A stretch of DNA of 64,000 nt. Origin: Eledone cirrhosa. Its lineage: Eukaryota. A model generated the notes under the pieces. That model saw nothing but the letters and a program-made list of their open reading frames with translations, searched no databases and was not told the origin of the DNA. How positions within the stretch are numbered: the first letter of the stretch is position 1; the number at the start of each line of letters is the position of its first letter. Where the stretch lies: contig OZ024740.1 in assembly GCA_964016885.1 (NCBI GenBank), positions 310,248,001 to 310,312,000 of the forward strand, given 5' to 3'. The position numbers and the translations under genes are program-made. Below are positions 1 to 64,000 of the stretch, piece by piece.

Positions 1-40
<40 letters not shown>

Positions 41-58
41 GTGTGTGTGTGTGTGTGT
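1..58. repeat. (GT)n microsatellite
   Basis: Direct reading of the sequence. Confidence 0.98.
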
Positions 59-123
59 GACTGAAGTAATTCCGTCGGAAAGGTCCGGGAAAAAAGAGTG
101 CCCTATGTAGGTTACAGGGCGTA

Positions 124-418
124 TTAGTTGTGTAATAAACGACATAAGATAATTATTTCATTTACCAGTGGTTTCTTGAAAGCAAACAAATTTGCTTTCA
201 GTCGTCAGATTGAAAAAATCCTGCTGTTTTTATTGAATGTGGATTTGAAAACAAAAATATAAGCCTCACTTTCATATTTTTATATTTTTGATATCAAATC
301 AACATTCAATAAAAACACCAGGATTTTTTCAATCTGACGACTGAAAGCAAATTTGTTTGCTTTCAAGAAACCACTGGTAAATGAAATAATTATCTTATGT
401 TGTTTATTACATAACTAA
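124..418. repeat. Inverted repeat with ~125-bp arms (124-248 / 294-418), likely PLE pseudo-LTR derived
   Basis: Arms are near-perfect reverse complements around a 45-bp spacer; each arm carries a hammerhead motif. Confidence 0.9.
327..386 (+). ncRNA. Minimal type-I hammerhead ribozyme motif (mirror copy on - strand at ~156-215)
   Basis: CTGACGA (334-340); 10-bp helix II TGAAAGCAAA/TTTGCTTTCA; GAAA (367-370); helix III ACC-ACT-GGT; GUA triplet; imperfect helix I TTTCAAT/AATGAAA. Confidence 0.7.
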
Positions 419-509
419 AAAAAAATATTTATATATATATATCCAGTGTTAACCTAATATAAACCTTCCATATACTGTACCGATTGTGTTGTTATTTTTG
501 TTTACCTTT

Positions 510-684
<175 letters not shown>

Positions 685-1052
685 AATGGAAAACGAAGAA
701 TCAGTAATGCATCGGAACTGTTACAAATTCGAGGTGCGAACTATGTGTGGATCTACCTGACTCTAGTTTCGCAGGTTCCTCGGACACATCTATTGATTTC
801 GGATCATATCCTCTTTCTGAGGTTTTCTCGCCCTACAAGCCTATATCGACCACCTTCATCCGCTTTGCGCGTCCTTGGGTTGGTCCCTGGTTAGTGACGT
901 CATCATTATTCTGACCACTTGTATCAGCCCGGTGACTGTCAGCGCGTGGGCTGTCACTCGCCCACTGCCCCGAGTGTCTTTGGATCTGGGATTGTATTTG
1001 GAATTTTAAAATATGTTCTGGACGCTGTCCAGCACTCAGCCCTTTATTATAG

Positions 1053-1194
<142 letters not shown>

Positions 1195-1290
1195 CAAAGT
1201 GATATTTTATTTGTTGCATATTCAACAAATGTATTTATAACAGGTTCGAAGCACTCTACAGTTTTTTCTGGAGTATAATAACCATATATA

Positions 1291-1379
<89 letters not shown>

Positions 1380-1399
1380 GTATATATATTGTTATTATA

Positions 1400-2258
1400 C
1401 TGATATAGGGGTTGCCTCCCTTGCCGATCCCCACGTGGGGTCAGCAATAGTCAGTCCTTGTATTAACATTGAACTAAAACCTGTTGAGAAAGCGGCTTCC
1501 TTGTTCAATCATCTTACCAGAAGCCTAACATTATTTATTGGCAGTATCGGTAGAGGGTCGAACGCCATGCTTTGACGCATAGAGTTACGGCCCTTGCCAT
1601 TCTGAGTTCAAATTCCTCCGAGGTTAACTTTGCCTTTCATCCTTATGGGGTCGATAAAATAAAGTACCAGTAATGCACTGGGTAATTGCTGGCCTTGTGC
1701 CAAAAAGTAGAAACAATTATTTATGTAAGCGCACAGTACGTGATTTAGGAGTCACAGAAACCCAAATGCTGGATTTTACCAACATTCCAGGGGTCCGGGT
1801 AAATTTTTCAATCACATATATTTTTATTTGTTTCTCGATATTTTATTTGTATTAATCTCCAGCTATTGACCAGTTAATTTTCTTGATATTTTAGTTGATT
1901 CTATTGAATGATGAATAGCTTATGTTAACTTTAACCCTTCTGTTGAGAATTCTATTCGATTTGTGATGTTTTGCATTCTTGCAATAATATACACAACTGA
2001 ATTCATTCGCCTGATATAGGGGTTGCCTCCCTTGCCGATCCCCACGTGGGGTTAGCAATAGTCAGTCCTTGTATTAGCATTGAACTAAAACCTGTTGAGA
2101 AAGCGGCTTCCTTGTTCAATCATCTTACCAGAAGCCTAACATTATTTATGTAAGCGGACAGTACGTGATTTAGGAGTCGCAGAAACCCAAATGCTGGATT
2201 TTACCAACCTTCCAGGGGTCCGGGTAAATTTTTCAATCACATATATTTTTATTTGTTT
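1400..2258. repeat. Direct duplication (1400-1833 vs 2011-2258); the first copy carries a SINE insertion
   Basis: Near-identical text CTGATATAGGGGTTGCC...ATATATTTTTATTTGTTT occurs twice. Confidence 0.92.
1539..1715 (+). mobile_element. tRNA-derived SINE with 9-bp TSD ATTATTTAT
   Basis: A-box-like TGGCAGTATCGG, B-box GAGTTCAAAT, core GCCTTTCATCCTTA.GGGGTCGATAAAATAAAGTACCAG; empty site visible at 2141-2149. Confidence 0.92.
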
Positions 2259-2443
2259 GACCCGAATTACTTGATCGTGTTTTTGGCTGTGCAGATGATT
2301 GTTTAACCATCGTCTCAGTGTGTTTGGCCTTTAACGTTTGTTATAGTTCTGGTTCATCTGAATGATTGAGCACTTGCCACACATCTCGGAGGTTGTTTTT
2401 CGTTATTTCGTGGGCCGAAATGCGATTCTCGATAATTTATTTG

Positions 2444-2478
<35 letters not shown>

Positions 2479-3093
2479 GTATATATATAAAGATTAACAC
2501 TGATAAGTGATACAGTAGGGGTTATTTATAGCATTTACATGTTTCATTGCCCGCTGTTTTTTATTTTTTTCACAGTTTTGAATCCTATTTTCAATTATCA
2601 ATCGTGAATAATTGAATTCAAATACATTACCGGCAAATTTTCAAAACAGAGTGGCAATCTTCCTCAAAGCAGACGTTATTAATATCTATATACACACATA
2701 TACACTCACAAAAGGGAGGATGAGGAAGACAAAAGATAATATATATATATATAATTATTTATATACGTATACTGGCATCAAAACAGGATGGTAATACATG
2801 ACCAGCGAGATATACCCATGATTGCATAACTACACCTACGATTGTATGAGCATCTGATGAAGTCAGATGCATAAACATGTAATAGAAATTTATATCATAC
2901 AATAAAGCAATTATTGTGCTTTACGCCCATCTTTATTACTCTTAATTTGTTAAATTAATACTCCGTCAGTCCTAATCACCAAACTTTAGCTGAGATAAAC
3001 TAGTGACGTATTAAACTAGGATCGCTTGAACCGGCTTGTCCTCACGATGTTACAGTATCACAACCAAGTATAAGCACCTTATCGTCTTTAACT

Positions 3094-3124
<31 letters not shown>

Positions 3125-3160
3125 GGAAAAAATGAAACGAAATTTCATTTCCACTCTTAC

Positions 3161-3269
<109 letters not shown>

Positions 3270-3274
3270 GATAG

Positions 3275-4715
3275 ATTTTTTTATTAGCCACAGGGGCACA
3301 AAAGGATGGGACAAATACAAATAGGGAGTTTACATACAGGTATATGAAAATAAAACTATTAATAAAATAACAAATAACAATTGAAATCCCCAATATGGGG
3401 TTGTACACACCCCGAAAAAATGTACAACCCTCATCTCCAGGAGCACCAAGTACTCCCTTCATATCTTCCTCTTTGTCCTCAACCTACAGGCTTATATAGA
3501 GAGAAGGCCTAACCACTCGGGCCATCTTTGCCATATTCACCCACCTTTATAAAATGTGCTGGGGTACAGCACCTCTCTCTCCATCCTGATTTTTCTTCCA
3601 AAATGATATTTGAAAAAACGAATCATTGTTCGCCGGAGAGAAAGGTGTCTGACCTCAGCCCTTTTAAACACGTCCACCATATAACTTCTTTCACCATAGC
3701 CATAACACATAGGAAAACCGCCTCTCCTTCATTTTTGAAGGAGGGTGGCGGTTTGATCTTGACAATGGACTCGGTGGACTGGATTGGTCCCACCCGCGAC
3801 AATAGTCGTTCTACATAGCCCCACAGATCGGTAACGCCCGGGCAGTGTACAAATGCGTGCGCGACGGTTTCCCCGTCGCGCACGCATCTCGGACAGATCT
3901 TTTTCGAAGGGTCCCTGCCCAGGTGCCCGTGTCTGTACAGTTTGTCTCGAACTGGTAGAGCTCCTCGGTAGCACTGCCAGGCCAGGGACTTTTGGAAGTT
4001 GTCCATCGGTCCCGGGCGGAAGGTCGTCCTCCTCTACGCCCAGAATTACTCCGAGCGCGTCGTCGCACCTGCTGCAGACTAACCCTCTATAGAATGACGA
4101 AGTGGAGTCTCCACTGATCGCCTGGTCCGTTTGCCAGGGAACTGTGAGCGCCTGAGCACATTCGATGTGCCAGTCGCCCATTTTCCTCGGTCTTTGCTTT
4201 TCCCAGGACAGCAGCTCGGTCAGCAAGACGAGTCGTGGGAAGGCTCCCCTCACGAACGGGGCCCACACCGGTTGTCCGGTGATGAATACGTGGAGGTGCC
4301 GCAGCCTGAGCGCGTATTTACTCATCGTCAGCCACCACATCCCCAGCCCTCCGTTTGAAGGGTGTTGGCACAAATGGATCTTCTCACCAAAGGAGCCCGT
4401 TTCTTCCAAAGGAATTGGAAGAGCGCGTGCTCTATTTTGGTGAGCGTTTTGGCTGGACAAGGCACGACGGTCAAGCGGTAGTAGATGACTGACGCTATAA
4501 AAGTGTTCGCTACCTCCGCTTGACCTTTCAAGGATAGTTTTCACTCGGCCCACTTCTGGATGAGCGCAAACACCTTGGCCGTCACCTCGTTTCAGTTCTT
4601 CTTCACCTGGAGGTCTGGACCAAAGCAGACCCCTAGCAGCTTTACCGGTCCATCCGTCCAGCGTCCTAGGACGATATGGGAAGGCATCGGTTTGCCTCTC
4701 CACGTTCCGAGTTGC
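3275..4715 (-). mobile_element. Tx1/L1-clade LINE, 5'-truncated and frameshifted ORF2 C-terminus plus 3'UTR
   Basis: Peptides FIASVIYYRLTVVPCP, LCQHPSNGGLGM, CPRC...ETVAHAFVHC (zf-RVT-like) match the element at 47-50 kb. Confidence 0.9.
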
Positions 4716-4740
4716 AAGAGAGACATAGATAGTTAGATAG

Positions 4741-5028
4741 ATGTCTTTCTTTATTTGCCACAGGGGCGTACAAAAATGGGACATAACAAGACGTGACGGC
4801 GGGGGTTTTACATAAAAATCATATAACTTTAACATTAATAAATAACAATAAACTATATATAATAAAATAACAATTGAAATCCCGAACAGGGGGGAGCGTT
4901 ACTGCAGGGTTGATTTACACCCCGTGGATAGAACAACCCTCAACATCAGGAACACGTTTTGTAGGTGTTCCCGTCTTCCCTCTGTTTATCTTCATCAACC
5001 TACAGGTTTATACACAGAGAAGGCCCAG
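4741..5028 (-). mobile_element. Second Tx1-like 3'UTR fragment flanked by (GATA)n
   Basis: Similar to 3275-3510 (TTATT.GCCACAGGGGC...AACCTACAGG.TTATA...GAGAAGGCC). Confidence 0.8.
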
Positions 5029-5468
5029 ATAGATAGATAGATAGATATACGGAGGATATATGTGTGTGTCATTTATAAATGTGTATGTGTCTGTGTATTG
5101 TGACAGCTTAAGTGTAGCTACCTTGGAGATGAGTCATACATTGAAGTAGTTTACTAGAGTTAACATGAAATGTGCTTCTCCACGTGACAAAATGTCAATG
5201 TTTATGTTATATTTATTTTATAATTTACTTCATGATATCGGAATTTTTATCTAGAAATTTATGATGACAAATGTCTGAAGTTCAGTAAATGATGAGGCAA
5301 GATAGCATTAATAGTTAATGGACAGATGAATAGATATTTACTGCATATTAATGTCACTTGTATGGCTACTCGTACAGAAAAAGAAAGATGTTTTTAAGAC
5401 TATCGCATCTGTCTTTAATCTGTTTTTCGGACATTCTCATTATCTCCCTTTAAACACCCCCCCCCCCC

Positions 5469-5526
<58 letters not shown>

Positions 5527-5639
5527 TACATGTGTGTGTGTGTGTGTACGTGTGTGTGTGTGTGTGCGTGTGTGTGTTTGTGTGTACAATTATGTACGTA
5601 TATTTCTGAACGTGCGTGTACATTAATGAACATATATAT

Positions 5640-6401
5640 ATATTATATATAGAGTTATAAACTCAAATAGTCTTTTACAATTAAATAGCTCAAAGAAAGG
5701 AATATTTCCGAGCCGTGTAATACAAATGAATATATGATAGGGATAAACACTGATACAAGTATACCTGTGTTCGCATTGCAAATGACCAAGTTAGCTAGAT
5801 TGAAAAATACTAATTAAAATAATACGGTTTGCCTGTCTCGATTTAAAATAATAAATCAATAAAAACAAACCTATATTGGCAATAGCTGTGATACCTGGAC
5901 AAATTTTAAATTTTAAATGTTAAATTTGTTTCGCAACAATTAAGTGAAATTTCCTATTCCTGTGCTCATCCCTATCATATATTCATTTGTTTATCATATA
6001 TTCAGTGTTTATCCCTATTATATATTCATTTGTATTACACGGCTCAGAAATATTCCTTTCTTTGAGCTATTTAATTGTAAAAGACTATTTGAGTTTATAA
6101 CTCTATATATAATATTCTCAGCTCCATGCGTTGAGCTAATTTTTAGTCCCATAAAACCGGCTGCTATTTTTAGCAGCACGAGTATGGGACGTGCTAGGCG
6201 CTGTGACACATGTGCTTTCAACAACATTTCTCTCAGTCTTCTTAAGTATTTTGAAGTGAAACTTACCAATTTCTGGATACCTGCAGAAGAGTACAGGAAT
6301 AGGAAATTTCACTTAATTTTATATACTTTCAAACGTCCAATCGACTTATATGAAGGTATACGGTGCTGATGACAGCTAATAAGCTAAAAACTAGTTCATC
6401 G
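5640..6401. mobile_element. Rearranged PLE pseudo-LTR fragment with inverted repeats (5640-5753/6002-6115; 5938-5966/6290-6318) and a decayed hammerhead at 6361-6401
   Basis: Reverse-complement arms seen directly; related termini at 26150-26230 and 55960-56040; CGGTG-CTGATGA-CAGCT/AGCT-AAAA-CTAGTT-CATCG. Confidence 0.6.
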
Positions 6402-7317
6402 TTCCTTTGTCAGTGTTGAACAAAAGGGCAACGATGGTTGCCGAACACTGTACGGCTTAATTCGGGCTGTTTGTTTACAAAGAAACCGAACATCATAATA
6501 AATATTCGGTAAACCCATACGTACATATATATATATATGTGTGCATGTCTGTATGTATATACATACTACTGTACGTTCCAATGTGGTTTACAATGTTCGG
6601 TTGCACTTCCATATGCATGACTTTTCTTCAGGCAACTATAAAACAAAGATGTCTGTTATTATTTACATAAGAACTCGTTCGTTTCAAAGGGCATTAGTCT
6701 ATGTTTTAATTAATTTTCTTTTTTCTTCAATTCAGGGGGAAATAACTATTACTAATTTATGCTTGTTCTTGTGTGGATACAAGACGTAGTATATGTACTT
6801 GTTTGTATGCATTTATACGTATCCTGCTGTGTACATATTTAAGGAGGTTATTATCTTAAGCTGAATAAGTGTTGAAGATTACTATACCATATTATACTAT
6901 CTCTATAGTTTAAGGATTGTATTCCAAAAGTGATCGCTCTCTCTCTATATATAATTATATATATAAATATATACATATATTTATATATATATAAACATAT
7001 TTTTGGTATACAAGGCCCTGAACAGGAACAGTGACAACGCCAGTCACCCTTGTTCAAATTCAAAGGCTATGTTTTATAGTAAAAAAACTTACTTTGAAGC
7101 TGTTGACATTACCTTTAAATTCATAATTCGTAACTGACTCAGTGGTTATGAAATTAGAATATGTATACTCATATACACGTATAGTGTGTATATGTGTATA
7201 TACCTATATTTAGTGATACAAACTGGGGAATACGAATGCCTCATAATTAAAGGCTAATTTCGCATATTTATTTATGTAGTTCTCTTCTTGAGATAACCAA
7301 GGTAATTTAAATTATCA

Positions 7318-7548
7318 TTAAGTTAGTATGTCTTTATTCTGTATAACTTCATACACCACCAACAAGGTCCCGAGGAGAGAGAGAATAAATTGAATAATGA
7401 GTGCGTGCTTGAACGAGTTAGAAATTGAGAGTCCAGCCGGAGAGCTCCCCAGACAAACTATATTGACGTAATCACAAATGTTATTCATGGATGAATAAGA
7501 AGGAATATCTGTGCCATCCTTCTTGGTGTGCTTGTAGTTGTCCCTACC
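7318..7548 (-). CDS. Candidate terminal coding exon with hydrophobic C-terminus (possible GPI signal or TM segment); unassigned
   Basis: Non-repetitive open frame after ttcag; ...ICDYVNIVCLGSSPAG...ALIIQFILSLLGTLLVV..*; weak polypyrimidine tract; no partner exons found. Confidence 0.25.
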   Translation of the reverse strand, partial: GRDNYKHTKKDGTDIPSYSSMNNICDYVNIVCLGSSPAGLSISNSFKHALIIQFILSLLGTLLVVYEVIQNKDILT

Positions 7549-8297
7549 TGAACTTTTGTATTGCAAACTTTATTGATAATCATTATTCCTGACAATGTTG
7601 TAATTTCTGTTGTTGCAGCAGCTGTCGTTAACGTCAATGTAATTAAACATTTTATTTCTCATTTCTACTTAAACAAGTCTACTGCAGGAGACAAGATCGT
7701 TGTGCATGTTCGATTTCCTATTGAAATCCACTTCCTTTTCTTTGGAACAACAAAATACTCAAACACACACACATACATACATACATACATACATACATAC
7801 ATACATACATACATACATACATACATACATACATACATACATTCATACATATATATATATCGATTTTGAGATAGCCACCAGTTGATACTCTTCACACATT
7901 ATTTTGCACAAACATGAATCTTTGACCCTGCCAAAAGTTTACATTCTTTCAGCATATGGTACACCGAAGGAAATATACATTTATTGGCTCATAGAACACA
8001 CGTGAATCGAAAGAATCAAACAATGAATTGCTGCCAGGTTTTTCCGATCGCTCGTTCTGATTCTCAAGAATGAAATTACCCAGATGGATGTTGCCTCATG
8101 ATCTTTCTGTTTCCAAAACACAGTTACAGTTATATATCAAGAAAATAAAAAGTCCCCCAAATTTTATTAAGCACTCAGTGAAAAATGTCTGATTGCGACT
8201 GCGTATAAGGGATTGTTCCGAATTGCGTCCGGTTTCAACATTTAATATATCGGGATATAAATTCGTAACTGTTTTGGAACCAAAAAGATCATGAATT

Positions 8298-8369
<72 letters not shown>

Positions 8370-8373
<4 letters not shown>

Positions 8374-8562
8374 AAAAGAGTCAGAACCCCGACGGGTGAG
8401 CTCCGGTCGTTTCGACAGCTACACCTAGCTGTTCTAGCTGTTGAAACGGCCGGAGCTCAGCCGTCGGGGTCCTGACTCTTTTCCTATTACCCACCCTACT
8501 ACCCAGTATCGAGTACTTTGGTGCGTTATGGCACACCTGGTTACTTACCACCCCTCCTTCGT

Positions 8563-8564
<2 letters not shown>
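8370..8564 (+). mobile_element. Short TA-flanked inverted element (family H), copy A
   Basis: Ends CTTCGTTA(TA)n; ~51-bp foldback 8370-8421/8435-8486; six copies in the window. Confidence 0.85.
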
Positions 8565-8599
<35 letters not shown>

Positions 8600-8809
8600 A
8601 CGTGTGTGTGTGTACATATATATATATATACAAATACTCCGTTTTACATTAACTAACTGTTCCCATAAATGGAATTGGAGATATACAAATGCGTGGTGAA
8701 CTTAATATTGCCAACAAAAGTTTATTGGACCGTATGACACAACTAATAATACAACTTACTATATAACAACTATATATATATATATACAATGATATTAAAT
8801 AAATGGAGA

Positions 8810-9132
8810 CTATATTTATAAAACCACATTTATTTTATTATATATATTTCAAGGGTACCAAGACAACATTGGTACGCTTTCATCAGATAAAATACAAAGT
8901 TTGTTTTATAAATAGAGACATACCCATGAAGATCATACCCTATCGGTTGGAAATTCACTGTATAGTCATCCAGGGATAACTTGAACCGTTAAGGTATATT
9001 ATTCTTGGTCATGTCAAAATATTTATAAAACAATTTGTATTTTATGTGATGATAGCGTACCAAAATGTTTGGTACCCTTGAAATATAAATAATAGAATAA
9101 ATATGGTTTTATAAATATAGTTTCCATTTCAA

Positions 9133-9222
<90 letters not shown>

Positions 9223-9460
9223 GCAAAGAGATATTTAATTTGTTGGTTATTCAACAAATTTATTTATAACATATTCGAAGCACTCTACAATTTTCTGGAG
9301 CATAATATCAATCATATTAATAAAAGGAAACTATATTTATAAAACGATATTTATTTTATTATATATATTTCAAGGGTACCAACAGATAAAATACAAAATT
9401 TGCTTTATAAATGGTGACATACCCAAGAAACCAGACCAGACTTTATCGGTTCAGGTTCAG
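8810..9460. mobile_element. Three related PLE pseudo-LTR-like segments (8810-8950, inverted 9023-9130, direct 9330-9455)
   Basis: Shared TATATTTATAAAAC..ATTTATTTTATTATATATATTTCAAGGGTACCAA; 9230-9310 also resembles 1195-1283. Confidence 0.75.
8831..8894 (-). ncRNA. Minimal type-I hammerhead ribozyme with intact core
   Basis: Minus strand reads TATTTTAT-CTGATGA-AAGCGTACCAA-tgttgtc-TTGGTACCCTT-GAAA-TATATA-TA-ATAAAATA: 8-bp helix I, 11-bp helix II with one mismatch, palindromic helix III, AUA triplet. Confidence 0.8.
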
Positions 9461-9462
9461 TT

Positions 9463-9517
<55 letters not shown>

Positions 9518-9520
<3 letters not shown>

Positions 9521-9700
9521 ACGAAGGAAATGTGGTAAGGAACCAGGTGGACCATAAGGCACCAAAGTACTCAATACTTAGGGTAGTAGAGTGGGTAATA
9601 GGAACGAGTAGGACCCCGACGGCTAATTCTGGACTAAAATCATTTTAGTCCAGAACTAGCCGTCGAAAGGGCTTGAGCTCAGCCGTCGGGGTCCTACTCG

Positions 9701-9703
<3 letters not shown>
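9518..9703 (-). mobile_element. Family H copy B
   Basis: TAACGAAGG..GTGGTAAGGAACCAGGTGGACCATAA..; foldback 9602-9624/9681-9703 with an internal long hairpin. Confidence 0.85.
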
Positions 9704-9753
<50 letters not shown>

Positions 9754-10069
9754 CTCAAGGAGACAAAAACAGAGGTGATGAATGGGCAAATGGATAAATG
9801 AATGTATGGATAAGAAATCTAAAAGTTTACTAGTGCAATGTATATTGTTGCAATTCTACTGATTGTATTGGCAATGGTTGTATACGATATTATATCCATG
9901 GTTAATGATAATTGTCTGACTGAACTTGTATGGGCTTCCAAACCGCTTTTTTGCCGAATGCTTGGAAGTGCGATATATGTAACTGTTTCGCTGTAGTGTA
10001 ACATTCTGAGAAATAATAAAAGGAATACACCAACTTTATAAAAAAGGAAACAAAATACAACAGTATCAA

Positions 10070-10116
<47 letters not shown>

Positions 10117-13100
10117 TAATTAATATATATTGTCGATTCTACTGCAGATATCATTTAATTATAATAACGTTATTGGTGTTTGTTGTAGTAGCACCTGTTG
10201 CTATTCTGATTGTAATATTAGTTATTCCTTTTTAAATATAAATAATAGCTGCGCCATCTCGTTTCCCTTTGAATGCTGCTCATCTAAAATTACCGGATAC
10301 TTTGATGTGATTACAAAATATATGAACGTTGCAGTATCTCATGTGCGTGCATAGTGACTTCTCGAAAAAGAACAAATACTTTTATCTTTATATTCCTTTA
10401 TTTATACAGAAAAGCAAATCTTTATTGGCATGTGATTTGATAGAAAATCGATTGTTTTATAACCAGCCTTATTTCCCCTATTTTTGTAAAGTTTTCCAGA
10501 CAGATGAAACTTTTAAGTTAACTATGATAAGAATTGGACATGGACCCCGAAATGAGAAAACATGGCTCTGTATAGCCTATCATTCGGATGTAATACACAA
10601 CTCTGCCGTAATTTAATGCCTGTTTAAATATGTTGAAAATTTTCATTGTATCTTCGATGACTTTCTATCGTTTCTATAGTTAAAATGTTGCACTGGATTA
10701 CCCGCCCCGACCAGCAGAATAATTTTGTAATGCTGTCATCATCCTTCTTATTGTTGCTTAACTCCCAGATAAATTCTGATCAAACAGACGTGTGTTCAAA
10801 AACGTTGTAAACATAACCATCCCACCTTTATGTGGAGTGTAGGGTACTCCATAATGGAGTGTTTGAGACTCCACATATTATAGGCTTATTTAATCCAGAA
10901 GTGTACGATTTGAGGGAGCTTTGAGTGCTATTTCTTATCGGCTGTATGACCACTTAGATAATCTGCTGTTATTGGTGAATTATTATAGTGAATATTGCTA
11001 TTGTGTTTCTAAACATTACAGTGTTTTTATTTTTATTTTTTACGTTTACTGTATTATATTGCTTTGTTGATCTCATTGCTACTGCATCTACTGTCCATGC
11101 TTTTCATTTTATTGTCGATGAAAATTAGTTTCCTTTTCTTTGTCCTTGGTTGTATGTTGTTTTTGATAGTTTTATTCTTTATATTGTCGTTAATGCAGAC
11201 ATTTACTTTTCTTTTCTTGCTTGTTTTTGATTTAATAAAACATCACATCAGCCGATAATTCTTTAATAGTAGTAGTAGTCGTAGCAACTAATATTATTAC
11301 TACTAGTGTTATTTGTTTTTAACGTAGACACATGGCCACAAATATTGTTTGTAGACGATAAACTCGGCTCTGGTACTTCACTAGTATTTTATGTTATTGA
11401 TCTCTGATGACAGAAAAGTATTTTCAGGTTCGACTCATTTAATACTAATATTAATAAAATGATGGTTTATCACATGCGAACAGGGCAAACATTTAAGGCA
11501 AGAGTTAACAACAATGTTATTTGGTTAGGGCTAATCTAATGGATACAGAAAGGAACTAAGAATTTAAGGGCACAGAAATGGAATTACATAACGTATTACT
11601 CGAGAACTCTCAATGTTATCATTAAAAAATTCAGACTATTATTAGTAATTATAATAATATTGATTTTAATTTAGACACAATGGGAGGGTTGTATGGTCCT
11701 CAGTATATTACCGACACTATATTTTATCTATATCAGAAAGGTAAAAGGTAAATGTGACCTCGGCTAAAATTAAAATCAGAACGTTGTCAAACAACGTCTA
11801 CCGCAAAGTATTTTGTTCGAATCTTAAATTCTTAAATAGGCAAAAGAACAAAGATTAGTAGAAGAACCGCTGACTAAATTAGCCCCCATTACATGAATGA
11901 TACTTTATTTCACCTACGAGTGCATGGGATGCTAAGAAGTATCTAAAAGAACATTACAAGCTATTTGCCGTACACTCTAGCAATTTCGCCAATTCACCAC
12001 ACGAAACAAAGGAATACATTCGAATCCGCGCCTGTTCTCTGTAATAATACAGATAAAATAAAAATGATTTCTGACATAGATAACAGGCTACAATTTAGAA
12101 GCATGAGATCACTGGATTATTTTCCACTCAGAACTTATCTTAATGACACCAGCAAGACTAACATAGTCATGAACTGAACCCAGAACATAAGATGACGTAA
12201 CTAAATAACTGTAATCGTGTTTTCGCCTCTCTACCAATCCTGTCAAGTCACAAATAAAATCACTACTACTCCTACTAAAACTGACGCTTGTTGTCGGCTG
12301 TCGATAATCTTCATTGAATATTTTCAACTGCTGTCTACACCAACATAGAATGATGTTTCTTGCTGTCTGTCTCCTAAGCGGTATCCGTCTGTTTTTTCAT
12401 TTTCTTCATCTTTCTCACTGTCATTTACTAATTCTATCTCACACTGTCTTTCTATTTTTGCTATGTTCAACTAAAGACAGATTATTTGTCCGACAGATAC
12501 AAATACACACGCATCTGCATGTATGCGTAACCCTTTTATACGTATCCGTGCTTTTGCTCGTGAAAACATCATTCACATTTCAAAGAGGCTCACTTACGTA
12601 TTGGGGAAATAAAGGGTGACGAAATATGTACTAGATTTAAACAGGTAGTGGGGTTCGTGTTGACCAAAGCTCGGAAACACATTCTAATGACTAAAGACAG
12701 AAAAGATTGTGAAGTGGCTGTGTGTGAATGTGCGCTTTCTTGTTTGTTGCACAGGCCAGTCCAGTTGCATTTATCTAGCTTGTTGCTGAACCAACACAGC
12801 TTTGACAATTTGTGCTCTTGCTGATAATATCGGCGTTGTTCGATATTGTTTTAAACTAGTTTGTTAATTGCGTTTGCTATTTCGAAGATAAGGGTCAGTG
12901 GCAGTCGGCGGAAGATAGTAATTAGCTTTCAAAGTAAAGCTGCGTCATCTTCAACTCGCAAGTGATAAAACCTTTGATGTGTAATAATATTGTCATTTGA
13001 CTGTAGTTTGTACCGTGTACATATTCTGCCGATTATCAAAGTCATATAAAGTAAATAAAATAGAAACATGTTGAATTTGAAAACAGAGATGGACCTCACC

Positions 13101-13626
13101 AAATTAGATAATAGGAAAGATAAATATCTGTCGTTTAGTGTTGGTGAAACAGTTACCTGTCAGCTGAACTCATAGTTTGTTGACTTATAATGATATGTGT
13201 ATAGTTAATTCAAGTACCCATGTTGAATAAATGTCGGTCAATCTTCATTTATCACTTTATCTACGGTGGTGGAATACATGGTGGAGGAGTCGTCGTAATG
13301 ACAGACAGCAGTTTTTCGGCATTTAAACCTGGCGTAGTTCATATGTCTCTATGTCGCTTTCTCCCAGAGAAAGGGAGTTGGAGCACAATGTGATGAAGAA
13401 AAAAGAGATAGAAAGAAAGGTAGCTATCCCGTACTTGAATGGTATTTTATTTATCAACCTCGAAAACATAAATGTAAAGTTTACTTTGACTGGAAGTGAA
13501 CTCAGAGCACAGACAACCATAACGAATACCACATTCTACCGGCTGCTAATTTACCGCTCAAGAAGGATATGTTATATTTCTACTTCTTCCTCTATCATCT
13601 GTTTTCACTAACTGTATCTTTTAATA

Positions 13627-14010
13627 CACCATGCTTTGCAGCATAGAGTTACAGTCCTTTGCAGTCTGAGTTCAAATCCCGAGGAGGTTAACTTTGCCTT
13701 TCATCCTTACGGGGTCAATAAAATATAGCACCAGTAACGTACTGGGGTCGATTTCACCGACTTTCCCCTTCCCCAAATTGCTGGCCTTCTGACTATATTA
13801 GAAATCATTATCAATGACGGGCGGTAGATTGGCAGTATCGGTAGAGGGTCTGACGCCATGATTTGCAGCAAAGAGTTACGGCCATTTATGGTCTGAGTTC
13901 AAATCCCACCGAGGTTAACTTACCTTTCATCCTTACGTGGTCGATAAAATAAAGTACCAGTAATAGAATGGGTAATGGCTGGCATTGTGCCAACAGTAGA
14001 AACAACTATT
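13627..14010 (+). mobile_element. Two tandem SINE copies (13627-13810 long variant, 13818-14010)
   Basis: B-box and SINE core present in both. Confidence 0.88.
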
Positions 14011-14539
14011 AATGATTTCTAGTGGTCGGTGATCTGCTAGAAATACCAGTCAACTTACGCACCACCTCCTCGAATATTATAGGAAATAATGGATAATGAA
14101 ATCTCTGACACATTGTTTGTAATAAAAGAGGGGTAGGCTAAGCTCAAACGTGTTTAATCAGTGGTACTTACAGTCAATGGATATTGCAGCAGGTTACAAA
14201 TTTGACTGGTTCTCTTTTTATAGACATTGGTAAGATAAAATATGTAATTAACCCTGTTGTGATGAAACTTAGAAGGTCGTGATTCCACAACTTGTGACAC
14301 CTAAAAACTCAATTATCGTAATTATAATTGTTTTCAATTTAGGCAGAAGGCCATCAAAGTTAGAGGAGGTGCATGAAAGATTATACCACCCTCCGTACTT
14401 GACTAGAGATCTATCATATCGACCACATGAGGAAGCAAAATTGATCGTGGCGGGATTTGATCACACAGAGTATAAAGGCATTTTGTTTGATGCACTAGCG
14501 ATTCTACATATTTTTTTATTTCTCCACATAAATAAATGT

Positions 14540-15285
14540 TTCCTCTTTTACAAGGCCAGCAATTAGAAGGGAAGAGGAAAATTGATTAAATCAATCTCAC
14601 TGCATTACTAGTATTTCTTCGTTCGCGTAATGACGAAAGGCAAACCTAGCCTCTGTTGGAATGGAAGTCAGAGTTTAAAGGGCCGCAACTATAAGCCGTA
14701 AAGTATTTTGCCCAACGCTCTACCGACACTACCCAAATTATCTGCCCTCATTCTTTACACTAATAATTGTTTCTACTTTTGACATAAGGACAGCAATGTG
14801 AACATGAAGTTGATGAAATCGACCACTGTAGATTTTAGGTACTTCATTTTAACAAGCCCGTAACGATGGCAGGTAAATCTTACATTCGCGGGATACGAAT
14901 TCAGGAGGTAAAGAGCCGTAAGGGTATAACGCAGAAAGCATTTTGTCTGATAGTACCAATCCTCTGCCCTTTTCGTCATACTAATAATAATTGTTTCTAC
15001 TTTTGGCACAAGGCCAGCAATTACCCAGTGTATTGGTACTTTATTTTATCGACCCCATAAGGACGAAAGGCAAAATTAATGGTTTCTGATTTAGGCACAA
15101 TGCCAACAGTTATTTTTTTTTGGGGGGGATGTCGATTAAATCGACCCCTGTGCGTGACTGGTACTTTAATTTATCGACAACCTAAGGCTGAAAGGGAAAG
15201 CTATCCTCGGCGGAATTTGAGCTCAGAACGTAAAGGGCCGTAGTAATATGACGCAAACGTCTACCGATACTGCTAATCCAATGCT
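14540..15285 (-). mobile_element. Cluster of partial and degenerate SINE copies
   Basis: AATTGTTTCTACTTTTG(G)CACAAGGCCAGC tails at ~14765 and ~14989; core at 15030-15075 and 15160-15230. Confidence 0.75.
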
Positions 15286-16134
15286 CTGTTCTCCATACAA
15301 ATAATAAAAATGAATGTTCACGTTTCTTAGAGCGTCACGTATTAGTTGGAATTGTGTTCACTTATTTCAAGCCACCCCTACAATAGAACAGATGTTAGAC
15401 AGTTATAGGGAGGAATGACATATGGTATTTAATGCAGCTCAAAGGGATTTAGTGGACCAGAATCTATTCCACGTTTACAGTTTGTATGCAACGGATATAG
15501 AATGAAAAGAATTAAACTTATCATCTGAGCTCTGAAACAGGCGACATAAACGTTATAGATGTTGATGTTGCTTAGGCCCAGGTCAGCCATAGATAAGGAT
15601 CATTCTATACTTGAAAATTCTGTCTGTCTTCTATATTTTCAGTAATAGTGGATCAACGACTCCATTATCGAATATGCAATTTCATTTTTCCAAACCGATT
15701 ATGTGATTTGACTAAGATTTTGCTGCTATTTTTTGCAGGTTGAGGATAGCGTTGTTTATGGACGTGCTCGTTTGAAGACCCGTATGTTAGGATGTTTTTT
15801 TTTTCTTTTGCTGATGAAGAGCAACATAACCCTATTGCGTAATATCTGGTGATATCAGGCAATTTTCTGCATATAACAATTTTAAGATCAAATGTCATAG
15901 GCAGAATGGTGCGCGGGAAGGTAACTGACCCGAATTTTAATATGCGAGTGTCATCCACCAAACACTGTCATCTTCCTTATTGATTAACTATTAGTGTGTA
16001 GTCTGACTATTCGTTTGTCTTTTGGGAGTGAATTGTGGCCTGGGCTCGTTGAATAAATTCGGTGAACTTCGCAAACTAGTATATACATATATATATATAT
16101 TGAAAATTGCAAACTTGACTGTCACCACATATTA

Positions 16135-16173
16135 TGAACCTGAAGATTGCGAAAGCATGAACGTACTTGTTCA
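16135..16173 (+). ncRNA. Decayed minimal hammerhead-like motif
   Basis: TGAAC-CTGAAGA-TTGCgaaaGCAT-GAA-CGTACTT-GTTCA; GAAA box and helix III damaged. Confidence 0.4.
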
Positions 16174-16355
16174 ATTAACACTTACAATTTAATATTCTAT
16201 CATACTATTTCATTATAATACCATTATACATTTTAAAGGATTGTAAATAAAACTATTAAATCAGACAAAGTTGGAATTCCTCTTATTAATATAATCTTCT
16301 ATACACAATCATACACACCCGTGTATATTTATCTATATATCTATATATATATATC

Positions 16356-16414
<59 letters not shown>

Positions 16415-17621
16415 ATACATTTGTGTATGTGTGTATGTATAATTGGCTAAGATCCCAATATATTATATACGTGATAAACGCCAATATTTGTATTTACATG
16501 TGCGATATAAAACGAAAGTAAATGGGAGAGAAGCAGCTACGCTTATATGTTTTACACCATGCAACCGTATATCAATTACAGTAACATACTCTGTCAAATT
16601 CCCTCCATCAAATAAGCGCATGTAAACGTAGAATTGTACAAAATGTATATGATTATTTGTCAAATATTGCTGGCACTGTTGTAGTCTCTCAGTTTCGAAT
16701 GAATGAACTGAACTCCACATCGCTCTCGAATATAGTTCCGTTCCCACTATGTTGATTAAGACAACTGTAATATATATGTATTATCGTTTTAGGCAGTCAC
16801 CGTCGACAACAATATATTGATCTCTCTATATATTTGTCTGTTTATACATGGCAAAATGCTGCACAGTTTCTATCCACGAAATTCTATTCCCAGTGTATTG
16901 GGCAACAGGTCAATGGGAGTTGACAGTTGTCAATATATCACGCAGTAGAATCGATTCCAGAAAGATTGCCTAAGTATAATGACACACTTTTCTTTAAGAA
17001 TGAAAATGAACGAATTGTGACAAAGGTAACGCTGACGAGGTGCGTGTTTTTAAAGGCATTTGTATATGCTGTGCAGCTTTCTAGTATCAATTACCATAGT
17101 TTGACTGAACTTCTGTCAAGTGGGTTATTGATAGAGGAAATAATTTGCTCAAGTGGTTCAACGTTCACAATAGGCCAGGTCTCTGCCCTGTTGAATGTTA
17201 GAGTGTATAATCTTCTATCCACCTGCTACTTGTGTAGAGTAATACAGTAAGCAGAGTTTTCCCATAGGTGAATATCTACGTATCCTGTACCCATTCTTCA
17301 GTTCAGTATTGTTTTTATGGCTGTAGCTTCCACCATTAACCAATGAAGTATTGGAAAATTTAGAATCGGTCTGAACATGATTAGTTATAACTCTTAAGAG
17401 TTGTGTCTTCAGGTAGATATTTGAGCATAATGGAAACAATTAACGATGAAAATATTTTTGTAATGTCATTCGAGATAGCGGAAATACTACCCCACTCTGT
17501 CAAAGAACTCTAAATCTTAAAAACACTAAAAATATACATAAACTGTTGCTGTAGGCGGTGTTTGTCATAAATGTAAATTGCAAGATCATCTTTGTGATTT
17601 GGTATGTTACGACGTGATTTG

Positions 17622-18000
17622 TTTTCTTCTTCTTCTTCTTCTTCTTCTTCTTCTTCTTCTTCTTCTTCTTCTTCTTCTTCTTGGCGGTATCGTGGAGGCA
17701 GAGTTCTAAATCTACCAACGACTCATATCGGAATCAACCGTCTATTATCTGGTTGGATCCCCAAGCAAGACCAGCCGAGCTTATGGATGTTATTTAACCA
17801 TCTTGTTGGGGATCTACCCCTCAGACTCCTGCAGGTTGGTTTCGCCCGTAAAATCTGTCAAGCGATTTATTCCTGAGACATTATGACCATATGTCTGTAG
17901 TAGGAGATCTCAGATTTCCCAATTTGGAGAAGTAGCGGATCTACCTGGAGCGCCTGTCGCATTTCATATGTGGGGCAAGTGCATGTGCTGCTGTTTTAGC
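17622..18000 (-). mobile_element. RTE-clade LINE 3' fragment with (GAA)n tail
   Basis: Decayed peptide ..ILRAKPT.RSLRGRSPTRWLNNIHKLGWSCLGI..; tail at 17622-17682. Confidence 0.7.
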
Positions 18001-18828
18001 AAGCTGTACCTACATATAGAGACCCATATTCTGTTCTGTGTTGTTTAGGTTTGCAGTTATTTACCGCTGATTAGGCAGATTTATGTCTAAATTTATTGCA
18101 CTGTATACTTTCCCATTATTCTATGTACAAGAATTTAAAAACCACGTTATTTAACGAGTTATTTTGTGAGAACCACTGTGGGATTTTGAATATTTATTTC
18201 CTACTCTATCAAGTTGAAGAAGCAGGTACAGGTATTATTGTTCATGGTGTTATTACCGTTAGTATGTGATAGTGTTGGTGATGATGTTGCTTGTTGTGGG
18301 TTGGTTTATGTCGTCACTGTCGTGTTGTTGGTGATGACTTTTATGAAGACAATATTATTGAGGTGTCATTTTGAATGAGCCATCATAGAAGCATGCTTGC
18401 TCGTTACTGACAATAGGAGCGGGAGTGGGCACGTTAATGAGATTTACTCTCGATAAAGTTACAATAGAATGTGGTTGCATTTTTCGATTTAAAGAAAGAA
18501 AGCATATGCTTAACATAATTGGTAACAGTAATGTCCACAAAAGTATGAACAAGACAATACAATACAAGTAGCACTTCTACACTGTCAATGTTGTGAAATT
18601 GATGTGGAATAATAAGTCAGCATGTCTATCAAATGAGATTAGGCAAAGCGGCTAAAAGATATTTACAGACGTACACACAGGCGAACGACAGATGATTAGA
18701 AACGAATTAATCTTGGTCGTGATCAAGGTTGCTAAGTATTACTGAAAGGGGAGACAGATATTCAGCAGCGACGTACTACCGGTCTGGCGGTTATAACTGA
18801 TGGATGGCATTATATATATATATATATA

Positions 18829-19018
18829 GCGGGCAATGGATTGGCAGTATCGGTAGAGGGTCGGACGCCATGCTTCCCAGCATAGTTACGTCCCTTTACG
18901 ATCTGAGTTCAAATCCCGCCGAGGTTGACTTTGCCTTTCAACCTTACGGAGTCGATAAAATAAATAAAGTACCAGCAATGCACTGGGTAATTGCTGGCCT
19001 TGTGCCTAAAGTAGAAAC

Positions 19019-19023
<5 letters not shown>
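18829..19023 (+). mobile_element. SINE, full length
   Basis: A box, B box, core and tail. Confidence 0.92.
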
Positions 19024-19052
<29 letters not shown>

Positions 19053-19605
19053 TCGGAGTATCGCTAATAGCATTCTCTGTTAATGTATTAAGTATATATA
19101 TATATATATACATTTTAAGAGTAAACCAATCTTAAAGAGAGAGATGGATATATGAGAGGAAAAGAGAGATTGGTGAATTTGTTAGAAGCCAAAAGCGAAA
19201 AGGCATATGCTCAATGTGCAATATGCATCAGAAGGCAGCTAGATGGCTGGCTTCATGCAGAGATTAGGTGCACAGAGCTGAAAATATTCATTAGTTAAGC
19301 AAAACAGAAATGGAAAGACCCATCCAACACTTCATCAACCGCATGCAGTTCTCTGGCTACAACTAAATAGACAGAATCAGAGTATACGAAGGAGCCACGG
19401 AGAAGTATAAGACCCTCATAGAACTGGACATGAAAGAAATTTGCCCATTATACAGGAGCAAATCATGGAATAGCTTAGATAGGACTAGACATAAGATAGG
19501 GAAAGCCAGAGATACCAGAGTGTCATGTTTGTGGACGCTACCCTTGGAGGGAAATAAGCTAACCAGTGTAGAAAGGCCCTGAGAAAGACCCACTTAAAGA
19601 ATAAG

Positions 19606-20079
19606 GTGGTAGAAAAGCCAAGAACCACCATAACATCCCTGATCAGCAAAAGATACTCTTTTAAGAAAACCCACTGTACTAATAGGAAATGTATCATATG
19701 TAAGGTAAACCTCCGGATAAAGTGTAAAACTAGAAACGTAGTCCATAGCATAATATGTACAGAGGGTACTTGCAGAAACATGACAACAACATACATAGGC
19801 GAGACAGCTCGTAGCATAGGTGAAAGGATAGACCAACACTGGGGGGAACTAAAAGGACGAAAAAACGGTTCAGTACTATACGAACATGCCAGACAACAAC
19901 ACGACGGTAATATAGACGAGATAGAAATTAGAATAATATCTAAACATAGAAATGACCCAGCAGATAGGCAAATCAGAGAGGCCAGTGAAATAGAACTTAG
20001 AAGGCCAAGGCTATACAGAAAAAATGAATGGAATAACAACAACAACCAAACAAACAACCCTGACTTAAGAGAAGTATAA
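19606..20079 (+). pseudogene. GIY-YIG endonuclease domain of the upstream partial PLE copy
   Basis: CTNRKCIICK..KC linker; VVHSIIC...YIGETARSIGERIDQH...EH...RQIREA. Confidence 0.88.
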
Positions 20080-20348
20080 ATAAATAAATAAATAGATAAA
20101 TAAATAAATAAATACATACACAAGCACAATAACAACAAACACATATAAACACACACTAGTAAGGATAGAATACATTAACCAATACACAGTCACCCAATCA
20201 CGAACACACATCAAACAAAACACTATACACACACGCAAACGCATGCGCAAAGAAGACAAAATAAAATAAACAAATAAATAAATATATAAACAGACTAAAT
20301 AAAGATGGCGTAGAAAATACAATGCAACGGGAGGAAACAATAGCACCA

Positions 20349-20384
20349 CTGACGATGTTGCAGATGTGCAACGAAAGAACTTTG
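20349..20384 (+). ncRNA. Hammerhead-like motif in the PLE pLTR (second copy 24556-24591)
   Basis: CTGACGA-T-GTTGCAgatgTGCAAC-GAAA-GAACTT; helices I and III are weak. Confidence 0.55.
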
Positions 20385-20566
20385 ATAAACTTTGATATGT
20401 GTTTGTTGTCTATATTGTATCTGTATTTTTGACCGTTGGGCAGTCACTGGCAACATTGAGGACTGAATAAATTAGATTACCGATATAAAAGACACAGAAG
20501 CGAAAAGCGAAAACCAACCAAAGAGTGAGTGTGTTCTGTTATTAATTCTGGCAATATTACACAAAT

Positions 20567-23500
20567 ATGACCCTCGCCAAGTATAACAATATTTGTTTCG
20601 ACACACGATTTCATATAAAAAACCTCGCAAAACTAATTCATCGCCGTTATGGCATTAGCTTGTGCCAAGCTGAAAGGTTATTGAAAGACACTGTTTTCTG
20701 TTATATAAAACAACAATAACAACAGAACAAATCCGCTTCTGTGTTTCCTCCAAAAATACACAACAAACATATCAAAACAAGTAAATAATTATTATTTAAC
20801 AAAACACAAGCTGAACGACTAAAACACACAATAACAGTAAATATGAAAAGAACAACATACACATAAGTCAACGAAATTTACAGACAGAAACGCATTAACG
20901 GTAACGAAGTCCAAAATCTCACCACACCAAACGAAAGAGATGACTTCATGAGCGTCATCTGACGTGAAACGAAATAAGCCCGAAACGAATGCAATAGGCA
21001 TTTCAATAAGAAATTAGAATGGATGAATAAGAAAAAACTAGAAGAAAGGAAAATAGAATATTCTCAAAAATAGCCAGATAACATCAACAATATCCGTATG
21101 ACTGATGTAAAACTACCGGAAGAATTTACCAATGACCACACAGTAAATATTTATTGGAACACTTTAATCAGTGAACAAGAACAACAAATCCTGCAGCTCA
21201 CCACAAAAATTTGCCATCTACAAAAAGATTAACCCTATTGAGTGCAAAACGGAGCTGGAAGAGTGTTTCACAAAAATACGTTGGAATGCAAAAGTAAACA
21301 ACAACAACAACAACAACTATACGGACAACAACAACAATAATAACGGTAGTAGTAATATAAACAATAATTCTGAGTATAGAAATAACAGTAATAGTCATAA
21401 CAATAACAATAGCAGGAGAGTGAGAAATAGTAATAATGGTAATAATATTAACGATAGACAGAACAACAACAACAACCACAATAATAATAATAATAATAGA
21501 AACATTAACTACAGGCACAACAGCAGCGACCACAGTACTAATAACGGTAACAATACGAATAACAACAACAACCACAGTGGTAATAATAGAAATAATACAT
21601 GTAGCAACATTAATGATAGACACAACAAAAACAAGAAACATAATAAAAGTAACAACCACAATGGTAGAAATAACAGTAACAACAACAATAACGGTGAAGA
21701 AAACAACAGTCACAGCAACAATACATCTAGCAATCATAACAACAATACATCTAACAATCACAGCAACAATACATCTAGCAATCATAATAATAATAATGTT
21801 AATGATAGGAACAACAACAGCCACCATGATAACAATAATAGCAACACACACAACTATGACGATAGATATAATGACAACCCCTTAGAGAAACTATTCTTCA
21901 ACCCAGCTGACAAAACATATAAGATGGGTAATATCTATCCTACGAGGTTACCCTTTAATAAAAGAGTTTGCATACCACAACAAATAGATGACGAGACAGA
22001 GGCACAGTTCACCATAGCTAGAAATGAGATTAGACAAATGGTAGACCGGTATACTAAGAGACAGAGCAGACCAGAGGTCCAACAATTTGGGAGGAAACCT
22101 GTAGAAGGCTTGGTTAGCCTCAAGCAGCGCACAAGGGATGATGAGGTAGTATGTCTACACACGGATAAGTCTGGTAGGATGTCAATAGATAGCATGCCGA
22201 ACTACATCGAGGCTATGCAAACCCACATCACCAACACGAACGAAAATGCACAGCAAATACATGATGGGAGAGAGTAAATCCTCAACGATCACATGATGAT
22301 GTGGACTGACATCCTAAAGCCAAGCAGACGCACTGCCAACAACTTCCAGGCGTCTAACAATGGCATACCACCCTTGTATGGGCTCCGCAGAGACCACAAG
22401 ACAGTCGACGACCCGACAACAGGACCACCAACAAGACCCGTATGCGGAGCTAATATAGCTAGCAACTATAGGATCTCCTACTTCCTCTCAATGGTTATAC
22501 GCCTCATAATCAAAATGTCCCCAGATGTATGTGACAGTACAGAGGAGCTCCTCAGCAGAATTAGTGAGTGCAACAAAAACAGGAACCTATCCAACTGCAT
22601 AATAGGCACCATGGATGTGGTATCACTGTACCCATCCGTTAACATTGATTTTGCTGTGGAAAAATGTGTGGAGATGATCATAGAGAGTGAGATGGATTTC
22701 TGCGACATCGACACAGACGAACTGGGCCTCCTACTTAGACTTACCTACGACACTGACTACCTAGACAGCCATGACCTTAGACGTTTCTGCCCCAGTAGAC
22801 CCATAAGGGGTAGACCCCCCACCATAACCTCAATGGCTAAAAAGACTCCCATGGGAAGGTGGATTGGGTGGGCCAAAGCTATACGGACCTCCCAAAACAA
22901 TGATCAGGTAAGAAAAATGGTCGCACATGCAATAGGGGCTAGTATCAAAACTACTCTAAAGTGCCACATATTCAAGTTCAACGAGAAGATCCACACCCAA
23001 CATGAGGGAGCAGCCATTGGCGTCAGCATAGCTGGTGACGTTGCCAAACTTTTTATGGTATGGTGGGAAAGGAGACTTAAAGATCTCCTTAATGAGAGCT
23101 CCATAGACCTCATCATGTACTCTCGTTACGTAGACGATATCAATATAGTTATAAGAACATCCCCACAAGAGAGCACTAACAAGTTTGATTTAGAACGTAG
23201 CACAATGAAAAGCATCCAGCAGATAACTAATTCCATAGACCAGAGTATAACTGTAACTATAGACTACCCTTCCAAACACCCTACAATAGACTACCTGTAT
23301 TAGACACGGAACTCTGGATTAACACTATAGACGAGAGAGCTCAAATTCTCCACTTACACTATGCTAAACCCATGGCCTCCAAATACCTGATACTCAAAAT
23401 CTCAGCAATGTCCAGTAGTGCTAAGTTTGATATTCTGATCGCAGACTTGGTCCGAGTGATGAAGAACGTGTCCCGCATGTGCGACCCAACATAAATGGAA

Positions 23501-24282
23501 AGACCCATCCAACACTTCATCAACCGCATGCAGTTCTCTGGCTACAGCCAAAGAGACAGAATCAGAGTATACGAAGGAGCCACGGAGAAGTATAAGACCC
23601 TCGTAGAACTGGACATGAAAGGAATGTGCCCATTATACAGGAGCAAATCATGGAATAGCTTAGATAGCACTAGACATAAGATAGGGAAAGCCACCTCATG
23701 GTACGACAACCAGAGATACCAGAGTGTTATGTTTGTGGACGCTACCCCTGGAGGGAAATTAGCTAACCAGTGTAGAAAGGCCCTGAGAAAGACCCACTTA
23801 AAGAATAAGGTGGTAGAAAAGCCAGGAACCACCATAAAATCCCTGATCACCAAAACCTACCCTTTTAAGAAAACCCACTGTAATAATAGGAAATGTATCA
23901 TGTGTAAGGTAAACCCCCGGATAAAGTGTCAAACTAGAAACGTAGTCTATAGCATAAGATGTACAGAGGGTACTTGCAAAAACATGACAACAACATACAT
24001 AGGCGAGACAGCTCGTACATAGATGAAAGGATGGACCAACACTGGGGGGAACTAAAAGGATGAAAAAACGGTTCAGTAGAATATGAACATGCCAGACAAC
24101 AACACGACGGTAACATAGACAACATAGAAATTAGAATAATATCTAAACATAGAAATAACCCAGCAGATAGGCAAATCAGAGAGGCCAGTGAAATAGAACT
24201 TAGAAGGCCAAGGTTAAACAGAAAAAATGAATGGAATAACAACAACACCCAAACAAACAACACTGACCTAAGAGAAGTATAA
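20567..24282 (+). pseudogene. PLE ORF (N-terminal domain, Asn-rich tract, RT, GIY-YIG) disrupted by frameshifts and stops
   Basis: MTLAKY..LIHRRYG start; TDKSG, PPLYGL..DHK, TRPVCGA, MDVVSLYPSV, QHEGAAIG, YSRYVDD; VYSIRC..YIGETAR. Confidence 0.9.
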
Positions 24283-24810
24283 ATAAATAAATAAATAAAT
24301 AGATAAATAAAAAAATAAATACACACACAAACACAATAACAACAAACACATATAAACACACACTAGTAAAAATAGAATACATTAACCAATACACAGTCAC
24401 CCAATCACGAACACACATCAAACAAAACACTATACACACACGCAAACGCATGCGCAAAGAAGTCAAAATAAAATAAGCAAATAAATAAATATATAAACAG
24501 ACTAAATAAAGATGGCGTAGAAAATACAATGCAACGGGAGGAAACAATAGCACCACTGACGATGTTGCAGATGTGCAACGAAAGAACTTTGATAAACTAT
24601 ATATATGTGTTTGTGACTATATTGTATCTGTATTTTTGACCGTTGGTCAGTCAATGGCAACATTGAGGACCGAATAAATTAGATTACCGATATAAAAGAC
24701 GCAGAAGCGAAAAGTGAAAACCAACCAAAGAGTGAGTGTGTTCTGTTATTAATTCTGGCAATATCACACAAATATGACCCTCCCCATGTATATATATATG
24801 TATGTATATA

Positions 24811-24905
<95 letters not shown>

Positions 24906-24914
24906 GTATATATA

Positions 24915-25419
24915 CAACCTGTCTCGTGGTCGGGTCGTTGGCAACTATACTCGCAACCCCACCAAGGTTTCTTGGTGATGAGGGTGACTTTGGACATCCT
25001 GCAGGACTAAAAACAAAACCTGTCAAAGGGGAAAGGAGCTCTTAAGAGTCAATGGCCATCTAAAATCACCGGGAGAGATGACCCCTTAGCCTTTGTCAAG
25101 GCGGAATTCTAGGAGAAGGAAAACTCTGATATAACACCTGCAACCCTGATGGTATCCAATGATGTTGACTTGTACTTCTGTTTGGTAAATATCATCTTGG
25201 TTAAGAGAGTGGGACTGGCTTTGTGCAGTGCCTTTGTTCACTATAAAAGCTTCACGGCACAGGCATTGCTGTATATCTGGAGATCTCTCTGCACTTGTCA
25301 TCACATGGTACCATCGGCCCAGCACTATGTGTCAATAATTGTCACAGGTATAGTGTTTGTACCAGAGTTTTCAAGTCGCTGGCTAGACTAAAATGTCACA
25401 CTCGTTCAGCGCACGGTAG
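24915..25419 (+). mobile_element. Non-autonomous RTE-derived element (5'UTR-like head joined to a zinc-finger 3' end)
   Basis: CTAGGAGAAGGAAAACTCTGAT motif typical of RTE 5'UTRs; CTRVFKSLARLKCHTRSAH; matches both copies at 56.3-57.2 kb. Confidence 0.7.
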
Positions 25420-25863
25420 AATTAGCGTGGATGTGTACACACACACTTTCACACACACCGAAGCGATGTCCGAGAAAAAACAAAACAAATATAATAAAAC
25501 AAATATAAGAATGTCCCAACACAGCACCCACCCACGCTAATTTCACGGGTTTAATACTGCGTTGATGTGTGTATATATATATGTATATATTTTTCTTTGA
25601 CCTCCAGCCGATGTATGTGGGCGTGGAGTGTGTGTTTACCCACTCACTTTTAACTGTGACTGACTGTATCCCTACATATTTGATTGATGTCCAGCGTCTT
25701 TTGCAGCGAAAGAAATCTGAAAACTTTTATGAGCTCAACTAAAGCTAATAGCAGTCGCCATGTCTCTGACTGACTGGTGTGTCTCCATATGAGGGAATGA
25801 ATTCTGTGAGAGAACATCGTTATTTTTTCTCCCTCATATCAAGAATTTGAAGACAATTCATTT

Positions 25864-25937
25864 TCACCTGATGAGATCAGTGATAATCGATCATGGCTTC
25901 ACAATCGATCTATCTCTTATTGAAACATGTGTCGTGA
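25864..25937 (+). ncRNA. Type-I hammerhead motif in a PLE pLTR remnant (~25600-26230)
   Basis: TCAC-CTGATGA-[long decayed helix II with ATCGAT/ATCGAT]-GAAA-CATGT-GTC-GTGA; GUC triplet. Confidence 0.65.
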
Positions 25938-26249
25938 TTAAATGATTGGAATTTTACCTTGCCTTCGGATTTTCATTTTGATACTTATACTCCGTTTTAC
26001 ATCATCTAGCTGTTCCCTCGAATGGAATTGGAGATATACAAAAGCGTGGAGAACTTAATATGCTTTAATTAGTTTATTTCATGCTAGCTAACTTTGTCTG
26101 TTACAATATAAACACGTTTGTGTTTATCATATATATTAATATATAACTTGTATTTCACTGCTCAGAAATGCCTCTTTCTTTGAGCTGATTAATTGTAAAC
26201 GACTATGAGTTTAATCTCTAAATATAATATATATATAGTATATATATAG

Positions 26250-27560
<1,311 letters not shown>

Positions 27561-27598
27561 TATATATATATGTATATATATATATATATGTATATATA

Positions 27599-27647
<49 letters not shown>

Positions 27648-28713
27648 TTATTTCCTATTTCTTATTATTATTACTGTCGTCGATGGGTCTAATGATGGAA
27701 CAGGAATATCCCTTCGTCGGCAGGTTTTTCTTTCCGGTGTTTCCGATTCATTCGGTCTTTAGAAGACAATGTGGCAGAGTACCGCAGTAGTAAATTTGGC
27801 AGCGATATCACGTGACCTTTCTAAAACAGAGGAAGGTCAATCATCCGAACTTTTGGCAGGTAAATTCAAAGTGTGAACAAAGGAATTTTTCATAGCCCCA
27901 AATAAGCTCTCAAGTAGGTTTAACTATAATCAATTAAATAACTAGCTATACTAGGGAAAAAATAATAATAATAATTGGTATGACTCGAAGTTGCAGCCGC
28001 ACTATACCAATTACCCATTGAACTATTAGAGGCTGTCATGAAAGTACTCAATAATGTGAGAAATTAATAAATTTTCCTCCAGAGTAAATACAAATGTTAA
28101 TAAAATGTGACACCAAGACAAAGGCGACCAAAAGCATGTTGCACAATAATACAACTTTGATATATACAACTTTGATATGTACAAACTTGATATCTATCTA
28201 TCTATCTATCTATATATATATATATATATCAGCGTGTATGTATATATATATATATATATATTGTCAATGTATACCAGAGAGAAATCCGAAAAATTGGTGA
28301 ATTAAAAACGAAATCGTTTGGGATGTTTTTTTTTTCCATATCGAAATTTGTATGCTTCGTTGTCACTCTTAATTTCAACAAAAATAATGTAATTATTGGA
28401 AACTTGTAACCAATGTCGTTATCACCTATTCCATATTCATCACATACGTCGTAATGAACTTTAAAACAGTCACATCTCTGAAGTATTGAAATACAATTCA
28501 TTCGTACTTGATCTTATAACATCTATCTAGCTAAAAGAATGAAACACCAACTATAAGTTATAAAGGAGAGGGTAATTGTTTTTAATATACCTCTTTATCG
28601 TCTAATCTGTATATTGTATCATTTCGTTAAAATTATGTGGTATCAATATGCATCACTTGATAACAATGTGTAATTGGAAAGCTATACGACGACACTTAAT
28701 GTTCTAGAAATGA

Positions 28714-28756
28714 CTGACGACCTTGTGATAAGCAGGCAAAACTCCGGAGTAATGAC
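28714..28756 (+). ncRNA. Decayed hammerhead-like motif
   Basis: CTGACGA-CCTTG..CAGG-CAAAA-CTCCGGAG-TA; GAAA lost, consistent with CpG decay; palindromic helix III. Confidence 0.4.
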
Positions 28757-30650
28757 TCAATATTCAGCCTAAATAAAACAAATTTAGGCTCTACTTTGGT
28801 ATTAAGTACAGTCTTCACTCATTCATGCACTACATATGGATTTTATATATATACATATATATATATATATAAATGCACACACACATACACACACATATTT
28901 GTATATGAATGTGTGTGTGTATATATGTGTTTGTGGGTTTGTATGTGTATGTGTGTGTGTGTGTGTGTTACCATGAAAACTACAATCCACCCCAAGCATT
29001 AGCCTCATAAACACACATCTTCTAGACAACCGATGCAGCTAGACGAAGAAAAGTTTACTCTTCGAATTCACTACCATATATATCTCTTCAGAATATATAT
29101 TTTTCTCTCTTCTATATAACTGGAGCTCTTTCATTTGATGTTTAAATGTATCGTATTGCATTCCGCTCACGTGTTGGGAAATTTAACGATATACGTCCAT
29201 AAATTAGCAGTCCAAAATCATGGGCCGCTTCACTTGACTAGCTGGCTTATTTTTTATCCGTTTTAGGTCTTATTTGTTTTTTCACAGATGAAGAGAAAAT
29301 CGGAGCTTATCCAGCATTCATGTGGCGTTAAAATAATGTACAAGAATACCCATCACAAGATGAAATTCGACCACAGCTGATATATATTTCCATCTACATG
29401 TACTGGAGAAAAGTGAAATCAAATGCATTGCTGAATGATACGACGTGATCTTCAGTTGGCATATTGAAATCACAGCCTTACGATGGTGGCTGCAAGACTG
29501 TGACCACTTGTTCCCTCCTCTCCCCAAGTATATAATTCGCCCCTCGTAGAAAGGTAAAACAGATTAATGTAAATGTTGATTTTTTTTCTTTCTATCAGTG
29601 GAGGTGTTATAAATGTTTATTCCCACTCCTCGTCTGATTCAAACAGGACCATAATCACATATATTTTAGCCAAGGCTATCATATCATTCTGTTGGTGTGA
29701 ATTAAATTTATACGTCCATTTTTAAGATGGCGGGGTATGGTTTGTAGAGAATTTAACCGACACCCTCGTAGAGGCGCCCTCATTCGCCCGAATTGATAAC
29801 TGAGTTTGGTGGTTTGGGTATTAAGTTCCGTCATTCCTCTTTTTATCTGAGGTAAATTCAACTTACTGTCAGTTTTATTCGTCCTTTAATATGCATTAAA
29901 TATATAATAGTAACATTCCTTTCACTACCTAACATATAGCCAATGGGATTTCTAACGGCTATTGATAAACTTTGGCACCATAGCGTTAAGTGAATGGATG
30001 TAAACCACAGGGTACTTCCTTAGATGTTTCATTGCCTATTTATAAATTATGGAATACACAGTTCGAATTAATTCGATGAGCAAAAAATATACAAATACAT
30101 TGCCTACAGTGGATTTATCAGTAAATATCTATCTTCCATTAACATATTCACTGGCTGCCTTTTATGTACTAACATCCCCGAGTGATTCCTCTTGTGCAAA
30201 CATGATTTTATAATTTATACAACACAAAATGTTAACGCTTACACTGCGGTATCCTCTATTGAAAATAGGAATAGCACATTGTGATATCAATCAACTAAAT
30301 TAACGGTTATTCTGATTTAAGGTTAAAGTTAGTTACTTCTCGATGAAATTAAATGATACACGGTCTTCGGCGAAAAGTATTCAGACAAATATATGAAAGG
30401 TTGTTGTTATTCTTGAGTCTTATCGTTTCTGATACGAATGAGTAGATCTATGAGGAACCTTTTTTCCGATCATGACCATCCTGTTGCATTGCTGGATTGT
30501 AAATCGGGAACTAAATTACCTAATGTATGTCATCCTTTTTCGAGCAAGAGTTTTTGATTTGTTGGGGATTTGCTTCTTATCATTTGTATACTGAGCGGGA
30601 CTCTTTCTTTTGTGATGTTCCATTTTACTAGTTGAAAGATCTCTAGCTAG

Positions 30651-30683
<33 letters not shown>

Positions 30684-30723
30684 TAGTAATGATAAATACA
30701 AAGAGTAAAGTTCAGAGAGATAA

Positions 30724-30778
<55 letters not shown>

Positions 30779-30782
<4 letters not shown>

Positions 30783-30908
30783 AAGGAGGTGTGGTAAGGA
30801 ACCAGATAGACCATAACGTACCAGAGTACTCAATACTTAGGGTAGTAGAATGGGTAATAGGAAAATGTTTAACTTGAGCTCTGCCATCGGGGTTAAACAT
30901 TTTCCTAT
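30779..30908 (-). mobile_element. Family H copy C
   Basis: Same terminus; foldback ATAGGAAAATGTTTAAC/GTTAAACATTTTCCTAT. Confidence 0.85.
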
Positions 30909-31101
30909 ATATATATCTGTAGAGAAAATATGTATTGTTAACTTAGATCCAAAGTTTAAGCAAATAGCTTCTGATTTCACTGCTTTCACCATAAAGCAGG
31001 ATCATCTGGAACAGAAAATAATGAATGTGTGGGCGCGAATGGATGCCAATGATTAGTCCATCTTTAGTCCTTACTCCGAAAATATATACCTTACTTATCA
31101 T

Positions 31102-31492
31102 AGTATCGGTAGAGAGTCGGACGCCATGCTTTGCAGTATAGAGCTACGTCACTTTTCGGTTTGAGCTCAAAACCCGCCGAGGTTGACTTTGTGTTTCATC
31201 CTTACGGGGTCGATAAAATAAAGCGCCAGTAATGCTGCCATTGTCCCTAAAGTAGAAACAATTATTTATTATGATTATTAAGGTGGATTGAGAGTAGAGC
31301 AAGAGCATCGGACAACATGTGTTGCTACATATAGTTACGGCCTTTTGTGAGTTCAAATTCAGCGGGGGTTAGCTTCTCATTTTATCCTTACGGGATTGAT
31401 AAAATAAATTGCTCGTAATGCACAGAGGTCGATTTAATTGACTTTCCTCTCCCCCAAATTTGTTGGCCTTGTGTCTAAATGAGGAACCATTG
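31102..31492 (+). mobile_element. Two tandem SINE copies
   Basis: Core and tail motifs. Confidence 0.82.
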
Positions 31493-31739
31493 TAATTATT
31501 ATTTCTTTTTTTTTTCTTTTTTACTATTAATACGTTCAGTATCTTTATGTTTAATCATATTCCTTCTATTAATATAATTTTCCGTATATGGTAGCTGAAA
31601 AACATTCGGCTATTCTAGTATGAAAATTAGTCTCCTGAATTTTCCATAGTAAAATGACGTAATTATATAAAAAGATTTTTAAAGAATAGAGAGAAGCAGG
31701 CGTCTGAACAAATATCCATCAACTCCAACTAAATTACCC

Positions 31740-32200
31740 TCCGCCCCTAGCTCCCACCCGAGAGGGTGGAGAATACATTGCCCCGGGGGACAGCAACGGA
31801 GATGTGCTGGAACAGCGATTTGCCTCGTGAGGCTCGCACCTGCAGGCGGCCAAATCCCCTCCGATTGCAGTGAGTAGGGATGTGGTCAGGTGGCAAAGAA
31901 CGCCGGAGGTCTCCATTGCTACAGGCTATACCACAAACCTATCAGAGAGCGGCCGATACTTGGACAGTTTGCCCTCTTTGGTATAGTGGGCAGCAGAGCC
32001 TGGGCTGGTAGGTGCGCAACAGGTTGCCACTAGAGTAAGTATCACATGATGTGATGTGGCATGAGAAGCCCAGCCTCACGGAACGGGAAAATGATCATGC
32101 CGTGTAGCCTTTTGCCTCTACCCTGGTTCCAGGCCCACTGGTTTAAACGGAAAAGGGAGGCCATGCTTTATGATCGGAGGTAGCCAGCAATATAACAGCA
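31740..32200 (-). mobile_element. CRE-clade non-LTR retrotransposon 3' fragment (restriction-like endonuclease)
   Basis: ..PVAMETSGVL..TSLLTAIGGDLAA.RCEP.E..; homologous to 45720-45900. Confidence 0.7.
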
Positions 32201-34022
32201 AGATCTTCATATGTTCAGCTCATGTAAGAGTTTCTTACTACTATATATATAAAATTGATGAAGTTGATTCGAAAGGGTAAGAGAAATAACCACAATTAAA
32301 GAAGTACTCAATACGTTAGTAGAAAATAAGCCTATTTATTATATGCTGTTTTTATACGAATGAAACACATCTTATTCTGTAGAAGCCATTTCTATATAAT
32401 ATACATACACATTAAGACGTGCGACCCACAGCACGTTAATAAGTGTAAATGAATATATAGCTGTTTGAAAAAAATATATCCCTGAGTGCAATATAGCTTT
32501 TTCACCACACGTTATAGCTTCAATTTCAATACCTCTTCAATCCATTTATTTTGTAAGTTGTTGTGACGTTGAGAGCTTATTGTGATGGTGTGAGTGGTGG
32601 AATTAACCTACAATAAATAACATTCCCTCTTTTGCTATATATCTTCCTTCACACAAACCTTTAAAGATTACATAAAACTAAAGACCCCCATACGAGATCA
32701 ATGGATTGGCCTTTTAGTGGTAACCGACTGGAAGGCAAGCTAAATAGCTTTCATATCATATCGCACCTTCTTAAATATCTATGATACATTAGATAATGTT
32801 TTCGTAATTACTATTTTACATTTACTTTTATAAGAATATTATGAACAGAATATTTAATCTGCTCGGACTTCACTTTTCTTCTTGCATATCATTTATAATA
32901 TGATGACACGGAAACATGGCTTCAATTAGCCTGATTCTTGTTATAGGTGCAGCTCGTATTAGTTTTGATGCTCATGATGTTTAGTCCCAGCTCATGCCAA
33001 CTACAGAAATAATATGTTATTCTAGATGTGATGCTAGATTATCGGGCTACATTATCTAAAGTGTTGTATAATCTTGAGACAGTGGTGCATCATATTAGAC
33101 ATATTCGGCTTGTTGATGTAGGACATTACATAGCAACATATAGTCTACGTCATTTACTTCTAGTTGCCATGAATGTATGAGCTAATTAGATATGTATTAC
33201 ATAGATGTATGGGCAACATTGTTAAACGATTTGAACTCTCAATCAAAGGATAAACCTTTCAATAAATTTCCTATTCCTATATTCACTAGTCTCAACCATA
33301 ACATGCAAAACATACTGGTTTTGTTCACATAGACACAGATATTTGCAGTACGGTTTATATTTCAGAAAACGAACTCTGCAGTATTTATTTCGTTAATTAA
33401 GACATTTATCGGAATATTTTCGCCATGGATATATCTGCTCAAGGACGGCTGATCTGAAGTAAACGACATCAAAAACAAAATACAATTTTACGTTTACCAA
33501 TCCGTGTAATCACATATGATGTCATTGTAAAATACATGAATAAAACGACTTAACTGCATCATCGCACACTATTGTTTGTCAGACTCCACGTCTATGGCAT
33601 TTCATCATACTCATGTTTCATATTAGGATCAGCAAAACTACAATTGTAATAGAAGTAAATTCTCAACTAATTTAATTCTCATTTTTATCCGTTTCAATTT
33701 CAAACCTAAGTTACTATGGAAACTGCCAATGTCAAAGTTTATACAAACATCTATAAATCTAAAGTTTACTACGTCTATTGCTAGTCGAGGAATTACATTT
33801 CTTGGTGGGTGAAGACGTAGCTATCATATTTTATAAAGCATAGTTTGTACAAATATTAAAAGTTGAATATACCAGCAGTTAGTTAGCTGTGAATAAACTT
33901 GATACCTAATTAATCATTCACAACAGTGAAAGTTGAGAATTCAAAAATTAACTAAAAAACACTACAAACACTTACACATTATATGTATCTGGATGCATTT
34001 CTTTGTAATTGAATATTAATAT

Positions 34023-34094
<72 letters not shown>

Positions 34095-34199
34095 GGGAGG
34101 GGGTGTCAGACAGAAAATGATTTGTTACTTGACATCTCAATCTTAATGGAATGGATCAGAGAGAAGCATTTCAAACAGGAAATCTCACCATTGTAGAAG

Positions 34200-34670
34200 T
34201 CTGAAACAATTAAATATTCTCAATATCGTATATAACAATCAGGTTAACCCATTAGCTAACCATAACTGTAAATGAAGACAACTACAAAGATGCCCCTTGT
34301 TGGTAATTGCCTCATATCTAACATTGTACAACAGAGCACTGTTTCTACACCTAGTAATACTAAGGTTTACATCAGTGCAACGTCTGATGATTATAAATCA
34401 TGGTATTACTTTCCCCTCCTCGCTTTTAAAAATGTAAAACTGAGGAATTCTACCTCGCTCACCAGTTACCTATGGATATTGAAAAGCACAAGCATCTCAT
34501 ACTTTCTATTTCGGTCTCTTTTGAAAAGCCACATCATCCTACGTGTCAGTGAGCACAAAATGAAATCTCTGTTGAACCGTGTGTTTCTTAATAACCGAGT
34601 CTAATCTAGGGTTTTTGAATAGGAAGCCTGAAATAGTGTCAACCTGTCTGCATAGTAATTCCTATATTTT
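34200..34670 (+). mobile_element. Decayed PLE GIY-YIG endonuclease fragment (different family)
   Basis: CPLVGNCLISNIVQQSTV..KVYISAT..YKSWY..AF...RNSTSLTSYLWILK. Confidence 0.7.
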
Positions 34671-35759
34671 ACTCTTATAAATGCGACCAACCATACATAA
34701 TTTAATAGAATTTTATAATTAAGTCATGATATTTACATTATCACCCTTTTCCGCCTATAGCCGTAATAAGCAATATATCTATTTCTATATAAGACATTTG
34801 AGCTACATAACATTAATATTAAAATAAACCCATTTAAGATTTGTCTATAACTTTTCGTAGGTCTATGCAGAACTTTTTTACATTTTAATTCGTCAATATC
34901 TTATAGTAACACGTACATTACGATACACATATAGCATAGATCAGCATCGAAGCTTTAGTTAATAAACGTACTTTTGGCTCAAACCTAACTTAATCTAGAA
35001 TACGATTACTAGATTATGATAGGGTTTTCATAAACTACTGATTTTAATATGAAACCGCTTCAAATGACCATGTTTACATTATATCACTGTATTCTCGCAA
35101 TGACACCAACGTTGTATTTTAAAATATTTCTCCCTCTAAAACAAAAACATTATTAAGTAGAAAATGTATTTATTTCTTTTAAATATAAACTATAATATAA
35201 CTTTGCCTTACATGTATGCCTTTTCGCGCGGTTCTTAAAAGAACTAATCGACTAGCTCTCTTTTGCGGATTTGTTGGAAGAATATTTCAATATATTTACT
35301 CTACTGACCATGACATCTTGTTTTTCTTTGGTACTTGCATTCTCCAGATCTTACATAGATGTACTGGTGATATTTTAGTGTTACCTGATTGAGTTACAAT
35401 TCAAATCTCTTTAAGTACAGTATTTCAACATCACCCGCCTCATGAAACACACAGTAGATAGTCATTAATTTGTTTGCTGTTCTATCCAGTTTTTGTTGAT
35501 CGTTTACAGACTATGTACGAATTCCCGCACACTATCTAATGATAGACGCAGCTCGTCACATTCATATGTGATGTAATTTCTTCCTTACTCTCCAGATGTA
35601 TTCATATATCATTATTTCCTTGCCTTTCAATAAAATAAAGTACCAGTAATGCACTGGGTAATTGCTGGCCTTGTGCCTAACGTAGAAACAATTATTTCCT
35701 TCATAAAATAAAGTAACAGTAATGTACTGGGTAATTGCAAAAGGTAGAAACAATTATTT

Positions 35760-36435
35760 CCTTCATGTTATTGTCTTTGGTGTTATCTGCTTCCGAAACA
35801 CCCAAATCCTTTATTAGTCTTCGGTGTCGATCTTTTTATCACCTCACCCGTTGGTATCATGATTCCTTTGCTCTTCTTCAAAATAGCCCTCTTCATTTCT
35901 AGAACTCCACACCTATTAACATCAAATTCCAAATATATATTTCATTGCTGAAAATACAAACACTATTAACAAATACATCCGACTCCTCATTCTTGTCGAA
36001 AGGTTTTAGGACATTCATGAAGAGGAGGTGGTTAATGATAAACTCTCCTATTCCAAGTCCGTATCCTGCCTTGACTCTTCGCAATACGCTGCCAAACAAT
36101 GAAAGTGACAGACTAGCGTCTTGTAAGGAACCACTCTTGATTTTCACTCCATCCAAGGATTCTCCCTCTGATGTTAGCCATGTCTCCCATTTCTTCTAAT
36201 TATTACTTTATACCATTCTGATGTACACCACCTTGGAAATGTCTAGGCAATTGGTTATCCAAGTACGAGGAATCGTGGTGAATCCCTTCCTGTAATCTAT
36301 CCATCCCATGGCAAGACCAATATACTTCCTTTTGCAGTCCCTTATTATCATCTTGTCTATAAATAACTGGTCACTTTACAGCGGGATTTCTTGCGGCATC
36401 CCATCTGCTCCCCAGGCAATAAGTCGTTTGTGTTG
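35760..36435 (-). mobile_element. R4/Dong-like RT fragment, decayed
   Basis: GVKIKSGSLQDASLS..LRRVKAGY..INHLLFMNVLK (cf. HLLFMDDLK); upstream WIDYRK.F motif. Confidence 0.7.
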
Positions 36436-36916
36436 TCATTTAACACAGTAAACAAACCGAATACAAATAATATTATGATATTATTTAGATGTTATTATTC
36501 ACACACGAATACATTTAAGTATCCACCACGTTAAGAGCGAAAATAAATATTGTTTTTGTTTAATTATGGCAAAGCCGGCCGTAACATTGCGCGGCACGCA
36601 AATAAGGCTAATCAGCCGATGTATACACTTGAGAATACTGATTATTCTCAGCAGTTCCAGCGGGTAACAACGGGAGGAATACACAATCTTGACAAAGAGC
36701 AAAACACTCCGAAATAATTGTCAATTGTGGATTGTTTTCTTTCAGCTACCGCTGGAAGAAAAGCATGACGTTGTCATCTAACACAGAGTGTTTATGAGGG
36801 TGTTTACTTATAAACAAACCAAATACTAATAATATTAGGATATTATTATAATATTATTATTATTTACACAAGAATACATTTAGGTATCCACCTCGTAAAA
36901 AGTGAAAACAAATTTT

Positions 36917-36957
<41 letters not shown>

Positions 36958-37051
36958 TATATTCTTTCCATGTTAACATGCTAATCATACTCCCACAGAC
37001 ACATACACACACACATAACTCCCTCCCCATTTCTACTAATAGAATCATCTT

Positions 37052-37090
<39 letters not shown>

Positions 37091-37147
37091 TAAAAATACA
37101 TATCTCTATTTTCTTTATTTCAATAGAAATCTGAATTGTTGATACCG

Positions 37148-37522
37148 CAGCACATCAACCATACTTACTGAACCAGAACAATTCTCCCCATCCCCTTTTT
37201 TCTTGACCATTATCTTTTGTTTCGCACAAAATTCTCTAAATGGCCACAAAAAAAAATCTCAAATACGGGCGCAAAATTTAATGTACTTGTTCGCGCGACA
37301 GTCATAATTTCATTTATAACCAATCAAATTACATTTCAGCACATCAGCCATACTTACTGAACCAGACCAATTCTCCCCATCCTTTTTTTCTTGACCATTA
37401 TCGTTTGTTTGGCACAAAATTCTCTAAATGGCTACAAAAAATTCCCAAATACGGGCGCCATTTTTAATGTACTTGTTCACGTGACAGTCATAATTTCATT
37501 TATAACCAATCAAATTACATTT
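37148..37522. repeat. Tandem duplication of a ~190-bp unit with further decayed subunits to ~37800
   Basis: CAGCACATCA.CCATACTTACTGAACCAGA... repeated at 37148 and 37337. Confidence 0.88.
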
Positions 37523-37945
37523 ATAAAAAAAACCTTCTTAAGCCACTTTTTTTAAGTAAATAAAATTCAAACACAAACTGGCGCGAAAGTTGATGTGCTT
37601 ATTCACGTGGCTGCATCAACCAACCAAATTTCACTCATATTTTTTTTAAAGGCAAATATAATAAGAACTTTGTAACGCGAACTGGCGCGAAATGTATTAT
37701 ACTTATTCACATGACAGTCATCAACCAACCAAATTACTTTTCTAAAAACCCAGCATTTCGAGCCACTTTTTTCCATATAAAACAAAAGTAACATTCGAAC
37801 ACCAACCAGATGCGAGAAAAACCACAAACTCTCCATCTCAATTCTACTTTTGAAAAGCACAAGCACTGCGAAACTGGTAAAGGAACCAATTAAATATTTT
37901 TAAAAAGACTCCAGTTGCATTTTCTATTTCATCTTTTTTCCTTAT

Positions 37946-37979
<34 letters not shown>

Positions 37980-38418
37980 GTATAGTTACAATTTGCTTAC
38001 AAACCCAAAATTAAAAGTTCAAGGCAATCACTGACAACCGTTTCTTCCCATAGTAATATACCACAGGTAGCAAATTGTTTTATTTAACAATTTGCTATCA
38101 ATTACAACAGACTAATAGATGTTATCAGTATTTAATTAGAATACAAATCCTTCAAGAAAAATACCTCATTAAAAAAATATCACATTTAAAAAATCTCAGT
38201 TCAAAAACTATAGTTCTGAAAATATCATAGTTAAAAGGACATGGTGTCAGTTGTATCAAAATTATTAGGAAGAGTAGTAGTTTTCCTTAAATTAATTGGA
38301 ATGTATAGAAATTTATCAAAACAATATTCATAGTTAGCGCGAACAATCCATCGAATTTAACAGTGTTAAAGCTGGAAGATAGTTACTGCAGACCTAGCAT
38401 TATAATATAAACCATATA

Positions 38419-38600
38419 TTGGCAGTATCGGTAGAGGGTCGGACGCTATGCTTTGAATCGTAGAGTTACCTCCCTGTATGATCTGAGTTCAAATCCCGCC
38501 GAGGTTAACTTTGCCTTTCATCCTTACGGGGCCGATAAAATAAAGTACCAGTAATGCACGGGATAAGTGCTGGCCTTGTGCCAAAGGTAGAAACAATTAT
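38419..38600 (+). mobile_element. SINE with TATAAACCATATAT target duplication
   Basis: Full motif set; flanking duplication. Confidence 0.9.
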
Positions 38601-38628
38601 ATTATAAACCATATATATATATACATAG

Positions 38629-38668
<40 letters not shown>

Positions 38669-39083
38669 ATGTTTCAATTGTTACCGAGATGTTATATTCA
38701 CTATACTAATTATTACATAATCGATCATATTTAATGATGAGTGAGAAAAGTATATTAGTATTGAATTAAACAAATATTTACATGTATCAGAATATTATTT
38801 AAAAGTGGGTAATTTAATAAGTTGGATCGGTGTTATATTTACAAAGTCGACTTCTAATTTTTCAGTATCTAAATATTATTGCTAAGTACTTATATTTGAA
38901 TTAATATATGTTAAACGTTTACACTTATCTAAAGGATATTTTATATATGGCAAAGCGATATAAATGTGTGAGGTATTTAAGAATATTAATACTGAATGTA
39001 TTTAAGAAAATTATAATGAAATATAATCTATTTAGTTCAGACCTAAACAGGGTAAGATAATTTATTATTTGGAATAAATTAAT

Positions 39084-39270
39084 TGTTTCTATTTTAAGCA
39101 CAAGGCCAGCAATTACTCAGACCATTACTGGTACTTTATTTTATCGACCCCGTAAGGATGAAAGGCAAAGTTAACCTCGGCGGGATTTGAACTCAGATCA
39201 TAAAGGGACGTAACTATATGCTTCAAAGCATGGTGTCCGACTCTCTACCGATACTGCCAATCCACCGCCC
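39084..39270 (-). mobile_element. SINE with 20-bp TSD ATTATTTGGAATAAATTAAT
   Basis: TSD at 39064-39083 and 39271-39290. Confidence 0.93.
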
Positions 39271-39716
39271 ATTATTTGGAATAAATTAATACAACTTAAT
39301 AATGTATCAGTATATTTTATAATATATAAATGTGTAAGCCTACCTATAAATTATTACAGTATAATGAATTTTAACATAAGTGTTTTTCAAAGTATATGGA
39401 GATAGTTGAATTTATTTGCTAAACGTCTGTTTAATATATATTTATCCCCTGAAATTATAAAAATTATGGCATCGAATGCAATAAGGCATCCCTATCAACT
39501 ATATTCAAGTATTTATTTTTATCAAGGTCAAATTGAGAAGTTGGATAACATATTAATTTTTAAAATCTATCATATAATCTGTATAAGTATTAATAAGGAT
39601 TCAGTATCAGGTTAAGCATTCGTTGAAGTAAAGATTGTTAGTTGACATATCTTTCTCTCATTTGCTCTGTATATATATATATATATATTACCACACTTAC
39701 TTCGTTATATATATAT

Positions 39717-39887
39717 ATAACGAAGTAAGTGTGGCAAGTAACCAGGTGGACCATAACGCACCAGTGTACTTGATACTTTGGGTAGTAGAGTGGGTAATAG
39801 GAAAAGTGTCTGGACCCTGACGGCTGTTCAGAACTAGCTGTCGAAACGGCCGGAGCTCAGCCGTCGGGGTCCTGACTCTTTTCCTAT
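39717..39887 (-). mobile_element. Family H copy D
   Basis: Same terminus and foldback ending TTTTCCTAT; an extra short inverted end piece at 39688-39706. Confidence 0.85.
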
Positions 39888-39900
39888 TTCATTGTTTTAA

Positions 39901-40005
<105 letters not shown>

Positions 40006-41559
40006 CATATGTACACATATTTATATATATATATGTCTGTGAACAAATGCTCATATGCCTATGTATTCTCATATCACTATAATCATTGCTATCGTCATTA
40101 TAAACATGAATATCATCATAATATTTTTTCACCATACCACAATCACCAGCAAAAGATCAATTACCTTATCAATTACGGTATCAACATTGTAATCGTCACG
40201 GTACGTGTCTTCTTCATCATGGACTTACTGGAAGTAATCAGTTACCTCTATTTAACTATCTTTACCAACACCATTGTAACCTTTCCCTTTATAATTACGA
40301 ATATTATGCACAATAATTATGACTGATACCACATAAACACCATCAAATAATCCTTTTATTTTCACCGGAAGTATAAGTAATACTTTAGATTCTCCGACGG
40401 TTTCGACAGAGATTATATAATATCTGGTATTGTCGTTGGATATTTCGAATTGCCCACTTATTATATTAAGATAAATGGCTGCATATTACTCATACACCCA
40501 ATTCTCAAGCCGATCCAATATGATACAATATGTGACAATATTGTAACTTTGAATTACTGATAAAATTTGTTTTTGGTGGGCTCAAACGCAAATTCTGTCA
40601 AATCAATTTCTCTCACATACTTCAGTTGTCAAGGGACCGTGCCTAGAGGCACATGTCCAATATGCTAAGAATTAGTATCAAAGACAAAACCACATGATTG
40701 CAAAATGAAATGTTAAAATCGCACGGCCATATTTGTATCCAAAACTAATAACTACACAATCATCAGGATCAAGAAACTAATTACAACTCCTGTTTTCTGA
40801 AGGATGATTGAATTATGTGGCGTGCAATGATAGAATGGTGAAATCAATGGTATTTAATTACAGTTCTTATTTTCACAGATCACATCCTAACAGATCCAAC
40901 TCTACCATACATATTACTGGTAGAGATAAATAAGTTAATAAATATTTCACAATCAAATCGAAAATATAAGATTGCTTGTATATCTCCGGGACAAATACAA
41001 TAATTGCTTAAGTGCTGACAGCGCTTCCAATTATGAGTTTAAATCACATTTAAATCACATTATGAGTTTAAATCACATTTAAATCAACTTTCACGTTTAT
41101 ATTTAGGTGTCTATGAAATCCTTTGAATACATATATGGGACTCAATTAATTAGAATTAGTAATTTCTCCGAAACTATAGACGTATGCATTGCGTTAATGA
41201 GATAGTTAACCTACTATCATTGATATCAGCCAGTAGATGTCATTATCGACACTTCATATAACTTTACTTCAATTGCAACAGTTTAAAATGTTGAAGGTAA
41301 AGACCAAAATACAACATTGATTGCAGTGCTAAGAATACCAAAATGAACCCCTTTAAAATATAAATTAAGATACATATTGCTGTAAATCATTTTATCAGCT
41401 CCATCTAAAATAAGATAGGATCATGATTATAATGACAAGGTTGGGTGTTATGCAAAACGCAGCGTTGCTAGGTACTGTGCACATTCCGAAGAAATTATTT
41501 TCTGTCTGATGTCCTTGTTGCGACTTAACAGATATCTAATTACCCCTGTGCAAAATCCA

Positions 41560-42990
41560 TCTTCAATGCGTGACAGAGTGATGATAATAATGTTCCCTAC
41601 TACAAAAGCACTCACTGGTGGCACCGGAAGGAGTTTGATAAGTGTGCCAAAGCCACCCTCAAGAAAAGAAAGTTGATAAACTCATATTTAGTCGTACTGG
41701 GTGCTGAAACAGACATCAAAATACCTGAACAGGAAATATCTAGTTATAATTCAAGACACCGGTATTCAACATGCAAGCAAGCATGAAACAAAAGGCAAGG
41801 ACGGAATTTTATAGGAACGTACGAGTAGTTTTAAAATCTGAGCTAAAGTCTCATAATAAGGTGTTAGCCATAATATCTTTAGCAGTTCCAGTTGTTTGTA
41901 ATAGCTTCAATGACTTGAAGTAGAATATGAGGGAAATCAAGAGAATTGACAAACAAGTCGTGACTTGCTGACTTGTGATAAGGTGCACCACCCAAAGCCA
42001 GATGTGCATCATCATTACCTTCCCAAACCTCAATGAGGCAGAGGCTCGACCAAGTTTGAACATCTTACAAAACCACCACAATTGAACTGGTCAAATATCT
42101 TGGAGCTACAAACGACTGGATGCTGAATCACGAGAGAAATAAGAAGCTACATTTGATTTGAAGGAGAGTATAAAATTTGCCCTCTGATCTCATGACTACT
42201 ATCTAGCAAGGCAGGCCGTAGGAAAGTGGCAACTGCTGTTGCAGAGTAAGTAGAATTAGTGGCTAAGTAAAAAGGACATGAACGATTAACATCGGGGCGG
42301 AGGACAAAGACCACTGCATGACAAATACCTGACAAACAAGCTGATATTAACCAGAAGCATACCTAGCAATGGCTACGTGGCTAAAAGCTAAAAGCAGTTT
42401 GAATGCTTCATGTTAGCTACCCAAGACCCAAACTCCGAACTATCAAGCCAATGTGATGGGAAATGGAGTTGCCGATTCTGCAATGATGAGATTAAAACAG
42501 TTGACCACCTAATCTCTGGATGTAAAGTTTAAGCACCAGTAGAGAATAAATCAAGGCCTGTCAGACTAGGTCAGAATCTACACTGTTTAGTGTGGCCTTG
42601 TTATGAAATCAAATCTCCTGACAAATCACCCTGTGTCTGTAACTGAGGGCAAAATATAACGATTCTTTGGGACTTCCTTTTACATACAAACAGACCCATC
42701 ACAGTTAACAGACCCATTATGGTTATAAAATACCCCAATAACATAGTATGCTTATTCATTGATATGAGAAGCCCGTGTGATCACAATATTGCGAAAAATA
42801 ATCTTACAAGCTCAGAAAATATAAAGATTTGCTGATTGAGATTGAAAAAGATTGTGGTTGTAGGAGCACTAGAAATGATCAAAAAAAGGAAGAGAAAATT
42901 ATTCTAGAATAATCCTTATTTTGCCATCATTGCAGGTAGAGCAAAAATGTATTTCAACAGTCACAGCGCACATACATAGAAGATCTATAA
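41560..42990 (+). mobile_element. R4/Dong-like LINE 3' fragment, decayed
   Basis: CRFCNDEIKTVDHLISGC zinc knuckle; ILWDF..TNRPITVNRP RLE motif. Confidence 0.72.
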
Positions 42991-44576
42991 AATTTTATTT
43001 TTTTTAACTCAGATTTTATTCCATATTTATGTAAGTTTCAAATAATCGAGCACTCTCATATTGAATATAATTTTGTTGTAAATATGATTTTAAACAGATA
43101 ATGGCCATACATATAAAGCAAATGATATACTTGTAACTGTGTGACGTACGTGACGTAAACAATCTGGTGTGTTTAACTTGTGGCCTACCAATATATGCGG
43201 GTAATTTTCTCTATCCGAAATGTCGGGAGGACACTCGGGTTTGAAATTGAAACAAAACTGGAAGGAAAAGGAAAATCACAATAATAATTCTGATTTCTTC
43301 TAACTACTATAATAATAAGAAGAATGAGAAGGAAAAGGAGCAGCAGTAGCAGAGTGCATTTCCTTAATAGATATTTCACTCGCATTAGAAAATATGATAG
43401 CTAAACAAAGCATTTTTCATACCCAAGGCACACTGATCTGCCCACGAAAATGCTGTCAAAGAACGCAATAAAATGAGAAATCTGAATATATTAACATATG
43501 CTGCCAACCAACGAATGCCATAACTCATATTCTACGCATTTACCACCGAATAATATATACAATTCACGTAGTACATACAACACTCAATCATTAACGAACA
43601 CTAAAACATACAGCAAAACTCTTAACACATGAACAAATCATAATCAAAATTTAACACTATGAAAGAACTCACATCCATATCGAACACGGCAAACAGAGAA
43701 AACACAATATATCACCAGAAGCACCATCAAGTCTGCAGAGGAAAAAAGTAGATATAGCACACGATCTCAATTCTACATTACCCAAATGTAACAGAAATTA
43801 ATAATTATTGCACAAAAGTTGAAAGGGAAATACTAGAGTCCATTAAAACAAACTATTATATAGGCCTCGCAATACTTTAATCTCTCCCATTTGAAAAGAC
43901 ATAGTTTGATTTAGCAATGTTTACATTTCGAACATAAAGGGACGTCAGTAATGCTACAATTCATGCTTATATCTAACACTGGATGTTTTCTGCAATACGC
44001 TATTGTGGTACATTTTTGTAGTAAATAGAATAGATTAAAGATATGTCTGATAAATGGTAGTTAAATCTCTATTGTGAACATCTTTCTGATTTGAACACAG
44101 ATCGTAAAGTGATGGAAATATACAACAAGTTTATCAGAATAGCGTGTTTCTCCTTCTGTGAAGTCACTCATCTAACACAATAAGAACAATATAATGATTG
44201 GGATGATGGTAATGTTAGTAATTACTATTTTTTGGCAAAAGGACAAAGCACGTTTTGAAAAGGCGCAACAAAGTCACAAATTAATAGTGAACAGTTATTC
44301 ATAAGTCTATAAGTTCGCGGATTTAACCTCACTTAAGCTTCATCAATTTTTACGACGTACAATTACTGACAAATGTTCCCTTAGTAAATATAATATTTGA
44401 AATTTCTGGCAAATAATAATAAAGATGGTCGATGAACTGAAGAAAGTAACTATTTCAACTGGAAATCCACTATGATCCGTGAATATGTTTGGTGAATATC
44501 TTACTGCTGCGATATCACGACTACTACGTAACCAGCGTTTAAGTGATTCTCATAGACTCCACGTTTATCGTAGGAG

Positions 44577-44868
44577 TAATAATTGTTTCTATTTTAGGCA
44601 CAAGGCCAGCATTTACCAGTACATGACTGGTACTTTATTTTATCGACCCTGTAAGGATGAAAGGAAAGTTAACCTGCGCGGGATTTGAACTCAGGCCGCA
44701 AAGGGACGTGACTATGCTGGAAGGCATGGCGTCCGACCCTCTACCGATACTGCCAATCCATCGTTATCATTTCTAACGCTGGCATGATGCAGAAGTGAAT
44801 AAAAATGATATAGCTAATAACATAACACTGCCGATGATACCAGCCGCAAGCATTAATAGATAATGATG

Positions 44869-44918
<50 letters not shown>

Positions 44919-45100
44919 TGTTTCTACTTTTGGCAGAAGGCCAGCAATTATCCCAGTGTATTACTGGTACTTTATTGTATCGATCCCGTAAGGATGAAAG
45001 GCAAAGTTAACCTCGGCGCGATTTGAACTTAGTCCGCAAAGGGACGTAACTGCGCTACAACGCATGGCGTCCGACCCTCTACCGATACTGCCAATCCACC
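44577..45100 (-). mobile_element. Two SINE copies (44577-44760, 44915-45100) separated by (AAT)n
   Basis: Full motif sets. Confidence 0.9.
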
Positions 45101-45109
45101 AATAATAAT

Positions 45110-46650
45110 GAAAGGAATTGGCAGAAAAGAGCACTTTCGAAGATTGAGGACGATCTTCAATTTCGGTTTGAAAGGCGGAAATACTGTGCAGGCAACACTA
45201 GAGCTGTTTCAACAATTAGTTATGATGCAGGTATAGTAGAATGGACGAAGGTAGAGTGGAAGTAAATTAATCGAAAGACTTGGAACATGTTTACTATCTT
45301 TTGAAGTATGTACCCATAAGAGAATGTAGACACGCTGTATTGGAAAAGAAAGGAGAGACGTAGAGGATTGCTGAGCGTACAGGTTATTGTCAAAATAGAT
45401 GAAACTTTTATGAGCTTTTACATAAAAATAAGGAAGAAAAGCTGCTATTAGAGATAGTCATTGAAGGCATATATGAGAAGTATTTGATGAAAGGCATTAT
45501 TTAAGGGAACAAGAAACCTGTGTGTTTACAAAATTACTTGGTTATGGTTACCGAAACGGTATATTAAGAAGGAAATAGAAGGATTTATATTAGCAGCGCA
45601 AGATAAATCCTTAAGAACACGATGCGTACTGAAAAGCAAAGAGAAGAAAGATGTTGAAACTAAATGCAAAACTTGTGAAGAGAAAGCGGAGACAGTTGCT
45701 CATATCATTTCATAGTGTAAGTAATCACTGCGGTCGTACCCTTGGCAGTAGAGACTTCTGGTGTCCTCGGCCCTAGGGCTATCTCTCTACTCACCACCAT
45801 AGGCGCTGAGCTGGCCAGCCGCAGGTGTGAGACTAATGAGTTGGAATGGCTCTTCCAGCGCATCGCACTTACCATCATCCGGGGAAACACCTTCTAAATT
45901 CTGTCCGCCGGGGCTGTGGGGAGGCCATCACTATGATTACTTAACCCTTTCATTACCATATATCTCTTTCACATTACGATATATTATGCAGTGTTTATAA
46001 GTTATAATTACAGATTATTAAAAAAAGGTAAATATGATAAAGGGATGATCCTGTTACACTGGGGTTTGTGTAAAAGTATGGATTTCCATGTGTAAAAAAA
46101 AGCTATGAAAATGGTGTAACAAATGAGATAAGAGTGCTAAAGAACGATAAGATGTTGACTTATTTGACTTCCCAATTCAGTTTGAGGTAAACATTGAGCA
46201 CAACGAATCAGATATTGTCGTAATTGAGAAGGAGGAGAGAAATTGTGCCCTCATAGATATAATGTGTCCATTTGACACAAGAATTGAACGAAAAGAGATG
46301 AAACTAGGGGATTATACTGACCTAAAATATGAGGACTTGAAATTCTTGATTAATGAAAAGAGGAGAGTCTCTATTGGTGATTGGTGCTCTTGTCATGGCG
46401 ACAAAGAACATTGGAAACTATTTGTCAAATATATAAAAAGTAGACTTTTTCACAGCGACTGAACCGCTCCAGAAGAATATGCCTACTGGGAACATCCCAA
46501 ATATTGAGAAAGGTTCTGGACTAACAGTAGTAGTAAAATGACAAGGAAGGAAATGAAAAGGCCGAAGTTACCTTAGGCTATTAGTTGTAGCCCGGTATTC
46601 CCTAAACAATCGACCCGAAGCAACATGATAGTTGGTCGTAATAAATAGTC
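45110..46650 (+). mobile_element. R4/Dong-like LINE 3' fragment ending in (AAT)n, interrupted by a CRE fragment
   Basis: RRLRTI..LKGGN..NTRAV..YDAGIVEW; EGFILAAQDKSLRTR; CKTCEEKAETVAHII; LIDIMCPFD. Confidence 0.8.
45720..46027 (+). mobile_element. CRE-clade 3' fragment nested in the Dong-like element
   Basis: VVPLAVETSGVLGPRAISLLTTIG..LASR..E..WLFQRIALTIIRGN; short A tail. Confidence 0.75.
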
Positions 46651-46667
46651 AAATAATAATAATAATA

Positions 46668-46859
46668 ATAATTGTTTCTTCTTTTGGCACAGGGCCAGCA
46701 ATTAACCAGTGCATTACTGGTACTTTATTTTATCGACCCCGTAAGGATGAAAGGCAAAGTTAACCTTGGCGGGATTTGAACTCAGAATGGAAAGGGCTGT
46801 AACTCTATGCGCCAAAGCATGGCGTCCGACACTCTACCGATACTGCCAATGAACCGCCA
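46668..46859 (-). mobile_element. SINE flanked by (AAT)n
   Basis: Full motif set. Confidence 0.92.
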
Positions 46860-47169
46860 ATAATAACAATAATAATAATAATAATAATAATGATTTCATT
46901 TATTAGCCACAAGGGCCGACATGTAGGGGACAATACAAAGACAGGGACAGTGGGGGTTTACAATAAGGTCGATAAAAGTGCACAATGGCAGGACTAATTT
47001 AACAATGAAAATATAAAAATATAAAATAAACTATGCATAAATATAACAAAATAAATTCCCCGATAGGGGGTGGATGACCCTGGGGTGATTCGGGTACCCC
47101 ACCAATCCTTAACCACCCTGCGCTTCTAGGGCAACCAGGGAGACCACCCCTATCCTTAAGTTAGCCAGC

Positions 47170-50100
47170 CTATAGGCGCATGGTCAGAGTAGGCCCATTC
47201 ACACGAGCCATTCTTGCCACATTCACCCACCTTTTAGCAAATGTACTGGGGGACAGCACTTCTCTCTCCACCCTCACCCTCCTTTCCAGGTGAAACTTGA
47301 AGAAGTTGATGAGGGATTGGCCGAAGAGAAAAGTGTCTGTCTTTAGTCCTTTCAACCTGGTCCACCATATAATCTCTTTCGCAACTGCCACCAGACAGAG
47401 GAAAATTTCCTGCTCTTCCTCACCTAAGGAAGGTGGCGGCTCGATCTTCACTATGAACTCGGCCGATAGCCGGATTCGTTCCACACGCGACAGTAGCTGT
47501 TCGACCTAACTCCACAAGTCAGTAATGCACGGACATTGGACAAGTGCGTGCAGAACGGTTTCGTCGTTCTGTGCGCATCTTGGGCAGGTCCGTCTGACAG
47601 CACTTCCGTGCCTGTAGAGTTTATCCCGAACCGGCAGTGCCCCCCCCCCCCCCCCGGTAGCACTGCCAAGCGAGGGATTTCTGGAAATTGTCCATCGTCC
47701 CCGGCTCAAAAGTCCTCCGGTACAGACTGGTCAGTTCGACTTCGTCGAGGCCCAAAGTTTCTCCGAGTGCGTCATCGCACTTGCCCACCACTAATCCTCT
47801 ATAGAACTCGAGAGTGGAAGTTCCACTGATCGCATTGCCCGCTTGGTAGAGGGCAGTGAGTGCCTGGCAACATTCCAGGTGCCAGTCACCCAGTCTCGGT
47901 CTCTTCTTGACCCAGGACTGCAGCTCAGTCAAAGAAATGAGCTGCGGAAAGGCCCGTCTGATAAACGGCGACCACACCTGTTCACCATTGAGGTAGAATA
48001 TCTGCAGATGTCTCAGCCTCAACGCATGTCTGCGCATCATTAGTCACGTCATACCCAGCCCTCCGCGTAGAGGGTGCTGGCAGCAGATGGACCGCCTCAC
48101 CAACGGAATTTGTCCCATCCACAAGAATTTGAAGAGGAGCCGTTCCAACTTGACGAGGCGCGGACGGGGGCAAGGCACGACGGTTAGGCGGTAGTAGATG
48201 ACGGACGCGATGTACGCATTCCCCACCTCCGTGCGACCTTTCAGTGATAGCTTCCTCCCAGCCCATTTTTGGGTGAGACCGGCTACTCTGCTCGTTACCT
48301 CGTCCCAACTCTTTTCCACCTGGAGGTCTGGTCCGAACCAAACCCCGAGCAACTTTACTGGTCCGTCCGTCCAGCGCCCCACGACGCTGTTGGACGGCAT
48401 GGGCTTGCCTCTCCAGGTTCCGAGCTATGTTTGGCTCCTGTCACACCTTTCATATTCCTTCAATAAGGGGCCGACCACCTCGATTTCTGAGGTGTTCGAC
48501 ACCATCACGGTGATGTCGTCCGCATAGGCCGACACCGCCTTTCCACGTCCCGGTTCGAGCGGGATGCCCTGCAACAGCTCCAGCTTTCGCAGTAAAGGCT
48601 CGAGAGTCAATACGTACAGAAGGGAAGAGAGAGGGCACTCTTGACGTACCGATCGGGAGAGCCGAAATGGTTCCGAGAGGTGGCCATTAACCTTGACCAC
48701 CGAGCGTGTGCCGCTGTGCATTGCAACGATCCAGCTTCTAAAGCCAGGGCTTTGAGGACAAACTCCAGATACCGATGGTCGACCCTATCGAATGCTTTCG
48801 ATTGATCTAAATTGATCAGTACCCCACCGAATCCAGGTTTACACCCTACCCTCTCTATGATGTATCGCATGAGGTGGAGATTGTCGTGTATGGACCTGGC
48901 TGGGATTGCGCCTCCCCAACCAAATCCTCGACGACAAGCGCCAATCTCTTTGCTAACACCTTGGCCAACATCTTAAACTTTGTGTTGAGCAGAGTTATGG
49001 GCCTGAAGTTGTCTAATGTATCCCTCTTGTTCTCGTCTTTCCTTATCAGCGTCACCACTCCCCTGCTCACAGAACTGGGAATACTCCCATTCTGCTGCCA
49101 GTTGCAGTAGAGTACTTCGAGGAGTTCGGAGAACAAGTCTGGCATATTTACGTAAAGCTCGCTAGAGCAGGCCATCCAAACCGGGTGACTTGCGCCTCAT
49201 GCAGCCGACAGGGGCGTCCTGAATTTCGGCTGAAGTAATCGGCCTTTCGCAGCGCTCAGCGTCGACCGTCGAGATGCGCGGCAAGCCGTCAAGGTAGGGA
49301 CTGAAATCCGCTATTCTCTCTGACTCGCCACTCTCCCTGAACAACCGAGCAAAGTGCTGGCGAAAGGCCTCACACATCCGCTTGGAATCGCTTATCTCGT
49401 GTCCGTCTCGGTCCGCCAAAGACCGAATTGTGGTTTTATTACCACGCTGCGCCTCCGCCACGAGGGCCCATCGAACAGCTTTAGTTCCCTCGTTTCTCAG
49501 CGCACGCGCCTTAGCTCTGACAATGCAACCTTCGTGTTTGGCATTGAAGAAATGGTCTAATGCCATTCTCGCCGCTAGCACGTCAGTTGCGATGCCACTA
49601 CAAATAGCCTCGTCTAACTTATCTACCAGCTCCCCCTCCTTTCTATTTTTCTCTAACGCTAGTTCTTTGCTGAACTCTATCAAAGTTACTCTAATCTCTC
49701 TTTTGAGAGCCTCCCACCACCTGTTGTTGATTATCCCCCCTGTCAACTTTTGCTTAACTAAATTGTAGACCGTCCCTGTAAGCCTTACGTGCCGGAAATG
49801 ATATGTTCAGCTTCCAGTAACCCGGTCCTAACCTACGCGTTTTATTTAGGTCGACCGTACAGATCACAAATTTGTGATCTGAATAGGCGACCGTTTTAAA
49901 AAGTGGACAGCCCACACTATTTCTATCTATTTTCCTAATGAAGATCCTGTCTATATACGATCTAGATGACCCCATTCGGTTGGTCCATGTCCATACTGGC
50001 ACATTGGGGAAATCTAGTCTATACCTGTCAGACAGTTGGAACTGGCTGAGTAGGTGCTTGAGGCTTTTGCACCCCCCGCTCCTATTGGCTACTCCCACAC

Positions 50101-50553
50101 AATCCCAGCGTGCGTCTAAGATGCCATTCCAGTCCCCCGCTAACAGTAAAGGGCGAGACGTAACCAGAAAGGTCTCCAGGCGCCTAAAGAAGTCAGGTCG
50201 TCCGGCCCCTGTAGGGGCGTAGACGGCCAGCAGTCTAAAGGCACCACCTTCGCTACTGCTCACATCCAAGACCACCAACTTACCGTCCGGGTCCCGGAAG
50301 ATCGACCTTACCTCGAGATCCAGTCCTTTCCTTAACAGCACTGCCACCCCACCGCCCATTCCCGGCCTGCTAACAGATGCGAAGATCTGATAGTCGTCGA
50401 AAATGGGGGCTAGTGCGCGCATGTCGGAAATTCTGGTCTCGCTTACGGCAATCACATCCATTTCCAGTGACCGGAGGTCGTTGAGCAGGCGACCCTGCTT
50501 CCAGGTGACCCCAGGCCGCGAACATTTAAACTTCCTACTCTTAATATGGCCAT
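47170..50553 (-). pseudogene. ORF2: APE endonuclease, RT and zf-RVT; frameshifted
   Basis: SLNVRG, AVSET, AVYAP, AGDWN, SYIDR, YSDH; KSPGLDGL, NFRPITLLN, LDQSKAFDRVDH, SVRQECPLS, YADD; CPRC..ETVLHALVQC. Confidence 0.93.
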
Positions 50554-50562
50554 ATTGGTAAG

Positions 50563-52148
50563 CTAAGAGAGAGAGAGGGAAAGTTTACTTACCTCCCGGG
50601 TCTTGTGAAGGTCGGGTGGTTCGACCTCCATGGTTGGTGGGGTTTCTTTTGGGAACCCCTTTAAAAGTCTTGATGTGGGTTTCACATTCGGGGTGCCCAC
50701 GTCTTGAGGAAAGCTCTCTCGAATTTTTTTGAAGGAATTGAGTGACATTCGGACCAGAAGCAAATCTTCTGGCACGCAAAATGTGCTCATTTCAAAAATC
50801 TCCCCCTCTGTTTGAATGTCCTCGCTTCGGGCTAAGAGGGCCATCAGTTTATCGTTGGCCCTTCTGACAAGCACGAAGTTTTTTACATTTTGTTGGTGTG
50901 GTTTTATTTGTTTTCGTTTTGGTGAAGGTGGTGGCGATGGTTTTGGTGGTGTTGTTTCGGGTATGTCTATGTTTGTTGTAGGTGAGGTGTCTGCAATTTC
51001 AGGTATTTGTGTGTTTATTCGTACTTGTGTTTGTTTAGGTTGTTTGCGTTTCGGGGATTGTGGAGGTGGTGTCGATGTTGCTGTTGGTGATGATGTTATT
51101 GGGAAGAGTTTGCGTTAGTGGTGACTGTATTTTTTGTTGTGTTTTGTTGGGGCTTTTTTTTTTGTGAGTTTTCTCTGATTTTTTGCACTTTTGGGTTTTC
51201 CTTCATCTTCGCTGCTGGAAGACAAAGGGTATGTGTCTGTGAGTGTCTCTGTGTCTGTGTGTGCGTTTATTGTCTTGTCTATGTGTATAATTGGGGGGTA
51301 GGGGGAGTGGGAGAGCTTTCCTCGTTTTCTCCTTTGATTGGTTTTGGTGTTGGTGGTGCTCCGGCTGCTTTTGATGTTGGTGTCCGTGTTTTTGTTGATG
51401 TTGGTTTTGGTGGTGATGGTGGTGCAGCTTTCCGTGCTGACACTGGCGTTGGCAACAAAGGAGGTTTGCGACCCCCTGCATTTTTGCGCTGAGGGCAGAA
51501 GGCTTGAAGATGCGTTGCTTCCTCGCAGACGAAGCAGCGTGGCCTTCTTCCGTCAATCATTAGTTGGATTGTTGTCCCGTCCTGCAGGCGGGCAAAATTC
51601 GGGATGTTATTCATATCCTCCGGTTTCATTTGGAGAAGAATCTCCAAATCCATTCCGGACCAGTCCTCTCTCTCTGTCCTTTTGATGTCCAGGAGGGTAG
51701 TGTCTGTCCCCTCCTCGATTACGCATCCCAGCAGCCACCATATGTTCATTCCTGGTGGGATGCTGGGAATGCGTACCTTCACTGTCCTTTTACCCATATA
51801 AGACGGATGCATGATAATGCGTTCCGTTCTGCAGGGGGTCACCGAGTGCTTAATAGCGAGGGAATCGGTTTTGAACAGTACCGAGATGGTACCGAACTGT
51901 TTGCCTCTTGCTTTGTACTCTATGTTACTTCCGATGTACTCCAAAGCAGCCTCTACCTCTGCTTGGCTCGCAAGTTCCACTTTTCGTGTCTGCACCGAAA
52001 TACATCGAAAGAACACCGTCCTCCTTTGCATGGCCGCTATTGCCTCGTCCGGGATGGTCAGGTTTGCCCAGGACTTCTCCCGTTTAATTAGCCTCCACGC
52101 TTTGGCCAACTGTTCGTCTTTATCGCTAATATCAATATCAATATTCAA
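50563..52148 (-). pseudogene. ORF1 (gag-like, CCHC knuckle, Pro/Thr/Lys-rich region); open 51279-52148, then frameshifted
   Basis: GRRPRCFVCEEATHLQAFCP (CX2CX4HX4C). Confidence 0.82.
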
Positions 52149-52247
52149 TAAGCGCTTTGTTTTTGCTGCTGCTGCTGCAGCAGATGTGGTGTTTCTGATG
52201 CTCTTATTGTTGTTGTTGTCATTCTTGCTGTTGTTATTGGTATAATA

Positions 52248-52423
52248 ATAATTGTTTCTACTTTTGGCACAAAGCCAGTAAAACCCAGTACATTACTGGT
52301 ACTTAATTTTATCGACCCCGTGTGGATGAAAGGCAAAGTTAACCTCGGCGGGATTTGAAATTAAATCATAAAGGGCTGAAACTCTATGCTGCAAAGCATG
52401 GCGTCCGACTCTCTACCGATACT
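52248..52423 (-). mobile_element. SINE
   Basis: Core and tail motifs. Confidence 0.9.
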
Positions 52424-52680
52424 ACTACTACTACTAGTACTACTACTAATAATAATAATAATATACCATTTCCCCAGTTAGTATACACATGTATATTAAA
52501 TTATATTCTCCGCTAGTCTCGACATTGAGCATTCACTTGTTCGACTAACTAGATCCGTGTTCGTTTAAACTTAACTGAGCAAAATTGAATATCTTTAGTG
52601 TGGATCATAGAATTAAGGCAGTGTTAAAATGGAAGGAGAGGGATTAGGGAGAGAATTGTGTGTGTGTGTGAGAGAGAGAG

Positions 52681-52827
<147 letters not shown>

Positions 52828-53347
52828 GAGAGAGCGAAAGGGAATATAGAAAGTATCAAAGGAAGATAAAATGAAAGAGGGAAACAATGTATCAAAACGA
52901 GTATATTTCTCCACTTCAAAGTGTTGCAAGTCAAAATTGATGTCGCCGAAATTTGAATATAAACTAAGAGAACACGAAATAAGGCCACAAACCTTTCTAT
53001 ACCTCAACAATACTACTGAAATATTTGCCGCCTTCAGTAACACAATTACACCTGGGTATCGAAGCATATGAAAGCATATATCAACTAATATAATAGCCTT
53101 GTGTATTTGCCGTCACGCACTAGAGATGACTGAAGTAGGAAGAGGTGATTACGTCGACTGAGAAAGGAAAGGGTATCTAATACACATACATATATGTGGT
53201 GAACGTGGAAGGGGGTGGCGTTCTAAGTTTCGTCACAATTGTATGTTTGTAGGTTTGTATCACTTGTGTGAGTGAGCGTGAAGGAACAACCCAACTAGCA
53301 GGGAAACAAACACCTCTTTTTTATATTATGTATAGATATTACAATTA

Positions 53348-53379
53348 GCCGTCATTTTTGACGGCACGGGACCAGCTAG
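53348..53379 (+). mobile_element. Helitron-like 3' terminus
   Basis: Hairpin GCCGTCA-tttt-TGACGGC, 10 nt, then CTAG followed by T. Confidence 0.6.
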
Positions 53380-53424
<45 letters not shown>

Positions 53425-53428
<4 letters not shown>

Positions 53429-53599
53429 CAACATTTATAGGTCTGTGCTTAAATTTTCCTTTTTTTTTTCATTTTCATATATGGTTGATGCAGTAAGCGA
53501 GTGATAGTACGTATTTAGGTCTGTTAGTATATATATAACCATATATGAAAATGAAAAAAAAGAAGGAAAATTTAAGCACAGACCTATAAATGTTGCAAT
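53425..53599. repeat. Inverted repeat with ~62-bp arms (53425-53486 / 53537-53599) abutting (TA)n
   Basis: Reverse-complement arms seen directly. Confidence 0.9.
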
Positions 53600-53864
53600 T
53601 CATAGGAAATGTTTCGTTTTTCTATTGACAGACGTCCCAGACACATCATTGAGAGCTATGTAAGATGAAATGTTTTACCCAAAAACAAACATTGATATCA
53701 GGACCATGTATCTAAACTACAAATTTATGTTCATGAGTCTAACATACTAACTTCGCTCTCTCTCATACATACTCTCCTTTTCCTCTTTCTCCCTCTGTCT
53801 ACATACCTCTCTCTCGCTCTGTCTCTCTCTCTCTTCCTCTTTCTTATATATACACAGACGCACT

Positions 53865-53902
<38 letters not shown>

Positions 53903-53904
<2 letters not shown>

Positions 53905-54087
53905 ATTGTTTCTACTTTTGGCACAAGGCCAGCAATTCACCAGTACATTACTGGTACTTTATTTTATCGACCTCTGTATGGATGAAAGGCAAAGTTAACC
54001 TCGGCGGGGTTTGAACTCAGATCGTAAAGGGACGTAACTATGCTGGAAAGCATATCCGACCCTTACCGATACTGCCAATCCACCGCC
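53903..54087 (-). mobile_element. SINE
   Basis: Full motif set. Confidence 0.9.
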
Positions 54088-55364
54088 CTCTCTCTCTCTA
54101 TATATATATATAATGGTTTAAGCTGCAGTATATGGTGTATCTTTCTATTATATACAGATAAATATATGTGGCAGGGTGTTTAAATAGAGATACATAGGAA
54201 GAGACTGAGGGGGAGACTCAATAATTCGCATCTCAAATCTTTGGATGAAGTTTATGTTCTCATTTGCGTGAAACTTTAAGTAACATACTTCTTCGTCAAG
54301 GTACAGATACATATAATACATACAAAACGTACCCCCATTTATCATTTGTAAACTTGTCTGTAAACACCAATACACCAACACAAACACTCCCCCCTCACCT
54401 TCTCACGTGTGATATGTGCGTGCTTATGTGTGATTGATAGAATAAGCGAAGAACAGCCGAAATTTCAAAGAAACTGTTACTTTCTTTTAGTAACGCGGGT
54501 TCAAATGAGATTTATATAGTTGTCTACGTACTCAATGATGTTTGATAGCTTATGTATTTTCATATACATAAAATATATATCTGTCTACTTTATGTATATA
54601 ACATATACATACATACACACATATATATATATATATATATATGCGTGTGGGTGTATGTGCGTGTATGTGTGCGCGTTTGTGCGTTTGTGTGTAAGTGTGT
54701 ACGTGAGTGCGGTCGTGTGTTGTATATAGAACATATGCAGCAAACGGTCCATCTAAAGCTAGACCGTACAGCTCACATGATTTAAACAACATTTGCTCTG
54801 TACTTAATATAACGTACGGCATATTAAGTTAAATAATAATATTACTAGTCTTTTATGTAGTAACATTATATACATATATATCTCAAACGCTCATTCTCCT
54901 TTCTCAATCTCTCTCTCACCCTCACACACGCATATATATATATATATACGAGAGTGTGTGTGTGTGTATATAATTATGTGTAAGCAACGGTAAAGTACCC
55001 TTTTAGCCATGAGTTTTGCATTGAGAAACCTTCCCCCCAGGCACAAAACCGGACACAATGTTTTGTTGTTTTTTTTGTGCAAGAGATACAGTCACCCATT
55101 CATAATAGTCTCATCTCTCCACGCCAGCCATGTTGTCTAAAAGAAAATGAAGGGTAGATACGACATAGCAGCAGGACTCCACAACTAATTTTTACAGCTG
55201 AGTAAAGTGAACGAAATTGATATAAAGTGTCTATGAAGGACAAACTTCAACACGAAGATTGGAAATGGAACTCACAATCTCACTATAGACGACCCAACAA
55301 TTATATATATATATTATATATATATATATTATATACATATTATATATATTATATATATATATAT

Positions 55365-55397
<33 letters not shown>

Positions 55398-55433
55398 ATA
55401 TATATTATATATATATAATATATATATAATATA

Positions 55434-55502
<69 letters not shown>

Positions 55503-56035
55503 TATATAAACATTTATACATACATACGAAAAACATACATATACATGTGTGTATGCGTGTGTATGAACACAGCCGTCTTCTGACACCTCCCACTCTCCAA
55601 AGAGAGAGGGAGAGAAAGACAATGTGGGAAAGGAATGTAGTGGAAAAAATGACCCCAGCATTGGACTGGTACTTTTATTGGCCGCGAAATACAAAGTTGA
55701 CCCATGTCAGATTTGTATTCAGACTGCAGAAAGCCGGAATGTATATCGCGAACGTTTCCATCCGACAACCTAACATTTTATTCACCGTCTACATGCATAT
55801 ATATATATATAGGGCTTTTTGCCCATATCAGTCTGTGAGTATTGATTTATTATTTTCTAGATCGTACAGGCAGACCTTATGTTGTTGAATTAAGATTTTT
55901 CACTCTAGCGATCTTATTAGTCAATTGCAACTATAACATGTAAATGTTCATCAAATATTAATTTATACTGCTCAGAAGCGATTCCTAGAGCTGAAATGAT
56001 TGTAAATGACCTCTTTGAGTCTAAACTCTAAGCTA

Positions 56036-56076
<41 letters not shown>

Positions 56077-56081
<5 letters not shown>

Positions 56082-56213
56082 AAAAAGTATGACCCAGACG
56101 GCTTGAGCTCTGCCGTCGGGGTCATACTTTTTCCTATTACCCATACTACTCCCCTAAGTATTGAGTACTCTGGTGCGTTATGGTCCATCTGGTTCCTTAC
56201 CACAATTCCTTCG

Positions 56214-56216
<3 letters not shown>
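56077..56216 (+). mobile_element. Family H copy E
   Basis: Foldback ATAGGAAAAAGTATGACCC.GACGGC/GCCGTCGGGGTCATACTTTTTCCTAT; ends CTTCGTTA(TA)n. Confidence 0.85.
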
Positions 56217-56286
<70 letters not shown>

Positions 56287-56349
56287 TGTATGTATATATG
56301 CATGCATGCATTCATACTTACATACATACTTACATGCATGCATACATAC

Positions 56350-57219
56350 ATGGTGGCTGCCAACTCGTTTTCGAGTACGGCCACTACTTTATATCCATGT
56401 AGGAGAACCCCTACCGATGCGCTGAACGAGAGTGACTTTTTAGTCCAGCCAGCGACTTGAAAACTTTTGTACAAACACTACACTTGTGACAATTATTGAC
56501 ACATAGTGCTGGGCCCATGGTACCATGTGACGACAAGTGGAGAGAGATCTCCAGATATAAAGCAATGCCTGTGCCGTGAAGCTTTTATAGTGAGCAAAGG
56601 CACTGCACAAAGCCAGTCCCACTCTCTTAACCAAGATGATATTTACCAAAAAGAAGAACAAGTCAACATCATTGGATACCATCAGGGTTGCAGGTGTTAT
56701 ATCAGAGTTTTCCTTCTCCTAGAATTCTGCCTTGACAAAGGCTAAGGGGTCATCTCTCCCGGACATACATACATACATACATACATACATACATACATAC
56801 ATACATACATGGTGGCTGCCAACTCGTTTTCGAGTACGGCCACTACTTTATATCCATGTAGGAGAACCCCTACCGATGCGCTGAACGAGTGTGACTTTTT
56901 AGTCCAGCCAGCGACTTGAAAACTCTGGTACAAACACTACACTTGTGACAATTATTGACACTTAGTGCTGGGCCCATGGTATCATGTGACGACAAGTGCA
57001 GGGAGATCTCCAGATACAAAGCAATGCCTGTGCCGTGAAGCTTTTATAGTGAGCAAAGGCACTGCACAAAGCCAGTCCCACTCTCTTAACCAAGATGATA
57101 TTTACCAAAAAGAAGAACAAGTCAACATCATTGGATACCATCAGAGTTGCAGGTGTTATATCAGAGTTTTCCTTCTCCTAGAATTCTGCCTTGACAAAGG
57201 CTAAGGGGTCATCTCTCCC
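56350..57219 (-). mobile_element. Two tandem ~410-bp non-autonomous RTE-derived elements with (ATGT)n tails
   Basis: 56350-56762 and 56810-57219 are near-identical, separated and flanked by (CATA)n. Confidence 0.85.
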
Positions 57220-57925
57220 ATACATACATACATACATACATACATACATACATACATACATACATACATACATACATACTTATAGGGAAATGATGAATGA
57301 AAACATTGATATTAGTAGAAGAAAAACAACGATGAAGATTGACCTGTTCATAGTTCTTTTATTATTATTATTAAAATTATTATTATTACTATTATTATCG
57401 TCACCATTATGTTTGTATTAATATTTGTATTGTGACCATATAACCTGGCATTGTTTTACATCAACCAAACATATAATAGAAAATATATCGGTATAAAACA
57501 TCAGGGATGTGGAGAAGAAGTGTGAAGAAGAAGTAAATAATATATGGGCCATATTGCTGTTTTCCTTAAACATTGAACATACATCCAACTACAATATGAT
57601 CGTAACACTATACTTTAGAACAGCTGACATTTGACATACTTACTGACTAAGCCCTTACCTGTTGTTCTATATATTAGAATAGGCAAGCCCGAGCCTTCTA
57701 ACGAAAGAAAATGCACACAATAGACAACCTTATCCTAGGTACAGAGCCTCTTGAGATAACAAAGGCCTGAGATGTTCATGACTGGAACACACCTCAACAT
57801 GCCACTATCTTAAAAATGAGAGCCTGAAGCTGAAGAAAGTTTGGTGATGGATACCTGAATGTGATTGTTCCACACAATTTGCAAGGAATTCTATGAAAAT
57901 CTTGTTTTAATCATATTAATTCATA

Positions 57926-58135
57926 TTGGCAGTATCGGTAGAGGGTCGGACGCCATGCTTTGACGCATTGAGTTACGGCCCTTGCCATTCTGAGTTCAAA
58001 TACCGCCGAGGTTAACTTTGCCTTTCATCCTTACGGGGTCGATAAAATAAAGTACCAGTAATACACTGGGGTAATAGCTGGCCTTGTGCCGAAAGTAGAA
58101 ACAATTATTTCATATATCATACACACACACACACA

Positions 58136-58185
<50 letters not shown>

Positions 58186-58366
58186 GTTTCTACGTTTGGC
58201 ACAAGGCCAGCAATTATCCCAGTGCATTACTGGTACTTTATTTTATCGACCCCGTAAGGAGGAAAGGCAAAGTTAATCTCAGCGGGATTTGAACTCAGAT
58301 CCCGTCGAGGTTAACTTTGCCTTTCATCCTTACGAGCTCGATAAAATAAAGTACCAGTAATGCACT
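57926..58366. mobile_element. SINE cluster: + copy 57926-58109, - partial 58181-58300, + partial 58299-58366
   Basis: Core and tail motifs in both orientations. Confidence 0.88.
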
Positions 58367-60150
58367 AATGAAATAATTAAAATAAAGATGTCCATAGAAT
58401 TCTTTGCAATATGTGTGGTGTGAAGAGTCACATTCAGAAATCCTAGTTTAAAATGTATGGTGATAAAGAAGAATCTCTTTCTACTTCAAATACTCCTGAT
58501 GTTCATTTCAATGCGAACATCCGGTGTAATTAAATTACGGATAAGTATGGCTAGCCAACAAACAGGCCACTCAAACGTCTCCCAACCCGCAAATTTATGA
58601 GCTTGTGCAGATATGAAATCTCTAATATTATTCGTATAAGAATCATCCTCCTTACTGCGTGTTATTATTGCATAACTAAGCGAAACACTTTGTGTCTAAT
58701 ATTTTATTGCATTCTTACTGTACAATTTATTTGCTCTGTACCCAGTATTAATTTTGCATGTGTATGCGTTCTGTATAGTGCTAGCATATCCAATGTTCCT
58801 GATTTAATAAAGATTGTATTTTTTCACACCCAAATGTAATATAGAAAGGAAATATACTTTAAAATAAATGTTTTACGTGTTGTTAATATTTGTGTCTTTG
58901 TTGTATAGTCATTGCGGTTGTTGTTATTGTTTCGCTCTAGGTCATCCTTCATCAAAAGATATTTCAGCGCAGAACCAATCTACCATTTAATGTCAGCTGG
59001 GAATACATTATGAAATATAAACATCAACATTTCCAAATGATAGTGCATGAAATGAGGAAGATTTGGCTGCTGTTTCTCGCAGATCGAATGACCAAAAATA
59101 GATACAGTTCCAGGTAAAACATGTATCGGCATTTAGTTACGTCAAATATCTAAGATCAAATCATGTTGTTTCATACTACCAGGTTCAGGAAAATATGAAC
59201 CAATCAAGTACTTTTTCTTAAATCCGCTCCGTGGTGAAATGTACATCCGCTCGTCCTTGTACGAATTCAGTAGACTTTTGGTTTTCTACGACAGAAGATT
59301 TTAGAACCTCACGCAATGCTTCTCCCATTCTGGAGAAAGAAAGATTCTGACAGGTTCACAACGACACTTACCATTGCGTAACGCAGCCAATTCTAAAAAG
59401 AAGAAAGAGTCTGCGTGCACGTCAGAGAGAGAGAGAAAGATAGAGAGAGAGAGAAGGGTAGAGGCATACAGGCGGACAGACAGGGAACGATAGAACAGTG
59501 CAGCTCAGTGATGGGTGGGTACTTCATTAATCTATCACGTAAGGATAGAAGATAAAGTTGACTTTGGTTGGATTTAAACTCTGAGTAACAAATACTGCAA
59601 GGCATTTAAAAAATTCTTCCAATTCGTTGTCTTAATCTGGTACATAGTACGAGTCAAATCTACTATACACCCACCTCCCACTAATTGTTACATTGTGACT
59701 ACGTTGTATATAATTATTAATAAAGAATATATTCATTGTCGTTAAAGACGGCTGAATTTGTATCGCGTTACACAATATTTCTTTATTTACTTTCTTTTAC
59801 GAGCTGCACTCAAAGTACTTCTGTGGTTGATTCGAGGTGATGATCAATACAATAAGTTCTAGTCACAAACTGGATCGATATAATTGACTGTTTGATTTTC
59901 CATGCAAATACCTGGCCTTTGAAACGATTATTAACTATCTTAGTACGGGTAGAATAGTCGAACAATTGCGTTTCTGGGCTTCTTTTGCAAGATTTTGATG
60001 TGAAATCGTATATTGAAACAGGTATTCTTAAAGTTTTGTAAGGTCTCGCTGCCAGTAAAAACAGAATCACCCGCTACGTTTCATCTCGGATTTTTTGGTA
60101 ATCAGGTAACTAATCCATTCCATGGTTAGTTTAGTACCCGAATGTTAAAA

Positions 60151-60233
60151 TATTGGGTCATCAAGTATGAAATTTGTAGAAATTTCTTTCTCTGCTAGAA
60201 ATTTCTACAAATTTCATACTTGATGACTCAATA
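60151..60233. repeat. Near-perfect hairpin with 37-bp arms and 9-nt loop
   Basis: TATTGGGTCATCAAGTATGAAATTTGTAGAAATTTCT and its reverse complement, one G.T pair. Confidence 0.92.
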
Positions 60234-60494
60234 GTTATCAAATCTCATTCGTAACCATATTCTGTGGTCAACTCAATGGCTATTTTGTCATTCTGAGTCT
60301 CCATTTACTTTTGATTTTATCCGAGCTACTCTACCTTTATAAAGATCAGATGAATAACTAGAACAATATCAAAGGACAAGTAGTCAATGAATGTGTGATT
60401 AAAAAGTATTTGTCAATTTTGTAACCATCCAGTTACTAAAGAAACATAGAAATGGATTAGTTACCTAATTAAGAAAGACACTTAAGTTTGTCTG

Positions 60495-60527
<33 letters not shown>

Positions 60528-60974
60528 GTTGGTAACGTGACACTCCCAAAGTATATCGATACCAGAAAAATATATATGCACATATATATATATAACGATT
60601 TATATCTATGACACTGCTAGAAAGAACGGATGACGATGGTCATCTAAAGAACATAGCGTATGAGGTTGTTTGCTTGCAAACGAATCGAATATTATCAAAA
60701 ATATTCGATATAAAACTCATAAATACATTTATGGAACCCGCTATGTGTGACCGAGAAATCAAAATTCTAATTTTGCTTTTAAAGATGATATATATATATA
60801 TATAATGTGTGTGTGTGTCTATGTGTGTGTGTGTATCTATGTTTGTGAGTATCTGTATGTATGTGTGTGTGTATCTATGTGTGTGCGTGTGAGTATATGT
60901 ATGTATGCGTGTGTGTATAGATATAGATATATATACGCACATACAACTGTATTTAAAACCTTACTAAAGTACTG

Positions 60975-62135
60975 TAAAGCCATTGGAGAAACCCTAGAAT
61001 AGTCCCTCTAACTCAAAGGGCTGACTCTTCCGGGTAGTCAGCTCCGCTCTGGTAGCATTGTAAAAAGATGTCCTCCGGGGTCAAGAATGCTGGATGTTTC
61101 CACAGCCACTGGTTGACCACAAAGCTATTGGAGAGCGACCCATTTTTAGAGAGTTTGCCTTCTCAGGCTTTTAAGCTTGACGAGTAGCAAAGCCTGGGCT
61201 ACTCGGCAAAAGCACCAGTTTACCACTGGAGAAGGTGTGGCAATATGTATCTCCTAGAATAGGGGCCTACCACCACCGAACAGCAATATTGTCATGCGGT
61301 CACCTCGGCCCAGCTCGTTGACGCGAGTTGGGAATGGAAGCCTGCGGTGTCCGAGCTATACATTATATCTTGTTGACCGCAGCATTGCGTGGAAGGTTAC
61401 CGGCACTCTAACGGCATGAGAGTGCCTAAAGGGTGAAATAATCCACAGTGAAGAGGCAGGGCATTTGTGAGGCTTACAGATTCGAAGGTTGAGCGTAAGA
61501 GAAACACCAATCCGCAAACAGTTCCTGACGAACTGAGTGCCATTCGAGAGAAATGGTACAACCTTAAGCAGACACCAGTGTGAGGTTGTGAGGCCAAGCG
61601 AAAACAGGTCTAATAGTGCTGGTAAAGCCTGCACACCAGACTGCCCGGGGTAATCTTGCCGCACTGGATGGCGTCCCCCTTTTGGAGGGAAGAAGAGGGG
61701 AATGGATGTCCGCAAGGTGGAAGCAGAGCTGATTCCATTTCACGTAGACTACCCCACATTCCCCATCACAACAGGTTCCGTTTTTACTGCGGGGAGCACT
61801 GAACATGAGGACACTGTAAGAGGTCACCGACGAAAGAAATTCTGGCAAAACCAGTGAGATTTTAGACCAGTGACCGAGTCTACTACCACAAAATTCTTCG
61901 ACATGCCCATCTAAATGTCAAAATCAGAGAGGTACCACCTCTCTGGAGCAGTGAGCCACATAATATATAGCTCATCCTGTAATTTTCCGTTCGCCACGGG
62001 CCACATTTTGGTGACTAGCCGCAATTTATCCATCACTGTTCAACATATAAGCTACTGTACTCCAAGTTAAAATAATTACTCTGAAATAAAGGAGGTGGTT
62101 GCCACTGAAATGCATCTTGACGAGAGCCTTTAATA
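60975..62135 (-). mobile_element. CRE-like non-LTR retrotransposon fragment, decayed
   Basis: GC-rich island; LRIGVSL.LNLRICKPHKC, LGT..L.CR, HA.VNK zinc-finger region; 3' part resembles the other CRE fragments. Confidence 0.6.
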
Positions 62136-62451
62136 AGAGGAAAAAACAAACAGCACTAGCATTCTACTAACCCGAACAACACCATTGTTCATATCTTCAC
62201 CATAATTATATTCATACGCATCCTCAATATTACCATATTATCCTGTGTCAGCATCACCATTGTCGTCGTTGTCAAAGTCGTTGTCGTTGTCATACGTAAC
62301 TCCTCTCTCTGTAATTGTATAATAACAACAATAAAATGATGTGGCTGAACCGCAACCCACATAACGTCACAAGCCACCAGCAGCAGCACAAATACCATCA
62401 TTAGTAAGAAAATTATCATAGTTTTCATGATGCCGTTAATTACAACTATAT

Positions 62452-63178
<727 letters not shown>

Positions 63179-63242
63179 TAAGGCAAATATAAATAGCAAA
63201 GCAATCGACACCAGATAGATAGAAGGATAGGCAGATGATATT

Positions 63243-63287
<45 letters not shown>

Positions 63288-63357
63288 TATATCATATATA
63301 CTTGGAAATAAATATTGTATATATAAATATATATATATATACATGTATATATATATC

Positions 63358-63596
<239 letters not shown>

Positions 63597-63618
63597 GTAT
63601 ATATATATAAATCCATGC

Positions 63619-63660
<42 letters not shown>

Positions 63661-63701
63661 TTATGCATATATATATATACATATGTGTGCATATATATAT
63701 A

Positions 63702-63760
<59 letters not shown>

Positions 63761-63783
63761 TTATGAATATATATATATATACA

Positions 63784-63827
<44 letters not shown>

Positions 63828-64000
63828 CATAATACACACACACACATATATATATATATATACATATACATTTGCACATACACTCATGTGCATGTATATA
63901 ATGTACATTTCTCTATACCCACTCTATACACATATATATATGCACACACAATACACTCATAATAACACACACACACACACACATACACACACACACACAC

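Follow-up and report, generated by a model that had tools for sequence, protein, structure and literature searches.

The question raised by this locus is how short elements with constant outer ends come to have inner junctions that differ from copy to copy. In a 64,000-nucleotide stretch of the Eledone cirrhosa genome (contig OZ024740.1, positions 310,248,001 to 310,312,000; this whole stretch is the window, and its positions are counted from its first letter), six TA-flanked elements, termed family H, share one end and carry an inverted segment that stops at a common internal site. A preliminary description proposed that both cut ends of a (TA)n target prime cDNA at two fixed TA-containing sites on the RNA and that the cDNAs are then joined by microhomology, a stereotyped form of twin priming that would yield hairpins of variable length. 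A blastn search with the six copies against the window recovered each of them where it had been reported, and no seventh.

Six copies built on one plan

Template positions are given relative to the A of a conserved TTAGT (+1); on this scale site 1 lies at +141, and site 2 at +61 or, in subfamily A, at +63. Each stub has (TA)n on both sides and is made of two arms that meet at a variable junction, an inverted one stopping at site 2 and another stopping at site 1, which lies 80 nt further 3'. All six window copies are ORF-less. Copy 1 (subfamily A) follows a (TA)n target on its site-2 side (8306..8371) and begins with a minus-strand site-2 arm (8369..8421, template +63..+11), continues through a 12-nt junction insert of which 9 nt are copied from the arms (8422..8433), and ends with a plus-strand site-1 arm (8434..8565, +10..+141) that comprises the 3' half of a hammerhead-like motif, site 2 read through, and a 78-nt tail, next to the (TA)n target of the site-1 side (8563..8582). 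Copy 2 (9519..9707, minus strand, subfamily B1) has a site-1 arm that runs from +140 to +35 and skips to +19..-3, a 5-nt insert, and a site-2 arm from -3 to +61, and is flanked by TA runs at 9465-9516 and 9705-9752. In copy 3 (30781..30908, minus strand), a site-1 arm from +137 to about +47 is joined to a site-2 arm from +26 to +61.

Copy 4 (39717..39888, minus strand, subfamily A) joins a site-1 arm, +141..+34, to a site-2 arm, +2..+64, and about 14 non-TA bases separate its site 2 from (TA)51. Copy 5 (56077..56217, plus strand, subfamily C) consists of a site-2 arm and a site-1 arm (+22..+141) that share 5 nt of microhomology at their join, a stretch belonging to hammerhead stem III. Copy 6 (63353..63480, minus strand, subfamily C) has arms that do not overlap, from +141 to +72 and from +1 to +61, so that +62..+71 are missing, with ACT/TAGT microhomology at the join. 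Across a short TA run from copy 4 lies an extra 21-nt inverted tail piece (39688..39708, plus strand, +121..+141). This fragment (39688-39717), like another at locus L004, faces the site-1 end with few TA units between, and shares copy 4's private variant; perhaps such fragments are aborted first primings.

Several details of the preliminary description shifted on parsing. The common site-1 end was confirmed, with three copies clipped or mutated there (9518, 30779, and 63358) rather than two. The exact word TTTTCCTAT of the internal motif is missing from the 9518 copy, which belongs to a different subfamily. Of the two junction microhomologies named, TAGT was found in the 63353 copy, and GACGGCT proved to mark an internal skip within one arm of the 9518 copy rather than its head-to-head junction.

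Other repeats share the window. A dispersed SINE-like family (D17/D20), possibly similar to cephalopod SINEs, occurs at 1533-1704, 13597, 18884, 31092, 38414, and 57921, and a 345-nt repeat is present in three copies that are 95-96% alike (25069-25413, 56418-56762, and 56877-57219). LINE-like remnants lie at 47982-52292 (minus strand), 3729-4898 (minus strand), and 26662-27513, with RTE-like RT fragments; an endonuclease/exonuclease/phosphatase frame is found at 49754-50584 with an ORF1-like frame adjoining.

Outer ends are fixed across the genome and coupled to each other

An HMM survey of 560 kb of the 3.0-Gb genome, sampled at round coordinates as 56 stretches of 10 kb, gave 23 insertion clusters, in which 32 of 37 arms stopped within 2 to 4 nt of site 1 or site 2. 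Extrapolated from this 560-kb sample, the genome holds about 123,000 copies (Poisson range, 78,000 to 185,000), making the density in the window about twice the average. Exact patterns for subfamily B1 found the site-2-to-TA junction 9,794 times and the read-through form 9,509 times, with 0 matches to control patterns, and 2,341 site-2-to-TA junctions were found for subfamily A. Outer ends are thus fixed across the genome, not scattered. Contigs of unassembled runs also contained loose TA ends at both sites, which are therefore not an assembly artefact, and showed a depth step over +1..+141 (depth being rough). Both sites end in TAT ahead of the onward template (TAT|TACCC and TAT|CTAGC), and these TAT ends agree with the phase of the target in every subfamily read.

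The two outer ends are coupled, with one fixed site used at each. When a single gap window was applied to both forms, 3,819 hairpins combined a site-2 end with a read-through arm, compared with 42 site-2/site-2 matches, 1 of which is a deleted mixed copy (L191). Site-1/site-1 matches numbered 32 in a different gap window, with some of them inspected, and parsed TA-flanked pairs were mixed in 129 cases versus 1. Pairing of one site per end therefore reaches 99%, where independent choice would yield about 1:2:1. Because site-2/site-2 and mixed forms have equal stem length, instability does not explain the scarcity of the former. This strict pairing supports the proposal that both cut (TA)n ends prime cDNA at two fixed TA-containing RNA sites.

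A parent element with Hydra-clade features

Walking upstream from long arms led to a parent-like locus (L162), which contains, in order, (TA)n, an inverted site-1 arm, the junction, a 5' pLTR, the tail, RT and EN frames, a 3' UTR, a pLTR, site 2, and (TA)n. Read-through of site 1 into the ORF leader gave 316 matches, some of them tandem arrays; array units measure 3,531 to 3,543 bp, with an ATG at +232 and open 716-aa frames. An upstream parent with an RT/GIY-YIG ORF, as the preliminary description had anticipated, was thus found at L162 and in the tandem arrays. The single ORF encodes the motifs YRDD and IYQ..YIG..R..H..E..N, an RWR at position 36 (R36 and W37 are conserved at 90% or more across 117 aligned sequences) without G.K[FY], DKT in place of DKG at position 116, a linker CxCX5C (C571-C573-C579), and CxxC/CxH residues around E and N (C669/C672, E675, N688, and C697/H699), and lacks CCHH.

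At least 2,214 proteins match this sequence at E values up to 1e-30, with identities of 39 to 54% among the matches listed. An alignment-based model reached a pLDDT of 93.6 (a single-sequence fold gave only 32), and its best fold matches in the PDB are telomerase RTs (TERTs). Sequence searches of the PDB gave no significant match, and Pfam searches on five frame fragments gave no significant match for either RT or GIY-YIG; Atlas neighbours of the parent protein carry HTH_animal, GIY-YIG, and RVT_1 domains.

The Hydra clade of Penelope-like elements (PLEs) is defined by RWK, DKT, CxCX5C, the absence of CCHH, CxxC/CxH residues, and a (TA)n target (PMC8557442). Family H likewise has a single ORF with a C-terminal GIY-YIG, the RW(K/R) motif (as RWR without GxKF/Y), DKT, CxCX5C, no CCHH, CxxC and CxH, and (TA)n insertion, and by these sequence features is the short end of a Hydra-clade PLE, a new family of a known clade. 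Its single RT/GIY-YIG ORF, tandem and pLTR units, and inverted 5'-truncated copy with a tail at one end are also those of EN+ PLEs. Given the Hydra-clade parent and the matching layout, the overall structure is therefore the already known PLE arrangement of "inverted pLTR plus tail," here mostly without the ORF. The family is young, with open frames and arms only 1 to 3% apart in the B subfamilies. Judged by eye, it is a family distinct from Hydra-1_Obim (Craig et al. 2021, PMC8557442), from which it differs in the N terminus and pLTR, and two exact-word probes were absent from the text of that paper's supplement. Family H also departs from the clade as that paper describes it in having a 3.5-kb unit instead of one under 3 kb, an atypical hammerhead-like core, about 10^5 ORF-less hairpins, and a tail of 78 to 80 nt rather than 30 to 40 bp (PMC8557442).

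Other candidates for the parent or its class were set aside. Assignment to the Neptune clade was dropped because the protein fits the Hydra definition, L052/L082 represents another PLE that bears a 21-nt family H arm and has an unrelated 3' end, and a PLE at 19050-24790 of the window differs in its pLTR. The last is a decayed, partially tandem element with an RT (YVDD) at 22278-23303 and a GIY-YIG with CxxC/CCHH-type residues that is Neptune-like by motif. Near 20348 and 24551 it carries minimal hammerhead words, and at about 21300-21870 an Asn-rich insert of the kind known from rotifer PLEs; it has TAT at both end sites, the downstream site being read from one locus (L283). Insertions of the same hairpin-plus-tail type, often nested in the same TA runs, come from at least three further families that target TA and carry hammerhead words (L109, L116, L125, and L283).

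Inner junctions differ from copy to copy

Junctions were compared in 134 parsed insertions, 21 of which came from loci of two biased searches, and in a cleaner B1 set of 71. Distinct junctions accounted for 128 of the 134 and 66 of the 71, so no single pre-formed MITE was amplified. A MITE or SINE amplified as a unit would match the fixed outer ends, TA flanks, hairpin shape, and many copies, but it is refuted by this junction diversity; the terminal repeats are moreover not terminal, being followed by an 80-nt tail, the copies are continuous with an RT/EN parent, and they have neither one internal sequence nor true TIRs, leaving unit amplification with practically no chance of being correct.

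Among the 71 insert-free joins in the set of 134, 27 have microhomology of at least 4 nt, compared with 1.9% at random. Inserts are present at 63 of the 134 junctions, and 16 of 29 inserts that are 8 nt or more in length copy arm sequence, some of them being mis-parsed internal skips. In the B1 set of 71, microhomology of 2 nt or more was found in 24 and inserts in 29. The proposed joining of cDNAs by microhomology therefore holds as one mode and fails as the sole mode, given the 63 junctions with inserts. Joining by polymerase theta leaves scars of microhomology and templated inserts like these.

In 116 of 134 insertions the two arms have at least 10 nt of template in common, and in 12 they do not overlap. 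In L1 twin priming, two cDNAs abut without large overlap, and the second priming site is variable. Family H is similar in that both target ends probably prime, a segment is inverted, and the inner junction has microhomology; it differs in its fixed second site, the absence of poly(A) priming, and arms whose usual overlap creates hairpins, and with such overlap in 116 of 134 and a fixed second site it does not represent twin priming of the L1 type. The preliminary notion of a stereotyped twin-priming route is supported as regards double priming, and was too loose about length, which is capped by template edges at +1 and +42.

Overlapping arms could also arise if one cDNA or antisense RNA folded back and was copied to site 2. 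Junctions do often fall on palindromic words (GAGCTC, TCGA, AGCT, and AATT) and hammerhead stems, and variants are common to both arms, as self-priming would have it. A fold-back nevertheless predicts a nested site-2 arm, and in 50 of 134 and 23 of 71 insertions the site-2 arm passes the 5' limit of the site-1 arm by at least 10 nt; arms without overlap (12 of 134, including window copy 6) and untemplated A runs on both arm ends also speak against it. As a general route it is refuted, since it fails for at least a third of copies; it could persist for 30 of 134 nested cases, and overall we judge it very improbable.

An inner edge at +1

The inner ends of arms were mapped in a set of 313 that was not selected on the inner end, after three biased target sets and arms scoring under 15 were dropped. 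Of these ends, 177 lie at -8..+10, 1 lies at -40..-9, and 18 are further upstream. The B1 junction set, comprising 99 of the first 100 junctions listed (the one left out being the distal end of a site-2/site-2 pair), was similarly divided into 66, 1, and 9 ends. Oligo-A follows straight after +1 on both cDNA ends at L288, L294, and L297, with single runs at L183 and L194. Among 30 read-through loci, 8 template jumps at 7 loci depart from -2..+4 and land at +203..+959, and one further jump departs from +42. The arm stops, oligo-A, and jumps at +1 therefore mark a physical template end.

The loci with jumps are L213, L215, L217, L237, L239, L240, L212, and L233, with two successive jumps landing at +254 in L213. 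Jumps from the RNA 5' edge are a possible route to tandem arrays. At L242, about 7250-8200, a tandem array gives way at its 5' end to a 46-bp tandem repeat taken from the ORF, which suggests repeated slippage or jumping.

The words TTTAGT or TTCAGT are kept in all subfamilies though the loop otherwise differs, and the B types carry a TATA word, TATTTAAA, at -29, which subfamily A lacks. This element resembles the initiator consensus. From the DNA edges and these motifs, +1 is probably the transcription start. Transcription of D. virilis Penelope also begins within this region (PMC2377424).

Alternatively, +1 could be a processing cut, such as the 3' product of cleavage and polyadenylation in the 3' pLTR, or loop II of the hammerhead could strongly arrest the RT, with the rest of the scheme retained. 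An AATAAA at about -17 in B3 (GATAAA in B1 and B2), the TATA word missing from subfamily A, and the lack of any excess of a cap-derived G at -1 (T 56, C 13, G 12, and A 5 of 86) are in keeping with this. AATAAA is, however, no better conserved than the TATA word, the conserved element being TTTAGT/TTCAGT, and arms that pass +1 hardly ever stop in the next 40 nt (1 of 313), unlike at a leaky pause. A splice acceptor as the cause of the edge was rejected because the ends retain AG, and hence no cut was made at +3. On balance, processing or an RT stop at +1 seems doubtful, and a transcription start is preferred.

A second inner edge at +42

The pLTR folds into a hammerhead-like motif of three stems, with GAAA in place and GUC at +39..+41. 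In its stems 97% of cells are paired, with one compensatory pair only, and its core reads UUGANAA or CUGAGAA, an atypical form with U3-A8 or C3-A8. U3-A8 hammerhead variants are active. Because +1 sits inside hammerhead loop II, the motif can form only in read-through RNA. Rfam gave no match at gathering score in the window, nor at E values up to 10 over the pLTR. A search for the canonical CTGANGA core within 36 nt of GAAA returned 59 heterogeneous matches, mostly chance or chimeric, and was discarded; the variant core lies about 60 nt upstream.

Site-1 arms stop at +41..+50 in 12 of the 71 B1 insertions. Genome-wide, double-ended mini-hairpins numbered 62 for +42..+38, 108 for +47..+43, and 1 for +37..+33, and although the last pattern holds more CpG, this cannot explain a sixty-fold deficit. 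In many of the 62, short A/T inserts separate two arms that both end exactly at +42, whereas among the first 50 listed about 15 might be joins over a 2-nt CG overlap. A single-arm search gave 321 matches at +42 versus 43 at +38, with 39 of the first 100 listed resembling 1-nt insertions, and was set aside. In the 134-pair sample, double stops at +41..+50 were not significant (2 observed, 0.65 expected, 632 of 5,000 shuffles). This second inner edge coincides with the predicted hammerhead cut site.

One RNA or two

Arms of the same insertion resemble each other more than shuffled arms do. In a test of 89 pairs, minor variants shared between arms amounted to 0.0025 per site in B1 versus 0.0002 shuffled and to 0.0136 versus 0.0044 in subfamily A, and 0 of 500 shuffles reached the observed values. 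Double stops near +1 were also in excess, with 61 observed versus 52.8 shuffled (12 of 5,000 shuffles).

We infer, as the best explanation of the parent, the fixed TAT sites, their pairing, the two inner edges, and the junction scars, that both cut target ends were probably primed on one element RNA and then end joined to give two-armed hairpins. In this scheme, the RT/GIY-YIG protein, probably a dimer as predicted for another PLE, would nick both strands of the self-complementary (TA)n, and each 3' end, ...ATA, would likely pair with UAU at site 2 (+61) or site 1 (+141), one per end. With a pLTR at both RNA ends, priming on the 5' copy would let both cDNAs run off at +1, capping hairpins near 200 bp. 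Where the template was instead the 3' product left by hammerhead self-cleavage, cDNAs would stop at +42, and priming on the 3' pLTR would give the long ORF-bearing arms (about 9%). The site-1 cDNA would usually cross template from which the site-2 cDNA had already been made, and with both on one RNA this requires strand displacement. Run-off ends may gain untemplated A or jump template and be trimmed, after which the 3' ends would be joined to each other via microhomology or templated patches, in a manner like that of polymerase theta, and filled in. Every hairpin would thus be dead on arrival and individually made.

The chief competitor places each cut end on its own RNA, usually from one active locus, with an asymmetric complex setting the sites. 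Overlap of the arms in 116 of 134 insertions then requires no displacement step, and two RNAs would readily accommodate pairs whose arms stop at different edges (+1 for one arm, +41..+50 for its partner), arms joined to those of other PLE families, and jumps that land 3' of the priming site. The mixed stops were seen in 10 of 134 pairs, in which the site-2 arm reached +10 or further and the site-1 arm stopped at +41..+50. On the other side, 99% one-site-per-end pairing would demand an additional rule under two RNAs, the +42 double stops (62 versus 1) and shared private variants are simpler on a single molecule, and subfamily-discordant arms are few (about 2 to 4 among 89 pairs, by eye). Against the single-RNA reading, gene conversion, or the use of several RNAs transcribed from one active locus, could also account for the shared variants. 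Separate RNAs as the rule are unlikely in our estimation; a single RNA as the usual template, joined by second RNAs in a minority of insertions, appears reasonably probable.

Head-to-head joins or jumps to other PLE families were observed at L019, L033, L042, L052, L130, and L155 in unselected sets of roughly 200 insertions. Such loci are single TA-bounded insertions in which the joined arms belong to two PLE families or to distant subfamilies. They were also seen at L112, L115, L116, L125, and L127, in a set selecting for them, and at L279; some two-family joins could reflect deletion between adjacent insertions.

Relation to known systems and implications

The closest experimental parallel is PAc, a Poseidon PLE from Anolis, for which two RT start sites bound the tail, both strands are nicked and extended, and a dimer is predicted (Frangieh et al. 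2024, PMC11167929). Its priming in vitro needed neither homology between RNA and target nor hammerhead cleavage (PMC11167929). Family H shares with PAc the two internal start sites around the tail, extension of both strands, and an AT-rich target, and has a hammerhead-like motif just upstream; it differs in having TAT at the end of each site and in the minority of its arms that stop at the predicted cut. In its accessible text, the PAc study reports neither pairing of sites between ends nor a reason for inverted copies. The mechanism sketched in the preliminary description is therefore broadly right and was partly anticipated in vitro for another PLE (PMC11167929).

Inverted PLE structures were called unexplained by Craig et al. 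2021 (PMC8557442), and antisense self-priming was proposed for rotifer PLEs by Arkhipova et al. 2013 (PMC3846280). The inverted pLTR plus tail of PLEs (PMC3846280; PMC8557442 Fig. 2) is, like family H, head-to-head and 5'-truncated with the tail at one end; family H differs in being mostly ORF-less and bounded by two template edges (PMC3846280). Non-LTR retrozymes (bioRxiv 10.64898/2026.07.22.740005) and MITEs are similarly short, noncoding, pLTR-derived, and high in copy number; family H, in contrast, has no tandem monomers or unit amplification and has its own junction in each copy. In the literature outside subscription papers and Repbase reports, we found no coupled site use, start-site hairpin cap, or cDNA ends at a hammerhead cut. 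The formation of tandem and inverted PLE structures and the role of the hammerhead are named as open questions in PMC8557442 and PMC11167929.

More generally, PLE integration may be obligately two-ended, with one RNA, a fixed UAU for each cut end, a telomerase-style 3-bp register, and extension to the RNA 5' end, a proposal on which we are evenly balanced. With its open 716-aa frame and a template of 141 nt, the family lends itself to direct in vitro tests of each claim. Family H is young and very abundant, and adds a quantitative in vivo footprint of PLE integration; its products are short enough for the whole to be read, and so provide counts that any model must meet, namely, 99% pairing, edges at +1 and +42, and TAT sites. 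The hairpins are liable to be misannotated as MITEs and have added about 10^5 short palindromes to the genome. If the two-ended reading is true, the inverted pLTR plus tail of all EN+ PLEs would be explained without antisense self-priming, the edge at +42 would be the first trace, left in vivo on transposition templates, of PLE hammerhead cleavage, and the MITE-like hairpins, some 100,000 in number, would each have been built from scratch.
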